Shown: in pieces, positions 1-64,000 of the stretch
Numbering within the stretch: position 1 is the first letter of the stretch
Layout of the letters: each line of letters starts with the position of its first letter
Assembly (NCBI RefSeq): GCF_039968975.1
Contig: NZ_JBDVOT010000185.1
Coordinates: forward strand, 3,807-67,806
Direction: 5' to 3'
From: Maribacter sp.
GTDB lineage: Bacteria > Bacteroidota > Bacteroidia > Flavobacteriales > Flavobacteriaceae
DNA: 64,000 bases
Translations under genes and position numbers: made by a program
The notes under the pieces: generated by a model
Database searches by the model: none
The model's input: the letters and a program-made list of their open reading frames with translations, nothing else
Told to the model about the DNA's origin: nothing

Positions 1-142
1 GGGCAAAAGATAGATGGATTAGCAAATAAAAAATCCGAAAAGACCTTTGTTAATTTATAAAACGAGGTCTTTTAAGCCGTTCTAATTGGCAAATAGACCC
101 GGAGGGTCGAAATTTTTTTGAAAATACGGTAAAAACGCTAAA

Positions 143-538
143 ATGGAAGGAGAAACCAATCTTAATACATTATTACAAAGTTTAAAACCCAACTTAAACG
201 ACGGCAGTTATGTTTTCATTACTGTAAAAGATATTCAACATATTTCTAGAGAAGATATTTTATTCGAGTTTAAAGAAAAAGAAGGCATCACAATTATACT
301 TGAAAAAAATAAAGCCGATGAATTAAATTTCACATATGAATTTGTTGCATCATGGATAACCCTTACCGTTCATTCCGCTTTAGATGCAGTTGGTTTAACC
401 GCGGCGGTTTCAACTGCTTTAACAAAATATGATATTAGCTGTAATGTAGTAGCTGCATATTATCACGACCACATATTCGTTTCTACAAAAGATACCGAAA
501 AAGCTATGGAAGTATTAGGCGAATTTTCTAAAAAATAA
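143..538 (+). CDS. ACT domain-containing protein (ACT_7/CASTOR-like small regulatory domain protein)
   Basis: 131-aa ORF. Its size and sequence pattern (..YVFITV...ITLTVHSALDAVGLTAAVSTALT...ISCNVVAAYYHDHIFV) are typical of two-lobed ACT-fold small proteins. Recognition only, no search was run. Confidence 0.6.
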   Translation: MEGETNLNTLLQSLKPNLNDGSYVFITVKDIQHISREDILFEFKEKEGITIILEKNKADELNFTYEFVASWITLTVHSALDAVGLTAAVSTALTKYDISCNVVAAYYHDHIFVSTKDTEKAMEVLGEFSKK

Positions 539-616
539 ACTGTACTAGATATAAACTACCAAGTATAATCTGAATTTTTGATATAAGGAGTTTAACCTTA
601 TACCTAAAATCTTAGT

Positions 617-2125
617 TTATCCTAACTTACTTAACGCTGTCTCTATTCTAGAAATACTTTCTTCTTTACCGATCATTGCCATAATATCGAAAATATGAGG
701 ACCTTTCATATCACCTACCAAGAAAAGGCGTAATGGAGGCATCACTTTTCCAAATGATAATTCTTTTTCACCGATCCATGCTTTTACAATCGTTTCGGTA
801 TTTTCAGAAGAAAAATCATCTATTGGTTTCAACACAGAAATAAGACCTTTCATTATAGTGCCAGTATCTTCTTTCCATTGTTTTTTGGCTGCCTTAGCAT
901 TATACTCAGTAGGAGCTGTAAAAAAGTAATCGCTCAAATTCCAAAAATCAGAAACAAAAACGGCACGTTCTTTTATGAGCGCAACCACATTTGTTACATA
1001 TTCCAAATTTATTTTATCCGCATCAGAAATATGCTCTTTGACTATTAGCAAAAACAATTCAGCCAACTCATTATCAGATGTTTCCTGAAGATAATGTTGG
1101 TTGTACCATTTAGTCTTTTCAGGATCAAAACGAGCTCCAGATTTATTGACACGGTCTAAGCTAAAGGTTTTAATCAATTCATCTAAAGAGAAAAGTTCTT
1201 GCTCAGTACCAGGATTCCATCCTAATAAGGCCAAGAAATTTATCACTGCCTCAGGAAAATATCCAGATTCTTTATATCCAATAGATTCGTTCCATGAAAG
1301 AGGAAACACCGGAAAGCCCATTTTCTCGCCATCACGTTTACTAAGTTTTCCTTTTCCTACGGGTTTCATAATCAAAGGTAAATGCGCAAATTCTGGAGAG
1401 TCCCATCCAAATGCATCATACAATTGTTTGTGTAAAGCTAAAGAAGGCAACCATTCTTCTCCACGTATAACATGAGAAATTTCCATTAAATGGTCATCAA
1501 CAATATTTGCCAAATGGTAAGTTGGCATACCATCGCTTTTAAATAATACTTTATCGTCTAAAACATTGGTATCAATCTTAATAGATCCACGTATTAAGTC
1601 ATTTAGTTGCAATATTTCGTCTGGTGGAGTAAGAAAACGAACTACGTAATCATCACCATTTTCTAAACGACTTTTAACCTCTTCTGGCATTAAAGACAAA
1701 GAGTTATCGAGTTTTAATCTATTGTGCCAATTATAAATAAATGTTTTGCCGTTTTGTTCATGTTCTTTTCTATGCCCATCTAAACTTTCTGCTGTATCAA
1801 AAGCATAATATGCATGACCGCTTTCAATTAAATCTTCGGCATATTTTTTATATAAAGATTTACGTTCGCTCTGTCTATATGGACCAAAACCGCCATCTTT
1901 ACCTACACCTTCGTCAAAAGGAATTCCACACCAATTCAAAGAATCGATAATATACTGTTCGGCACCTTCAACATATCTGTTTTGGTCGGTATCTTCTATT
2001 CTAAGAATAAAATCGCCGCCATGTTTTTTAGCAAACAAATAATTAAATAGGGCAGTGCGCACACCACCAATATGTAATGGTCCTGTAGGACTAGGAGCAA
2101 AACGAACACGTACTTTCTTTGTCAT
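617..2125 (-). CDS. gltX: glutamate--tRNA ligase
   Basis: 502 aa. The N-terminus RFAPSPTGPLHIGGVRTALFNY carries the class I HIGH motif, followed by ILRIEDTD and a KLSKR (KMSKS-type) motif. Confidence 0.97.
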   Translation of the reverse strand: MTKKVRVRFAPSPTGPLHIGGVRTALFNYLFAKKHGGDFILRIEDTDQNRYVEGAEQYIIDSLNWCGIPFDEGVGKDGGFGPYRQSERKSLYKKYAEDLIESGHAYYAFDTAESLDGHRKEHEQNGKTFIYNWHNRLKLDNSLSLMPEEVKSRLENGDDYVVRFLTPPDEILQLNDLIRGSIKIDTNVLDDKVLFKSDGMPTYHLANIVDDHLMEISHVIRGEEWLPSLALHKQLYDAFGWDSPEFAHLPLIMKPVGKGKLSKRDGEKMGFPVFPLSWNESIGYKESGYFPEAVINFLALLGWNPGTEQELFSLDELIKTFSLDRVNKSGARFDPEKTKWYNQHYLQETSDNELAELFLLIVKEHISDADKINLEYVTNVVALIKERAVFVSDFWNLSDYFFTAPTEYNAKAAKKQWKEDTGTIMKGLISVLKPIDDFSSENTETIVKAWIGEKELSFGKVMPPLRLFLVGDMKGPHIFDIMAMIGKEESISRIETALSKLG

Positions 2126-2384
2126 GCGGCAAAGGTATAAAAAACACCTTTAGCCATATATCTACGGCAAACTATTAATTACTAGAATATAAAAAATCCT
2201 GAAATTTCACTTACAACTCTAGTATTCAATATACTACTTAATATCAAAATGGGTATAAAATCTTATTTTTCAAAAAAACCAAGCAAATACCGTTGTTGGG
2301 AAGAGGAAAAATAAGTGAAATATTAAAATGGAGAATACATATACGAATACCATTAGCAATGCGTTATTTACAATCTTTAAACCA

Positions 2385-3623
2385 ATGAAAATGAAAAATT
2401 ATTTGAATTACTTTTATGTATTCGTAGTACTATTAATTACAGGTTGTACCTCAGATTCTACTGACGACGCTATGCCCGATGTAATTGACAGTGCAGATGA
2501 AATTACACTTTCTGCTTTTGAAATTGAATTTGAAGACGTCACCCAAACAAGTGCTAAAATTATGTGGAGCGAGGTTACATCTTCAAATGAAAGTACCGTA
2601 GACTACAGCATTTTTTTAAATGAAGAACTAGTTGCAGAAAACCTTACTGAATTAGAATTTACTGTTGAGGGGTTAGAAATGAACACAATCTACGCAGTAA
2701 AAATCAGTGCATCTGCTGAAAACGCGGTAGAGAGTATAAATTCTTCAGAATTTCAAACTTTAGGAACCCCACCATCTAGCTTTCCAATTACTTATAAAGA
2801 CAATGGTTGTGGTATTGCTTTTATTAGTTGGGACAGTCCTACGGTAGAAGACGGATCAGACTATTCTTATAGAATATATTTAAACGGTGAACATGTTGAA
2901 ACTTATGGTTCTTATAGCACAGAAAGAACTGGTTTTAATCTCCTTGTTGCTGAAGGTGAAGATCATGTTATTAAGGTGGTTGCCGCAAGTTTTAGTGGTG
3001 CCGAAACTGAAGAAGAAATTACCTTTACACAGGTTGCCTGCCCTATACCATCAGATTTTGAAATAACAGCTTCAAATATTACAGGAACTAGCGCAACTTT
3101 AAATTGGACAGCATCTACAATGTCTGACGACAGTACGGTATATTATCTTGTTACCGCAAATGGCGTAGGTTATCCTGCAGCAAATACATTTATCTATAGA
3201 ACTGATTATGAGTTTACCGACCTTGAAAGAAATACAACTTACGAGGTAATAATAACCGCAAGAGCACCTGAAAACGGTAAAACTAAAGAATCTACCATAA
3301 CTTTTACGACTACAAACGATTATCCTGTACACCCAGATATCTCAGTAACAGAAGCAACATTAATTACACCGGATAGTCAGTATTTTCCAGGGCAATTAAA
3401 CGTTACTTTCTCAGAAGAACTTGCCAATTTTGAAATTGAAAAATGGGTTGCTGTAGACTATGAAATAGCTAATTATAGTACGTACACTTCATCAGTATCT
3501 AGTAGCGTATTAAGTGAGGAAAACTACAATTCATTAGAAGAAGATAAAACCGGATATTTTCTAATAGAAGTTGACGGAGTACTATATCAACTAAACTATG
3601 ACGTTGTTTTAGAGACAAATTAA
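2385..3623 (+). CDS. fibronectin type III repeat lipoprotein (function unknown)
   Basis: The ORF is open from 2328. I prefer the ATG at 2385 because MKMKNYLNYFYVFVVLLITGC is a lipoprotein signal with a lipobox Cys. At least three roughly 90-aa Fn3-like modules are present (..A.I.WS......Y.I.LNG...NT.Y.V.I.A). Confidence 0.7.
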   Translation: MKMKNYLNYFYVFVVLLITGCTSDSTDDAMPDVIDSADEITLSAFEIEFEDVTQTSAKIMWSEVTSSNESTVDYSIFLNEELVAENLTELEFTVEGLEMNTIYAVKISASAENAVESINSSEFQTLGTPPSSFPITYKDNGCGIAFISWDSPTVEDGSDYSYRIYLNGEHVETYGSYSTERTGFNLLVAEGEDHVIKVVAASFSGAETEEEITFTQVACPIPSDFEITASNITGTSATLNWTASTMSDDSTVYYLVTANGVGYPAANTFIYRTDYEFTDLERNTTYEVIITARAPENGKTKESTITFTTTNDYPVHPDISVTEATLITPDSQYFPGQLNVTFSEELANFEIEKWVAVDYEIANYSTYTSSVSSSVLSEENYNSLEEDKTGYFLIEVDGVLYQLNYDVVLETN

Positions 3624-3640
3624 AAAAACATTACTTTCAT

Positions 3641-3689
3641 AAAGGGGTGAAATTTGTAGTTAGCTACATATTTCACCCCTTTATTTTTT
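3641..3689 (+). terminator. rho-independent terminator after the Fn3 lipoprotein gene
   Basis: Long hairpin AAAGGGGTGAAAT..ATTTCACCCCTTT with an inner TGTAG/CTACA stem, followed by ATTTTTT. Confidence 0.8.
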
Positions 3690-3811
3690 CTATTAATTTG
3701 AGTTATAAACTATAGTAGTCAGCTCATTTATTACCTGTTAGCAAATCCTTTTAACAAATATTTCCTACTAACCAGTCTTTTTAACCGTTATCTTGGTATA
3801 AAAAAGAACAA

Positions 3812-6800
3812 TTGCAAGACTATCAGCACATATTACAGCGATTAAACCAATTTATTCAAAAACACTATTCTCAAGTTCTACTGAAAGGTATATTACTATT
3901 TTTCGCATTCGGACTTTTGTTTTTCCTACTGATATTAGGAGTTGAATATTTTCTTTGGATGAACAGTACAGGAAGAATGGTGCTATTCGGCATTTTTATA
4001 TTAGTTGAGATATTTCTTCTTTTTAAATACATTTTAACGCCAATTTTCTATTTACTAAAACTTAAAAAAGGTATAGGACAAAAAGATGCTGCCCATATGA
4101 TAGGAAAGCATTTTCCTGAAGTAGGAGATAAGCTTATAAATTTATTGGACCTAGCAAGTGATAATGAAAAATCAGAATTGTTACTGGCTAGTATTAATCA
4201 AAGGTCGAAACAACTAGACTCAATACCGTTCACCAAAGCCATAAACTTCAAAGATTCCTTCAAATATTTAAAATATTCCATTATTCCAATTGCCATAATA
4301 GCCTTACTATTTATATCAGGAAATTGGAATAGTTTTTTTGGTACTTATGAACGTGTAGTAAACTACGAAATGGCTTATGAAAAACCAGCGCCTTTTAAAT
4401 TTGAGGTTCTATCAAACAAATTAACCACCTTACAAGACCAAACCTTTACTGTACAAGTTGCAACAAAGGGTAAAGTAAAACCAGAAAACGTTTATATAGA
4501 AATTGATTATAAACCTATTTTATTACAACAAAGAAACGGTTTTTATGAGTACACATTTTCACCACCCATACAAACCACTACGTTTAAATTTTCTGCAAAT
4601 GAGGTGCAATCAAAAGAATATACCTTACAGTCTCTTCAAACACCTTCTATTATAGATTTTACCATGAATCTTACTTATCCTAGGTATTTAAACAAACCTA
4701 ATAAAACTATTAAAAGTACTGGAAACGCTGTTATACCTGAGGGAACAAAAATTACTTGGCAAATTAAAGGTGAAAATACCGATAAGATTAATGTCGTTAC
4801 TAAAGACACTCTTTTACCATTTATAAAAGAAAAAAACCAATTTAAATTAGAGAAGAACATCTATAATAATTTTAATTACGAGTTAACGACTACAAATGAA
4901 AACGTTCAAGATTATGAACGTTTAACATATAGTTTTAAGGTAATTAAAGATGCGTATCCCACAATTAAGGTAAATCAAGTTCTAGATAGTTTAAATCCGA
5001 ATGTTTCTTACTACACAGGTTCCGCTACTGATGATTATGGACTTCGAAAAATTGACATTATATATTTTGAAGTAGGTAATGAAAACGCTACAAAAACTAT
5101 TTCCTTAATTAAACCGACTTCTAATTACGAACAATTTTATTACACGTTTCCCTCTGGTTTAGAGTTAGAAGAAGGTAAAAATTATGGTTTTTATTTTGAG
5201 ATAACAGATAACGATGCAGTACATAATGGAAAGACCGTTAAAAGTCAAATATACCAACAAGTATTACTAGATGATAATCAGTTAAAAAACAAAGACCTTG
5301 AATCTCAACAATCACTAATAAAGGACTTAGATAAATCTCTAGAAAGAGCAAAAGAACAGAAAGAATCATTAGAAAAAATAAACAAAAATCAGAAAGAAAA
5401 AAACAGTCTAAATTTCAATGATAAGTCACAGATAAAAGATTATTTAAAAAAACAAGAACAGCAAGAACAATTCATGCAAAAGTTCAGTAAAGAACTTAAA
5501 GAAAATCTAAACAAGGAAAATAAAGATGACAAATTAAACCAATTGTTACAAGAACGTTTAAAACGTCAAGAAGAGCAAGCAAAGAAAAACCAGCAACTCC
5601 TAGAAGAACTTAACAAAGTAGCTGACAAAATAAAGAAGGAAGAACTTACCAAAAAGTTGGAAGAATTAGGTAAAAAACAACAAAATAGTGAGCGTAGCTT
5701 AGAACAACTATTAGAGTTAACCAAACGGTATTATGTAACAGAAAAAGCCTCGCAACTTGCACGAGATTTAGAGCAATTAGCTAAACAACAAGAAGAACTT
5801 TCTAAAAATAATAAAAAAGAAAATACAGCAGAAAAACAAACCGAATTAAACAAGAAATTTAACGAGCTGTCAAAGGAAATGGATGCTTTGAAAAAAGATA
5901 ATGAAAAGCTAAAAAAACCAATTGATATAAATATTGAAGAAAACAAAAAACAAGCTGTAAAAGAAGATCAACAAAAGGCTCTTGAAGAACTACAAAACGA
6001 TGATCAAAATGAGCAAAATAAACCAACTAATTCTGATGCTAAAAAGAAACAAAAATCTGCAGCAGATAAGATGAAAGAAATGAGTGAAGCCTTAAGTGAT
6101 TCTTCCTCTGGTGGAAGCGGTGGTTCATCAGTAGCTGAAGATGCTGAAATGCTAAGACAAATTTTAGACAATCTCATCATTTTCTCTTTTAAACAAGAAA
6201 CACTTTATGATAGACTTAGCTCTAGAGAAGAACAAGATGCTACTCAATATTCTGAAACAGTACGCGACCAAAATGAATTAAAAGGGTTATTTGAACATGT
6301 AGATGATAGTCTATTTGCATTATCTCTTCGCCAAGCTGAACTATCAGAATTTGTAAATGAACAGATTACCGAAGTATATTATAACATTGATAAATCTTTA
6401 GAAACGATGGCAGATGGTCAAATGTTTCAAGGAATTTCCCATCAAAAATATGTGTTGACCGCAGCTAACAGTCTTGCAGATTTTCTAGCCAAGGTTATGG
6501 ACAATATGAATGAAAGTATGCAAATGGGAAAAGGTTCTGGGCAAAGTGAAGGAGGATTTCAGTTACCGGATATTATTGAAGGGCAACAACAAATTGGTGA
6601 AAAAATGGGTCAACAAGGAGAATCTGGAAAGGAAGGAAAAGAGGGGAAAAGTGGTGAAGGTAAACAAGGCAAAAATGGAAATGAAGGTGAAGGAGGAAAA
6701 CAGGGCGAACGTGGTAAACAGGGAGCTAACGGTAAACAAGGTGAAAGCGGAGATGAAGGTGAAAATGGAAAAAACGGGGAAGGAAAAAGTGGTAAAGAAG

Positions 6801-7306
6801 GCGAAAACGGCGAAGGCGGAGAAAATGGACAAGGAAAAAATGGAACAAACGGTATGGGTGGACAAGGTGAGGGTTCAATGAGCGAATCTGAACTTAGAGA
6901 AATCTATGAAATTTATCAAAGCCAACAAAAAATAAGACAGGAACTAGAGGAGCAACTCCAGAATATGATTAATTCTGGCGACCAAAAATTAGGTCAAAAA
7001 TTAATTAAACAGATGGAAGATTTTGAAAACGATCTTTTAGAAAACGGTATAACTCAACGTACTATCAACAAAGCCAATACTATACAGTACGAATTATTGA
7101 AATTAGAAAACGCGGCACTTAAGCAAGGAGAGAAATCTGAGCGAGAAAGTAATAGAAATACAAAAGACTTCACAAATCCTATTACTACTAAACCCTCATT
7201 ATTAGATAATTATCGTAATGAAGTTGAAATTTTAAATAGGCAAAGCTTACCTTTGCGGCAAAATTTTCAATCTAAGGTTAAAGAGTATTTCAAAGCAAAT
7301 GATTAA
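3812..7306 (+). CDS. large membrane-anchored coiled-coil protein with Gly-rich tract (DUF4175-like)
   Basis: 1164-aa ORF with a TTG start. It has N-terminal TM helices, a long K/E/Q-rich coiled-coil segment (about aa 487-760) and a Gly-X-X-like tract (nt about 6600..6880). Its stop overlaps the ybeY start by 8 nt. The DUF4175 label is from memory of flavobacterial annotations. Confidence 0.7.
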   Translation: MQDYQHILQRLNQFIQKHYSQVLLKGILLFFAFGLLFFLLILGVEYFLWMNSTGRMVLFGIFILVEIFLLFKYILTPIFYLLKLKKGIGQKDAAHMIGKHFPEVGDKLINLLDLASDNEKSELLLASINQRSKQLDSIPFTKAINFKDSFKYLKYSIIPIAIIALLFISGNWNSFFGTYERVVNYEMAYEKPAPFKFEVLSNKLTTLQDQTFTVQVATKGKVKPENVYIEIDYKPILLQQRNGFYEYTFSPPIQTTTFKFSANEVQSKEYTLQSLQTPSIIDFTMNLTYPRYLNKPNKTIKSTGNAVIPEGTKITWQIKGENTDKINVVTKDTLLPFIKEKNQFKLEKNIYNNFNYELTTTNENVQDYERLTYSFKVIKDAYPTIKVNQVLDSLNPNVSYYTGSATDDYGLRKIDIIYFEVGNENATKTISLIKPTSNYEQFYYTFPSGLELEEGKNYGFYFEITDNDAVHNGKTVKSQIYQQVLLDDNQLKNKDLESQQSLIKDLDKSLERAKEQKESLEKINKNQKEKNSLNFNDKSQIKDYLKKQEQQEQFMQKFSKELKENLNKENKDDKLNQLLQERLKRQEEQAKKNQQLLEELNKVADKIKKEELTKKLEELGKKQQNSERSLEQLLELTKRYYVTEKASQLARDLEQLAKQQEELSKNNKKENTAEKQTELNKKFNELSKEMDALKKDNEKLKKPIDINIEENKKQAVKEDQQKALEELQNDDQNEQNKPTNSDAKKKQKSAADKMKEMSEALSDSSSGGSGGSSVAEDAEMLRQILDNLIIFSFKQETLYDRLSSREEQDATQYSETVRDQNELKGLFEHVDDSLFALSLRQAELSEFVNEQITEVYYNIDKSLETMADGQMFQGISHQKYVLTAANSLADFLAKVMDNMNESMQMGKGSGQSEGGFQLPDIIEGQQQIGEKMGQQGESGKEGKEGKSGEGKQGKNGNEGEGGKQGERGKQGANGKQGESGDEGENGKNGEGKSGKEGENGEGGENGQGKNGTNGMGGQGEGSMSESELREIYEIYQSQQKIRQELEEQLQNMINSGDQKLGQKLIKQMEDFENDLLENGITQRTINKANTIQYELLKLENAALKQGEKSERESNRNTKDFTNPITTKPSLLDNYRNEVEILNRQSLPLRQNFQSKVKEYFKAND
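6600..6880 (+). repeat. purine-rich low-complexity tract encoding a collagen-like G-(K/E/N/Q)-rich segment
   Basis: Translation GESGKEGKEGKSGEGKQGKNGNEGEGGKQGERGKQGANGKQGESGDEGENGKNGEGKSGKEGENGEGGENGQGKNGTNGMGGQGEG. Gly recurs mostly every third residue, with register slips. The other two reading frames are also open here. Confidence 0.85.
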
Positions 7307-7718
7307 TTACAATTACCTAACTGAATTTAAACTTGTAGCAGAAAAAAACTTTGATTCGTGGATTACAGCATCTTGTAATACCGAAGGGTTTTCCATTCAA
7401 GAACTTAACTACATCTTCTGTAGTGATGACTACTTGCTTAAAATAAATCAAGATTACTTACAACACGATTATCTAACAGACATTATCACTTTTGATTATG
7501 TATCAGGCAAAAATATTTCGGGAGACCTTTATATTTCAATTGACCGCATAAAAGAAAATGCACAAGAATTTAATGTTACGTTTGATAACGAATTAAAACG
7601 CGTAATGATTCATGGAGTTTTACATCTAATGGGTTATTCGGATAAATCGGATGCAGCTATTGCCGAAATGCGCGCTAAAGAAGAAGAAAAAATAAAGCTG
7701 TTCCACGTGGAACATTAG
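7299..7718 (+). CDS. ybeY: rRNA maturation RNase YbeY
   Basis: 139 aa with the zinc-binding HGVLHLMGYSD (H-x3-H-x5-H family) motif. It lies immediately upstream of mnmG. Confidence 0.93.
   Translation: MINYNYLTEFKLVAEKNFDSWITASCNTEGFSIQELNYIFCSDDYLLKINQDYLQHDYLTDIITFDYVSGKNISGDLYISIDRIKENAQEFNVTFDNELKRVMIHGVLHLMGYSDKSDAAIAEMRAKEEEKIKLFHVEH
7699..7714. promoter_or_regulatory. parS-type ParB-binding palindrome TGTTCCACGTGGAACA (inside the last codons of ybeY)
   Basis: Perfect 16-bp palindrome. Its half-site TGTTCCAC is identical to the left half of the classical Bacillus parS TGTTCCACGTGAAACA. It encodes ..LFHVEH* of YbeY and ends 10 nt before the mnmG ATG. Confidence 0.7.
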
Positions 7719-7723
7719 AAAAT

Positions 7724-9592
7724 ATGTTTGGAGAAGAATACGATGTAATTGTAGTTGGCGGAGGACACGCCGGTGCAGAAGCGGCAGCAGCAGCTGCAAA
7801 CTTGGGTTCAAAAACCCTATTAGTAACAATGAATTTACAAAACATAGGGCAGATGTCCTGTAACCCGGCAATGGGTGGAATTGCAAAAGGACAAATTGTA
7901 AGAGAGATAGATGCACTTGGCGGATATAGCGGAATTGTTTCTGATAAATCTGCTATTCAATTTAAGATGTTGAATAAATCTAAGGGTCCTGCAATGTGGA
8001 GTCCAAGAACCCAAAACGATAGAATGCGCTTTGCGGAAGAGTGGCGCTTAATGTTAGAACGCACACCTAATGTTGATTTTTATCAAGAAATGGTGTCTGG
8101 TTTACTTATAGAAAACCATAAAGTTGTTGGAGTAAAAACCTCTCTTGGTATCAATATAAAATCCAAAGCTGTTGTTTTAACCAATGGAACATTCCTAAAT
8201 GGATTGATTCATATTGGCGAAAAACAATTTGGTGGAGGTAGGGCAGGAGAAAAAGCTGCAACCGGAATTACGGAACAATTAGTTGAATTAGGTTTTGAAA
8301 GCGGAAGAATGAAAACCGGGACACCACCAAGAGTTGATGGTAGATCTTTAGATTATTCCAAAATGATTGTACAACCTGGTGATGCTATTCCAGAAAAATT
8401 TTCTTATTCAAATACAAAACCTTTAACGCATCAACGTGATTGTTACATGACCCATACTAGTGCATTGGTTCATGATTTATTGCGTGAAGGTTTTGATAGA
8501 TCACCAATGTTCAACGGTAGAATAAAAAGTTTAGGTCCACGATACTGTCCGTCTATTGAAGATAAAATAAACAGATTTGCAGACAAAGACAGTCATCAAA
8601 TGTTTATTGAACCTGAAGGTTGGAAAACAGTTGAAGTATATGTAAACGGATTTTCAACCTCTCTACCAGAAGATGTTCAGTTCAAAGCATTGCGTTCTGT
8701 AGTAGGTTTTGAAAAAGTAAAATTCTTTAGACCAGGTTATGCCATAGAGTATGATTACTTTCCACCAACCCAATTAAAACATACTTTAGAAACTAAGCCA
8801 GTTGATAACTTATATTTTGCCGGACAGATAAATGGAACCACAGGATATGAAGAAGCAGCATCTCAAGGTTTAATGGCAGGTATAAATGCACACTTAAAAC
8901 TAAAAGAAGAAAACCCTTTAATTTTAAAAAGAGATGAAGCATACATTGGTGTTTTAATAGATGACCTCATTACAAAAGGCACAGAAGAACCTTATAGAAT
9001 GTTTACATCTCGTGCAGAGTACAGAACATTACTTAGACAAGATAACGCAGATTTAAGATTAACTCCTTTAAGTCATTCCATAGGTTTTGCTACAGATTCA
9101 AGAATGAAGAGAATGGAACAAAAACTAGAACAATCTGAAGCTTTAGTTAATTTCTTCAGAGAAACTAGTGTATTGCCTAAAGACATTAATCCCATTTTTG
9201 AAAGTGTAAATTCATCTTTAGTAAAGCAATCTGATAAAATGTACAAAGCATTTTCAAGACCTAACGTAACAATGGATCATATGTTAATGTTAGAAGATGT
9301 TTCTAATTTCGTTAAAGAAAATAAATTTGATAATGAAATATTGGAACAAGCAGAAGTACAGATTAAATACTCAGGATACATTGCAAAGGAAAAATTAAAC
9401 GCCGATAAACTACATAGATTGGAAGCAGTTAAGATTCCAGAAAATTTTGATTACTCTAAACTGAAATCATTATCATTTGAAGCAAGAGAAAAAATGACGA
9501 AAATTCAACCTGTTACCATTTCCCAAGCATCAAGAATTAGTGGAGTTACTCCGAGCGACATCAGTGTACTTTTAGTTTATCTTGGAAGGTAG
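7724..9592 (+). CDS. mnmG: tRNA uridine-5-carboxymethylaminomethyl(34) synthesis enzyme MnmG (GidA)
   Basis: 622 aa. N-terminal FAD fold YDVIVVGGGHAGAEAA, then SCNPAMGGIAKG, GPRYCPSIEDK and FAGQINGTTGYEEAA. Confidence 0.98.
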   Translation: MFGEEYDVIVVGGGHAGAEAAAAAANLGSKTLLVTMNLQNIGQMSCNPAMGGIAKGQIVREIDALGGYSGIVSDKSAIQFKMLNKSKGPAMWSPRTQNDRMRFAEEWRLMLERTPNVDFYQEMVSGLLIENHKVVGVKTSLGINIKSKAVVLTNGTFLNGLIHIGEKQFGGGRAGEKAATGITEQLVELGFESGRMKTGTPPRVDGRSLDYSKMIVQPGDAIPEKFSYSNTKPLTHQRDCYMTHTSALVHDLLREGFDRSPMFNGRIKSLGPRYCPSIEDKINRFADKDSHQMFIEPEGWKTVEVYVNGFSTSLPEDVQFKALRSVVGFEKVKFFRPGYAIEYDYFPPTQLKHTLETKPVDNLYFAGQINGTTGYEEAASQGLMAGINAHLKLKEENPLILKRDEAYIGVLIDDLITKGTEEPYRMFTSRAEYRTLLRQDNADLRLTPLSHSIGFATDSRMKRMEQKLEQSEALVNFFRETSVLPKDINPIFESVNSSLVKQSDKMYKAFSRPNVTMDHMLMLEDVSNFVKENKFDNEILEQAEVQIKYSGYIAKEKLNADKLHRLEAVKIPENFDYSKLKSLSFEAREKMTKIQPVTISQASRISGVTPSDISVLLVYLGR

Positions 9593-9599
9593 GGCAAAT

Positions 9600-9615
9600 T
9601 GTTCCACGTGGAACA
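9600..9615. promoter_or_regulatory. second parS-type palindrome TGTTCCACGTGGAACA (extends to a 20-bp perfect palindrome 9598..9617)
   Basis: The same 16-mer as at 7699..7714, starting 8 nt after the mnmG stop codon. The flanks extend the symmetry to ATTGTTCCACGTGGAACAAT. Confidence 0.7.
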
Positions 9616-9655
9616 ATGAAATTTACATCATCTACAAAAAACCCGTAAATCAAAA

Positions 9656-10492
9656 ATGTCACATATAAATTCTAACATAATCACTAAAGATTATCTAGTA
9701 ACGCAGGAACAATTTGAATTAGAATATGATTCAAAAACAGACATGCTAATCACAAAACCTGTACCTAAAAATCTAGAAAAATATTACGACCCAAATAACT
9801 ATATTTCTCATTCTGATAATGGAAGTAGTATCCTTGAGAAAATTTATCAGGCAGTTAAAAAATATACATTAAACAAAAAAGTAAAACTTATAGATAAACA
9901 AAATACTAATGAAAAATATCTTTTAGATATAGGTTGCGGAACTGGTGAATTTTTAAATGTGGCTAAAAACAAAAATTGGAAAGCATTAGGGGTTGAGTTA
10001 AATGATAGTGCGAGAAAGAAAGCAGTAGATAAAAAACTAGATATTTATAAATCATTAGAAGATTTAAATAATCAAAAATTTGATGTTATTACACTATGGC
10101 ACGTACTAGAACATTTACCAGATTTAGAAAATCAAATTAAAAAAATAAACTCATTACTTAGAAAAAATGGTACTTTAATAATCGCAGTACCTAACTATAA
10201 GTCTTATGATGCGCAATACTATAAAGAGTACTGGGCTGCTTATGACACACCAAGACACCTTTGGCATTTTTCTCAACTAGCAATTAAAAATATATTTTTA
10301 AAAGAAAAATTGATAGTTACAGAAACGCTACCAATGCACTTCGATTCTTATTATGTTTCCATTTTATCAGAAAAATATAAAAATGGTTCATCTAATTATC
10401 TCAAAGCATTTTATCATGGATTATTGTCAAATTTAAAAGCTAAGACCACAGGAGAGTATTCTTCGCTAATATATGTGCTTAAAAAACAGTAA
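9656..10492 (+). CDS. class I SAM-dependent methyltransferase
   Basis: 278 aa. Motif I is LLDIGCGTGEF, with a downstream FDVITLWHVLEHL typical of the Methyltransf_11/23 type. Confidence 0.8.
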   Translation: MSHINSNIITKDYLVTQEQFELEYDSKTDMLITKPVPKNLEKYYDPNNYISHSDNGSSILEKIYQAVKKYTLNKKVKLIDKQNTNEKYLLDIGCGTGEFLNVAKNKNWKALGVELNDSARKKAVDKKLDIYKSLEDLNNQKFDVITLWHVLEHLPDLENQIKKINSLLRKNGTLIIAVPNYKSYDAQYYKEYWAAYDTPRHLWHFSQLAIKNIFLKEKLIVTETLPMHFDSYYVSILSEKYKNGSSNYLKAFYHGLLSNLKAKTTGEYSSLIYVLKKQ

Positions 10493-10702
10493 TTAGTTAT
10501 TTAAAGCTTATTTAAGCGTTAAAATAATCAAAACTATATATAATTATATAAAAATTACAAAAACCTCTTAAATATAGCTTAAAATCAGTCATTATAATAA
10601 ATAAAAACAATTTAAGATTAATAAACCATCAATAAATCTTATAAATAGGAAATATTGAGTATTTATACCAATCTTAAAATATTTTCATTCTAAAAGCTTT
10701 AT

Positions 10703-10710
10703 TACTTTTG
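10703..10710 (+). promoter_or_regulatory. candidate Bacteroidota sigma-A -7 element (TAnnTTTG)
   Basis: TACTTTTG lies 21 nt upstream of the ompH-like ATG in a 238-bp AT-rich spacer. This is a motif match only. Confidence 0.3.
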
Positions 10711-10730
10711 CAACACATAAAAATGAAAAA

Positions 10731-11237
10731 ATGAAAAACCTAATTTTAATTTTCGCTATCGTATTATTAGCATCTTGCAAACAAGAAAAAATTGGATACG
10801 TTGATAACGTAAAATTGATGGATGAATACCAACAAAAAATTGATGTTGAATCTAAATTCAAAGTTAAGGCAGATGCCTTAGCAAAAACTAGAGATAGTAT
10901 TTCTCAAGCTTTTCAAATTGAAGCTCAAGCTTTTCAAACTAAAGCTCAAAAAATGTCTCAATCAAAAGCTCAAGAAGAATATGCAGCAATGCAACAAAGA
11001 GGTCAAATGATCGGTCAACAATTACAACAACAAGACCAACAATTACAAATGGAAGGTCAGACTGAAATGGATAGCATAGTTTCTAAAGTAAAAGAAGAAA
11101 TTAAAGCCTACGGTAAAACAAACGGATACTCTTACATTTTAGGTGGTGGTGACGGTGGTAGCGTTCTTTATGGAACAGAAGCAAATGACCTTACTGATGA
11201 GATAGTAAAATTACTTAACGATAAGTATAAGAAATAA
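10731..11237 (+). CDS. OmpH/Skp family periplasmic chaperone
   Basis: 168 aa with a lipoprotein-like signal (LLASC) and a Q/E/K-rich coiled-coil core (..QQRGQMIGQQLQQQDQQLQ..) typical of OmpH. Confidence 0.8.
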   Translation: MKNLILIFAIVLLASCKQEKIGYVDNVKLMDEYQQKIDVESKFKVKADALAKTRDSISQAFQIEAQAFQTKAQKMSQSKAQEEYAAMQQRGQMIGQQLQQQDQQLQMEGQTEMDSIVSKVKEEIKAYGKTNGYSYILGGGDGGSVLYGTEANDLTDEIVKLLNDKYKK

Positions 11238-11254
11238 ATTAATATACTATTTAT

Positions 11255-11284
11255 AAAAAAGCCGGTCATTGACCGGCTTTTTTT
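11255..11284. terminator. bidirectional rho-independent terminator between convergent ompH-like and lysE-like genes
   Basis: AAAAAAGCCGGTCATTGACCGGCTTTTTTT: a 7-bp GC stem with an A-run on one side and a T-run on the other. Confidence 0.85.
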
Positions 11285-11963
11285 ATTCTACAGAATGTGT
11301 TTCAAACCTTTCTAATTCCTGCTCAATATTGAATTGATCCTTAGGTAAAAATCCTTTTACTATCAGAACTATTCCGCATATTACCAATATAACTCCTATA
11401 ATCTTCTTTACATAAACAATCCTCTTGGCTGTTAGCTTACGTTTAAGTTGTTTTGCCAAAAGAATTTTAAATACATCAGTTACAAAATAGGAGAGAAGTA
11501 CAGTTGCAAAAAAAGTAAAGAAACGATTAGGCTGATTATCTAAAGTAGGACCTATAATTATTATAATTCCTAACCAGAAAACAAGAACACCAATATTGAT
11601 AAAATTGAGTAAAAAACCCTTTACAAAAAGACCAAAGTAATCTGATTTTTTAATCTTCTTAGAATCAACAGGAATCTCTTTTTTATCAACTTTAAAAAAA
11701 GTTACAAGACCATAAACCAACAGTATAACACCGCCAAAGACATAGAGACCAGGCTGATTACTTAAATTTTCTAACAGTTGGAAACTACTAAAATAAGCAA
11801 CAAGAATAAATAGTACATCTGCCAGTAAAACACCAACATCAAAAGTAATAGCAGCTCTAAAACCTTTTACTGCACTTGTTTGTAATAAGACAAAGAAAAC
11901 CGGCCCAACCATAAAGCTTAGGAAAAATCCTAAAGGAATTGCTGCCTGTATATCTTCTAACAT
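11283..11963 (-). CDS. LysE family translocator (amino-acid exporter-like)
   Basis: 226 aa with about six hydrophobic helices. The N-terminal pattern G..LS...GPV.F.LLQTS...G is typical of LysE/RhtB. Confidence 0.8.
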   Translation of the reverse strand: MLEDIQAAIPLGFFLSFMVGPVFFVLLQTSAVKGFRAAITFDVGVLLADVLFILVAYFSSFQLLENLSNQPGLYVFGGVILLVYGLVTFFKVDKKEIPVDSKKIKKSDYFGLFVKGFLLNFINIGVLVFWLGIIIIIGPTLDNQPNRFFTFFATVLLSYFVTDVFKILLAKQLKRKLTAKRIVYVKKIIGVILVICGIVLIVKGFLPKDQFNIEQELERFETHSVE

Positions 11964-11966
11964 GTA

Positions 11967-12647
11967 TTAATGCATTCTTTTAATGGAACCACCAAATACC
12001 GTTTTCTCTTCAAGTTTTTTAGGGTTACCAAATACCAAAACTTCTCCACCTGCTTTCACCGTTGCCTTTACGTAATCCTTAGCATTAATTTCTGCCCTAG
12101 AACCCGCATTTACATTTATTGTCGAAAAATTGGTAACGAAACCTTTACCTTCATAAATACCACCGGTGTTTATTTGAACGTCTTGTAAATTTGAAGAACC
12201 TGCAGTTCTAATAACTCCGCCAGAAACCGACTTTATTAACATTTGTTCAACCTCTGCACTAACAATCAATTCTCCACCTTCTTGGGCTTTCAATTCTAAT
12301 ACATCTTGTTCAATAATATCTTCAGTAACAATTCTGGCATCTTCATTAACATCAATGACCAAAATATCACTAGCATAATATAAATCTATAAAGGTTTTAT
12401 AGCCACTGAAAATTTTACCTATTTGCATTCTAATCTTTAAGACGCCGTCGTTATTAACAATGACTACTTTGCCCGTATTTTCACCTGTAATAATAACCTT
12501 ATTTTCTGAAGATTTTATAAGGTTTATTGACAAACCATCAAAACCCTTTAATTCTTTAAAAGATTCTAAATTTTGGGTAACCTTATTATCTTGGGCAGTA
12601 ACCGAAAGACATCCTAAGAGAAACATTAAAATTAAAACTTGTTTCAT
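11967..12647 (-). CDS. head GIN domain-containing protein (DUF2807, putative auto-transporter adhesin head)
   Basis: 226 aa with a signal peptide. Repeated beta-strand units (V.I.G.....V......L.I) match DUF2807-type proteins. Confidence 0.7.
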   Translation of the reverse strand: MKQVLILMFLLGCLSVTAQDNKVTQNLESFKELKGFDGLSINLIKSSENKVIITGENTGKVVIVNNDGVLKIRMQIGKIFSGYKTFIDLYYASDILVIDVNEDARIVTEDIIEQDVLELKAQEGGELIVSAEVEQMLIKSVSGGVIRTAGSSNLQDVQINTGGIYEGKGFVTNFSTINVNAGSRAEINAKDYVKATVKAGGEVLVFGNPKKLEEKTVFGGSIKRMH

Positions 12648-12734
12648 TCTTTTCTATGTAATTTATTTAAGTAAACATCTTAAAATTAAAATGTTTACTT
12701 ATTTCAGCCATGTTATACCAAAATCTATTCCAAA

Positions 12735-14927
12735 TTATTTATTGTCATCCGGAATTAAGGCAAAATCTAAATGCCTTTTTATAAGATCGGTGCTTTTAAC
12801 CATAACGGTAATTTCATCACCTAAGGTATATTTTTTCTTGGTACGTTCACCAATAATAGCATATTGCTTCTCATCAAAGATATAATAATCTCCCTTGATG
12901 TCCCTAATACGAATCATACCTTCACATTTGTTGGCAATGATTTCAACATAGATTCCCCATTCCGTAACACCACTGATAACTCCACGAAATTCTTCATCTT
13001 TATGGTCTTGCATAAATTTGATCTGCATGTACTTAATAGAATCTCTTTCAGCACTTGAAGCTAAATATTCCATATCTGAAGAATGCTTACATTTCTTTTC
13101 AAATTCTTCTGCATTTGCAGAACTACCACCATCAAGATAATGTTGTAATAGCCTATGAACCATTACATCTGGGTATCTTCTAATTGGAGAAGTAAAATGT
13201 GTATAGTAATCAAACGCTAACCCATAATGACCAATATTATCTATAGTATAGATAGCCTTGCTCATACTTCGTATAGTAAGGGTATCTACCATATTCTGCT
13301 CTCTTTTACCTTTTACATCTTGTAATAATTGATTCAAAGAAGAACTAATAGATTTTTTATCCTTAAAATCTAATTTATGACCAAACTTAGAAACGATACC
13401 ATTTAAAGCCATTAACTTGTCTGGATCTGGATCATCATGAATTCTATAAACAAAGGTCTTTTTAGGCTTTTGCTTTCCTATAAATTCAGCCACTTTTCTA
13501 TTGGCTAAAAGCATAAACTCTTCAATAAGTTTATTAGCATCTTTAGATTCTTTGAAGTAAACTCCTATAGGCTCACTATTTTCATCTAAATTAAATCTTA
13601 CTTCTACTTTATCAAAAGAAAGCGCACCTTGATCCATACGTTTAGAGCGCATTATTTTAGCAAGCCTATCCATTTCTAATGTAGCTTCTACAACGTCTTT
13701 AGAAACCGTGTAAGCAGCTTCTCTGATAGATATATCCTCTGGTATGTTACCATTACCGTTCTCAATGATATATTGGGCTTCTTCATAAGCGAAACGTTCG
13801 TTAGAATCGATTACAGTTCTTCCAAACCATTGATTTCTTATTATAGCGTTCGTATCTAATTCAAAAATGGCAGAAAAAGTATACTTTTCTTCGTTAGGTC
13901 TCAATGAACATGCATTATTAGAAAGTACCTCTGGTAACATTGGTACCACACGATCTACTAAATAAACAGAGGTAGCTCTTTCATAAGCCTCGTCATCTAA
14001 TATGGTATTTTTTTGTAGATAATGAGAAACATCTGCTATATGAATACCTATTTCATAATTACCATTTTCAAGTTTTTGAAAAGAAAGGGCATCATCAAAA
14101 TCTTTGGCATCTTTTGGATCTATAGTAAAAGTGAGAACATTACGTAAATCTCTACGCTTTTTAATTTCTTCTTCTTTTATACTGGTATCTAAACCATCAG
14201 CGAAATTTTGAACATCTTCAGGAAAAGAATAAGGTAAACCGTACTCTGCTAAAATGGAATGAATCTCTGTATCATGCTCACCAGGTATACCCAATACTTC
14301 GGTAACTCTACCAAAAGGGGAATCTACATCTGCTGGCCAGTCAGTGATTTCAACCAAAACTTTCTCACCATCTTGGGCACCGTTCAATTTATCTTTAGAG
14401 ACAAAAATATCAGTATACATTCTAAAATCTGAAGGTCTTACAAAAGCAAATGTCTTTTGCATATCAACAATACCTACAAAAGTAGTTTTGTATCTTTCAA
14501 GTACTTTAACTATTTCGCCCTCAAGCTTTTTACTCTTTTTACGTGGGTAGATATAAACTTCTACTTTGTCTTTATGAAAGGCTTTATTTAATTTATTGGC
14601 AGGGATAAAGATATCATCATCCATACCATCAACTACAATATATGCATTACCCTTACCGGTAACATCTACCGTACCTTCATGGTAAGATTTTGTATTTTCT
14701 AATACTTTATATTGACCTCTATCAATTTCTTGAATTCTTTTTTTCTCTTTGAGCTCGGTTAACCTTTTAATAAGGGTATTTCTATCTTGAGCATCAGTTA
14801 TATTTAATTTAGCAGCAATCTGCTTATAGTTGAAACTTTTATTCGGCTCTTTTTCTAGAACTGTAAAAATTCCTCTTGTAATTTCGTTCTTTCTATGATT
14901 CTTCGCCTTCTTATTCTTCTTTGACAT
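12735..14927 (-). CDS. rnr: ribonuclease R
   Basis: 730 aa. The RNB catalytic region is TIDPKDAKDFDDALS...IHIADVSHY, and there is a C-terminal S1 domain (GVISGVTEWGIYVEI). Confidence 0.95.
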   Translation of the reverse strand: MSKKNKKAKNHRKNEITRGIFTVLEKEPNKSFNYKQIAAKLNITDAQDRNTLIKRLTELKEKKRIQEIDRGQYKVLENTKSYHEGTVDVTGKGNAYIVVDGMDDDIFIPANKLNKAFHKDKVEVYIYPRKKSKKLEGEIVKVLERYKTTFVGIVDMQKTFAFVRPSDFRMYTDIFVSKDKLNGAQDGEKVLVEITDWPADVDSPFGRVTEVLGIPGEHDTEIHSILAEYGLPYSFPEDVQNFADGLDTSIKEEEIKKRRDLRNVLTFTIDPKDAKDFDDALSFQKLENGNYEIGIHIADVSHYLQKNTILDDEAYERATSVYLVDRVVPMLPEVLSNNACSLRPNEEKYTFSAIFELDTNAIIRNQWFGRTVIDSNERFAYEEAQYIIENGNGNIPEDISIREAAYTVSKDVVEATLEMDRLAKIMRSKRMDQGALSFDKVEVRFNLDENSEPIGVYFKESKDANKLIEEFMLLANRKVAEFIGKQKPKKTFVYRIHDDPDPDKLMALNGIVSKFGHKLDFKDKKSISSSLNQLLQDVKGKREQNMVDTLTIRSMSKAIYTIDNIGHYGLAFDYYTHFTSPIRRYPDVMVHRLLQHYLDGGSSANAEEFEKKCKHSSDMEYLASSAERDSIKYMQIKFMQDHKDEEFRGVISGVTEWGIYVEIIANKCEGMIRIRDIKGDYYIFDEKQYAIIGERTKKKYTLGDEITVMVKSTDLIKRHLDFALIPDDNK

Positions 14928-15573
14928 TAAACTTTTAATTTATTGGAAAATTACGAATTATAATCCACTAGCTGTTATTCTACTTCTTATTGAAAAGTTA
15001 AGTAAATGAGTTGTTATTAACATATATATCATATTAGACATTTTTTCTTTTAAATTAAATTAAATATTAATGATTATTATAGCTTGTTAATATCTAGAAT
15101 AACTTATTTCTATATTACTTGTCTTTATGAGATACTAATACTTGTTGACAATATGTTTTATGAAACTACAATTGAAAATCAGTATTTTGAAGAGTTATTA
15201 AACATGGTTTATAAGTGCTATTAACATGAATTTATTAATAACTAAATGTAATTTTAATGTTAACTAGGGATGTTAATTTGATGAAAATCCTCTAATAGTT
15301 TCTAATATTTAAATTCGTCTTCAGAGGATTAAAAGTGTAAGCAGATGTTAACCTTAATAACCAAATTTTTTAGCAACTTTTTCTAAACAATTTATGCATT
15401 AAGTAATCTTGCTTATAACATACTAATTAACAATTTTTATTAATACCATGATAACTATTGTTGTGAACCCCTCGTTTTTTGTTGTGAATGCCTGATTATT
15501 GTACCTTTAGCTTGGTTTTGTTCCACCCCCACTGGATATAAACAAGAACTATTAACCTTTAAATTCTACGCAT
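14928..15573. other. unusually long, extremely AT-rich divergent intergenic region (rnr <-> rpiB) with repeated TGTTAA/TTAACA hexamers
   Basis: 646 bp with no ORF of 60 aa or more. Sampled lines are about 15% GC. There are seven TGTTAA/TTAACA copies between 15017 and 15432, and a TTGTTGTGAA direct repeat at 15458 and 15479. Confidence 0.6.
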
Positions 15574-16002
15574 ATGAAAATAGCTATTGGTAATGACCAC
15601 GCTGGTACGGAATACAAGTTAGCTATTATAGGTTTACTAAAATCTAAGCAAGTTGAAGTTATTAATTATGGTACAGATGGCACTGATAGTGTAGATTATC
15701 CAGATTTTGCACACCCTGTAGCACTAGATGTTGAAAATGGTACTGCAGACTATGGTATTTTAATCTGTGGTAGTGGTAACGGGGCTTGTATGACCGCTAA
15801 TAAACAACAAAATGTAAGAGCGGCCCTTTGTTGGACCAAAGAAATCACTAAACTGGCAAGAGAACATAATGATGCAAACATTTTAAGCCTACCTGCAAGA
15901 TACATAGCGTTACCGCAAGCACTAGAAATGGTCTCTACCTTTTTAAATACTTCTTTTGACGGTGGTAGACATGAACGTAGAATTGAAAAGATTCCGCTTT
16001 AA
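15574..16002 (+). CDS. rpiB: ribose 5-phosphate isomerase B
   Basis: 142 aa. MKIAIGNDHAG...ILICGSGNGACMTANK carries the active-site Cys context, followed by ..LSLPAR. Confidence 0.93.
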   Translation: MKIAIGNDHAGTEYKLAIIGLLKSKQVEVINYGTDGTDSVDYPDFAHPVALDVENGTADYGILICGSGNGACMTANKQQNVRAALCWTKEITKLAREHNDANILSLPARYIALPQALEMVSTFLNTSFDGGRHERRIEKIPL

Positions 16003-16114
16003 TAGATAGTTATTACAACTATGTTGATAACCTAAAATAGTTATTATAACCATTTATAAATCATATAGTTATTTCATAATAGATATGAACATAACTAGTT
16101 AATTGAATAATTTA

Positions 16115-16558
16115 ATGTTAGATATTAAGATAAAGAGTTTCAAAGAATTTGATATTGAAGAACTATATAATGTACTACAGTTAAGAAGTGAAATTTTTGT
16201 AGTGGAGCAAGATTGCGTGTATCAAGATATAGATGGTAAAGATGCCAAGGCTATTCATATAATAGGATATAAAAATAATTCTGTAGTGGCTTATACCCGT
16301 ATTTTTAAACCTGGTGATTATTTTGACCAAGCCAGTATAGGCAGAGTAGCCGTACATAAAGATTTTAGAAAATTTGGTTATGGAAAAGTAATCATGCAAG
16401 CTTCTATTGATGCAGTAGAAGAACATTACAATACCTATGAAATTAAAATTTCAGCTCAAAAATACCTAACCAAGTTCTATACTGATTTAGGCTTTAATGC
16501 CACAGGAGAAGAGTATTTGGAAGACGGTATACCACATATAGCAATGATCAAAAAATAA
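16115..16558 (+). CDS. GNAT family N-acetyltransferase (ElaA-like)
   Basis: The ORF is open from a TTG at 16103; the first ATG is at 16115. LYNVLQLRSEIFVVEQDCVYQDIDGKD is the ElaA-type signature, and RKFGYGKVIM is the acetyl-CoA site. Confidence 0.8.
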   Translation: MLDIKIKSFKEFDIEELYNVLQLRSEIFVVEQDCVYQDIDGKDAKAIHIIGYKNNSVVAYTRIFKPGDYFDQASIGRVAVHKDFRKFGYGKVIMQASIDAVEEHYNTYEIKISAQKYLTKFYTDLGFNATGEEYLEDGIPHIAMIKK

Positions 16559-16585
16559 AAAAGACCGCTATAAGCGGTCTTTTTT
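16557..16585. terminator. bidirectional rho-independent terminator
   Basis: AAAAAAGACCGCTATAAGCGGTCTTTTTT lies between the convergent GNAT gene and ORF 16606..16980. Confidence 0.85.
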
Positions 16586-16605
16586 AATATGTTGTTTTTA
16601 TATGT

Positions 16606-16980
16606 TTAAATTTTGATAGGTGTTTTATTACTAAGGTTAATATCCTCTAACATATTATCGGTAAACTTATAATGGCCTTTTGTAGTTATAATCCTAAATC
16701 TGTTAGAATTCATTCTACTCAAAGTATCTAAAAACAACCACTTAGATTTAAGTAACCTAGTTTTTGTAGATTTTAGACTGATATCAAAATAATATTTTCT
16801 ACCATTTTTGATAGCTACAATATCTGGAGTAACATTGTCTTCCAAACCTTTTCTTGAATATGATTTAGGAGTTTCATAGCCTTCCATATCAGCTTTGATA
16901 TTCTCGAAACCGGTAGCTTCTAAATGTTGAATTGACTTTTCTAAAAATTCTACGTTTTCTGACTTTTCTACTTTTACCAT
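16606..16980 (-). CDS. hypothetical protein downstream of the m5C methyltransferase
   Basis: 124-aa ORF on the same strand as the methyltransferase, 150 nt downstream of it. I recognise no family. It contains the string TPDIVAIKNGRKYYFDISLK. Confidence 0.5.
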   Translation of the reverse strand: MVKVEKSENVEFLEKSIQHLEATGFENIKADMEGYETPKSYSRKGLEDNVTPDIVAIKNGRKYYFDISLKSTKTRLLKSKWLFLDTLSRMNSNRFRIITTKGHYKFTDNMLEDINLSNKTPIKI

Positions 16981-17130
16981 ACCTAATAAAATAACAAAAA
17001 AATAGACAATTCCTAATTTTAAACGTTGATTAACAATATGTTGAGTTTAAAAACAGATTTTAAACAACTATTATTTAAAGTATGGTAACAGGGAAATATG
17101 CACTATAAAACTAGAAAAGAGAAAGTTATA

Positions 17131-18360
17131 CTAGGTCGATCTTATTTTGTTTGAAAGAACTTTACCTATTTTTTTGACTACACCTACTACCAAAGCATTA
17201 CCCATAAAAAAAGCTCTTTTAGTATTAGAGATACCTTCAAATAAAGTATGATTATCGGGGAACATATTTAGTCGTTCCAATTCTACGGGAGTTAATCTAC
17301 GTAATCCTTTTTTTGTGTTGATAACATGTTTAAAGCGCGATGCACTCTTACCACCTTCACCCGTTATGATTGTTCTTGAGGCGTTATCTAAGGCATCAGG
17401 AAAAATCATGCTACCTTCATTATAATGATAGGCAAAACCAGATTTAGAAGTTCGGGTTTCTTTTTTAGCACCTTTTAGATAATACCATTTATCATGCTCC
17501 TCTTCAGGAATATAAAATTCTTCTGGTATATTTCCTTTCTGCAAAATATCTGCTAAGACCGTTCTTTTACCAACATAACTGGGGGTAGTTTTGGTGGTAT
17601 ATATTTTTCCTTTAATGAATACTCCGGTATTTTGAAAAGGAGATAATTTTTCGCCTAGATTGAAATTTTCAGATAGTGAAACAAGATCTTCGGTAATATC
17701 AAATGAAATCATTTTAGAAGAAGTAGTTGTTATGGGAAATGCTGTTGCAATTGTTCCTTTTTCAAAAATCCATTCTTCGGCTTTGGCTTTTTTAAATTGT
17801 TTGTAAAGTGGGGTAGATTTATGATAGCCTAAGAAAAAAATACGTCTACGTCTTTGGGGCATTCCGTAATCTGCAGCGTTAATAACTCTCCATTCTACAG
17901 CATAACCTAAGTCATCTAAACTTTTAAGCATAATTGCAAAATCTCTGCCTCTTTGGTTTGATGGAGACTTTAATAAACGATCTACATTTTCAAGAAATAA
18001 GTATTTAGGCGGATTTTTCTTTTCCGATAAAATTCTATGGATACTCCACCATAAAACCCCCTTTTTACCAATAAGTCCTTTAGAGTTATTTAGGGTAGCC
18101 GCAACTGAATAATCTTGGCACGGAAAGCCACCTACTAAAATATCGGCATCAGGTATGTCTTTAGTAGGTACTTCAGAAATATCTTCGTTTCTATGATTTT
18201 TAGAACCAAATCTGGCTTCATAAACGGTTGAGGCATGCTGCGCTTTCGTACTAGGCTCAAATTGATTGCTCCAAACTACCTCGTAGTTCTCGGTATCCTC
18301 TAATCCTAAGCGAAATCCGCCAACGCCAGCAAAAAGTTCTATGACCTTTAGTTTCTTCAT
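17131..18360 (-). CDS. DNA (cytosine-5)-methyltransferase
   Basis: 409 aa with the canonical m5C motifs: I ELFAGVGGF, IV GGFPCQDYS, VI LFLENV, VIII QRRRRIFFLGY, IX RRLTPVELERLNMFPDNHT, X GNALVVGVV. Confidence 0.93.
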   Translation of the reverse strand: MKKLKVIELFAGVGGFRLGLEDTENYEVVWSNQFEPSTKAQHASTVYEARFGSKNHRNEDISEVPTKDIPDADILVGGFPCQDYSVAATLNNSKGLIGKKGVLWWSIHRILSEKKNPPKYLFLENVDRLLKSPSNQRGRDFAIMLKSLDDLGYAVEWRVINAADYGMPQRRRRIFFLGYHKSTPLYKQFKKAKAEEWIFEKGTIATAFPITTTSSKMISFDITEDLVSLSENFNLGEKLSPFQNTGVFIKGKIYTTKTTPSYVGKRTVLADILQKGNIPEEFYIPEEEHDKWYYLKGAKKETRTSKSGFAYHYNEGSMIFPDALDNASRTIITGEGGKSASRFKHVINTKKGLRRLTPVELERLNMFPDNHTLFEGISNTKRAFFMGNALVVGVVKKIGKVLSNKIRST

Positions 18361-18416
18361 TTGCGATAAAATTACATAATTTCACAAGGCTAATACTATT
18401 AGAAATTATTTTAGAG

Positions 18417-19610
18417 ATGAAGAAAATACTATTGAAGAGGTCTTTTGTATTGATTTTGATTGCTTTAAATACAGCATGCGGTGTACATATAGATGAAAAG
18501 AAATTATTGGTCAAAGAAATTGAAATCATAAAAAATGCATTTGCACCAGATAAGCGTACTGCTCTCTTTAATTTAGAAGTATTAGATGGTCCGTCTGGCT
18601 TTATTTTAGCTGGTGAAACCAATTTACCGCTAGCCGTAGATTCTTTGAACAGTCTATTAAAAGATAAAGGCATTGAAGCTACCAATGATATTAAAATTTT
18701 ACCTGCAGATGAATTAGAGGGTATGACGAAAGCAGTTATCAACATCTCTGCCGCTAATCTTAGAAGTAATCCTAAACATTCTGCAGAACTTGCAACACAG
18801 GCTACATTAGGTACTGTTGTACATGTTTTAAAAAAAGAAGGAGATTGGTATTTGATACAAACACCAGATAAATATTTGGCATGGGTTGACTTAGGTGGAA
18901 TACAACTAATGAATGCAGATGCTATTGAAAAGTGGATAGCTTCAGATAAAATTATTTACACAAATACCTATGGTCATGCATTTAGTTCTAAAGAGACTAA
19001 AAGCAGAACCTCTGACATTGTTGCCGGTAGTTTATTAAAACTATTAGGTAGTGATGATGAGTTCTATAAAATTGAATTTCCAGATGGTAGACAAGCATAT
19101 ATTTTAAAGACCGAAGCAGAAAAATATAACACCTGGCTTTCAAACTTAAACTTTAATGCTGATTCACTTATTGCAACCTCAAAAACGTTAATGGGAGTAC
19201 CTTATCTATGGGGCGGTACTTCTACAAAAGGTGTTGACTGCAGTGGTTATACAAAAACTATATATTACCTGAACGGTATGGTTATACCACGTGATGCCTC
19301 TCAGCAAGTACATGCAGGTAAGCCTATAGATTCAATTGCTGATTTTAGTAAATTAAAGAAAGGTGATTTATTGTTCTTTGGAAGAAGAGCTACGGAAACC
19401 ACTTCAGAGAAAGTAGTTCATGTAGGCATGTGGATTGGTGATAATCAGTTTATACATTCTTCTGAAATGGTTCGTATAAGTAGTGTTGATAAAGACTCAC
19501 CAAATTATGATGCGTTCAATGTAGGTAGATATTTAAGAACACAGCGCTTATTAAATGAAGAAGACCCATTGCTTCAAAACTTAAATATTTCAATACCAAT
19601 TAAAGATTAA
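18417..19610 (+). CDS. C40 family (NlpC/P60) peptidase with N-terminal SH3-like domains
   Basis: 397 aa with a lipoprotein signal (LIALNTAC). Bacterial SH3-like segments are present. The catalytic Cys context is GVDCSGYTKTIYY, followed by a ..HVGMWIGDNQFIHS His motif. Confidence 0.85.
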   Translation: MKKILLKRSFVLILIALNTACGVHIDEKKLLVKEIEIIKNAFAPDKRTALFNLEVLDGPSGFILAGETNLPLAVDSLNSLLKDKGIEATNDIKILPADELEGMTKAVINISAANLRSNPKHSAELATQATLGTVVHVLKKEGDWYLIQTPDKYLAWVDLGGIQLMNADAIEKWIASDKIIYTNTYGHAFSSKETKSRTSDIVAGSLLKLLGSDDEFYKIEFPDGRQAYILKTEAEKYNTWLSNLNFNADSLIATSKTLMGVPYLWGGTSTKGVDCSGYTKTIYYLNGMVIPRDASQQVHAGKPIDSIADFSKLKKGDLLFFGRRATETTSEKVVHVGMWIGDNQFIHSSEMVRISSVDKDSPNYDAFNVGRYLRTQRLLNEEDPLLQNLNISIPIKD

Positions 19611-19712
19611 ACTGTTTGGTTAATTTAAAGGTGTTTCATCGATTTTAAGACAAAAATTATAACATAGTAATAAAGTGTTCGTTTTATGATAGTTATCTAT
19701 CATTCACGTGCT

Positions 19713-20342
19713 ATGAAAAAAACAACACTTCTAGTTTTAATCTGCTGTTTTGTAGGATCATCTATTGCTATTGCCCAAAAAGATGCAGGTACCATTTATT
19801 TTAAGGACGGAAACAAAATTCAAGGTTTAGTTAAACTCGTAAACGGAGACCAAGTAAAATTTAAAAAAAATAGAGGAGATAAACCAGAAAAATATCATTT
19901 TGAAAATCTAGAGCAAGTAGTAATTAATGATAGAGAAGAACCTTCTACATATGTATATTTAGAAACAAAAAAAGGCTATTTCAATGTTGTAAGAGAACTA
20001 GAAATAGGTACCGTTAACTTATATGTTCTTGAACAAACTGGGTATTCTTCACCAATGTTTGTAGGTGTTGCTAATGGTCAAATGAATATGGCACACGGTA
20101 ATTACTACGATATTAAAAACCTTTTTGTTAGAAGAGGCGTAAATGGTGAAATTACACACTTAGGTTCTAATCAACTTTTCAGTAAGAATTTTAAAAATGC
20201 AGCTTCTACCTATTTTTCAGATTGCCCCGTTTTAGTGGAGAAGATTCTAAATAAAGAATATAAGAAAAAGCATGTAAGAGATATTGTTAACTTTTATAAT
20301 CTACAATGTAATGATCAACATGTACTAATTCTGAAAAAATAG
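19713..20342 (+). CDS. hypothetical secreted protein
   Basis: The ORF is open from 19686. The ATG at 19713 gives a clean signal peptide, MKKTTLLVLICCFVGSSIAIAQ. No family recognised. Confidence 0.55.
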   Translation: MKKTTLLVLICCFVGSSIAIAQKDAGTIYFKDGNKIQGLVKLVNGDQVKFKKNRGDKPEKYHFENLEQVVINDREEPSTYVYLETKKGYFNVVRELEIGTVNLYVLEQTGYSSPMFVGVANGQMNMAHGNYYDIKNLFVRRGVNGEITHLGSNQLFSKNFKNAASTYFSDCPVLVEKILNKEYKKKHVRDIVNFYNLQCNDQHVLILKK

Positions 20343-20356
20343 AACAAGAAGATTAA

Positions 20357-21862
20357 TTAATCCGCCGTAATAAACTCGCGTATATCTTTACTTAGTTGAA
20401 TAAAATCTGGTTCATGTGTATACATCATATGACCTGCTTCATAGTACTTCATATCAACACGCTCTTTTACGATTCCGTTTCGATCAAATGTATATTCAGC
20501 ATCAAAAAACGGAGTAATTAAATCATAATATCCACTGGCAACCATTACTTTCATTGCGGTATTTCTGCGCATGGTTTCCCCTAGATCCGGAGCTGTATTT
20601 ACTGGCATAGGTTCCCAATATTTACCATCTGGCACTGTTCTCCATCTCCAATTAGATCCACCACCAGAAGTAATATAAGGTCTATCCATTTTCACCTTAA
20701 GTTCTGAAGCAAAATAATGATTTAAACTAGCAGTATAGGCAGCACTTATTTGATAACTAGCGGCATCTCCTAAATGTGGTTTTTCAGATACTTTATCTTC
20801 TTCTTCTCCCATAAATCTTCCGTCAAGTCTGCCAATAGCCAAACCTTTATCTTCTAGTAATTTTTTCTGAAATCTACCCATTAATATTCTCAAGTTAGAC
20901 TGCAGAATATATGTTTTATCCAATCCTGTAAAATAAGAAAGCTTTTCAGCCAAAGTATTCTTTTCAGCATCGCTCAAGGAATTGCCTTTGTATAAAGAAG
21001 GCACGTAGGTATTATATGTAAAATCTCTACATTCTTGGGTAAAGTCTTCTAAAGATTTACCTTGACCTGCTTTTTTATGATACCATGCTGTAGCCGCCAT
21101 ACTAGGCAAATAAGTAATGAACGATGTAATGTTATTTGAAATGGATGTTGAACCGGCATAATCTAGTGCCTGTGATATAAGTATCATTCCGTTGAGCGCC
21201 ATGTTTTGACCAGAACCCTCCAATGCTTTTCCTAGAGCAGCAGCACGTGTAGTTCCATAACTTTCGCCAGCTAAATATTTAGGTGAAAACCAACGTTCAT
21301 TTTCTGTTACCCACTTTCTAATAAATTGGGCAAAAGAATTTACATCCTCTTTTAATCCGTAAAAATCTTTTCCTTCACCTTTTCCTACCAACCTGCTGTA
21401 ACCGGTACCTACAGGGTCTATAAATACCAAATCTGTAATATCAAGTAAACCGTGATCATTGTTTACCAAGTTGTATGGAGCGGCGCCGTCATCAGATTTT
21501 GCATCAGAATCTACTTTTACAATTTTTGGTCCGAAAAAACCCATATGCAACCACATAGAAGCAGATCCTGGTCCGCCATTGAAAACAAAGGTTACCGGTC
21601 TTTTAGTAACATCTCCCATACTAGTTTTAGTATAGGCAACAGACCAAAAAGTAGCAATAGAATCTCCTTCTTTATTGGTTAAAAAAGTTTCTTTGGCCGT
21701 GGTTGTATAATCAATAGATGTACCGCCAAAAGTGCCTTTATGTTTGGTTATAAAAGATTTTGCTTCTGGTATAGGCTTTGGCTGTTCTTCTTTTTTTGAG
21801 TTTTGTGCTTTGGTAGATTGAAGAAGTAAAATACAACTAGCTAATAAAAGTAGATTTCTCAT
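20357..21862 (-). CDS. S10 family serine carboxypeptidase-like peptidase
   Basis: 501 aa with a signal peptide. It has FNGGPGSASMWLHMG and a nucleophile elbow, LAGESYG. Confidence 0.85.
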   Translation of the reverse strand: MRNLLLLASCILLLQSTKAQNSKKEEQPKPIPEAKSFITKHKGTFGGTSIDYTTTAKETFLTNKEGDSIATFWSVAYTKTSMGDVTKRPVTFVFNGGPGSASMWLHMGFFGPKIVKVDSDAKSDDGAAPYNLVNNDHGLLDITDLVFIDPVGTGYSRLVGKGEGKDFYGLKEDVNSFAQFIRKWVTENERWFSPKYLAGESYGTTRAAALGKALEGSGQNMALNGMILISQALDYAGSTSISNNITSFITYLPSMAATAWYHKKAGQGKSLEDFTQECRDFTYNTYVPSLYKGNSLSDAEKNTLAEKLSYFTGLDKTYILQSNLRILMGRFQKKLLEDKGLAIGRLDGRFMGEEEDKVSEKPHLGDAASYQISAAYTASLNHYFASELKVKMDRPYITSGGGSNWRWRTVPDGKYWEPMPVNTAPDLGETMRRNTAMKVMVASGYYDLITPFFDAEYTFDRNGIVKERVDMKYYEAGHMMYTHEPDFIQLSKDIREFITAD

Positions 21863-22061
21863 TTTAAATTAAGGTATTGTTGGTGGTGTTAGTTTGTACA
21901 TTTAAAAGTAAGGATAATAAATGAACAGAAACACTGCTCCTTAATGGAATCTAATTCTATAATAGTAACCTTTAAATATCAGAACATTGAGTATATTTAA
22001 AAGTGAAATTTTACAATAGTTCCCTCTTTTGAATAAATAAAATCAACCAAACAGTATCAAC

Positions 22062-22933
22062 ATGAAAAAACAACAACTTAAGTAATAATTACTGGGAACT
22101 ACACTTTTATTTTTATTAAGATGCGGATTAATTACCTCGCAAGTAACAAACGATGGTTGGGAAACCATGTTCAATGGTACTGATTTAAATGGATGGACAA
22201 CAAAAGTGCACCATTACGAAGTAGGTGATAATTATGCGGATACCTTTAGGGCAGAAGATAATATGGTTAAGGTGAGGTATGATAAATACGAAGGGGAATT
22301 CAATAATAAATATGCTCATTTATGCTATGATAAGCCTTTTTCAGATTTTCATTTAACGATGCAATATCGTTTTGTAGGTGAACTATATAGAGGTGCGCCA
22401 GATTATACTATTTTGAACAGCGGAGTAATGTTTCATTCTCAAGATCCACGAACGATGTTAAAGGAGCAAGACTGGCCCATTAGTGTTGAAATACAATTTT
22501 TAGCGGGAGTATAAGAAGGTGTAGAACGCCCAACAGGTAATATGTGCTCACCAGGTACCGATGTGGTTTTTGAAGGTAAATAGACCCTAGACATTGTATT
22601 AATTCAACATCAGACACCTATTATGGTGATCAATGGGTAACTGCAGAGTTAGTTGTTTATCACGATTCATTGGTAAAGCATATTATTAACGGAAAAACAG
22701 TATTAGAATACACAAAACCACAAATTGGTGGTGGTGTAGCTAAAGGTTATGACCCTAAAATGAAACAAGATGGTAAGTTGTTAACAGAAGGTTTTATTGC
22801 TTTACAAAGTGAAGGTCAACCAATTGATTTCAGAGCTATTAAAATTCGAAATTTAAAAGGATGCACAGACCCAAAAGCAAATAACTTTAAGGCATACTAC
22901 CAAGTATCGGATAAAGAAGCTTGCACCTATTAA
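22062..22933 (+). pseudogene. decayed DUF1080 (3-keto-disaccharide hydrolase family) gene with 2 nonsense sites and 1 frameshift
   Basis: The ATG at 22062 reads MKKQQLK then TAA TAA (22083..22088) inside the signal peptide, in frame with ORF 22167..22514 (GWETMFNGTDLNGW..NSGVMFHSQDP). A second nonsense TAA lies at 22512. The frame is lost at the A-run 22578..22580, after which the reading frame continues as IDPRHCINSTSDTYYGDQWVTAEL.. into ORF 22670..22933. Confidence 0.8.
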
Positions 22934-22940
22934 GTGGCAA

Positions 22941-24572
22941 CTATTTTAAAATTGCGCTGTATTTAGAATTATTTCTCAATAACTCGGTAGCCGCTAAAAT
23001 AGCATCGTCATTATTTAGGTAATATTGGTATAAACCATCTCTGTAGAAATAACGCTTAACAATTTCATCTTCTAGGTTCTTTTGAATCTCGCTTTGGTAT
23101 TTGTCTAACGCGTTAATTTTACCCTTTTCTATGTTCGCTAATAAGGTTTTATAGCTATCCTTAACATCTGAGCCTAAAAAGTCGTTTTCATCACCTGACA
23201 GTGCTTTTTTGATTGCTTCTTCTGCCTTGGTCTCAAAAGAGAAACTACTTTGTTTTACATAGTTTTTAAAAGCATTAAAATCAGCATCAGTAAATTTGAA
23301 ATCGGCAACATCGTTATACTTATGTGTATAATGATAATTGGTAGCATAATCGAAAATTACATTATTCTGTAGTAAAGCCAATGTAAGGTCATTTGTTTTT
23401 GAAGTAGCTACCTCTATATCTGGTAAAATACCACCACCGTCTTGTACTTTTCTACCGTTACGGGTAGTAAAATCGTTGAAGGTAGTATTACGAACTGCCT
23501 TACCACTTTCATCTCTATTCCAATAATCTAATGATTGTATACAACGACCAGAAGAAGTGTAATATCTAGAAATGGTCACTTTTAATTGGGTACCATAAGT
23601 TAGTTTTAGAGGGCGTTGCACCAAGCCTTTTCCAAAGCTTCTAGCACCCATAATAACCGCTCTATCTAAATCTTGTAAACTACCGGATACAATTTCACTG
23701 GCAGAGGCACTACTTCCATTTACCAATACAACTAATGGAATTTCCTCATCCACGGGTTGGTTGTTGGTATGGTATTCACGGTTAAATTTCTTGACCTTGG
23801 ATTTTGTAGTCACCACCAACTCGCCTTTAGGCACAAATAAGTTGGTCACATTAATAGCTTCGGATAATAAACCACCAGGGTTGCCTCTTAAATCCAATAT
23901 AATTTTTTCAGCACCTTTTCCTTTTAAATCTAATAAGGCAGATTTGGTCTGTTCCGTTGCTTTGGCATTAAACTTTGCTAAAACAATATAACCGGTTTTG
24001 TTATCGATCATTTTAAAGAAAGGTACCGCATCTACTTCAATACCTTCACGAGTAATACTTGTGGTGTTTAATTTGCCTTGTCTTTTATAAGTAACATTAA
24101 TTGTTGATCCGTTAGCTCCTTTTAAAAGCTCACTGGCATTATCTTCAAAATCTGCTACTTTGATATCTCCAATCTGTATAATTTCATCACCGGCCTTTAA
24201 TCCTGCTTTATCTGCCGGATATCCTTGATGCGGTTCTATAATTAACAATCTATCATCAAAAGAACGCACCATGGCACCTATACCCGAGTATTCACCGGCG
24301 TTGTTTATGCGATACGTTTCAACATCTTGTTCGTTTAAAAATTTGGTATAGGGATCTAATTCATTCAGCATATTTTTAATGGCGGTATCCATTAATTCTG
24401 CCGGGTTGGTTTCATCCACGTAGTTCATGTTCAATTCTTTGAACAAGGTGGTAAAGATTTCGATCTGTTTGGCTATCTCAAAAAAGTCGCTCTTATAACT
24501 ACTTCCAACAAATAGAAAAGCGATGGCAATTATGGGTACAAGTACTTTTTTACTTACTATTTTTTTCATCAA
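22941..24572 (-). CDS. S41 family carboxy-terminal processing peptidase with PDZ domain
   Basis: 543 aa. The PDZ segment is PADKAGLKAGDEIIQIGD, with LDLRGNPGGLL and the catalytic-region SASASEIVSGSLQD. Confidence 0.92.
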   Translation of the reverse strand: MMKKIVSKKVLVPIIAIAFLFVGSSYKSDFFEIAKQIEIFTTLFKELNMNYVDETNPAELMDTAIKNMLNELDPYTKFLNEQDVETYRINNAGEYSGIGAMVRSFDDRLLIIEPHQGYPADKAGLKAGDEIIQIGDIKVADFEDNASELLKGANGSTINVTYKRQGKLNTTSITREGIEVDAVPFFKMIDNKTGYIVLAKFNAKATEQTKSALLDLKGKGAEKIILDLRGNPGGLLSEAINVTNLFVPKGELVVTTKSKVKKFNREYHTNNQPVDEEIPLVVLVNGSSASASEIVSGSLQDLDRAVIMGARSFGKGLVQRPLKLTYGTQLKVTISRYYTSSGRCIQSLDYWNRDESGKAVRNTTFNDFTTRNGRKVQDGGGILPDIEVATSKTNDLTLALLQNNVIFDYATNYHYTHKYNDVADFKFTDADFNAFKNYVKQSSFSFETKAEEAIKKALSGDENDFLGSDVKDSYKTLLANIEKGKINALDKYQSEIQKNLEDEIVKRYFYRDGLYQYYLNNDDAILAATELLRNNSKYSAILK

Positions 24573-24933
24573 TTTGTAGCTTAAACTTGTTTAAAACGAG
24601 CTTCATTTTATGATCTAACTGCTCAAAGGTGGGCATATCCTTACCAAGGTATAAAAATAGAAACGCAAAGTTTGCTTCTGTATTGTTAAAAACCAAGGCT
24701 TTGTTAAGTCTGTAAGACTCTCTTAGCAAACGTTTAATGTTATTTCTATCAACGGCACTTTTAAAATTGCGCTTAGATACCGTAACTGCAGTTTTAATAG
24801 GAACTTCTTTTTTCTCTACGGATAGATAAATTAATTTCAACGGATAAACGGAAATACCCCTACCCTCTTCGAACAATTGGGTTATGAGTATTTTACTTTT
24901 TAGTTTTTCCTTTTTTCCGAAGGTTGCATTCAT
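24550..24933 (-). CDS. rnpA: ribonuclease P protein component
   Basis: 127 aa, basic, with VSKRNFKSAVDRNNIKRLLRESYR (the RNR-motif region). It overlaps the S41 peptidase start by 23 nt. Confidence 0.9.
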   Translation of the reverse strand: MNATFGKKEKLKSKILITQLFEEGRGISVYPLKLIYLSVEKKEVPIKTAVTVSKRNFKSAVDRNNIKRLLRESYRLNKALVFNNTEANFAFLFLYLGKDMPTFEQLDHKMKLVLNKFKLQIDEKNSK

Positions 24934-24948
24934 TTATAAAAGAAGTTT

Positions 24949-24978
24949 AAAAAAAGAATTAGCCCCCAATATGGGGGC
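24949..24978 (-). terminator. rho-independent terminator after the M1 peptidase gene
   Basis: On the minus strand, GCCCCCATATTGGGGGC is followed by TAATTCTTTTTTT. Confidence 0.75.
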
Positions 24979-25007
24979 ATTTATATCTTAAAGATTAGCA
25001 AAAGATA

Positions 25008-26861
25008 CTACTCTGTTTGCCAAACATTATTCTCTAAATTAACATCTGCCATTAACTGAGAAGGATCTATTACAATTGCTTGTATTGAAGACATTGGTTT
25101 ATTGATTTCAAAATCATAGGTTGGGTAAGCCCATGGCCAATCATCGATTACAGTTCTTTCAATACCCTCATATGGGTTCTCTTTTTCGCCTCGCATCATT
25201 CGTATAGGAGCGTAAAAAGTTTCTTTGGTACCATCATTATAAACCACCAAAACATCTAAAGGCATTGGCATAAGACCAATACGTTCTAAAGTAACTTTAG
25301 TGTTGTTTTCAGATGCCGAAACGTCTTTGATACCATAATCAATAGTATTCGTTGTCTGTGTCCAATCTGTTAAGTACCAATCTAGTTCAAAACCAGATAC
25401 CTTTTCAGCAACACGTTTAAAATCATTAGGTACAGGGTGCTTAAATTTAAACTCTTCATAATACTTACGAATAGTTTCCATCAACTTATCTTGACCTATA
25501 ACATAGCCTAACTGAGATAAAAATATAGAGCCCTTGCTATACGCAGAAATACCATAAGCAAAGTTAAGAGCGTAACGATCGGCATAGGTACCTTGAGGTT
25601 GTTCTTTGCCCGAAAGCGCCAAATTTCTATAGCCTTTATAAGTACCCTCAAATGGATTCTCTTTTTCATAGTCCATAATTTCAGTCATACAAAGCTTAGA
25701 TATAAAAGAAGTAAAACCTTCATCCATCCACTCATGTTTAGCTTCATTAGTGGCTAAAATGTGTTGAAACCAAGAGTGCGCCATTTCATGAGCCATAACA
25801 CCTACAAGGCTACCGAACTTACGGTTACCTGTAATAAGTGTTGACATGGCATATTCCATACCACCATCGCCACCCTGAATAACAGAATATTGATCATAAG
25901 GATATTTACCTATATTCTTACTAAAGAACTCCATAGCCTCAATAGTTTTAGGCTGAAGTTTTTTCCAATTCTCTAAAATTTTAGCATCGTCTTTATATAG
26001 AAAATGAAGTACAGGTCCATCAGGTACTTGTTGAATATCATGAATATATTCTGGGTCTGCTGCCCACATAAAATCATGTACCATTGGGGCTTTAAAGTGC
26101 CAAGTTAATGTCTTGCCTTTTTGTTTTTTGATTTTAGTGCCAGGTGTTTCATACCCATGACCAATTTCGTTAGGGTTTTGCAAGTATCCGCTTCCACCAA
26201 CAGTATAGTCTTTGTCAATTGTCAATTTTACATCAAAATCACCCCAAACACCTTGAAACTCACGTGCAATATATGGATCGGCGTGCCAGCCTTCAAAGTC
26301 ATATTCTGCCAATTTTGGATACCATTGGCTCATTGACAAGGCAACGCCTTCTTCGCTATTTCTACCAGAACGTCTAATCTGTAAAGGTACTTGACCTTTA
26401 AATTCCATATTAAAGGTAGACTTTGCACCAGCAGCTATCGGTTTTGCTAAATCAACAACCAATACAGTACCTTCTTCAGAAAAGGAAACCTTGCTGCCAT
26501 CTTGTGTTAAAGAAGTAGCATGTAAGTAACCTATTTCACTATCGGTCAGAGAAGCAATTCTACTTTTCTTATCAGGCGTAGTCATTCTATCATCTGGATC
26601 GGCAATTGTCTGCAGGCGAATATCCATTTCACTACCTGGTTGAAAAGCGTTAAAATACAAATGGAAATAGACACGTTTTAACTCATCGGGTGAGTTGTTC
26701 GTATATACCAAGGTTTGAGTACCGGTATATTGAAAAGTCTCAACATCCATATCAACATCCATAGTATAATCAACATGTTGCTGCCAATAATCTGTCTTAT
26801 TCTGAGCTAGCAACCCTATAGAAAAAATTGCTGTTAGAAATGTAAAAAATGATTTAGTCAT
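25008..26861 (-). CDS. M1 family metallopeptidase (aminopeptidase N-like)
   Basis: 617 aa with a signal peptide. It has GGMEY (GxMEN-like), the zinc site HEMAHSWF and a downstream WMDEGFTSF. Confidence 0.9.
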   Translation of the reverse strand: MTKSFFTFLTAIFSIGLLAQNKTDYWQQHVDYTMDVDMDVETFQYTGTQTLVYTNNSPDELKRVYFHLYFNAFQPGSEMDIRLQTIADPDDRMTTPDKKSRIASLTDSEIGYLHATSLTQDGSKVSFSEEGTVLVVDLAKPIAAGAKSTFNMEFKGQVPLQIRRSGRNSEEGVALSMSQWYPKLAEYDFEGWHADPYIAREFQGVWGDFDVKLTIDKDYTVGGSGYLQNPNEIGHGYETPGTKIKKQKGKTLTWHFKAPMVHDFMWAADPEYIHDIQQVPDGPVLHFLYKDDAKILENWKKLQPKTIEAMEFFSKNIGKYPYDQYSVIQGGDGGMEYAMSTLITGNRKFGSLVGVMAHEMAHSWFQHILATNEAKHEWMDEGFTSFISKLCMTEIMDYEKENPFEGTYKGYRNLALSGKEQPQGTYADRYALNFAYGISAYSKGSIFLSQLGYVIGQDKLMETIRKYYEEFKFKHPVPNDFKRVAEKVSGFELDWYLTDWTQTTNTIDYGIKDVSASENNTKVTLERIGLMPMPLDVLVVYNDGTKETFYAPIRMMRGEKENPYEGIERTVIDDWPWAYPTYDFEINKPMSSIQAIVIDPSQLMADVNLENNVWQTE

Positions 26862-26879
26862 ATATAAGTTGTGTAAGTA

Positions 26880-28529
26880 TTATAATTTTATCTGTCCTGC
26901 AGCTACTTTACTGGCTAAAACCAATGCATTGTAGGCATTTGCTATTTTACCAGAAGTAGAAATTTCATCTAAAGAACCACTTTTACCCGTGTTTTTACCT
27001 AGTACTACTTTTGTTTTAATCGGTAAACCAGATTGCAGTATTATTTTTTTCACTTGCGCAGCGGTTAAGCTTGGATATTGAGACATTACTAATGCAGCAA
27101 CACCTGCAACACCGGGTGCTGCCATAGAGGTACCCGGAGAATATTCATATTCGTTATTAGGGTATGAAGAATAGATATCTGTACCTGGAGCAAAAATATC
27201 TACATTAATTTTTCCGTAATTAGAATAGCTTGCTACCAATTCAGATCCGTATTTTGGGTTCAAGGCACCTACAGTTATTACGTTATCTGCAATTTCTGGT
27301 CCGTTGTTTATTTGGTCATTTGGAAAATTTGCGTTGACAGGGTTATCTAAATCTGCACCATCGTTACCGGCCGCATGAACAAAAAGCACATTATTGTCTG
27401 CAGCATATTTAATAGCATCATACACCCAATCAGCATTTGGAGAAAAAGATTTACCAAAACTCCCATTAATAACTCGCGCACCGTTATCTACTGCGTAACG
27501 AATACCTCTAGCAATATCCTTATCATACTCATCACCGTTAGGCACGGCTCTAATACTCATAATAGCAACATTGTTAGCACCACCGTTAGCACCTTTATCG
27601 TTGTTACGTTCAGCAGCTATTATACCTGCTACGTGTGTACCGTGACTTTCATCATCTACTCTATTATTAGGGTTTCCATTACCGTAGTCTACATCGTTGA
27701 TATCATAGGCATTATCACCAACAGAGGCCCTACCGTTGAAATCTTTATTTAGATTGTAGTTCAGTTGTTCTGAGTAATATTTAAGTCCGTTGTTCAATTC
27801 TTCAAGAACTTCAGGTATAGTATCTTTTATGCCGAACATTTGGTTTAAAATGGCTAGGTTACGCTGCATAGTCTCATCAGTAGCATTTATACCAGCTAAA
27901 TCTTCCTTGGTATAAGTTTCTTTATTTAAATACTTCTTTACATCTGCATCTGCATTTTTTACAGCTTGGTAAATAGATTCATATTGTTCTTTACCTTGTA
28001 AAGCCTCATTATAACTGGTATCTAATTTGGTTTTAGCTTTAGCTAAGGTAGCAGCATCACCTATGCCCAAGCGAAGCATACGAACATATTCTAACTGTTC
28101 GTTATAAGATTCACCCAAAAAGTTATAACCGTGTATATCGTCAATAAAGCCGTTACCATCATCATCTATGCCATTGCCAGCTTTTTCTTTGGTATTGGTC
28201 CATAATATATTTACAAGATCTTCATGATCTAAATCAATACCAGAATCAAGAACGGCAACAATTGTTTTTGTTCCTTTTTTGTTCTTAATGATTTCGCTGT
28301 ATGCTCTATCTACACTCATACCCGGAATGGTATCGGTAACTAAATCTAAGTGCCCCCAGTTATTCTTTTCACTAGTAGTAAGGTCAGAAATTTTTAATGG
28401 CGTAGCATCTATGTTTTCTACTGGGGTAAGAATTAATCCACTTCCACCAGCTGTTTTAGAGCTTCCGCAGCCTGTTAATATTGCAGCTATTGAAAGGGCA
28501 AAGATTGATTTAAAATATGAATTCGTCAT
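26880..28529 (-). CDS. S8 family (subtilisin-like) serine peptidase lipoprotein
   Basis: 549 aa with a lipobox (ILTGC). The catalytic triad contexts are VAVLDSGID, HGTHVAGIIAA and GTSMAAPGVAG. Confidence 0.93.
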   Translation of the reverse strand: MTNSYFKSIFALSIAAILTGCGSSKTAGGSGLILTPVENIDATPLKISDLTTSEKNNWGHLDLVTDTIPGMSVDRAYSEIIKNKKGTKTIVAVLDSGIDLDHEDLVNILWTNTKEKAGNGIDDDGNGFIDDIHGYNFLGESYNEQLEYVRMLRLGIGDAATLAKAKTKLDTSYNEALQGKEQYESIYQAVKNADADVKKYLNKETYTKEDLAGINATDETMQRNLAILNQMFGIKDTIPEVLEELNNGLKYYSEQLNYNLNKDFNGRASVGDNAYDINDVDYGNGNPNNRVDDESHGTHVAGIIAAERNNDKGANGGANNVAIMSIRAVPNGDEYDKDIARGIRYAVDNGARVINGSFGKSFSPNADWVYDAIKYAADNNVLFVHAAGNDGADLDNPVNANFPNDQINNGPEIADNVITVGALNPKYGSELVASYSNYGKINVDIFAPGTDIYSSYPNNEYEYSPGTSMAAPGVAGVAALVMSQYPSLTAAQVKKIILQSGLPIKTKVVLGKNTGKSGSLDEISTSGKIANAYNALVLASKVAAGQIKL

Positions 28530-28571
28530 ATATGGGCAACTAATTAGTTAATGTTTATTGTTAATATAAGA

Positions 28572-29441
28572 TTAATTGAAAAGTTCGTTAAAAGAATATA
28601 TCTGATCTAAACGAACACCTCTATCTGTGTGTTTTAAGGTACAAAGTTGGTTATGTGCATCATGTTCAAAAAAGAGATAGTAATTATTGTCTGCAGCTTC
28701 GTTCAGGAATACCTTTTTTTCTGCCATCGTCATTAACGGTCTTGTATCATACCCCATAACATAAGGTAATGATATATGACCAACGGTAGGTATCAAGTCT
28801 GCCATATAGGCTATTGTTTTACCTTGATATGAGAATTGGGGCAACATTTGTTTTTCTGTATGACCATCAACAAAGCGGATATCAAAACCTAGCGGACTAT
28901 TTTTAAGAAAATTTTCATCGGCATCATCAACAAAATACAAATGACCGCTCTCTTGCATTGGTATTAAATTCTCGGTCAGGAAAGATGCTTTTTCTCTTGG
29001 ATTAGGTTCCATTGCCCATTTCCAATGTTTTTCATTAGTCCAGAATTTAGCATTCTTGAAGGCAGGTTCATATCCGGTTTTATTTTTATTCCATTGAATG
29101 GCACCACCGACATGATCAAAATGAAGATGAGTTAAAAAGACATCGGTAATATCATCTCTATGAAACCCATATTTTTTTAAAGAAGAATCTATTGTAAAAT
29201 CTCCCCAGCGATAATAATAGCCAAAAAACTTGTCAGATTGTTTATTACCCATACCGGTATCTACCAATATTAACCTATCACCATCTTCAATTAATAGGCT
29301 TCTTGCAGCAATATCAATTAAATTATTACTGTCTGCTGGGTTTGTTCTTTGCCAGATTGTTTTGGGCACTACACCAAACATAGCACCGCCGTCCAATTTA
29401 AAATTACCAGTTTCAACAGGAAAAATTTTCATAATTAGCAA
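28572..29441 (-). CDS. MBL-fold metallo-hydrolase
   Basis: 289 aa with LILVDTG and an HLHFDHVGG metal-binding motif. Confidence 0.85.
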   Translation of the reverse strand: MLIMKIFPVETGNFKLDGGAMFGVVPKTIWQRTNPADSNNLIDIAARSLLIEDGDRLILVDTGMGNKQSDKFFGYYYRWGDFTIDSSLKKYGFHRDDITDVFLTHLHFDHVGGAIQWNKNKTGYEPAFKNAKFWTNEKHWKWAMEPNPREKASFLTENLIPMQESGHLYFVDDADENFLKNSPLGFDIRFVDGHTEKQMLPQFSYQGKTIAYMADLIPTVGHISLPYVMGYDTRPLMTMAEKKVFLNEAADNNYYLFFEHDAHNQLCTLKHTDRGVRLDQIYSFNELFN

Positions 29442-29568
29442 AATAATAAAAGTGTTGGTAATCTTAGGTTTATTAAGAAAGTATTATCATTTAGCCCGCA
29501 GATTATAAGACTTTATAAAGGCACAGTATTGTAAATATGAATTTTATTATGGATACTTTAATCGAGAA

Positions 29569-29967
29569 CTAGTCTTCATTTAACAAATCGCCTATAGCAT
29601 GATGCGCTAACGGTTTGGTCAAATGTTTTTTAATTACAGGATATTCTTTACTTTTTGTAGAATCTAAATTATCCAGGGAAGAACTTAGAATATAAATTTT
29701 ACAATGATTTGTAAGTGTATCTGGTAAATTGACATATTCATCTAAAAATTCAAATCCGTTCATTTCTGGCATTTTGATATCCAAGAAAATTACATCTGGA
29801 TAAGCTTCCGTATTGTCAATTATATTATTTAAATGAGTTAAAGCCTCAAGACCTGATGTCATGGTCGTAATTTGAGAAATATTTTCTTCTTTCGAAATGA
29901 TGGCTTTGTTTATGAAGTTGTCCACATCCGAGTCGTCAATTAATAAAATATTTATATTCTTAGCCAT
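29569..29967 (-). CDS. response regulator (stand-alone receiver domain)
   Basis: 132 aa. ILLIDDSDVD...VIFLDIKMPEMNGFEF...SSS...TKP. It starts 2 nt after the upstream kinase stop. Confidence 0.9.
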   Translation of the reverse strand: MAKNINILLIDDSDVDNFINKAIISKEENISQITTMTSGLEALTHLNNIIDNTEAYPDVIFLDIKMPEMNGFEFLDEYVNLPDTLTNHCKIYILSSSLDNLDSTKSKEYPVIKKHLTKPLAHHAIGDLLNED

Positions 29968-29968
29968 A

Positions 29969-32900
29969 TTATTTACCTGCTTGGTTTGGTATTTTTAAAG
30001 TAAACGTTGATCCGCTATTTATTTTTGATTGCACTTCTATTGTTCCTTTCAATTTTAATAATATTTCTTTTACTATAAAAAGCCCAATACCAGAACCCAT
30101 AACTTTAGAAGATACTCTATAGAACATGTGAAATATCTTTTCTAGTTGGTCTTCCGCTATTCCAACACCATTGTCTTTTATAATTAAAACCGCTTCTTTT
30201 TTGGTTGTTTTTACATCAATCCAAATAGTAGCTTTGTCATTGCTAAGATCATGATATTTAATGGCATTAGATATAAAATTATTTAATATAACTGAAATTC
30301 TCTTACTATCTGAAACAAAATTAACCTTATCTACAACATTTATTTTAATAATTATTTTATGAGTATTTTCTAAATACCATAAACTCTCAATAGAATGTTC
30401 TATTAATTTAGTAAAACTTATAGACTCTAAGTTAAGAGCTAGGTGTTTATTTCTAGAGTATTCTATTATGTCTTTGATAAAATCATCTAATCTTTGAATA
30501 GATTTTTCCATCATATCAAGATGCTGATATAATTTAGGGTCAACCTCTTCCAATTGAATTAACTGAATTAATCCTAATACTGAAGATAGTGGGGCTCGCA
30601 GTTCATGAGATGCGCTATAGACGAAACTATCTAATTCTGAGTTCGTTTTTTGTAATTCTAAATATTGATTTTCTAAATTACTTTCAGCTTCTTTTCTTTT
30701 AGAATCGTCAAAAATATTCACCAATACACTTTTGTTATTATTTAAATAAAGCGGCACCATGGAAATTAGAAGGGTTTTTTTAGTTCCGTTTTTGAGTTCT
30801 ATCCTATATTCTTGATTAACTATTTCTCCTGCTGTGTTAAATTTGTTCCAAAGTCGTTCCCTCTCATTTTTATCAATAATAATATCTCCAGATTCTACTA
30901 TGGTCTTTCCAATAATTTTTTTATTTGTTGTGTTGAGAATGGTATAAGCCATTTTATTGGCTTCAGTAACTCTTTTCTGTTCATCTAGTAAAATCATACC
31001 CATTAAATTGGTCTGAAATGCCTTTGAAAATTTTTCTTGACTTTCTTTTAAGGCCTTTTCTGCTAATACACTTTTTGTAATATCCATGGCAGTTCCATGA
31101 TAAATTAAAGGGTCTCCATCATCACTAAATATAATTTCTGCATAAGCTAAAAAGTATTTGAAAGTATTGTCATTTTTTTGAACCCTATAAATTACCGATT
31201 CTAAATTTTGAACTTCTTTGGTAGAAGCCATTCTTGATTCTATTAATGAAACATCTTCAGAATAAATAAGTTCTTTAATTTTTTTTGGCGTCATTATAGT
31301 ATTTGGCGCTATCTCATGTATTTCATACATTTCTTTAGACCATTCTACAACCTCTTCGCTCATATCCCAATACCAGTAACCAAACTTGCCAATTCTAATA
31401 GCCGAATTCATTTTAGATTGAAGTGATAGAATTTTTTCTTCTGCTTCTTTTTGTTTGGTAATGTCTATGATGGTTCCTCTGTATTTTATAGGGGATTTAT
31501 CCTCATTTCTTAAAACCTCCATTTCAGCTATAATATGCTTTATAGAACCATCTTTAAGAATTATTCTATAATTTAAAGAATAGGTATCAACATCTTCTGA
31601 AACCCTCCTTAAAAGTTCTCTATGACTTTCTAAATCATCTGGATGCATTAAACTTTCAACAAAGGGTAAAGTTAATTTGGTATTGGGGTCAACGTCATAA
31701 ATAGAATATAGTCTGGGCGACCAGTAGAAGATTTTAGTTTTAAAATCATAATCCCAATAACCAATTTTACCAATCCGCATGGCTATTTCCATTTTATTCT
31801 TTAGGTCTAAAATTTCAATATCAGCTTCTTTCTCTTTTGTTATATCTATTACAGTACCTCTATATGTGGTAGCTAAATTTTCAGGATCTCTAATCACTTC
31901 TACTTCTACCATTAAATATTTAATGTTTCCATTTACTATGATACGGTAAGTAAAAGCATGATTAATTTTTTCTGTAACTAGGTCATTTACATTCTTTCTA
32001 TGTAACTCTAAATCATCTGGGTGAATAATACTTTCTAAATAAGCTATGGTCAAAATTGTACTTTCATCCATTTCATAAATAGAGTACATGAGAGGAGAAC
32101 AATTAAACGTTGCAGATTCAATATCAAAATCCCAGTACCCAATTTTACCAATACGAATAGCAGAATTCATTTTGGCTTGAAGTTCCAAAATTTCTTTTTG
32201 AGATTTTTTTCGTTCGGTTAAATCAAAACCAATAGCACCAATGGCAATTGGCATATCGGTTACTTTATCTTTAATTAAAAAACCAGAAAATTCAAGTGGA
32301 GTACAAATATTTGTTTTGAAGTTTTTTAATGGAACTTCACCTGTCCATATACCTTTTTCCATTATAGTCGGTATGTGCTCATTTGCTATAACTTTTTTAT
32401 AATTATCTTCGAAAAAATCGAATATAGTTGCGTCGTTTATATTTGAGTCACTAGGTAAATTAACTAAATTTTTACCGGCATCATTCATGAAAAGGGCTTT
32501 ACCATCTATGGTTGCCAAACCTATAAATCCTGGACTATTTTCAATAATAGAAACAAGTTTCTGCTTTTCAATATCTGCTTTTTTCCTTTCTGTAATATCT
32601 CTTATGATACCTAAAACTGTGGTATTGCTTAATTTTTTGGCACTTACTTCGGCATAAAACAAAGAGCCATCTTTTTTAACTAAAGTTCTCTCTGAACGTA
32701 CTGTTTTTCCCTTCCTCATATCTTTATATCTAGAAGGTATTATATCAGCTTCTTCTGGAGAAACAAGTTCTTTCAGGTTTTTAGTTATCAACTCATCTTT
32801 AGAATAACCAAAAATATGTACACCGTAAGGGTTAATGTCTAAAATATTAGCATTGAAATCGCTTAATACAATAGCATCTGAAGCCTCTTCGATTAATAAA

Positions 32901-33802
32901 CGATATCTATCTTGACTTATCTTTAATAAAGCTGTTTTCTCTTCTACCAGTCTGTTTAACTTAGTTGGCTGCTTCATAAAAAACCATACGAAAATTCCAC
33001 ACATTGAAGATAATAAAAAACCTAAAATAGAAAACAATAGAGTTGTTGAACTAATATCGTATTTCTTTGAGAATACATACAGTTTCCACTCTCCTTGGCT
33101 TGCTGTTAATGGTAAACCAATGGCATTCTCATAATTTATTTTGTTAGAAGCAAAAAATGTTTCTTCTGTTTTGTCAGAGTTTACTTTTACTAACTTAAAG
33201 GAGAATTTTTTTTCTTGAGCAGTATCTAATTGTATTGTTTTTACAATTGTTGACAATCTTACAACAGCTGCTGTAAAACCTTTGAATTTACCATCTTTAT
33301 ATAATGGCTTTCGACCAATAATCCCTGAACCTCCTTGTCTTAAATATATGGGTCCGGCAGTATAGTAATCTTTTTTTTCTATAGTTTTTTTTGCTCCAAA
33401 TTTGTTATCTGGATCATTTAAAATATTTAGACCAATAACCTCGTTTCCTTTTAATGGATAAACATGGGTAACAACGCCTTCTTCGTTGACCAACTCTAGT
33501 GCATCTACACTGTTGTTACTATTTAAAAGTAACTGTGCTACACTATCAAAATTATTTGGAATACCAAAATTGTCGACTATAAAGGCTAAAGTTTGGGTGA
33601 CATTATAACTTTGTCCCAAAGCATTTTGTAAATCGACCTTTAATTTAGAAACTCTTTTTTCAATTTCTTGTTGCTCGGTTTTTTGATTTAGCTGATGTTT
33701 TTGAAAGGCCACAAACTGAGTTATAGTAAACACTAGCAGAAATGCCAAAAAACCATAAAATAGGGGACTTTTAAGGATAGACCGCTTATTCGATTTAGAC
33801 AT
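29969..33802 (-). CDS. multi-PAS sensor histidine kinase with periplasmic Cache-like domain
   Basis: 1277 aa. Two TM helices flank a sensor domain of about 220 aa. At least six PAS/PAC modules are present. The H-box is SASHELRAPLSSV, the HATPase N-box is NFISNAIKY and the G-box is GSGIGLFIVKE. Confidence 0.93.
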   Translation of the reverse strand: MSKSNKRSILKSPLFYGFLAFLLVFTITQFVAFQKHQLNQKTEQQEIEKRVSKLKVDLQNALGQSYNVTQTLAFIVDNFGIPNNFDSVAQLLLNSNNSVDALELVNEEGVVTHVYPLKGNEVIGLNILNDPDNKFGAKKTIEKKDYYTAGPIYLRQGGSGIIGRKPLYKDGKFKGFTAAVVRLSTIVKTIQLDTAQEKKFSFKLVKVNSDKTEETFFASNKINYENAIGLPLTASQGEWKLYVFSKKYDISSTTLLFSILGFLLSSMCGIFVWFFMKQPTKLNRLVEEKTALLKISQDRYRLLIEEASDAIVLSDFNANILDINPYGVHIFGYSKDELITKNLKELVSPEEADIIPSRYKDMRKGKTVRSERTLVKKDGSLFYAEVSAKKLSNTTVLGIIRDITERKKADIEKQKLVSIIENSPGFIGLATIDGKALFMNDAGKNLVNLPSDSNINDATIFDFFEDNYKKVIANEHIPTIMEKGIWTGEVPLKNFKTNICTPLEFSGFLIKDKVTDMPIAIGAIGFDLTERKKSQKEILELQAKMNSAIRIGKIGYWDFDIESATFNCSPLMYSIYEMDESTILTIAYLESIIHPDDLELHRKNVNDLVTEKINHAFTYRIIVNGNIKYLMVEVEVIRDPENLATTYRGTVIDITKEKEADIEILDLKNKMEIAMRIGKIGYWDYDFKTKIFYWSPRLYSIYDVDPNTKLTLPFVESLMHPDDLESHRELLRRVSEDVDTYSLNYRIILKDGSIKHIIAEMEVLRNEDKSPIKYRGTIIDITKQKEAEEKILSLQSKMNSAIRIGKFGYWYWDMSEEVVEWSKEMYEIHEIAPNTIMTPKKIKELIYSEDVSLIESRMASTKEVQNLESVIYRVQKNDNTFKYFLAYAEIIFSDDGDPLIYHGTAMDITKSVLAEKALKESQEKFSKAFQTNLMGMILLDEQKRVTEANKMAYTILNTTNKKIIGKTIVESGDIIIDKNERERLWNKFNTAGEIVNQEYRIELKNGTKKTLLISMVPLYLNNNKSVLVNIFDDSKRKEAESNLENQYLELQKTNSELDSFVYSASHELRAPLSSVLGLIQLIQLEEVDPKLYQHLDMMEKSIQRLDDFIKDIIEYSRNKHLALNLESISFTKLIEHSIESLWYLENTHKIIIKINVVDKVNFVSDSKRISVILNNFISNAIKYHDLSNDKATIWIDVKTTKKEAVLIIKDNGVGIAEDQLEKIFHMFYRVSSKVMGSGIGLFIVKEILLKLKGTIEVQSKINSGSTFTLKIPNQAGK
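31045..32191 (-). repeat. tandem triplication of a ~126-aa PAS module inside the kinase gene (period ~378-381 bp)
   Basis: The three units start at AIRIGKIGYWDFD, AMRIGKIGYWDYD and AIRIGKFGYWYWD. Nucleotide echoes CCAATTTTACCAAT(A/C)CG occur at about 32140 and 31761, with a diverged copy at about 31381. Confidence 0.8.
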
Positions 33803-34289
33803 TATTATAATTTCGGTTTTACTATAGCTAGTTTTATATTATTCTTATAACGTCAAATTCTAAATATTAAAATTGTTGAAACTATTAGAAATTAAACTTT
33901 TACATTTTTACGAAGTTAAAAAAGTATAACAAATAACAGGTGTTTTCTTTATATTTTGTAAGATTTAACTTAGTGTATACAATACACTTATTGACGATAC
34001 ATGAATTAATTAGATTTTTAAAATTTAACTTTTTAAAAGGTTTATGGCAAAACTGTTTAACAGTTAATCTAGATTTAAAGGGATTAACCTATCTTTTTGT
34101 AATATTTATGAAACAAAATACTTTAACATGAGATAATAATCAACGACATCTATCCCTTTCAATAATTAGATATAAATTCAATTCTTTTAAATTTAGTGTC
34201 CGAAATTAGCATGTAAAAAAGCGATGTTTACCTACGTATTAATGTTATATAGTGGGGTTAAATTGTTATTTTTATCCAAAATCGAATAA

Positions 34290-36149
34290 ATGCTAGAGCT
34301 TGCTGGAATCATCATTTTAGGAATACTTGCTCAATGGGTGGCTTGGCGCTTAAAACTACCTGCAATTTTACCTTTAATTCTTATAGGTTTAATCGTTGGA
34401 CCATTATCAACTTTGTATACTGAAGATGGTTCTAAGATTATTGAACCTATATGGAACGGAGACAAAGGTCTTTTTCCTGGTGAAGGTTTGTATTACTTTG
34501 TGTCATTAGCAATCAGTATTATACTTTTTGAGGGCGGACTTACGCTTAAGCGTTCAGAGATTAAGAATATTGGTCCGGTAATTACTAAACTGATTACCCT
34601 TGGTAGTTTAACAACCTTCTTTGGTGCGGCATTGGCAGCCTACTTTTTATTCGGACTATCATGGCAACTATGCTTCTTGTTTTCTGCCTTAATAATTGTA
34701 ACGGGGCCAACGGTAATTACTCCTATTTTAAGAAATATTCCACTTAAAAAAGATGTTTCTGCCATATTAAAATGGGAAGGTATTTTAATTGATCCCATTG
34801 GTGCGTTGGCCGCAGTTTTAGTGTATGAATTTATTAGTGTAGGCGAAGGTCAAGCATATACCATGACTGCCTTGATTGAATTTGCTAAAATCTTGTTATT
34901 CGGTTTTACTTTCGGTTTTACTTTTGCTCATGCGCTTACATTTTTAATAAAGAAGAACTTTATACCACACTATTTATTGAATGTAGTATCGTTATCTGTG
35001 GTTTTAGGGGTTTTTGTAATGTCAGATGTCTTTGCACATGAATCTGGTCTATTAGCGGTAGTTGTAATGGGTATGGTAATGGGTAATACCAATTTACCGA
35101 ATATTAAAGAGCTATTATATTTCAAAGAATCTTTAAGCATTCTTTTAATATCCATTCTGTTTATTTTACTAGCTGCCAATATTGATATTTCTGATCTAGA
35201 ATTAATTTTTACATGGAAAACGATAGCACTGTTCTTATCCATTGTATTGATTATTAGACCACTTGGAGTCTTTTTAAGTTCTATTGGTTCTAATTTAAAG
35301 TTCAATGAAAAACTATTTATCAGTTGGGTAGGTCCTAGAGGTATTGTAGCCGCGGGTATAGCATCTTTATTTGGATCAAAATTACTGGCTAGAGGAGAAG
35401 CTGGGGCAGAGTATATTACACCACTAGTGTTCATGATTGTGCTTGGTACCGTTTTGTTGAATGCTACAACGGCTAGAATTTTTGCTAAACTAATAGGTGT
35501 TTTTCTAAATAAGTCTGAAGGAATTTTAATTTTAGGAGCATCTAAAGTATCGCGTTTAATTGGTGAATATTTACATAAAAACGAAAGGCACGTAGTATTA
35601 ATAGACAATAACCAGTCTAATATTGATAAAGCTGAAAAATTAGGCTTAGAAGCTATTTCAGCGAATATATATTCAGACAATTTAACCGATAACATAGAAC
35701 TGAATGATATTGGATACTTGATGGCCTTAACTGCAAATTCTGATATAAATAAGTATGCCATAAATAAATTTCAAGATGCATTTGGTGAGAATGGGTCATT
35801 TAGATTGGTAGATACAGATGAAATGTCTGACCCTGAGAATAACCCAAAAGAAGGCTTGTTCTCTCATACAGATGATTTTATTAAATTGACAGAAGCTGCA
35901 AGAAAATTTCCTGCCATTCATGAAATTGAACTTCATGATACAGAACACTATGAAGGCTTGATAGAAATAACGAAGGCAGATGCCGATATAGTTCCTTTGT
36001 TCTTGTTAGACCCAGAAGGCGATATTCAAATTATTACCGCGTTCAGTAAAGAATTTACAGACATTCAAAAAGGGTATAAGTTGGCGTATTTGGGTAAAAT
36101 GTTTCCAAACGAAGACCCAGATAAAGAAGAAGCTAAAGAAAGTAAGTAA
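34290..36149 (+). CDS. cation:proton antiporter (CPA1/NhaP-like) with C-terminal RCK/TrkA-N-like domain
   Basis: 619 aa with about 12 TM helices (..FEGGLTLK.. motif). The cytoplasmic tail carries the Rossmann-like ILILGASKVSRLIGEYL...VVLID. Confidence 0.9.
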   Translation: MLELAGIIILGILAQWVAWRLKLPAILPLILIGLIVGPLSTLYTEDGSKIIEPIWNGDKGLFPGEGLYYFVSLAISIILFEGGLTLKRSEIKNIGPVITKLITLGSLTTFFGAALAAYFLFGLSWQLCFLFSALIIVTGPTVITPILRNIPLKKDVSAILKWEGILIDPIGALAAVLVYEFISVGEGQAYTMTALIEFAKILLFGFTFGFTFAHALTFLIKKNFIPHYLLNVVSLSVVLGVFVMSDVFAHESGLLAVVVMGMVMGNTNLPNIKELLYFKESLSILLISILFILLAANIDISDLELIFTWKTIALFLSIVLIIRPLGVFLSSIGSNLKFNEKLFISWVGPRGIVAAGIASLFGSKLLARGEAGAEYITPLVFMIVLGTVLLNATTARIFAKLIGVFLNKSEGILILGASKVSRLIGEYLHKNERHVVLIDNNQSNIDKAEKLGLEAISANIYSDNLTDNIELNDIGYLMALTANSDINKYAINKFQDAFGENGSFRLVDTDEMSDPENNPKEGLFSHTDDFIKLTEAARKFPAIHEIELHDTEHYEGLIEITKADADIVPLFLLDPEGDIQIITAFSKEFTDIQKGYKLAYLGKMFPNEDPDKEEAKESK

Positions 36150-36328
36150 GCACACTTTTACTTTACATCCATAAAGATTATTTCTACACTAAAAACATTT
36201 GGTGTTACAGAACTCTTTTCACCAGAGTTACTCCCTGTTTACCCCCTTTTTGTCCCAATTGGGCAGAATCTACTTTATTAAAGCACGTACTGACTATAGT
36301 TTTACGGTATCATTAAAAACGACCAGTC

Positions 36329-38695
36329 ATGAAATTTAAATTAACCTTTTTAACAGTAGCACTATTCATCACAGCTATTACTATTGCACAGAACACAATC
36401 AACGGTACTATCACGGACACATTAGAAACACCTCTTTCTTTTGCCAACATCATACTTTATGAGGTAGGAAAAGAAGAAGCGGTTACCGGTGTAATTAGTA
36501 ATGATAATGGAGCTTACATATTTGAAAACATTGCAAATAGTATTTATGTGATTGAAGTATCGGTATTAGGGTTCGAAACCAAAAAATCTGATGAACTTCA
36601 ATTATCAGAATCAAGTATAAAAGTTGATTTTACTTTACAAGAAGAAACTCAAACTTTAGATGAGGTTGTTGTAAAAAGTAAACGACCTCAAATTAAGCAG
36701 ACTGCAGAAAAACTTATAGTAAATCTTGAAAATTCAGATATGGTAAATACCAATCTTCAGGATGTTGTAAAAAAGGTTCCAGGAATCATATTAACCAATG
36801 GTAATGTAAGCTATGCAGGTCAGGGTAATATTAGAATACTAATCAACGGCAAAACTACAGATTATATGGATACCGCAAGTTTATTGAGAGACTTGCCTGC
36901 TGACAATATTTCTAAAGTAGAATTAATACAACAACCAGGTTCTGAATATGATGCCGAGGGAGCCGGACCAATTCTAAACATTATTTTAAAGAATAATGTA
37001 AAACTAGGCACGCATGGTAATGTTAAGCAAATGGTGGGTTATGAAAATAGGTTTGAATATGCCACAAGTGCTTCGGTGGCGAGCTATAAAAACAAACTTA
37101 ATTGGCAATTAAGTGCAGGGTATAGAAAATCTACTTCTAGAGATGATTTAACGCTGTCTAGAAAAGTATTGGATGACACCTATAAGCAAACCTCAAAGTC
37201 TGCTTTTGATCCTATAATTATTAATGTTGGTGCAGGTTTGGATTATTACTTAACAGAACAGCATTCTATAGGTGTGAGCGGTAGAATAGTCAATAGCGAT
37301 TCTGACAGAATATCTAATAACAATACAACGATATCAAACTCAACATCAGATATAACTTTGTTGACCGATAATAGTTTTGATAGAAATAGAAATATTAAAT
37401 CTTTAAACCCGTATTATGAGTTTAAAGATGACAAAAATAAATTAGTGTTAGATTATAATTTTGTGGACTATGGGTATGATAATGAAAACAATCTATTTCA
37501 GGTAGGAACATCGCAATTACCTTATGATAATAGACGCTATTTTCAAGATGCATCCTATAAGATTAACACCTATAAAACCGACTATAAACGTACGGTTAAT
37601 GAAAATTTATCTTGGAATGCCGGTGCAAAATTTTCAGATGTGGAATCTGACAGCGATTTACAATCTTTAACCGAAGATGATGAAGGTGTTTTTCAATTTC
37701 AACCAGCTGAGAGCAATAGGTTTTTAGTTGATGAAACAATAGTAGCCTTGTATTCAAAATTAACTATAAAGTTAGATAAATGGAGTTTTTCTGGCGGATT
37801 GCGTTGGGAAGAAAGCGATACAGAGGGTACCGCGACAACTACAGGCGAGACAAGAACCAGAAAAATCTCAAAGCTTTTTCCAAGTGCAAGTGTTAGTAGA
37901 GAGATTTCAGAAGAGATCAGCGCTAATCTTGCATACAGTTATCGTATTCGTAGACCATCTTACAGCTCTTTAAATTCATTTGTGTATTTCTACGACCCGT
38001 TTACTTTTGAAGAAGGTAACCCTAATTTAAAACCAGCTTTTACAAATAGCTATCAGTTTAATTTGACGTATGAAAACCAACCGTTCTTTAATATAAGCTA
38101 TAGAGAAACATCTGATCAATTGTTTGAAGTTATTACTCAGAACGATGCTTCGGCAGAAACTTCAAGAACCATGATTAATTTGGCAAAGAATGAAAATTGG
38201 AATTTTAGTCTTTTTGCCCCCTTAAGTTTTATTAACGGATTGGATGGTTATACGGGTGTGATTGCCAATCATAATCGTTATGCTTCAGAAAACCTAGACC
38301 CTGCATTAGATTTGTCTAAATGGAGTATTACCTGGTTTACAAGCGCCGAGTATGAATTGCCTTGGGAAATCAATTCAGAAATATCTGGATATTACACCTC
38401 TGGCGGATTAGAAGGCATTATTGAATATGAATGGTTAGCCGGTATCGATATCGCTATTAGCAAAAGTTTTCTCGATGATAAATTAAAGGTTAGTTTAGAG
38501 TATGAAGAGTTGATACAAAGACCTTTTACCGGTAGTGTAAGGTATGATAATGTAGATGCAACGGTGGTTTCTAATTGGGCAAGAAACAATGTATTTTTAC
38601 AATTGAACTATAGTTTTGGGTCAAAGTTCGGGAAAGATAAAAAACGAGGAAATGCTTCAAAAGAAGAACAAGACCGTATTAAGCAAGACAATTAA
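36329..38695 (+). CDS. outer membrane beta-barrel family protein (CarboxypepD_reg-like N-domain, TonB-dependent-receptor-like)
   Basis: 788 aa with a signal peptide and N-terminal G.I.D....PL.FANI. The plug-like region is VPGI....G.....G...I.INGK. The conserved RRPSYSSLNSF....F.FEEGNPNLKP motif is shared with ORFs 42469 and 45007. Confidence 0.85.
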   Translation: MKFKLTFLTVALFITAITIAQNTINGTITDTLETPLSFANIILYEVGKEEAVTGVISNDNGAYIFENIANSIYVIEVSVLGFETKKSDELQLSESSIKVDFTLQEETQTLDEVVVKSKRPQIKQTAEKLIVNLENSDMVNTNLQDVVKKVPGIILTNGNVSYAGQGNIRILINGKTTDYMDTASLLRDLPADNISKVELIQQPGSEYDAEGAGPILNIILKNNVKLGTHGNVKQMVGYENRFEYATSASVASYKNKLNWQLSAGYRKSTSRDDLTLSRKVLDDTYKQTSKSAFDPIIINVGAGLDYYLTEQHSIGVSGRIVNSDSDRISNNNTTISNSTSDITLLTDNSFDRNRNIKSLNPYYEFKDDKNKLVLDYNFVDYGYDNENNLFQVGTSQLPYDNRRYFQDASYKINTYKTDYKRTVNENLSWNAGAKFSDVESDSDLQSLTEDDEGVFQFQPAESNRFLVDETIVALYSKLTIKLDKWSFSGGLRWEESDTEGTATTTGETRTRKISKLFPSASVSREISEEISANLAYSYRIRRPSYSSLNSFVYFYDPFTFEEGNPNLKPAFTNSYQFNLTYENQPFFNISYRETSDQLFEVITQNDASAETSRTMINLAKNENWNFSLFAPLSFINGLDGYTGVIANHNRYASENLDPALDLSKWSITWFTSAEYELPWEINSEISGYYTSGGLEGIIEYEWLAGIDIAISKSFLDDKLKVSLEYEELIQRPFTGSVRYDNVDATVVSNWARNNVFLQLNYSFGSKFGKDKKRGNASKEEQDRIKQDN

Positions 38696-38708
38696 AGTAG
38701 CGCATTAG

Positions 38709-39716
38709 ATGAATACGAAACTAAACAAATCAGACTTTATATTGCTGGGTATTATTATTGGGGTAACATCTCTTTTTAATGTATGGCAGTATTATGTTTA
38801 TGGTAATGATTTGTTAGAGTACATAGTTGATATTCCAACATACATACTAATGGCAATTATTGCTATAGGGTTGTTCATGTATTGGTTGTTGCCAAATTTT
38901 TTATTGAAGAAAACGAATTATTTTCTATTGATAATTTTAGCGATATTTATATTGACAGCTACAGGCTTCATTGAGAACCTTGTTGGATATTGGTCTTGTG
39001 AAAATGATTGCAGAACCTATCCTATTTGGCACAAAGCATTATTAGATGGTCTTTTTGCTGGTGCTGATAACGTCGGTATTCCCTTAGGGATTTTATTGAC
39101 CAAAAAGTTTTATGAAAGTCAAACACAGGTTATTAAAATTCAAAAACAACAAAAAGAGAATGAGCTAAAACTTCTACGTTCGCAATTAGACCCTCACTTT
39201 CTATTTAATAACCTTAACACGTTAGATGCCTTAATAGATAGTAATGCTGAAAAGGCAAAGGAATATATCAATCGCTTGTCATTGATATACAGGTACTTAA
39301 TTCAAACAAAAGATGCTGAGATTATGGAACTGTCTGAAGAAATGAATTTAGCCGATAATTATATGTTTCTGATTCAAACGCGTTTTGGTGACGATTATAA
39401 TTTTCATATTAATAAGAATATTGATTTTTCAGACAAGTTCTTACCCACTGGTGCTATACAGGCGTTATTAGAAAATGTGGTAAAGCATAATAAGGTAATA
39501 GGAGATAACAAAGTACAAACAAGCATAGCCATTGATGAAGATTGGGTAACGGTAGTAAACAACAAATCAAAAGTTATAACAACCAACGATAGTTTAGGTA
39601 CAGGGCTCATCAACTTAAAGGCCAGATATCAATTACTCTCTGTAGAAACACCTAGAATTGAAGAAAGTGAAACGGAGTTTAAAATTTCAATTCCGATTAT
39701 TAAATTAAGTAACTAA
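38709..39716 (+). CDS. LytS/YehU-type sensor histidine kinase (membrane-embedded)
   Basis: 335 aa. Four N-terminal TM helices are followed by the PF06580-type H-box LRSQLDPHFLFNNLNTL and an HATPase N-box, LENVVKHN. It lies 13 nt downstream of the OMP gene. Confidence 0.88.
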   Translation: MNTKLNKSDFILLGIIIGVTSLFNVWQYYVYGNDLLEYIVDIPTYILMAIIAIGLFMYWLLPNFLLKKTNYFLLIILAIFILTATGFIENLVGYWSCENDCRTYPIWHKALLDGLFAGADNVGIPLGILLTKKFYESQTQVIKIQKQQKENELKLLRSQLDPHFLFNNLNTLDALIDSNAEKAKEYINRLSLIYRYLIQTKDAEIMELSEEMNLADNYMFLIQTRFGDDYNFHINKNIDFSDKFLPTGAIQALLENVVKHNKVIGDNKVQTSIAIDEDWVTVVNNKSKVITTNDSLGTGLINLKARYQLLSVETPRIEESETEFKISIPIIKLSN

Positions 39717-39726
39717 TTAGAGGCGC

Positions 39727-40491
39727 ATGAAACTTTTAATTTTGGAGGATGAAATCCCAGCATATCAAAAACTATTAAGTCATCTTAAAACGTTTTTTGA
39801 TGCAGACTTAACTAATCATTGGGCTAGATCTATCGTAGAAGGTAAAACTCTTTTAGAAGCTAATGCTTATGACCTGATTTTATCCGATATAAAGTTGTTA
39901 GACGGTATTTCCTTTGATCTGTTCAATGAAGTTCAAGTGAATAGCCCAATTATATTCTGTTCCGCTTATGATAATTATTTGTTTCAGGCATTTAATACCA
40001 ACGGTATTGCATACATTTTAAAACCATACACGAATGCAGATTTCATAAAAGCCCTAGAAAAGTATAATTCTCTTTTTAAGCAGGGAGAATACAATAGTAA
40101 ACTAAGCAATGAAACATTAAGTGCGTTAAAAACGGCGCTACAAGAAGAGCAGGCCAATTATAAGAAGCGATTTGTGATAAAACGACCCAATGGTATTCAA
40201 CTACTGAACACCTCTGATATTAGTTTGATAGAGGCTTCTGGAGATTTCTGCATTGCGGTTGATCATGAAGGTAAACGACACCCTATATCACAAACACTTG
40301 GGAGTATAGTTCAACAACTACCGCCCAAAAAGTTCTTTAAAATCAATCGTAGCCAAATTGTACATATAGATTTTATAGCGCAAATAGAGAGTCACTTTAA
40401 AAACCGTTTGCTCATCACTATAAAAGGATGTACAGAAAAGGCAATGACAAGTACTTCAAGCACCTCAGATTTTAGAAAGTGGCTAGAGTAA
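39727..40491 (+). CDS. LytR/AlgR family response regulator (receiver + LytTR DNA-binding domain)
   Basis: 254 aa. The receiver is LILEDE...LILSDIKLLDG and the C-terminal LytTR pattern is F.KINRS.IVHI. Confidence 0.9.
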   Translation: MKLLILEDEIPAYQKLLSHLKTFFDADLTNHWARSIVEGKTLLEANAYDLILSDIKLLDGISFDLFNEVQVNSPIIFCSAYDNYLFQAFNTNGIAYILKPYTNADFIKALEKYNSLFKQGEYNSKLSNETLSALKTALQEEQANYKKRFVIKRPNGIQLLNTSDISLIEASGDFCIAVDHEGKRHPISQTLGSIVQQLPPKKFFKINRSQIVHIDFIAQIESHFKNRLLITIKGCTEKAMTSTSSTSDFRKWLE

Positions 40492-40492
40492 T

Positions 40493-42289
40493 TTAATCGT
40501 TCAATTTCAATACTGCCATAAAAGCTTCTTGTGGCACTTCAACATTACCTACTTGACGCATACGTTTTTTACCTTTTTTCTGCTTTTCAAGAAGCTTACG
40601 TTTACGAGAGATATCACCACCATAACATTTAGCCGTTACATCTTTACGCAAAGCTTTAGTAGTTTCTCTAGAGATAATTTTTGCACCAATAGCTGCTTGA
40701 ATAGGAATATCGAACTGTTGTCTTGGTATCAGTTCTTTTAGCTTTTCACACATTTTTTTACCAATATGAACCGCATTATCTGCATGAATTAAGGCAGACA
40801 GGGCATCTACTGGTTGAGCGTTTAAAAGAATATCTACTCGCACTAATTTAGAAGTACGCATACCAATTGGCGTATAATCAAAAGAAGCATAGCCTTTAGA
40901 AACCGTTTTAAGTCTGTCATAGAAATCAAAAACTATTTCTGCCAAAGGCATGTCAAAATTAAGTTCAACACGTTCTGTGGTCAAATACGTTTGGTTCGTA
41001 ATTAAACCTCTTTTCTCTATACATAAAGACATTACATTACCAACAAAGTCAGATTTTGTAATAATCGTAGCTTTAATATATGGTTCTTCTACACGATCAA
41101 TACCAGATGGGTCTGGTAAATCTGTAGGATTATTAACAATAATAGGTGTTTCAGTATCTTTTCTGGTGAATGCATGGTAACTAACGTTTGGTACCGTAGT
41201 AATTACCGTCATATTGAATTCACGTTCCAAACGCTCTTGAATGATTTCCATATGTAGCATTCCTAAGAAACCACATCTAAAACCGAAGCCTAGAGCGGCA
41301 CTACTTTCTGGTGCGAACACAAGAGAGGCATCGTTCAACTGTAATTTTTCCATTGATGCACGTAACTCTTCAAACTCATCGGTATCAACAGGGTAAATAC
41401 CTGCAAATACCATTGGCTTAACATCTTCAAATCCCTCAATAGCATTTTTGGTAGGGTTGACCGCATCGGTTATCGTATCACCTACTTTAACCTCACGAGC
41501 ATCTTTTATTCCTGTAATTAAGTAACCAACATCTCCTGCTTTAACACTTTTCTTAACTTCTTGGGTCAACTTCAATGTACCTACCTCATCGGCAAAGTAG
41601 TCCTTATCGGTAGCTACGAATTTTATCTTTTGTCCTTTTTTAATTTCACCGTTAATAACTCTAAAATACGTTTCAACACCTCTAAACGGGTTATAAACAG
41701 AATCAAAGACCAAAGCCTGTAATGCTTCGTCTGGGTTACCTTGTGGTGCAGGAATACGGTCAATTATAGCAGCTAATATTTCTTCAATACCAATACCGGT
41801 TTTTGCAGATGCAGGTATAACCTCTTCTGCATCACAACCTAAAAGATCAACAATGTCATCTGTCACCTCCTCAGGGTTGGCACTAGGTAAATCTACCTTG
41901 TTCAAAACAGGTATAATTTCTAGGTCGTTCTCTAAGGCTAGATATAAATTGGATATCGTTTGTGCTTGAATACTTTGCGCTGCATCTACAACTAACAATG
42001 CACCTTCACAAGCCGCAATAGATCTAGAAACCTCATATGAGAAATCTACGTGACCAGGGGTGTCAATTAAGTTTAATATATATTGCTCACCCTTATAGGT
42101 ATAATCCATTTGGATGGCGTGACTTTTTATAGTGATACCACGTTCTCTTTCAAGATCCATACTGTCCAGTAGCTGTTCCTTTTTCTCTCGATCGGTAACA
42201 GATCCGGTAAACTCTAACAGTCTATCTGCCAAGGTACTTTTACCATGGTCAATATGTGCAATAATGCAGAAGTTTCTAATGTTTTTCAT
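40493..42289 (-). CDS. lepA: translation elongation factor 4
   Basis: 598 aa. [28 protein letters not shown] and NKVD, with a LepA-specific C-terminal domain. Confidence 0.98.
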
Positions 42290-42468
42290 AGCGGTAACGG
42301 TAATAATAATGCTAATTTATACCAAGAATAACGCCCGGCACTAAAGAGCAATTGCAAATATAATCTAATTTATAGCGCTAAACTTTAGTGTGCTATGCTA
42401 TTTATTATTGCATAGATTAGTTTGGATTACATATATTGTAGAAAATTACAACGTTTTTTTAGTTAGAT

Positions 42469-44895
42469 TTGATTACCAACCCCGAGTCTCCATTGAAACT
42501 ACTAACAGTTATTTTATTCTTTTGCATAGGCATGTCCCATTTTGGATATAGTCAAACCTTTGAATTAAAAGGAGAGGTTAAAGACCAATACCAAGAACCC
42601 GTAGCATTTGCTTCTGTATTTCTATTGACCGTTACAGACTCTGTATTGGTCAAAGGAAGTTCTGCCGATGAAAACGGTGCATTTAGGTTCTCTGATATTG
42701 CAGAGGGGCTCTATTTTTTAAAAGCGTCTTATGTAGGTCAAACCTCAGAAAACTTAGCGATTGAGATTTTAAAGGATACTAAAATTGGAGCTGTAATAAT
42801 TGAGCAGCAAGCAGAATTATTAAACGAGGTGACCGTTACAAGCAATAAACCTGTAGTAAAAAGAGAGGTTGACCGTATTGTTTTTAATGTAGAAAACACG
42901 GTTATCTCTCAGAATAGCTCGTGGGATATTCTTCGTCAAACGCCCGGCGTAATTATGATGAATGATGAGCTGAAAGTTAGAAATCAGGCAACAACCGTTT
43001 ATATCAATAACCGCAAAGTTCAACTGTCTTCTGAAGAGGTAAGAAGCCTTCTAGAAAATTACCAAGGTGAGAATATAAAATCTGTTGAGGTTATTCATAA
43101 TCCACCAGCGAGTTATGATGCTGAAGGTGGTTCTATTTTAAATATCGTTACCAGTAAAAATCTATCTGTAGGGTATAAGGGGAATATTAATGCTGGGTAT
43201 ACGCAAGGAGTTTTTCCGAAGTATAGTTTTGGCACTTCTCATTTTTACAAGACTAAAAAGTTAAATGTAAACGCAAGTTACAATTACACCCCAAAGAAGG
43301 ATTTCAAGAATACTTTGAGCAATACCAATTTTATGGATAATACCGGTGTTACTTCTATTTGGGATACAGATTTTGATCAAGTTATACGCACCAATACCCA
43401 TAACGCAGGGGTGTCGGTAGATTATGAATTCAATGACAAGAACACACTAAGTTTAACTAGTAACGCACAGTTTCAACCAAATAGGGATGCTGATTTTTTC
43501 CAAGAAACTACTATTAAAAATAGTGTAGGGGCTTTAGATTCTTTATTTACGACCGGTAGTTTTTTAAGCGAACAAAAACATAATGTTTCGGGTGACCTTA
43601 CTTTTAAACATCAATTTAAAGATCAGGCAAACTTATCTGTAAATGCGCACTATACAAATTTTGATTTAGACCGAAATCAAGATGTAAACTCAGATTATTT
43701 TCAACCTAACGGGTCATTTTTGAGGGATTTTAATTTCTCAACTATTGCCGATCAACAGATAGAGATAAAGACCGCTCAAATTGATTATACTGATTATTTA
43801 GGAAATGTGTTTTTTGAAACTGGGGTAAAAGGTTCTTTTATTGATTCTGAAAGTAAGCTAGATTATTTTTTACAAAATAATGACTCAGAGTTTATACCAA
43901 ATTTATCTGATGACTATACGTATAACGAAAGTGTATATGCCGGTTATTTTAGTTTATCGAAAGATTGGAAAAAATGGAGTATTAAAACAGGGTTACGAGC
44001 AGAACAAACAGAGAGTTCAGGACTGTCAGTAAATGTGTCGACTATAAATGATCTTAGCTATTTTGAACTTTTTCCTTCGTTGTACATACTTCATACTATT
44101 AATGACCACCATAGTCTATCTTTTGATTATTCTAGAAAGTTAGAACGTCCTAGATATGAAGATTTAAATCCGTTTAGAACATATAGTAATGAGCGTACCT
44201 TCAAAGAAGGTAATCCCAACTTAAGACCTGGTTTTAGCCATAATTTTAATTTGAACTATACTTTAAATCAAGAGTATTATTTTGATTTCTACTACAGAGA
44301 TAATGGCATGTATATTTCTACACTTACCTTTCAAGACAATAATAATTTTGTTTTAAGGGATATTACCCAAAACGCTTTAGAAAGCACCTCTTATGGCCTT
44401 GATTTTTCTTATGGTAAATCAATCACTAACAATTGGTATTTATACAGTTATATTTCTCTTTTTCATGAAGATGAAACTTTTATAACATTACAGAGCGATG
44501 AATATTCTTATAAAAATGATTTTAATGGAGCTTATGTTGACCTTACCAATTATTTGACCCTTTCTAAAGATGGAACATTTAAAGGAGAATTGGGTTTAGT
44601 TTATTTATCTGGCTGGTTACAAGGATCATTTATTCAAGAAGAGACTACAAATTTAACTGTTGGGCTGAGAAAATCATTTCTAGATAATAGAGCAGTTTTA
44701 AGTGTAAGTGCTAATGACTTATTAGGTAAATACAATAGCTACGTATCTTCAAAATATTTAAATCAAGACAATAGGTACTTGGTAGTACCTGAAACCCAAT
44801 ATGTAAAATTTGGCTTTACCTACAACTTTGGTAATTTTCGCTTAGAAGACAATCAACGTGATATAGATAAAATAGAACGTGACCGGCTTGATTAA
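42469..44895 (+). CDS. outer membrane beta-barrel family protein (paralog 2)
   Basis: 808 aa with a TTG start (start uncertain). The architecture matches 36329..38695, with ERPRYEDLNPF....TFKEGNPNLRP. Confidence 0.85.
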   Translation: MITNPESPLKLLTVILFFCIGMSHFGYSQTFELKGEVKDQYQEPVAFASVFLLTVTDSVLVKGSSADENGAFRFSDIAEGLYFLKASYVGQTSENLAIEILKDTKIGAVIIEQQAELLNEVTVTSNKPVVKREVDRIVFNVENTVISQNSSWDILRQTPGVIMMNDELKVRNQATTVYINNRKVQLSSEEVRSLLENYQGENIKSVEVIHNPPASYDAEGGSILNIVTSKNLSVGYKGNINAGYTQGVFPKYSFGTSHFYKTKKLNVNASYNYTPKKDFKNTLSNTNFMDNTGVTSIWDTDFDQVIRTNTHNAGVSVDYEFNDKNTLSLTSNAQFQPNRDADFFQETTIKNSVGALDSLFTTGSFLSEQKHNVSGDLTFKHQFKDQANLSVNAHYTNFDLDRNQDVNSDYFQPNGSFLRDFNFSTIADQQIEIKTAQIDYTDYLGNVFFETGVKGSFIDSESKLDYFLQNNDSEFIPNLSDDYTYNESVYAGYFSLSKDWKKWSIKTGLRAEQTESSGLSVNVSTINDLSYFELFPSLYILHTINDHHSLSFDYSRKLERPRYEDLNPFRTYSNERTFKEGNPNLRPGFSHNFNLNYTLNQEYYFDFYYRDNGMYISTLTFQDNNNFVLRDITQNALESTSYGLDFSYGKSITNNWYLYSYISLFHEDETFITLQSDEYSYKNDFNGAYVDLTNYLTLSKDGTFKGELGLVYLSGWLQGSFIQEETTNLTVGLRKSFLDNRAVLSVSANDLLGKYNSYVSSKYLNQDNRYLVVPETQYVKFGFTYNFGNFRLEDNQRDIDKIERDRLD

Positions 44896-45006
44896 GGTCA
44901 ACTATTTAATTTTCAATTGGTTAATTTGTTTCTTAAGAAAAGTTTAAATATTTCGTAAGATAAATCAAGATAACTTTCCTACATTTAGTTAGAATACGAA
45001 TACTAA

Positions 45007-47406
45007 ATGCCTAGAAAATCATTATTAACGCTTCTTTTTTGTCTTACGTTTTCTTTAGCGTTTTCTCAAGAATTTATAATTAGTGGTTTTGTAAGAGACG
45101 ATAATCAAACGCCTATTGTTCTTGCCAATGTCATTTTATTGAGTGAGGATGGTGAGTTTATTAAAGGAACCGTCACAAATGATCAAGGAGCTTATGAAAT
45201 TAAGACAGTTACCACTGGAAACTACCGTATAGTTGCTAGTTATATAGCAAATACTGTAGAAAGTGAATTACTTTCCATAGCTGATAGTATAGAGATAGAA
45301 CCACTTATATTACAAAGCTCACAAGAATTAGATGAGGTGGTTGTAACTCAAAAAAAACCAGTTATAGAACAGCTTGCCGATAGACATATATTCAATATCG
45401 AAAACACAGCATTATCAGATGGTGATATATGGGATGTTTTAAAACGCACACCCGGGGTAGTGGTATTAAATAATCGTTTGTATATCAACGGCAGCTCTAA
45501 TGTCAATATAATGATTAATGGTAAGTTGGTAAACTTACCTAAAGAAGATATTATCAATTTATTATCGGGCAGTTCTGCTAGTAATGTAGAGTCTATTGAG
45601 GTGATTACTAGTCCCCCTGCAAAATACAGTGCAGAGGGTGGTTTGCTTATAGATATTAAAATGAAAAAAAACCTCATTGCTGGGTATAATGGAGCGATAT
45701 TTAACAACTATACACAAGGGGTGTTGCCAAAACATACTTTTGGTACAGACCATTTTTTTAAAGGTAAAAAGGTAGATTTTACTACAAATTATAGCTTTAG
45801 CCATAATAGAAACTGGACTAGGTATTCTGATATTACCACATATTTTGAAAATGGAGAAGAAAGTGAGATTTGGACAGCGGAGCAGAAATTAATTGGCAAT
45901 GAAAAAAGTCACAACCTAAATCTATTCTTAGATGTTCAAATAGATGAAAAGAATACCATTAGCCTTACCTCTACCTCTAGTTTATCGCCAGACGGAAGTA
46001 CAAATTACTTTTCAATAACCGATATAGAGAATATTGAAGGAAATTTATTAGCCCAGCTAGATGGTTTAAACGTTATAGATGATGATACATATAATTCATC
46101 TAACTATTTAGATTGGATTCATAAATTGAATGATAATGGTGCAGAAATAAGTTCAAACCTACATTTTACATATTACGACTCTAAACAAGATCAAGAGCTA
46201 AACAATACTATTGTGCAAGGAATTACAGATAACACTTCTGAAAATACCTTGATGGTTAATACCGATCAAATTATTAATCTTTTTAGTGTGCAAACAGACC
46301 TTACTTTACCACTTTCCAAGCAGTCTACTATGGAAACCGGGGCAAAGGTTGCAATTATTAATTCAGAATCAAATATATCGCAGTCTGGTTTCGAGGAAAC
46401 GGCAGAAGGCATATCACCAACAGGTTCGGGTATATTTAATTATGATGAAGAAATCTATGCAGCATATGTTAGTTTAAACAACAATTGGGAAAAGTGGAAA
46501 TTAAACTTAGGATTACGTGCCGAGTATACCAATACAAAAGCGAGCTTAGACGTGCTTTCTTCATTAAATGAAACTTCTTATTTGAACTTGTTTCCTAATA
46601 TGTCGTTATCATATAAGAAAGAGAAAAATGCTTTTTATTTAAAGTATTACAGAAGAATAAGAAGACCAAGATATAGTAGTATTAATCCTTTTCAATTTTA
46701 CATATCTGCGAATTCCCTTTTTGAAGGAAACCCCAATTTGAAACCATCTTATAATCATTATGTTCAGTTCGATTATGTGTTTGATCGCGATTACAAATTG
46801 GTATTATTTGTTAATAGAAGATCTAGTGATGTCGCACAACAGATAACCCAAGATAATGAGAACAATACACTTGTAACAAGGTATATTAATTTGGAAACAA
46901 ATTATAATTATGGTTATGATGTTAGTGTTTCAAAACAGTTTACTTCATATTGGTATATTTATTTTTTATTAAGGCAGTACTATGACAAGGATAGCTTTAC
47001 AGATGTGGAGACCAATAGCCTTGTTGAAAATTCGGTCTGGTTAACCTCAATACGGGCAAATAATTACTTTACCTTATTAAAAGATGAATCACTTTTTGCT
47101 GATGTAACGTATCTGTATTATTCTCCATTTATTAGTGGTAATGCAAAGTTTGATTCCTTTAGTAAGGTTGGGTTGTCTTTTAGGAAAACCTTTATGGATA
47201 AGGATATAAGCATTTCTTTAGGTGTTCAAGACATATTTAATAATGGCAATAATTTCTCAAGAAGAAATTATTTGGATCAGAAAAATACAACGGCTACACG
47301 AATAGAGAATAGGTTATTGGTATTGGGCTTTAGGTATAAGTTTGGCAATACTAAAATCCGTGATAATTCTAAAAACAAGGATACAGACGAAAATAAGCGA
47401 TTATAA
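45007..47406 (+). CDS. outer membrane beta-barrel family protein (paralog 3)
   Basis: 799 aa with a signal peptide and the same architecture, with RRPRYSSINPF......FEGNPNLKP. Confidence 0.85.
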   Translation: MPRKSLLTLLFCLTFSLAFSQEFIISGFVRDDNQTPIVLANVILLSEDGEFIKGTVTNDQGAYEIKTVTTGNYRIVASYIANTVESELLSIADSIEIEPLILQSSQELDEVVVTQKKPVIEQLADRHIFNIENTALSDGDIWDVLKRTPGVVVLNNRLYINGSSNVNIMINGKLVNLPKEDIINLLSGSSASNVESIEVITSPPAKYSAEGGLLIDIKMKKNLIAGYNGAIFNNYTQGVLPKHTFGTDHFFKGKKVDFTTNYSFSHNRNWTRYSDITTYFENGEESEIWTAEQKLIGNEKSHNLNLFLDVQIDEKNTISLTSTSSLSPDGSTNYFSITDIENIEGNLLAQLDGLNVIDDDTYNSSNYLDWIHKLNDNGAEISSNLHFTYYDSKQDQELNNTIVQGITDNTSENTLMVNTDQIINLFSVQTDLTLPLSKQSTMETGAKVAIINSESNISQSGFEETAEGISPTGSGIFNYDEEIYAAYVSLNNNWEKWKLNLGLRAEYTNTKASLDVLSSLNETSYLNLFPNMSLSYKKEKNAFYLKYYRRIRRPRYSSINPFQFYISANSLFEGNPNLKPSYNHYVQFDYVFDRDYKLVLFVNRRSSDVAQQITQDNENNTLVTRYINLETNYNYGYDVSVSKQFTSYWYIYFLLRQYYDKDSFTDVETNSLVENSVWLTSIRANNYFTLLKDESLFADVTYLYYSPFISGNAKFDSFSKVGLSFRKTFMDKDISISLGVQDIFNNGNNFSRRNYLDQKNTTATRIENRLLVLGFRYKFGNTKIRDNSKNKDTDENKRL

Positions 47407-47412
47407 TATTTA

Positions 47413-47610
47413 CTATGATAGCATTGCACCACATATACCTATACTGATTAGGCAATACACTCCCGCTAAGATCATAAATACTTTACCTGCCTTTTTCTTC
47501 TTGTAATAAAATAAGATAGCCCCAATTAGAATAAATAAAATAGCGGGACCGAACATTATTAGAAATAAGAAAGTAGCAAGACCATCTAGATTACCAACTT
47601 CTAAAATCAT
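47413..47610 (-). CDS. 65-aa two-TM membrane peptide, last gene of the Lgt-like/radical SAM operon
   Basis: Two hydrophobic helices are separated by YYKKKKAGK. Its ATG overlaps the radical SAM TGA in an ATGA overlap at 47607..47610. Confidence 0.5.
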   Translation of the reverse strand: MILEVGNLDGLATFLFLIMFGPAILFILIGAILFYYKKKKAGKVFMILAGVYCLISIGICGAMLS

Positions 47611-49001
47611 ATCGTTTCGTTTTGTAGTTCCTTTAGTCGTTCAATCTTATCATCCCTATAAAACAAGTTCATAGTTTCAAAGGGGATAATTTTATAGTCT
47701 TTGTTTACAATGTGTACACAAGATTTCTTAATGGCGCGGACATCAAAATTATGGGCATCTATAAACTGCATGATAATGATGCGAAATAGGTTGTCATACC
47801 CTAGTTCTGGAGCATCAATTTCAGGTAGGCAGCACATAATACTCTTCAAGTTTTCCGATGCTTTTTCAACGGAATTTCCCGTACTAAAAAGTTCAATCAT
47901 TTTACCGTGTAATTGTTCGTCCTGCTCGTAGATAATAGTATTTTTTCCTTCGTTCAGTAAATCATCTGGGTTGATGAACCTGGTTAGTGGGTTTACCTCA
48001 TCGCCTATTTTTAGAGCATATGCCATCACCAATGCATCAGGATTACAAGGTACGGGTATTAAATCGTCCGATTCAAAAATGGGCGATTGTTCCAGAATAT
48101 TACGGCGAACTTCTGTCAATGTAATTCGGTTTTCATCTACTTCAAAGTTTTCTAATCTACCTGCTATTTGGGTAGGTTGAAAAGTAACTCCGCGTACACA
48201 TTTTTGCTTTAGCGCAAAATCTATGGTGTCTCCCATTTCATGGTCGTTCAATCCTTTTTGTAGAACAACAACTAGTGTCGTAGATAGGTTTAACTTGTTC
48301 AGGTGTTCCAATGCCTGTAAACGAACATCTGCCAAATCTGCACCACGTAAAGTTTGCAACACATGGTTGTCTAAAGAATCAAACTGTAAATACACTTCAA
48401 AATCTGGTGCATAGGTGGCTAATCGCTTTGTAAATTCAAAATCTTTTGCAATTTTAATTCCATTGGTATTTAACATTAAATGCCGAATAGGGAGCGATTT
48501 TGCATAGTCTAATATTTCAAAAAATTCTGGGTGAATAGTAGGTTCGCCACCACTAAGTTGAACAACATCTGGCTCGCCTTCATTTTTTACAATAACGTCG
48601 AGCATTTTCTTGATTTCTTCAAGGGTTCTATGTCTGCCATAAGTGGGTGAAGAACCGGCGTAACAAGTTGGGCAGGTAAGGTTACAGCGGTCTGTAAGTT
48701 CAATAACTGTTAGGCAAGAATGTTGCTCATGATCAGGGCACAGACCACAGTCATATGGGCAACCGTAATGTGTTTGTGTGTTAAATGTTTTAGGGTATTC
48801 AGAAGCTTTATTATAATTTCTTATGTTCTTATAATATTCAATATCATCAGCTATAAGTACTTTAGATCTACCATGCTCTTTGCAATTTTTTAGCATGTAT
48901 ACCTTTTCGTTTTCAAAAACGATTTTAGCATCTACCCGTCGTAAACATTTTGGGCAAAGGCTTAATGTAAAATCATAATACGTATAGTTTTTTTCGGACA
49001 T
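47607..49001 (-). CDS. radical SAM protein with N-terminal zinc-ribbon/rubredoxin-like and extra Cys-cluster motifs
   Basis: 464 aa. The CX3CX2C motif is DRCNLTCPTCY (nt 48663..48686). It is preceded by GCPYDCGLCPDHEQHSC and by N-terminal CPKC-x19-CKEH. A GGEPT SAM-binding motif is present. Confidence 0.9.
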   Translation of the reverse strand: MSEKNYTYYDFTLSLCPKCLRRVDAKIVFENEKVYMLKNCKEHGRSKVLIADDIEYYKNIRNYNKASEYPKTFNTQTHYGCPYDCGLCPDHEQHSCLTVIELTDRCNLTCPTCYAGSSPTYGRHRTLEEIKKMLDVIVKNEGEPDVVQLSGGEPTIHPEFFEILDYAKSLPIRHLMLNTNGIKIAKDFEFTKRLATYAPDFEVYLQFDSLDNHVLQTLRGADLADVRLQALEHLNKLNLSTTLVVVLQKGLNDHEMGDTIDFALKQKCVRGVTFQPTQIAGRLENFEVDENRITLTEVRRNILEQSPIFESDDLIPVPCNPDALVMAYALKIGDEVNPLTRFINPDDLLNEGKNTIIYEQDEQLHGKMIELFSTGNSVEKASENLKSIMCCLPEIDAPELGYDNLFRIIIMQFIDAHNFDVRAIKKSCVHIVNKDYKIIPFETMNLFYRDDKIERLKELQNETI

Positions 49002-49755
49002 AAGTTATTCCCCGTAGGATAAATTTATAGTAGTAAACAAAACAAATTAAACATAATATTTGAATGCTGCTTATACCAAGGCAATAAAAACTGTTCGGTT
49101 TTAAAAATTCGATACAGAAACGTAAGGAGAAATAACTGACCATAAACAGTTTAAAAAAGTCTCCGTTTCTATGCTCAATTTTTGATTTTTGAAGTCTTCG
49201 TATAATAACAAATAGAATAATTAAAAACACCACTTCATACAATGCAATAGGGTGCCTAAGAAGACCATCACCTAAATCTATTCCTGTAAAAAAGGTAGTT
49301 TCTTTTCCAAAGGTAAACTCTTTAATACCTGCTAAAAAGCAACCAACCCTGCCAATGATTATACCTAAGATAATAGGTAATGTAAACAGGTCTCCAGAAG
49401 AGTGCTTCTCCCCAATAATCTTCTTAACCAATTCAACGCCCAGTAAACCTCCAAAAAGACCACCCATTATGGTTTTATTGTTCAAATTATAGAGCCAACC
49501 TTCTTGAATATGCGCTACTGGGTTCTCAAAAAATGCTACTAACCTAGACAGAAATAAAGCCCCAAAAACCGCACCTATAATTATGGAGAGTCTGTTGTTT
49601 GAAGAAATGACATCGGTGCTTTTTTTTCGCAGGAAAACATAATATCTAAAGCCAACAAAGAATGCCAAGTATTCTAGAATAAGATGCATGTTTAGTTTTA
49701 CACCGAACACAACTGGCTCAAATGGTAGCGAAACAATAAGTAGGGAGATGCTCAT
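48973..49755 (-). CDS. prolipoprotein diacylglyceryl transferase (Lgt) family paralog
   Basis: 260 aa, polytopic. The Lgt-like motifs are MGGLFGGLLGV, GRVGCFLAG, RHPIALYEVVF and FSLRFCIEFLKPN. Its 3' end overlaps the radical SAM start by 29 nt. Confidence 0.8.
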   Translation of the reverse strand: MSISLLIVSLPFEPVVFGVKLNMHLILEYLAFFVGFRYYVFLRKKSTDVISSNNRLSIIIGAVFGALFLSRLVAFFENPVAHIQEGWLYNLNNKTIMGGLFGGLLGVELVKKIIGEKHSSGDLFTLPIILGIIIGRVGCFLAGIKEFTFGKETTFFTGIDLGDGLLRHPIALYEVVFLIILFVIIRRLQKSKIEHRNGDFFKLFMVSYFSLRFCIEFLKPNSFYCLGISSIQILCLICFVYYYKFILRGITYVRKKLYVL

Positions 49756-49959
49756 AAAATTACCATCTGAAAATAATTAAAAAGATTAAGTTTTGATTGT
49801 GGAACAAAACATAATCAAGCACTAATTTACCGTATTCACACAAAGTAAAGGCTAAGAGTATTAAAATAGGTGGTAGAACATTGTCTTATACCAAAAACAA
49901 CATGAAATGCCCTTCACGTATTTTTATATAACTTTGCACCCGAAAAATAAAAGATACCA

Positions 49960-50958
49960 GTGCCAAAAATAGGAGACATACAATTACCAGAATTTCCGTT
50001 GCTTTTAGCACCGATGGAAGATGTGAGCGACCCGCCGTTTCGTGCCCTTTGTAAAGAGCAGGGAGCAGATGTGGTATACACAGAATTTATTTCATCGGAA
50101 GGATTAATTCGTGATGCCGCCAAAAGTGTCATGAAATTGGATATTTATGAAAAGGAGCGTCCGGTAGGTATTCAAATATTTGGTGCCAATTTAGATAGTA
50201 TGTTGCAATCTGTAGAGATTGTAGAAAAGTCTAAGCCCGATATTATTGATATTAATTTTGGTTGCCCTGTTAAGAAAGTAGTATCAAGAGGAGCAGGAGC
50301 TGGAATTCTAAAAGACATTGATTTAATGGTCTCTTTGACCAAGGCTATGGTAGAACATAGCAGTTTGCCTATTACCGTAAAAACAAGATTAGGTTGGGAC
50401 GATAGTAGTATTAAAATTGTTGAGGTTGCAGAACGTCTACAAGATGTAGGTTGTGCCGCAATTGCAATTCATGGTAGAACACGTGCTCAAATGTATAAGG
50501 GAAGTGCAGATTGGAATCCTATTAGAGACGTGAAGAACAACCCTAGAATGCATATACCAGTATTTGGTAACGGTGATGTAAACTCACCGGAGACTGCTAT
50601 GAAAATGCGTGATGAATACGGATTGGATGGCGCCATGATCGGTCGCGCAAGTATTGGCTACCCTTGGATTTTTAGAGAAATAAAGCACTTTTTTGAAACA
50701 GGTACACATTTAGCCCCACCGACTATGGCAGAGCGTGTAGAAGCCGCTCGTCGTCATTTACAAATGTCTATAGATTGGAAAGGTGAAATTTTAGGTGTTT
50801 TTGAAACCAGAAGACATTATACCAACTACTTTAAAGGGATTCCTAATTTTAAGGAGTATCGTATGAAAATGGTGACTAGTGATGATTCTGCATCAGTATT
50901 TGCAGCTTTTGATGAGGTGTTGCAGAAGTTTGGCGACCACGAATTTGTAAATCCGTAA
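49960..50958 (+). CDS. dusB: tRNA dihydrouridine synthase DusB
   Basis: 332 aa with a GTG start. LAPMEDVSDPPFR, INFGCP, the catalytic Cys region, and HGRTRAQMYKGSADW. Confidence 0.93.
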   Translation: MPKIGDIQLPEFPLLLAPMEDVSDPPFRALCKEQGADVVYTEFISSEGLIRDAAKSVMKLDIYEKERPVGIQIFGANLDSMLQSVEIVEKSKPDIIDINFGCPVKKVVSRGAGAGILKDIDLMVSLTKAMVEHSSLPITVKTRLGWDDSSIKIVEVAERLQDVGCAAIAIHGRTRAQMYKGSADWNPIRDVKNNPRMHIPVFGNGDVNSPETAMKMRDEYGLDGAMIGRASIGYPWIFREIKHFFETGTHLAPPTMAERVEAARRHLQMSIDWKGEILGVFETRRHYTNYFKGIPNFKEYRMKMVTSDDSASVFAAFDEVLQKFGDHEFVNP

Positions 50959-50969
50959 TCTCCATAAAA

Positions 50970-52076
50970 TTATAAGACCCTTATTATTTTTGCAGAGGTG
51001 CTAACTTCATAGCCTTTGGAATATTTTCTTTCTCCAGTTGCTTCGTTATAATTTAATATATAATCGGAATAAAGTTTACCTAACTCTTTTTGTGATTGTT
51101 TTACAATGTTAGATTTTATATCTAGTTCAGAAGCTTGGTTTAAAAAGGTATTTGCATTTTTAAAATCTTCCATCATAAGCGATAACTGTGATAGGTTCAT
51201 AAGTATACCCCATTTAATTTTAGCTATTTTTTTGTCGCTAGTATCTTCATAATTTGTCAATAAACTTTTCCAATAAATAATATGGCTGTCTATTTCTTTC
51301 TTGTTTTTTCTTGCCAGGTTAAGGGTAGATAAATTGGCTATAGAAAGTTCGGACATCTCAGTAAGTTTGTCTTTGGTTTCATCTGCTAATGCTTTGTTTT
51401 TCTTATCTTTTACAAAGTAAAAATTGGTATAAATGTCAACCATATTATTGTCATAGATATCTTGAATAGTGTTTATGATTTTCGAAAGAAAAGACTCCCC
51501 AAGCTTTTTGTCCAAGTACATTTCTACCATATACGGACTTATGTCTGGCACTGCACGCCCGCTTTCTAACATTAGATACTTTTCTTTTTCATCTTCTGAA
51601 AAGTTTATAGTGATAGGAATTTTATTTCCTTGCACATCTACTTTTGGCAATAGAGGTATTTGCCATAACTGTGTCAGTTCTTCTTTATAGTAAAAGAGTA
51701 GTTTAACACTTTTATTGTCTTTTGGAGATATATTAATACTATAGGTTTTACCTACTATAGGAGCAATAGTTCCTGTAACTTCTAAATCATCTGCAGAAAT
51801 ACCGTTAATGGCAAAAAACATATCTGGAGATTGTTCACCGGTTATTTCTTTAAAATCTTCAAGCTGAAGACCTTTTTGAAATTCATCCTTTGTAAAGTTT
51901 AACACCTCTTCAGGCCCTAGTACAACTTCTGCCCAATAAGTTTCACTTTGTTCAGGGGCTAACTGTTCTGCATAGTTTGGTATGTAAACCTTAAAACCTT
52001 TTGACTTTAATGTTTGGGCCTTTAGCTGTAGGTTGAAGACAGCTACAAATAGTAATGGAATAATTTTCTTAATCAT
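50970..52076 (-). CDS. hypothetical secreted protein (368 aa) with C-terminal TPR-like helix pair
   Basis: It has a signal peptide (LLFVAVFNLQLKAQ). I recognise no family. It looks like a distant paralog of the neighbouring 368-aa ORF. Confidence 0.6.
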   Translation of the reverse strand: MIKKIIPLLFVAVFNLQLKAQTLKSKGFKVYIPNYAEQLAPEQSETYWAEVVLGPEEVLNFTKDEFQKGLQLEDFKEITGEQSPDMFFAINGISADDLEVTGTIAPIVGKTYSINISPKDNKSVKLLFYYKEELTQLWQIPLLPKVDVQGNKIPITINFSEDEKEKYLMLESGRAVPDISPYMVEMYLDKKLGESFLSKIINTIQDIYDNNMVDIYTNFYFVKDKKNKALADETKDKLTEMSELSIANLSTLNLARKNKKEIDSHIIYWKSLLTNYEDTSDKKIAKIKWGILMNLSQLSLMMEDFKNANTFLNQASELDIKSNIVKQSQKELGKLYSDYILNYNEATGERKYSKGYEVSTSAKIIRVL

Positions 52077-52140
52077 TGGTCAGGTGTTTTAAGTATTTTA
52101 TTTTATAAAAATGAAATACTGTTTATAGATAAATTAATGG

Positions 52141-53247
52141 TTAGTTGCCTTGATATCGTTTATTATATCTATCGCTATATTCAGGTTTAACGCTGCTTTC
52201 CCCATCGAGAAACAATCTTTTTTTGCGTTCCATTCTAAATTCAGCTTTATGTTTGCCATCATTCAAATAAGAACTAAGACCCCCGCGAGAGCTATAAGAC
52301 ACGCCTAAATCATATTGAGCCATTGCTGCGTCATAATCCTCTAGAAGAGCATATAATGAGCCTAAATTTCCATGTACAAATACTTTGTAATCACCGTGTG
52401 TCTTGTAATCTTCAGAATCTAATAAGGCAGTAAGTTTTTCAATTAACCGTTGTACTTTTTCATTTCTGGTGTTTCTAGATTTAAGACCTGTATCAATTGC
52501 TTGCAAGTTTTTAATAGCTTCTGTAATTGCAATTACGTCATCTTCAGAAGTAAGTTTCTTCGTTTTCTTAAGCTTAATAAAAGCCATATTGTTTCTACCA
52601 TATGACATTTGTGCTCTTCTTGCAAAACCTTGGTAAGCATTATGTACCAATACAAGAATATCGTCGTTTGCACCGTAGGCAACATTTTTACTTTTATTTA
52701 CTGCTACTATAGCGAAATCTTTGCCTTTGAGCTTACTAACAATTTCGCCTACTTGGTCGTTAAATACTAAAGAATCTTCAGCTATAATTTTGTCATGATA
52801 TTTGGCAGTATACTTAGCTTTAAAATTGGCGAATACATTATAGATAGTATCGCTTTCACCTTTTTTATAATACAGTTCAATATCGCTACTGTTTAGATTG
52901 TAATATAGGGTATTGGTTTTATTGCTTTTTAAGTCATCATGCTTTTGAAGCACACTAAGCGGATTCGTATAATTTTTATAGTCAGGATGATAAGTAGGGC
53001 GCTTATGGTTAAAGTTGTCAATGGTAACTATTTCACCACGGTAGTCTTTCATGGTAATACTACCGGTCTTTAAATCATTGTCCATTTTATAATATTCTAC
53101 ACCAGAAGGAGCAGGGGAATACGGGAAATTAAATTCACGGAGCTTTTCGTAAAACCCACCAGCTTTCTGTGCGTTTGTGGTGAAAAGAGAAAAAATAATA
53201 GATACTATAACTAAAAGTGTTTTAGAGTGTACTTTTGAAATCTTCAT
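52141..53247 (-). CDS. hypothetical secreted protein (368 aa) with C-terminal TPR-like helix pair
   Basis: It has a signal peptide. The C-terminal HGNLGSLYALLEDYDAAMAQY resembles WGILMNLSQLSLMMEDFKNANTFL of the neighbour. Confidence 0.6.
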   Translation of the reverse strand: MKISKVHSKTLLVIVSIIFSLFTTNAQKAGGFYEKLREFNFPYSPAPSGVEYYKMDNDLKTGSITMKDYRGEIVTIDNFNHKRPTYHPDYKNYTNPLSVLQKHDDLKSNKTNTLYYNLNSSDIELYYKKGESDTIYNVFANFKAKYTAKYHDKIIAEDSLVFNDQVGEIVSKLKGKDFAIVAVNKSKNVAYGANDDILVLVHNAYQGFARRAQMSYGRNNMAFIKLKKTKKLTSEDDVIAITEAIKNLQAIDTGLKSRNTRNEKVQRLIEKLTALLDSEDYKTHGDYKVFVHGNLGSLYALLEDYDAAMAQYDLGVSYSSRGGLSSYLNDGKHKAEFRMERKKRLFLDGESSVKPEYSDRYNKRYQGN

Positions 53248-53327
53248 GCCTTTGTTAATGGTTAATTGTGCTATAAGATAACAAAAACAAATGTGAGATA
53301 TTGTATTAAGCAGATAATGAGGACCTT

Positions 53328-54533
53328 CTAAAGGTCTACCAGTTTTTTATTGATACGGCTACTTGCAATCTTAGAGGCAATAATACCTAGTACAATAATA
53401 GTTGCCAATACAATTGCAATGTTGATGAATTCAAATTTCACAGGATAAGCCAATGACGGCGTAATCTTCAGCCAGCTAAAGGCAAGTTGTGACCAAACAA
53501 TTAATACACCTATAAGCACACCTATAAATCCGCCAAAACCGGTAACAAGAATTCCTTGCACAAAATAAATTCTACGTAATTCTTTTATCGTTGTACCAAG
53601 ACTATATAGCGTTTTAGAATTTTGCTGTTTATCTAAAATCATCATGATGATAGCACCTACCACATTGAACAGGGCAATGATAAGCACTAAGGTGAAAATA
53701 AGATACGTTGCTACATTCTCGGTGTTTAACATTTTATAGAGCGTACTGTTCAATTGCTGTCTATTTTTCAATTGTACGTTATCACCTAGAATGGTTTGTA
53801 TTTCATCACGTACGACGCTAGGCTCAACACCTTCATCCATCTTAAAATTAATGCCGGAAATAGAGAGTGAATCTTTTTCTAACAAAGCCTGTGTCAACCG
53901 TAAATCGGCAAATACATATTTATTATCCAAATCAGCTTCTACAGCATATACGCCACCAATAACCATTGGTAATTGATTATAAAGCGATGAAATACTTTGC
54001 TGTGATATAGAACCCTTACCTGGCTTAAAAGCATAAATCTGCATAGGACTACGAAACTGGTTGATGGTTACCCCTAAGATATTTGCTATACCTAAACCAG
54101 AAACAACTTGAGTATCGTTAATGGTCCAATCGCCAATGTAGAGTGTACTATCAACTCCGGTTACTTTAGTGTAATTACTGTCAATGCCTTTTATATAGGC
54201 AATATGGTTTTTGCCTCGGTGCTCAAGAGATACTTTTTCTTCTATTTCTTTAGAGAAAAATGCTAGTCCGTCAACAGACTGCAAACGTTGTTCTTGTTCT
54301 GGAGTAAGGGTAAAAATCTTTCCGGTTACGGGAGAAGCCTTTAAATCTGGGTCAAAAGATTCGGTAAAGGAAAGGCTAAAAGTTTTTAATCCGGCGAAAG
54401 CCGAAAGCACAATAAAAAGTGCAGCAGAGCCAATAACTATAACTAAAAAGGTGATAAAATTAATGATGTTGACCGCGTTCTGGGTGCTTTTAGAACGTAC
54501 ATACCTTTTAGCGATATAAAGAGGAAAATTCAA
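53328..54533 (-). CDS. FtsX-like ABC transporter permease (LolC/E family)
   Basis: 401 aa. The N-terminus FPLYIAKRYVRSK is followed by a large periplasmic loop and a C-terminal three-TM FtsX domain. Confidence 0.85.
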   Translation of the reverse strand: MNFPLYIAKRYVRSKSTQNAVNIINFITFLVIVIGSAALFIVLSAFAGLKTFSLSFTESFDPDLKASPVTGKIFTLTPEQEQRLQSVDGLAFFSKEIEEKVSLEHRGKNHIAYIKGIDSNYTKVTGVDSTLYIGDWTINDTQVVSGLGIANILGVTINQFRSPMQIYAFKPGKGSISQQSISSLYNQLPMVIGGVYAVEADLDNKYVFADLRLTQALLEKDSLSISGINFKMDEGVEPSVVRDEIQTILGDNVQLKNRQQLNSTLYKMLNTENVATYLIFTLVLIIALFNVVGAIIMMILDKQQNSKTLYSLGTTIKELRRIYFVQGILVTGFGGFIGVLIGVLIVWSQLAFSWLKITPSLAYPVKFEFINIAIVLATIIVLGIIASKIASSRINKKLVDL

Positions 54534-54537
54534 CCGA

Positions 54538-54930
54538 TCAGCTCTTTTTACGTTTAGGTAACAAATCTCTGTTTTCTATAGGGTTTTCTTCTCGTTTCAA
54601 TGACTTTTCAATATTCTCAATGTAATCTAAAGAATCATCAAGGTAAAACAACAGTTCAGGTACTCTACGCAATTGGTTACGTGTACGCTGAGAAAGTTCA
54701 TGTTTAATAAGTGGTTGGTTAGACTTGATACCTTCCATCAATTCTCCCGCTTTTTCATTAGGGAAAATGCTCAAATAAATTTTTGCGATAGATAAATCTG
54801 TAGTTACGGCAACCTTAGAAACTGAGATAAGCGTATTACGTAGTCCGCCATCAATGGCAGCTTTTTGTAGAATATCTACAATATCTTTCTGAATGACCCC
54901 AGCTATTTTACGTTGTCTTTGCGTTTCCAT
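54538..54930 (-). CDS. rbfA: ribosome-binding factor A
   Basis: The ORF is open from 54945. I prefer the Met at 54930 (METQRQRKIAGVIQKDI..). ..VSKVAVTTDLSIAKIY.. is typical of RbfA. Confidence 0.9.
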   Translation of the reverse strand: METQRQRKIAGVIQKDIVDILQKAAIDGGLRNTLISVSKVAVTTDLSIAKIYLSIFPNEKAGELMEGIKSNQPLIKHELSQRTRNQLRRVPELLFYLDDSLDYIENIEKSLKREENPIENRDLLPKRKKS

Positions 54931-54994
54931 ACCGCAAAAATACATAGAAATTGTATCTTAACCCCTATATGATGTACACTGAAGCAAATAAGGC

Positions 54995-55399
54995 ATGAAA
55001 AAGATAGAACATTTAGGTATTGCGGTGAAGAACATGGAAGATTCTAATGCCCTTTTTGAGAAACTATTGGGTGTAGCGCCTTATAAACAAGAAGAAGTAG
55101 CGTCGGAAGGTGTAATGACATCTTTCTTTCAAAACGGACCTAATAAGATAGAGCTTCTAGCAGCCACAGAGCCAGACGGACCTATTGCCAAATTCTTAGA
55201 AAAAAAGGGAGAAGGCATACACCATGTAGCTTTTGAAGTAGAAGATATCGTTGCAGAAATGGAACGGTTAAAGAAAGAAGGCTTTACGCTATTAAATGAA
55301 GAACCAAAAAAAGGAGCCGATAATAAGTTAGTAGCCTTTGTTCACCCAAAGACTGCAAATGGTGTGTTGGTAGAGTTATGTCAAGAAATTAAAGAGTAA
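54995..55399 (+). CDS. mce: methylmalonyl-CoA epimerase (VOC/glyoxalase fold)
   Basis: 134 aa. IEHLGIAV...GEGIHHVAFEVEDI...VAFVHPK..NGVLVEL. Confidence 0.88.
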   Translation: MKKIEHLGIAVKNMEDSNALFEKLLGVAPYKQEEVASEGVMTSFFQNGPNKIELLAATEPDGPIAKFLEKKGEGIHHVAFEVEDIVAEMERLKKEGFTLLNEEPKKGADNKLVAFVHPKTANGVLVELCQEIKE

Positions 55400-55533
55400 G
55401 CTTTATTTTGTTTGTGACAGTTAAAAATAAGTAGTAATATTGCATCCGCAATTCGCGGGTTTTGTAATAACTGGTTTGAGCACCGGTTTAAATCTAAATA
55501 TGATTTTACAGAACAACATATAGAATTGTTACC

Positions 55534-55607
55534 GGTCCTATAGCTCAGCTGGTTAGAGCACCTGACTCATAATCAGGTGGTCCCTGGTTCGAGTCCAGGT
55601 GGGACCA
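55534..55607 (+). tRNA. tRNA with CAT anticodon: elongator type, probably tRNA-Ile2 (lysidine) rather than tRNA-Met
   Basis: Hand-folded cloverleaf: acceptor GGTCCTA/TGGGACC, D stem GCTC/GAGC, anticodon stem CCTGA/TCAGG with loop CTCATAA, variable loop TGGTC, T arm CCTGG-TTCGAGT-CCAGG, discriminator A. No CCA is encoded. G1:C72 excludes an initiator. Confidence 0.95.
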
Positions 55608-55612
55608 CATAT

Positions 55613-55656
55613 AAAACTCCTTTAAATCATTTGATTTAAAGGAGTTTTTTATTTTT
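55613..55656 (+). terminator. rho-independent terminator after the tRNA
   Basis: AAAACTCCTTTAAATCA-TT-TGATTTAAAGGAGTTTT forms a 17-bp stem, followed by TTTATTTTT. Confidence 0.85.
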
Positions 55657-55660
55657 AGGT

Positions 55661-55819
55661 ATGTCTTCACACACCTATATTCTCCATAGTACTACACTCG
55701 ATCAATTCTATATCGGTGCGTGCCATAAAGATTTAGAACAACGGATTGAAAACCATAATGATGGTACTTATGGTACAAAAAGTTTTACTTCGAATACCTG
55801 TGATTGGGTTTTGTGCTAA
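55661..55819 (+). pseudogene. truncated GIY-YIG (URI-domain) nuclease family gene remnant
   Basis: This 52-codon ORF is below the ORF-track cutoff: MSSHTYILHSTTLDQFYIGACHKDLEQRIENHNDGTYGTKSFTSNTCDWVLC*. It has the GIY (YIL) and YIG (YIG) beta-strands and the Arg helix. It stops before the conserved Glu-containing C-terminal part that full-length homologs of about 80-100 aa carry. Confidence 0.6.
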
Positions 55820-55894
55820 AAAGTTCTATTAACCTTGATACATTTTTAGCATTTCTTTATCAGACACTTATTACAAAGGATATAATATAACTAT

Positions 55895-57181
55895 TTAATC
55901 TAGTTTAATTTCCCATATGTCATTTAGGTTATTAAATGAAGCCACATTACCGGCAGATAGAAATAATTTATTTTTAAAGGTAGTTACTTTATGCAAAAAT
56001 CTAGTTGAATACGAAGAAGGGAACTGTTCCGCCATAAACCATGTATTGCCATCTGATGTATACCAAATTTCATTATCAGTATCCGTCTCCAAATTTGCTT
56101 GTCCACCAAATATCCACATTTTATTTTCATAAATTGCGGAAGCGGAAATTCGACGAGGAGTAAATGCTGCATTTTCTGTAACAACATCCCAATCAATGCC
56201 ATTTAAACTACTCCAAACACTATTCGTATTTCCTTCAGGTCCTACTCCTCCAATTACCCACATTTTGTTATTAAAAACAAGACATTCATTAAGAATACTT
56301 CCGTTTAAACTGTAGTTGTTGGTTGCTAGTTCCCATTGCACTCCATTTGAACTAAACCATATATCGTTGACAAAATTATCCCAATCAAAACCATTAATAA
56401 CCCAAATTTTATTGTCAAAAACCACGGAAGAGTGTAATCTTCTTGGTTCAAATTCTGCACTATCTGTTTCTAAAACCCAATCTAGGCCGTTTGTACTAGA
56501 CCAAACATCATTTGCTGGGATGAGTTCATCATTTTCATTTTCAGTAAGCCCTCCGATAACCCATAATTTATTATCAAAGACTACAGAAGTATGATCAGAT
56601 CTTCTTCCGAAAGGTGCATTGTCTATAACCAAACTCCAGTTAATTCCATCTGAACTTGACCATACGTCTTTATTAAAACTACCCCCAATTATCCACATTT
56701 TATCATTAAATGTGACCATTGTATGGGCGTGTCTACTAGTAAATGTTGCATTTTCTGATATTTGGGTAACAGATAACGACAATGATCTTGTTGTAAAACT
56801 TGAAGTAGATGATTCGCGAATATTCTGGTTTTCATCGATTGCTATTACTTTCCAGTAGTATCTGGTGTCAACTGTCAATTCATTTGTAATAGAAAAAGTT
56901 GTTAAATCTAAATTATCAGCAATTATAATAGATGGGTCGGGGTTGGTATCTAAAATAAATTGATAGGAAACTAAATCTCTTTCGGGGTCAGTAGCAATTT
57001 CCCAATTGAATGAAGGCAATAGATTAACGTTTTCTGCATTATCAACAACATCTATCAAAGAAAATAAATTTGGAGACATATTTTCTTCTGTGAATGAATC
57101 GTCGGTGATAATTGGACTTTCGTTTTGTGAAGAAGCGCAACCAGATATGATTATTAAAATGAGAAATCTAAATATTTTCAT
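55895..57181 (-). CDS. Kelch-like beta-propeller lipoprotein with N-terminal Fn3 domain
   Basis: 428 aa with a lipobox (IISGC) and one Fn3 module. Five or six blades repeat the pattern (M/L/I)W(V/I)IGG.....ND(V/I)W.S.DG..W. Confidence 0.75.
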   Translation of the reverse strand: MKIFRFLILIIISGCASSQNESPIITDDSFTEENMSPNLFSLIDVVDNAENVNLLPSFNWEIATDPERDLVSYQFILDTNPDPSIIIADNLDLTTFSITNELTVDTRYYWKVIAIDENQNIRESSTSSFTTRSLSLSVTQISENATFTSRHAHTMVTFNDKMWIIGGSFNKDVWSSSDGINWSLVIDNAPFGRRSDHTSVVFDNKLWVIGGLTENENDELIPANDVWSSTNGLDWVLETDSAEFEPRRLHSSVVFDNKIWVINGFDWDNFVNDIWFSSNGVQWELATNNYSLNGSILNECLVFNNKMWVIGGVGPEGNTNSVWSSLNGIDWDVVTENAAFTPRRISASAIYENKMWIFGGQANLETDTDNEIWYTSDGNTWFMAEQFPSSYSTRFLHKVTTFKNKLFLSAGNVASFNNLNDIWEIKLD

Positions 57182-57438
57182 GCTTTAGTTTACGTAAAAC
57201 TATAACATTCTTCCAATATTTGAAAAACACGTAGACTTTGTTTTTTCATTTTAAGCGTGTATTGGTTAATACTTCGAAATTAATATTTTATCCATTAAGA
57301 AATCATTTCCTCAAGAACACCCCCCTCAAATCACGAACTTAGAAATTAACATTTCTTTTAACATAATCTTTGTTTGATAGATTTACCTAGCTCTCTACTA
57401 TTTCTTAATTTCCTAGTTCAAACAAACTAATTCGAAAA

Positions 57439-60054
57439 ATGACTACAAAAAACTCTTGTTACAAGGCGGCATTGCTGACCCTTGTACTCGCCATTTCGTG
57501 CATATCTATGACGATGGCGCAAACCGTACCTTCGCCAGAAGATGTTTTTGGCTTTAAAGTAGGTGCCGACTACAAACTGGCAGATTACAGCCAAATTGAA
57601 GATTACCTTGGGCAACTAGATGCTGCTTCTAATCGCGTAAAAAAAGTTGAAATTGGTACAACGGTACTAGGTAGAAAAATGTACATCTTGTTTATCTCTA
57701 GCGAGGAGAATCTTAAAGATTTGGATAAATGGAAAGACATCAGCACTAAGTTGGCACGTGTACAAGTATCTGATGACGAAGCCATGAAGCTATCTGAAGA
57801 AGGAAAAGCAGTTGTGTGGATTGATGGTGGTATGCACTCTACGGAATTAGCACATGGTCAAATGACCTCTGAATTTGCCTATACCTTGGCTACTGCTGAA
57901 ACTACAGAAATAAAGAAAATTAGGGACAATGTAATTACCATACTAATGCCCGTTATGAATCCTGATGGGTTAGATATTGTTGTAGATTGGTACAAGAAGA
58001 ACCTAGGTACCGCTTATGAAACCTCTCGTCCGCCAATTTTGTATCACTATTATATGGGTCATGATAACAATAGAGATTGGTTTATGAATACCATGCCAGA
58101 GACCTATAATGTTACTAAGATATTGTATAATGAATGGTATCCACAGATTGTGTATAACCACCACCAATCATCTCCTTCTTGGACAAAAATTTCATTGCCA
58201 CCATATGCAGATCCAGTAAATCCAAGAATTCATCCAGCAATTACTGCGGGTGTAAGTGAGGTAGGTTCTGCAATGACCAAAAGATTTTCATTGGAGAATA
58301 TGCCAGGTGCAATTGCCGATAATTTTTATACCATGTTCTGGAACGGTGGTGGGCGTACCGTACCTTACTACCATAATATGATCGGAATTTTAACCGAGGT
58401 TGGTCATACAAGTCCGACGCCGCGATTCTATGATCCAGAAAAATTACCTAAAACCGTTGCTGGTGGCACACCTACAGATGGTACAGATATTATGTATCCA
58501 GATCCATGGAAAGGTGGCGAATCTCATTTTCGTGATGCTGTAGATTATATGTTAACCGCTACATGGGCTACTTTAGATTTGGCAGCTGATAGAAAGAGTA
58601 ATTACCTATATAACATCTACAAAATGGGTGCTTCGGCAATTGAGAAATCTAAAGAAGAAGGTCCGTTTGCTTATGTGATTGGTAAAGATCAATGGGATGC
58701 TTTTGAGTCTGTAAACTTGGTAAATGTATTGTTGAAAGGTGGTATTGAAATTGAAAAAACCATCAAGAGTTTTGAGATTGATGGAAAGAAATATGAAAAA
58801 GGCACCTATGTAATTTACACGGCACAAGCCTTTAGACCTTACCTAATGGATTTAATGGAAAAGCAAAATTACCCAACACGTTTTCAGTATCCAGGTGGCC
58901 CTCCAGATACCCCCTATGATTTAGCAGGATGGACATTACCAATGCAAATGGGTATCACGGTAGATAAAATTGCTGAACCTTTTAAAGTAGCTACAGAAAA
59001 AGTATCAGAAGAAGCACCATATTATGAAGGTGAAATAAAAGGAAATGCATCTTTTGGATATTTATTGAGTGCCAACAGTAATGCATCGGTAATTGTAACC
59101 AACAAAGTGTTGAATGCAGGTGGAACGGCGTATAAAACAAAAGCATCTTTTAAATCAGGGAAAACAACATATCCGGCAGGTGCTTATATCGTATCGGGCG
59201 GTAGTGCTTCTGTAGAAGACTTAGCAGCTGAATATGGTTTAGAAGTAACAGGTTTATCTGCAGAACCAAAGGTAGAAATGACAAAGGTTCACGCACCAAA
59301 AGTAGGTCTGTATAAGTCGTGGGTTTCAAATATGGATGAAGGATGGACGCGTTTTATCATGGATGAGTATTCATTTGAAACAGATACTCTTCACGATACC
59401 GATATTCAAACAAAAGATTTATCTCAGTATGATGTATTGATTATACCATCGCAACGACCAAAATCTATTCTTCATGGTAATTCGCCACTAAAAATGCCAG
59501 AGAAATTTACGGGCGGTATTGGCTTAGAAGGGTCGGTAGCCTTAAGTAATTATGTGAAAAATGGAGGTACCTTATTGGCTTTTGATGAAGCTAGTAACTA
59601 TGTAATAGAGCAATTTGGTTTGCCGTTAAAAGATGCTACGGAAGGCACAGATAGCAATGAATTCTTTATACCAGGATCACTGATTAAAACGGGTATAGAA
59701 ACCTCACATCCGCTGGCATTTGGTATGCAAGACACCGTTGCGGTTTCTTTCAACAAGAGTCGTGCTTTCGTAATAGATAAGCAATCAAAAAAAGGCGAAG
59801 GTGGTACAGAAGATATAAAAGATGCTCCGGCACCAGAAGTTGAGGTTATTGCTAACTATGCGGCAAAAGATTTATTGATGAGCGGTTGGGCAATGGGCGA
59901 GAAAAAGTACATCGCTAAAAAACCGGCTATGGTAAAAGCAACATATGGTAAAGGTTCTGTAGTGTTGTTCGCTTTTAGACCACAGTTTAGAGCACAACCA
60001 AGAGGAACGTACAAGCTTATTTTCAACTCCATTTTTGAAGGTGCTGCAGAATAG
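57439..60054 (+). CDS. M14 family metallocarboxypeptidase-like protein (large, secreted)
   Basis: 871 aa with a signal peptide. The zinc HxxE context is WIDGGMHSTELAHGQ, followed by ..NPDG.. and ..HYYMGHDNNRDW. Confidence 0.85.
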   Translation: MTTKNSCYKAALLTLVLAISCISMTMAQTVPSPEDVFGFKVGADYKLADYSQIEDYLGQLDAASNRVKKVEIGTTVLGRKMYILFISSEENLKDLDKWKDISTKLARVQVSDDEAMKLSEEGKAVVWIDGGMHSTELAHGQMTSEFAYTLATAETTEIKKIRDNVITILMPVMNPDGLDIVVDWYKKNLGTAYETSRPPILYHYYMGHDNNRDWFMNTMPETYNVTKILYNEWYPQIVYNHHQSSPSWTKISLPPYADPVNPRIHPAITAGVSEVGSAMTKRFSLENMPGAIADNFYTMFWNGGGRTVPYYHNMIGILTEVGHTSPTPRFYDPEKLPKTVAGGTPTDGTDIMYPDPWKGGESHFRDAVDYMLTATWATLDLAADRKSNYLYNIYKMGASAIEKSKEEGPFAYVIGKDQWDAFESVNLVNVLLKGGIEIEKTIKSFEIDGKKYEKGTYVIYTAQAFRPYLMDLMEKQNYPTRFQYPGGPPDTPYDLAGWTLPMQMGITVDKIAEPFKVATEKVSEEAPYYEGEIKGNASFGYLLSANSNASVIVTNKVLNAGGTAYKTKASFKSGKTTYPAGAYIVSGGSASVEDLAAEYGLEVTGLSAEPKVEMTKVHAPKVGLYKSWVSNMDEGWTRFIMDEYSFETDTLHDTDIQTKDLSQYDVLIIPSQRPKSILHGNSPLKMPEKFTGGIGLEGSVALSNYVKNGGTLLAFDEASNYVIEQFGLPLKDATEGTDSNEFFIPGSLIKTGIETSHPLAFGMQDTVAVSFNKSRAFVIDKQSKKGEGGTEDIKDAPAPEVEVIANYAAKDLLMSGWAMGEKKYIAKKPAMVKATYGKGSVVLFAFRPQFRAQPRGTYKLIFNSIFEGAAE

Positions 60055-60129
60055 TTGATTACTAGGAACGCTAGTAATATTCAGGCGCAGTTTAAAGTAT
60101 TTAACGCAAGCTTAGATAATTATATAATA

Positions 60130-60166
60130 GAAATGTCCATCTCAATTTGATGGGCATTTCTATTTT
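60130..60166 (+). terminator. rho-independent terminator after the M14 gene
   Basis: GAAATGTCCATC-TCAATTT-GATGGGCATTTC forms a 12-bp stem with one G:U pair, followed by TATTTT. Confidence 0.8.
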
Positions 60167-60186
60167 AAAATATTTTTTAATAATTC

Positions 60187-60217
60187 AAGCAGCCTAAAAG
60201 GCTGCTTTCTTGGTTTT
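60187..60217 (+). terminator. second tandem hairpin/terminator
   Basis: AAGCAGCC-TAAAA-GGCTGCTT followed by TCTTGGTTTTT. A half-copy, GAAGCAGCC, recurs at about 60294. Confidence 0.6.
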
Positions 60218-60583
60218 TAGGTGATTTATATACCAATGGATTCCATCAAATTCAAAAAACCGATTTTTGTATTTCCTAATAAAATGTTAAATTGAAGCAG
60301 CCCTTAATATTAGTGTACTAAAGTTCCCCCAGAATCTATTAGTGTTGCTCTTTATTAACGGGCTTTTTTTAGCGATGTCCAACTACGAATTAATTAACCT
60401 TTACTTTTTATCCCAATTAACGTTACTTTCAAGAAAATCTATTGAATTGGTAACGTAAGAGTGAAAATTCTAAAAATTCAATTAACTTTAATAGGTATAT
60501 ACCTTACTAAGGTTTTTTACCGAACAGAATTCAAAGAATAGTATTAAATTAGGCAAGCACTATATAAAATGCATTTGTAAATA

Positions 60584-60760
60584 ATGGCAAAAATTGAAAT
60601 TAAAGGTTCCCCCGAAGAGCTAGAAAGAGTAGCTACATTTTTAGCAAACAATAATGTAAAGTTTGATATTGCCAATGATTATGGCAATCATTCTCTAGAA
60701 GATTTAGAAAAGTATGAGCATCTGAAAACTAGGTTTTCTGACCCGGTTCCAGAAAAATAA
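60584..60760 (+). CDS. hypothetical 58-aa protein
   Basis: This ORF is below the track cutoff: MAKIEIKGSPEELERVATFLANNNVKFDIANDYGNHSLEDLEKYEHLKTRFSDPVPEK. It ends 9 nt before the next ORF. Coding status is uncertain. Confidence 0.35.
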   Translation: MAKIEIKGSPEELERVATFLANNNVKFDIANDYGNHSLEDLEKYEHLKTRFSDPVPEK

Positions 60761-60769
60761 CTCAGCGAC

Positions 60770-61039
60770 ATGAAAGGCTTACAACAAATAAAATCTGAGA
60801 TAGAATTGTTGACTAGTACAAGTAACAAAACTGAACTAGAAGTAGTAGATGCATTACAAAAATATTACTTCAACAAAGCTGTAACGGCCGAGATTAAGTT
60901 ATACAAGAAGAAAAAGAAAAAGGTAGCTCAAATTACCAAAGACCTTAAAATTAGTCACCGTAGGTTCTATAAGATTTTAGAGGATAAAAAGATAGAATTT
61001 ACCAAATACAATAAGTCTAAAGAAGAAACGGCAGAATAG
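60770..61039 (+). CDS. hypothetical small protein with C-terminal helix-turn-helix-like segment
   Basis: 89 aa. A KKKKKK tract is followed by VAQITKDLKISHRRFYKILEDKKI, which is HTH-like. Confidence 0.5.
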   Translation: MKGLQQIKSEIELLTSTSNKTELEVVDALQKYYFNKAVTAEIKLYKKKKKKVAQITKDLKISHRRFYKILEDKKIEFTKYNKSKEETAE

Positions 61040-61078
61040 TTTTCTTTGAGTAGATTCATTGGCTATAACCCAAGAGAA

Positions 61079-61633
61079 ATGAGATTTATAAAGTACATAC
61101 AAGTATTTCTTATTTCTGTTTGGGTATCTCATGCTGCCTATTCTCAAAAAGTAACAGTGAAAACTCAAGTACAAACTACGGTTAGTATTGAATGTACCGC
61201 TGATGGTTGTTTTGGCAGTTATTATGGCAAAGAATTTATAGATGGGTCAGATGTTGCTCATCAGTTTTCTAACACCATGTCTGCCAAAGTTGGGGATAAA
61301 TTAAAGGAACTCTATTCTAAGGATAAGTACGTAAAAGTAGACTTTACGAACATAGATATGTCTACCGAAGGTATGGGTTCTGGTATGGTGACGTATAAGC
61401 TTAAGATTCCGTTTGTAACTGTGGCTACTAAATGCGATGCCTATACATCTTTTGATCATGTTGGTGGGTGGAATCACGCTCCTTCATTACCTAGAAGAAA
61501 AAAGGAATTAAGTTCTCTTTTACTGCCCGGCGAATCTTTAGATATCAGTAAGCTAAAAAAGACCCCTGAAGGTTTACAGGAATATTGGATTCAGTGGAAG
61601 AATAAGAACACCCAAAAACGTTGTAACAAATAG
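61079..61633 (+). CDS. hypothetical secreted protein
   Basis: The ORF is open from a TTG at 61046. The ATG at 61079 gives the signal peptide MRFIKYIQVFLISVWVSHAAYSQ. It has four Cys. No family recognised. Confidence 0.55.
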   Translation: MRFIKYIQVFLISVWVSHAAYSQKVTVKTQVQTTVSIECTADGCFGSYYGKEFIDGSDVAHQFSNTMSAKVGDKLKELYSKDKYVKVDFTNIDMSTEGMGSGMVTYKLKIPFVTVATKCDAYTSFDHVGGWNHAPSLPRRKKELSSLLLPGESLDISKLKKTPEGLQEYWIQWKNKNTQKRCNK

Positions 61634-61669
61634 CAAAATTAATTTAATAAACCGTCTTAATTATTAAAA

Positions 61670-61912
61670 ATGAACAAAGAATCACTCTCTAAATTAAGTA
61701 ATGAAGAATTACTTAAAAAGCATACTGCTGCGAAAACTATGGTATGGCTTTTGGCAATTGTTCTAACAGGGTGCTTACTTTTCTTTATCTATATGTCTAT
61801 TAAAGATGGGATTACTCCCTTATTAGCAGTTCCGTTAGCGTTATCAGCTATTATTCCTTTGAATGTGAAGAATATGAATACGTTAAAAAGGGAATTAGAT
61901 TCCAGAAAATAA
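61670..61912 (+). CDS. hypothetical two-TM membrane protein
   Basis: 80 aa with an amphipathic N-terminus and two hydrophobic helices. Confidence 0.5.
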   Translation: MNKESLSKLSNEELLKKHTAAKTMVWLLAIVLTGCLLFFIYMSIKDGITPLLAVPLALSAIIPLNVKNMNTLKRELDSRK

Positions 61913-61950
61913 GCTTTAGTCATTTAAAAAAGGAAGACAAAATCAGAATT

Positions 61951-62142
61951 ATGAAAAAATCTACCATTGCAATTATAGGAATGACAATAGCGGTGGTCAC
62001 CATCGTATCTACTTTTATTAAGGACAATGATGCTGGTACGTTATTCGGTTATGAAATTGATATTTGGATGTATCGCTTAATTTGGCTTGCTTTATTTGGA
62101 GTAATTTTGAATGGATATTTGCAAGAGCGGAAAAACACATAA
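61951..62142 (+). CDS. hypothetical two-TM membrane protein
   Basis: 63 aa with two hydrophobic helices. Confidence 0.45.
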   Translation: MKKSTIAIIGMTIAVVTIVSTFIKDNDAGTLFGYEIDIWMYRLIWLALFGVILNGYLQERKNT

Positions 62143-62273
62143 TTATCTTTTGAATTGAACAATAGTACTGTTTCAGATTTAATTTAAACGAATTAGTGAT
62201 AATATAGTGTCATTTTGTAGCTCAAATTAAAATTTATGTAAATAATCACCAAGTATTTCGACTCACACATCAC

Positions 62274-62840
62274 ATGAAAAAGCGAAAATTTAAAATCAGT
62301 GATATCATATTTGTCGTGTTCATTTTGTTGTTGATAATTCCACAGACAAGAACACCAATTCAGGTAGCGGTCAATAAACTGAAAGTAGCGGTTTGGTCGC
62401 CTAGTGTTGAAGATGAAGAAGACCAGAATGAGGTGGTTCCGTTTCAATATGCCGTGGTTGATATGCAGGGTGAAACTAAAAGTATAGCGGTTGGCAAGGG
62501 CAAGGTTATTTTTATCAGTTATTGGGCAACTTGGTGTCCGCCATGTATTGCAGAATTGCCAGGAATTCAAGAGTTGTATAAAGACTATGGAGGCAAAGTC
62601 AATTTTATACTACTGACCCAAGAAGAACCAGAAAAAGTGCAGCGGTTTATTAAAAAGAAAGGTTATGAGCTACCTATCTATTTTCCTCAAATGCAAGCGC
62701 CTAATGTATTGTATGAAAATAGCATTCCAACGAATTATGTCATAGATACCGCAGGTAAAATTATCATAAAAGAAACCGGTGCGGCAGATTGGAACAGTAC
62801 AAAAGTTCGCGAGTTATTAGATGATTTAACAAAAGAATAG
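62274..62840 (+). CDS. TlpA family thiol:disulfide oxidoreductase (thioredoxin fold, membrane-anchored)
   Basis: 188 aa with an N-terminal anchor and the redox motif WATWCPPC. Confidence 0.88.
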   Translation: MKKRKFKISDIIFVVFILLLIIPQTRTPIQVAVNKLKVAVWSPSVEDEEDQNEVVPFQYAVVDMQGETKSIAVGKGKVIFISYWATWCPPCIAELPGIQELYKDYGGKVNFILLTQEEPEKVQRFIKKKGYELPIYFPQMQAPNVLYENSIPTNYVIDTAGKIIIKETGAADWNSTKVRELLDDLTKE

Positions 62841-62843
62841 CGC

Positions 62844-62876
62844 AAAAAAAAAGCCGAAAAATGAATTCCGGCCTTT
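62844..62876. terminator. bidirectional terminator-like hairpin between convergent tlpA-like and PepSY-like genes
   Basis: An A9 run is followed by GCCGAAAAATGAATTCCGGC, an imperfect stem, and then CTTT. The T-run is strong only for the minus strand. Confidence 0.5.
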
Positions 62877-62901
62877 CCCACATCTCCCAATCAAAGAAAC
62901 A

Positions 62902-63351
62902 TTAATCAATCATTTCGCTAAGTATTTTTCCACTTTCATTAAAGACTACATCCATTTCATCATTCCATCCTTTATCAAGCTCTACATCATAAGTAGTAGA
63001 TCCGTTTACAGTAGTTTTTTCGACAGAATCTACTTTGTATCCTTCATAGTTACTGGCAATTACAGATGTAATGGCTTGTGGTAAATCTGCAGCGGTAATT
63101 TCATGTTCCGCTCTGGTCGCTTTTCCGTCCATAGCATACCAAATTTCATGCTCTAGTCTGTTATTATCAAATTCAACTTTGTAAGACTGTCCGTCCAACT
63201 CCCACTCCACATCACTTGCCTTGGGATAATGCTGCTCAAAACTCTCTCTTAAATTTGTAGGCACATTGTTAGGGTTTATATCTTGTGCAAATACTGTAAA
63301 TACACCCAATACGGTCAAAGCCAATGTTACTATACTCTTATTTTTCATCAT
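62902..63351 (-). CDS. PepSY-like (putative beta-lactamase-inhibitor-like) periplasmic protein
   Basis: 149 aa with a signal peptide. It has two repeated halves (..YP.A..V.WE.....Y.VEF / ..Y.GYKV..VE......T.Y.VEL) typical of this family. It is divergent from a two-component regulator. Confidence 0.75.
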   Translation of the reverse strand: MMKNKSIVTLALTVLGVFTVFAQDINPNNVPTNLRESFEQHYPKASDVEWELDGQSYKVEFDNNRLEHEIWYAMDGKATRAEHEITAADLPQAITSVIASNYEGYKVDSVEKTTVNGSTTYDVELDKGWNDEMDVVFNESGKILSEMID

Positions 63352-63509
63352 CAGATAATTTTTAAATTCCCTTCAAAGAAAAGAGCTAAATCTAGAAGAA
63401 ATTGGGAATAGAATTCATTTTGTTCATTTTTTAGCGTTAAAATGCACGACCTTATAATTCCCATATCTTTCTAGAATTCTATTATATTGTTGTTGCAAAC
63501 AACAGTGCC

Positions 63510-64000
63510 ATGAAAATTCTAATTATAGAAGACGAACCCCAAATGCTAGAGAATATGCGCCAAACTTTAGAGCGCGAAAAATATATGGTAGAAACAGCAG
63601 CTAATTTTGTAACTGCCAGTACTAAAATAGGAGTGTATGAATATGATTGTATTCTGTTAGATATTACCCTGCCAGATGGTAATGGATTAGAACTTTTAAA
63701 ACAATTAAAGCAACAAGGTAAAGATGACGGTGTAATCATAGTTTCGGCGAAAGACTCTTTGGACGACCGTATAAATGGGCTAAATTTAGGGGCAGACGAC
63801 TACTTGCCAAAGCCTTTTCATATGGCAGAATTACATGCGCGGGTAAAAGCAATAGTACGCCGCAGAACGTTTGATGGTAATAAGCTTATTGAAATTGGTA
63901 ATATTAGTATTGACCCAGAAAGTAGAAGTGTACAGGTTAATAAAGCAGAAGTTGCCCTTAACCGAAAAGAGTATGATGTGCTATTATATATGATATCTAA
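63510..64000 (+). CDS. OmpR/PhoB-type response regulator (3' end beyond the window)
   Basis: From the ATG at 63510: MKILIIEDEPQM...ILLDITLPDGNGLELL...VSAKDSLDDRINGLNLGADDYLPKPFHMAELHARV.., then the start of the winged-helix domain. It is not in the ORF track because no stop codon falls in the window. Confidence 0.9.
   Translation, partial: MKILIIEDEPQMLENMRQTLEREKYMVETAANFVTASTKIGVYEYDCILLDITLPDGNGLELLKQLKQQGKDDGVIIVSAKDSLDDRINGLNLGADDYLPKPFHMAELHARVKAIVRRRTFDGNKLIEIGNISIDPESRSVQVNKAEVALNRKEYDVLLYMIS

Follow-up and report, generated by a model that had tools for sequence, protein, structure and literature searches.

A conserved three-gene operon of Maribacter pairs an Lgt-family paralog with a GDGT-MAS/Tes-type radical SAM enzyme and a small cysteine-bearing membrane protein

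We analyzed a three-gene operon of Maribacter sp. that encodes an Lgt-family paralog (ORF1), a radical SAM enzyme of the GDGT-MAS/Tes type (ORF2), and a small two-transmembrane-helix protein (ORF3), and that looks like a system for an undescribed modification of membrane lipids or of a lipid-anchored protein. The reading we prefer, with a probability of roughly 45%, is that the three products constitute one machine at the cytoplasmic membrane that combines diacylglyceryl transfer with radical chemistry on the ends of lipid tails. Our literature search found no description of a three-gene system composed of Lgt-like, Tes-like, and small proteins, and the bacterial Tes homologs are uncharacterised.

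All three genes are located on the minus strand of the window, which is the whole 64-kb stretch of DNA that was analyzed: ORF1 at 48973..49755 (260 aa), ORF2 at 47607..49001 (464 aa), and ORF3 at 47413..47610 (65 aa). The initial annotation had described three minus-strand genes fused by overlaps, and the sequence confirms each of them. The end of ORF1 and the start of ORF2 share 29 nt (48973..49001), an arrangement indicative of translational coupling; 69 of 81 loci have an overlap at this junction, with a length of exactly 29 nt in 34 of them. The ATGA at 47607..47610, read directly from the sequence, joins the stop of ORF2 to the start of ORF3, and the same 4-nt overlap was found in 31 loci. 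The region between the operon and a divergent dus-like gene (49756..49959 and 49960-50958, respectively) presumably contains the operon promoter; a sigma-70 scan of it was uninformative, and no Rfam element was found there. In 62 of the 81 loci, the dus-like gene is a neighbor of the operon.

The three-gene arrangement is not due to chance, as all 80 Bacteroidota loci have ORF2 immediately after ORF1, and 75 of the 81 loci scored have an ORF3 homolog after ORF2. The linkage is obligatory: none of the full-length loci that we examined had the Lgt-like and radical SAM genes apart, the two being either direct neighbors or members of one gene cluster, and nearly all of these loci also encode a cysteine-bearing small protein. 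Four metagenomic relatives with 32-44% identity have the same set of an Lgt-like protein, a Zn-ribbon radical SAM protein, and a small transmembrane protein. Conservation of the neighborhood, which the initial annotation had proposed as a test, extends well outside the Bacteroidota. In a search of the Bacillota started from the radical SAM protein, an Lgt-like gene was directly upstream in all three genomes (Alicyclobacillus, Brevibacillus, and Paenibacillus), and Cohnella also possesses the Lgt-like and radical SAM set. A natural fusion protein of 733 aa, whose sole source is one 3-kb metagenome contig, unites the LGT, Zn_ribbon_HMPTM, and Radical_SAM domains.

The assignment of ORF1 to the Lgt family, made in the initial annotation from short motifs, was corroborated by the Pfam LGT model (PF01790; 76.8 bits, cut-off 24.9), by hhalign comparison with canonical Lgts (probability of 99.6%), and by an AF2 model (pLDDT 95) for which E. 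coli Lgt (5AZB) was the only significant PDB fold match (E 5.5e-6, TM 0.55). The seven-helix fold, the predicted topology (N-terminus out, C-terminus in), and the Pfam membership are all common to ORF1 and E. coli Lgt, although their profile identity is only 21%. In contrast, ORF1 scored 36.8 bits against the lgt equivalog model TIGR00544 (cut-off 118.9), for which the Phocaeicola and Chondrinema Lgts, used as controls, reached 164.8 and 136.1 bits. The Lgts of E. coli and Phocaeicola match each other with an E-value of 1e-31, and either of them matches the ORF1 family with 1e-8 at best. Neither the window nor the 80 flanking loci yielded a second Lgt gene. Chondrinema litorale, however, carries both the operon and the canonical 136.1-bit lgt on the same replicon, which shows that the ORF1 family is paralogous to true lgt, as the initial annotation had supposed in calling it a divergent paralog.

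The conserved catalytic core of ORF1 (49096..49257, minus strand), with residue roles taken from PMC4728403, comprises R167-H-P..Y173-E174, equivalent to E. coli R195..E202, and Y208..R212..E216..K219-P220, equivalent to Y235, R239, E243, and R246. Its RHPIALYE stretch aligns with RHPSQLYE of the Arg195-Glu202 segment, and the catalytic Arg239 corresponds to Arg212. Among 60 family members of 30-57% identity, from which invariant columns were derived, the equivalents of D129, G142, R143, G145, E202, Y235, R239, and E243 are conserved. The signature segment G135-R136-V-G138-C139-F-L-A-G...G150 (49306..49353, minus strand), which hhalign places on E. coli G142-G154, retains the Arg143 equivalent as R136, whereas Asn146 is replaced by the family-invariant Cys139. 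Similarly, M97-G-G-L (49456..49467, minus strand) corresponds by hhalign to the acceptor-peptide motif H103-GGL, with Met97 in ORF1 and Val in the family consensus at the position of His103, an essential residue for which binding of the lipobox peptide has been proposed (PMC4728403). The profile alignment thereby upheld the His-to-Met and Asn-to-Cys substitutions that the initial annotation had named. The positions of Tyr26, His103, and Asn146, all reported as essential in Lgt (PMC4728403), are occupied in the ORF1 family by other family-invariant residues, and His24 of ORF1 stands at the Tyr26 position. Further differences from Lgt are Tyr30 to Glu, Asn149 to Ala, and the absence of some 23 residues from the periplasmic head region and some 11 from the first arm loop; also unlike Lgt, ORF1 has a putative single substrate of its own in the operon. 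These alignments and the model make it probable that ORF1 is catalytically active as a transferase but differs from Lgt in specificity, and since Tyr26 and Tyr30 are donor contacts, its donor may not be phosphatidylglycerol.

ORF2 passed the Radical_SAM model (PF04055; 96.7 bits, cut-off 29.5), scored 70.3 bits against Zn_ribbon_HMPTM, and matched 7TOL, the GDGT-MAS/Tes of M. jannaschii (MJ0619), with an E-value of 1.3e-68 and 30% identity. Its AF2 model (pTM 0.83) was aligned with 7TOL by Foldseek at E 6.3e-35 and a query-normalised TM score of 0.76, compared to 0.42 for the next fold. By the same comparison, the four domains of ORF2 (zinc-ribbon/rubredoxin-like, N-terminal cluster, radical SAM core, and C-terminal) have the GDGT-MAS fold (7TOL/7TOM), which substantiates the likeness first proposed in the initial annotation. 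The cysteine motifs quoted there are all present, but the spacing given as CPKC-x19 is in fact x20: C16-x2-C19-x20-C40-x2-H43 (48873..48956, minus strand), by homology a rubredoxin-like mononuclear iron site, is present without change in all 86 family sequences and has the spacing of C9X2C12X20C33X2H36 given for GDGT-MAS in PMC9433317. The putative ligands of the N-terminal auxiliary [4Fe-4S] cluster, assigned by alignment with 7TOL, are C81-x3-C85-x2-C88 together with H91/H94 and C96 (48714..48761, minus strand; C81-x3-C85-x2-C88-x7-C96 in full); they are invariant in the family and correspond to C73, C77, C80, and a His in the ligand set described for GDGT-MAS (PMC9433317). The radical SAM cluster motif C106-x3-C110-x2-C113 (48663..48686, minus strand) is likewise invariant, and GGEPT occupies residues 151-155. 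The rubredoxin-like CX2CX20CX2H, the N-terminal CX3CX2C plus His, and the radical SAM CX3CX2C are thus identical in GDGT-MAS and ORF2.

The similarity is less complete in the C-terminal half, where Cys319, Cys390, Cys391, Cys428, and Met411 (47718..48047, minus strand) are invariant within the clade. In GDGT-MAS, three Cys and the labile Met439 ligate a C-terminal [4Fe-4S] cluster by which the substrate radical is captured. Cys428 and Met411 preserve Cys456 and Met439 of GDGT-MAS, whereas Cys438 and Cys470 align with Ile and Glu, so that two of the three C-terminal-region cysteine positions that could be aligned are not conserved. The dissimilar cysteines suggest that the cluster carrying the C-S intermediate may be re-wired or absent; Cys319, Cys390, Cys391, and Cys428 are candidate ligands of a re-wired cluster, in a region that is modelled with low confidence between residues 352 and 398. 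Tyr459 of GDGT-MAS is replaced by Ile431. This tyrosine is kept without exception among some 1,000 homologues from archaea, and the Y459F and Y459L variants are still active (PMC9433317); its loss argues against membership of ORF2 in Tes, not against the mechanism.

The NCBIfam Tes model (NF045702) gave 293 bits for ORF2, short of its cut-off of 450, and 258-298 bits for relatives from other phyla. The best-scoring curated model was TrsS (NF045646), with 329 bits against a cut-off of 490 and a full-length match over residues 12-449; the C-terminal domain of ORF2 also aligns better with TrsS than with GDGT-MAS/Tes. ORF2 is not a selenoprotein, in contrast to the (seleno)protein TrsS, which to our knowledge is itself uncharacterised. 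A TrsS-type relative without Lgt, encoded on a Mycolicibacterium plasmid, is paired with a DVU_1556-family methyltransferase and CcdA, and these other partners suggest that the Lgt-linked radical SAM proteins are a separate clade. Models for peptide and cofactor maturases score about 50 bits with ORF2, and their matches do not extend beyond its radical SAM core. The initial annotation had named two computational outcomes that would speak against its proposal, namely a housekeeping lgt with no conserved adjacency and a grouping of ORF2 with a characterised non-lipid family; neither was found. GDGT-MAS binds glycerolipids, including E. coli phosphatidic acid, and couples their terminal tail carbons (PMC9433317), and by homology we infer lipid-tail chemistry for ORF2. 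Unlike the archaeal Tes hosts, the bacteria that encode ORF2 have ester-linked fatty-acyl lipids, and archaeal Tes is not known to need either the Lgt paralog that always accompanies ORF2 or the small cysteine protein found in nearly all loci.

ORF3 has no match to any Pfam or NCBIfam family. It consists of an acidic N-terminus (LEVGNLDGL), a first transmembrane helix (TM1), a basic loop (K37-K43), and a second helix (TM2), which ends in the lipobox-like S56-I-G-I-C60-G (47428..47445, minus strand), placing the cysteine at the outer end of TM2 and five residues before the C-terminus (4-8 residues follow it in the family). In the family, TM2 resembles a lipoprotein signal peptide and closes with [S/G]-L-G-[I/V]-C-G; the cysteine and Gly(-2) are present in 75 of 75 sequences, Gly(+1) in 72 of 75, and the last Lys/Arg precedes the cysteine by exactly 16 residues in 70 of 75. 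An equivalent cysteine occurs in the small proteins of the Bacillales and metagenomic operons, whose sequences are otherwise unrelated, and one operon encodes four small-protein paralogs, a substrate-like pattern. The n-region, h-region, and cysteine of a lipoprotein signal peptide are thus present, but the box is non-canonical, as L-G-[IV]-C in the Bacteroidota and L-N-[AV]-A-C in the Bacillales depart from the lipobox [LVI][ASTVI][GAS]C, and Gly at -2 with Ile/Val at -1 could be a mere helix-packing G-x-C-G motif. The suggestion that ORF3 might be a substrate gained support from this invariant cysteine.

In the mechanism that we favor, ORF1 would be an Lgt-type integral membrane transferase that still binds a phosphoglycerolipid and transfers its diacylglyceryl group at the outer-leaflet side, with donor and acceptor sites re-tooled by Tyr26 to His, His103 to Met/Val, and Asn146 to Cys. 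ORF3 would be its dedicated partner and probable acceptor, with TM2 acting as a signal-peptide mimic (a basic n-region, a 16-residue h-region, and then L-G-[I/V]-C-G), a geometry that places the cysteine where Lgt lipidates prolipoproteins. Because of the bulky -1 residue, no cleavage by signal peptidase II is expected, which would leave an uncleaved S-diacylglycerylated mini-protein. ORF2 would be situated at the cytoplasmic face of the membrane, a location in keeping with the natural ORF1-ORF2 fusion, with the overlap of the two genes, and with a C-terminus of ORF1 in the cytoplasm. As a radical SAM enzyme must be cytoplasmic and the ORF3 cysteine is predicted to be periplasmic, the two enzymes cannot both act on it directly. 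In the manner of GDGT-MAS, ORF2 would abstract hydrogen from the terminal carbon (iso-methyl) of an acyl chain, followed by capture on an auxiliary cluster and formation of a C-C bond between tails, either inside the ORF3 lipid anchor or from the anchor to another glycerolipid. The end product would be a lipid or lipoprotein that is either macrocyclic or spans the membrane. What we infer in this scheme is which lipid serves as donor, that the cysteine is the acceptor, that the reaction joins tail to tail, and in what order the steps occur. In its favor, membranes of Flavobacteriia, Cytophagia, and Bacillales are rich in iso/anteiso branched fatty acids. The match between the iso termini of fatty acids and phytanyl termini is a structural point made in PMC8941075. 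Against it, we know of no report that Flavobacteriia or Bacillales contain dimeric fatty acids, iso-diabolic or other.

A second explanation, less likely in our estimate, is that the operon encodes a synthase of membrane-spanning or macrocyclic lipids that involves no protein lipidation. ORF2 would then couple the tails of ordinary phospholipids into iso-diabolic-type products as an analogue of Tes or Mss, ORF1 would bind and present lipids or provide the product with a new headgroup, and ORF3 would be structural or regulatory. The homology of ORF2 to GDGT-MAS is consistent with such a role, as is the previous proposal that bacterial Tes homologs are synthases of brGDGT or membrane-spanning lipids (PMC8941075, PMC11868695). 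A docking function for ORF1 would agree with its fusion to ORF2 and with its C-terminus lying in the cytoplasm, and the internal cavity of Lgt is known to house a diacylglycerol moiety (PMC4728403). Mss of Thermotoga and Thermoanaerobacter, a radical SAM enzyme that couples ester-bound fatty acids tail to tail (PMC13159169, PMC13459092), offers a possible functional analogy; it is only remotely related to Tes, comes from anaerobes, is active only anaerobically in E. coli, and has no described Lgt-like partner. However, a lipid synthase leaves unexplained the invariant catalytic Arg pair and hydrogen-bond network of a transferase, the invariant cysteine at a fixed distance from the basic loop in divergent small proteins, and the four paralogs in one operon.

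Lipopeptide or RiPP-like maturation appears improbable. In such a pathway, ORF3 would be a precursor on which ORF2 modifies the peptide, for example by a thioether near the cysteine, and to which ORF1 adds the lipid; a small, co-transcribed, and sometimes multi-copy partner gene would be in keeping with it, as would the weak matches of the ORF2 core to the SPASM-type maturases SkfB, AlbA, and PqqE. Those matches, however, reflect the generic radical SAM core only (about 26-51 bits, TM 0.36-0.42), whereas the full four-domain architecture fits GDGT-MAS. ORF3 is an integral two-helix protein with no leader/core organisation and a very short tail past its cysteine, which is predicted on the membrane face opposite ORF2, and no protease or exporter gene was conserved with the operon among the neighborhoods examined. 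Finally, a housekeeping Lgt beside an unrelated gene, such as one for a cofactor enzyme, is highly improbable: ORF1 bears the name 'prolipoprotein diacylglyceryl transferase' in older database entries, and some ORF2 relatives are named HMPT (7,8-dihydro-6-hydroxymethylpterin) dimethyltransferase, but this reading is contradicted by the equivalog score, the replaced essential residues, the co-existing lgt of Chondrinema, the adjacency kept across phyla, and the fusion protein, and the pterin methylase assignment of MJ0619 was itself overturned (PMC9433317).

Returning to the combined transferase and radical SAM machine, its most specific form is a rather speculative one: a dedicated mini-protein would receive an S-diacylglyceryl group from its own Lgt paralog, after which a bacterial Tes would couple the tails by radical chemistry, close them into a macrocycle, or join them to a lipid in the opposite leaflet. 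If true, this would represent a new class of covalent protein-lipid structure, a membrane-spanning lipoprotein anchor, and would assign a first function to a large group of bacterial Tes homologs, in aerobic bacteria, by way of an operon whose distribution spans marine Flavobacteriia to soil Bacillales.

The three minus-strand reading frames of the operon and both of their overlaps were read directly from the sequence, at the same coordinates as in the initial annotation: ORF1, an Lgt-family protein (48973-49755, 260 aa), ORF2, a radical SAM enzyme (47607-49001, 464 aa), and ORF3, a small protein with two transmembrane segments (47413-47610, 65 aa). ORF1 and ORF2 overlap by 29 nt, and ORF2 and ORF3 are joined by an ATGA overlap. 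The operon contains no further genes, being flanked upstream by a divergent dus-like gene (49960-50958) and downstream by two tandem outer-membrane receptor paralogs of ~800 aa (42469-44895 and 45007-47406, plus strand; CarboxypepD_reg and OMP_b-brl_3 domains), both of which converge on it. Relatives of these receptor genes adjoin the operon in 36-37 of 81 related loci. Beyond the dus-like gene, two adjacent minus-strand ORFs of 368 aa each (50970-52076 and 52141-53247), both with signal-peptide-like N-termini, may be tandem paralogs of unassigned function; the first is kept in only 4 of the 81 loci. A single tRNA-Met gene is located at 55534-55608 on the plus strand. A sigma-70-type promoter and terminator scan gave counts not above those of shuffled sequence and is uninformative, because Bacteroidota promoters are not of the sigma-70 type; a search of 47000-50300 for riboswitches and other RNA elements found none.

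ORF1 has a database counterpart of 100% identity from a Maribacter sp. It passes the Pfam LGT model (76.8 bits) and scores 36.8 bits on the lgt equivalog, compared with a cut-off of 118.9 and scores of 136-165 for true Bacteroidota Lgts. Its predicted structure (pLDDT 95, seven transmembrane helices) has only one significant PDB match, E. coli Lgt 5AZB (E 5.5e-6, TM 0.55). The E. coli and Phocaeicola Lgts match each other at E 1e-31, whereas either matches the ORF1 relatives only at E 1e-8 or weaker. The divergent paralog proposed earlier was observed directly in Chondrinema litorale, where the three-gene operon and an annotated canonical lgt lie 77 kb apart on the 163-kb plasmid NZ_CP111057.1; the ORF1 family is thus a paralog of lgt. 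A role of ORF1 as the housekeeping Lgt was rejected as very improbable, the score being far below the equivalog cut-off and a true lgt coexisting with the operon in Chondrinema, which bears on the Maribacter genome only indirectly. With the Lgts of E. coli and Phocaeicola as tblastn queries, no second Lgt-family gene was detected in the window or among retrieved loci totalling 1.39 Mb, and a search of viral contigs with canonical Lgts returned one irrelevant locus. In Persicobacter psychrovividus, the operon is located on a 1.07-Mb secondary replicon.

A profile-profile alignment (99.6% probability) between 60 members of the family and three canonical Lgts gave the residue correspondence. The E. 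coli residues G142-R143, G145, D129, E202, Y235, R239, E243, and R246 are conserved in ORF1, and R143 and R239 are essential for transfer (PMC4728403). In contrast, Tyr26, Tyr30, His103, Asn146, and Asn149 are replaced by His24, Glu28, Met97, Cys139, and Ala, respectively, so that the His-to-Met change in the GGL motif and the Asn-to-Cys change in GRxGNF, noted initially, are both borne out. In Lgt, Tyr26 touches the donor lipid, and the essential His103 is the proposed binder of the lipobox peptide (PMC4728403). Both His24 and Cys139 are invariant across the ORF1 family. We infer from this alignment that ORF1 is probably a catalytically competent transferase with altered donor and acceptor recognition. 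Among the canonical enzymes, Phocaeicola massiliensis Lgt carries Cys at the position of E. coli Arg195 (PCHPTQIYE) and still passes the equivalog threshold; Arg195 is therefore not universally required. One protein of the representative library (P0268, 471 aa) fuses the N-terminal half of an Lgt-like protein to DUF3738 and a thioredoxin-like domain, which may hint at thiol chemistry around the ORF1-type subfamily or may be a chimeric gene call.

ORF2 combines Zn_ribbon_HMPTM and Radical_SAM domains. The likeness to archaeal tetraether synthase, initially suggested from the motif layout, is strongly supported: the sole strong match among solved structures is M. jannaschii GDGT-MAS 7TOL (E 1.3e-68), followed by SkfB, PqqE, and MoaA at E 1e-5 to 1e-6, and the AlphaFold2 model (pLDDT 77.5, pTM 0.83) matches 7TOL/7TOM at E 6e-35 and TM 0.76, with a TM of 0.42 for the next-best fold. 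Three metal sites known from GDGT-MAS (PMC9433317) are found in ORF2 and are invariant among 86 relatives, namely the rubredoxin-type site C16-x2-C19-x20-C40-x2-H43, C81/C85/C88 with His91/His94, and C106/C110/C113. In the C-terminal domain, Cys438 and Cys470 of GDGT-MAS are replaced by Ile and Glu at the aligned positions, whereas Met439 and Cys456 are retained as M411 and C428. The ORF2 clade has its own invariant C-terminal cysteines, Cys319, Cys390, and Cys391, which would be candidate ligands if ORF2 carries a third cluster. GDGT-MAS Tyr459, strictly conserved among archaeal homologues, is Ile in ORF2; this loss was rejected as an argument against Tes-like chemistry since GDGT-MAS stays active as Y459F or Y459L, Tyr459 being dispensable for catalysis (PMC9433317). 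A pterin methylase assignment of ORF2 was likewise rejected, the annotation having been superseded.

ORF2 falls below the cut-offs of both nearest NCBIfam models (TrsS, 329 vs 490; Tes, 293 vs 450), and so do its relatives. An uncharacterised cluster of a different kind, with no Lgt-like gene, is present on the Mycolicibacterium vanbaalenii plasmid NZ_CP126902.1 (3296-8336). It encodes a Tes/TrsS-like radical SAM protein with 36% identity to ORF2, paired with a DVU_1556-family (ArsM-like) methyltransferase, as well as CcdA, a disulfide oxidoreductase, and a second radical SAM protein. The sub-cut-off scores and this methyltransferase-paired, Lgt-less relative indicate that the Lgt-linked radical SAM proteins form a third, unnamed clade beside TrsS and Tes.

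The 75 Bacteroidota homologs of ORF3 share an acidic N-terminus, a first transmembrane segment, a strongly basic loop, and a second transmembrane segment ending in [S/G]-L-G-[I/V]-C-G. The Cys and the Gly at -2 are present in 75 of 75 and the Gly at +1 in 72 of 75; the last Lys/Arg and the Cys have exactly 16 residues between them in 70 of 75, and four to eight residues follow the Cys in 73 of 75. The small proteins of Bacillales share little sequence with these and end in ...LLN[A/V]AC[F/V]G after an RRxTG loop, and metagenomic operons have G-x-C-W, G-C-C, or L-S-[V/M]-C at the corresponding position, one of them with four small-protein paralogs, three with Cys. In Alicyclobacillus dauci, the small-protein gene downstream of the radical SAM gene (~7450-7800 of the fetched locus, frame 2) is uncalled and has an internal stop codon, and its frame still ends in ...VLDMATCGY; a pseudogene, an error in the sequence, and a shorter protein are all possible explanations. 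The positive-inside rule predicts the ORF3 Cys to lie at the outer-leaflet end of its helix, which would be the side of the conserved polar residues of ORF1 if ORF1 has the topology of E. coli Lgt; the loop charges and basic C-terminus of ORF1, read from sequence and model, agree with that topology. The second segment resembles the signal peptide of a lipoprotein, with a lipobox of non-canonical sequence. A bulky residue at -1 should prevent cleavage by signal peptidase II.

In a representative-library search, ORF1 relatives formed 172 clusters at E<1e-30 and 682 at E<1e-10, and a one-genome-per-species scan with a 16-sequence alignment found them in at least 528 species genomes. The best 80 of these genomes are all Bacteroidota except one contig and include Maribacter, Zobellia, Arenibacter, Tenacibaculum, Aquimarina, Winogradskyella, Flavobacterium, and Riemerella, as well as Cytophagales, Chitinophagales, and Bacteroidales MAGs. 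The adjacency on which the initial annotation had let its reading depend is conserved across this phylum: an ORF2 homolog follows the ORF1 homolog in 80 of these 80 genomes, an ORF3 homolog follows in 75 of 81 scored loci, and the ORF1 and ORF2 homologs overlap in 69 of 81. Conservation is highest for ORF2 (76-99% identity in the best-80 loci vs 58-96% for ORF1). The dus neighbour is retained in 62 of 81 loci; the operon is therefore part of the stable core chromosome rather than an island. The exceptional contig, PBYL01000160.1 from a MAG labelled Thalassovita sp. and binned as alphaproteobacterial, carries a Bacteroidota-type operon with a small protein nearly identical to the one encoded on the Chondrinema plasmid, probably through mis-binning or recent transfer. 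Four Flavobacteriaceae loci (L037, L052, L076, and L079) have insertions of 0.7-1.7 kb between the ORF1 and ORF2 homologs that break the overlap. The inserts hold hypothetical genes without relation to one another, in part on the opposite strand, suggesting that the junction is an insertion hot spot; given the few genomes and the lack of mutual relation, they were rejected as system components.

The linkage extends to more distant relatives. Divergent Lgt-like proteins (32-44% identity; loci L084, L093, L094, and L095) share an operon with a Zn-ribbon radical SAM protein and small transmembrane proteins in varying gene order, and a natural 733-aa fusion on a single contig joins LGT, Zn ribbon, and radical SAM domains. 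With the Cohnella suwonensis protein as query, the radical SAM clade proved widespread in Bacillales (57-61% identity to Maribacter ORF2), where database entries call its members simply 'radical SAM protein' or, in error, HMPT dimethyltransferase. An Lgt-like gene is directly upstream in three of three loci, from Alicyclobacillus dauci, Brevibacillus, and Paenibacillus chitinolyticus. The linkage of the Lgt-like and radical SAM genes is obligatory and ancient.

Our overall reading, to which we assign a probability of about 0.45, is diacylglyceryl transfer, probably to the ORF3 cysteine, combined with radical coupling of lipid tails. ORF1 would move the diacylglyceryl group, and ORF2 would be docked on its cytoplasmic face; the gene overlap, the fusion, and the cytoplasmic C-terminus of ORF1 all fit such an arrangement. 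ORF2 would then abstract hydrogen at terminal tail carbons in the manner of GDGT-MAS and couple the tails. Iso/anteiso fatty acids are abundant in the taxa that carry the operon. Iso termini are chemically equal to phytanyl ends (PMC8941075). We infer the donor, the acceptor, the type of reaction, and the order of the steps. A variant confined to lipids, which keeps the tail chemistry and makes ORF3, with its invariant cysteine, a subunit, is possible though rather unlikely; a RiPP-like reading, to be set beside the GDGT-MAS likeness of ORF2, is improbable; and an ordinary Lgt with an unrelated neighbour is very improbable beside the paralogy and linkage described. The earlier interpretation of the operon as a lipid or lipoprotein modification system is retained as a candidate with good support.

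Homologs of archaeal tetraether synthase have been on record in bacteria since 2022, and their presence is used in guessing at the producers of membrane-spanning (brGDGT-type) lipids. They have been noted repeatedly, with the remark that 'the proposed enzymatic activity has not been confirmed' (PMC11868695) and likewise without confirmed function elsewhere (PMC8941075; PMC9433317; PMC13459092). Mss, the bacterial tail-coupling enzyme shown experimentally, is no more than a remote relative and is an enzyme of anaerobes. Our literature search found no paper linking Tes-type enzymes to a small cysteine protein or to a paralog of Lgt, and, for TrsS, for Tes homologs with Lgt, and for IPR034474 in Flavobacteriia, it did not find the gene combination described; TrsS appears only in a listing, as a selenoprotein family. 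The component families are known, and the system of a dedicated Lgt paralog, a Tes-type radical SAM enzyme, and a lipobox-like mini-protein, conserved in two phyla, is undescribed.

These results define one large, sharply bounded clade of bacterial Tes homologs, in at least 528 species genomes and many Bacillales, among aerobes that are cultivable and genetically tractable. Its members always occur with an Lgt paralog and nearly always with a small membrane protein bearing a cysteine. Lgt-linked radical SAM genes should not be taken as markers of tetraether lipids, nor should ORF1-type paralogs be annotated as the lipoprotein enzyme. Lgt is an antibiotic target; if our reading is true, the operon would be the first case in which the Lgt fold serves a second function.
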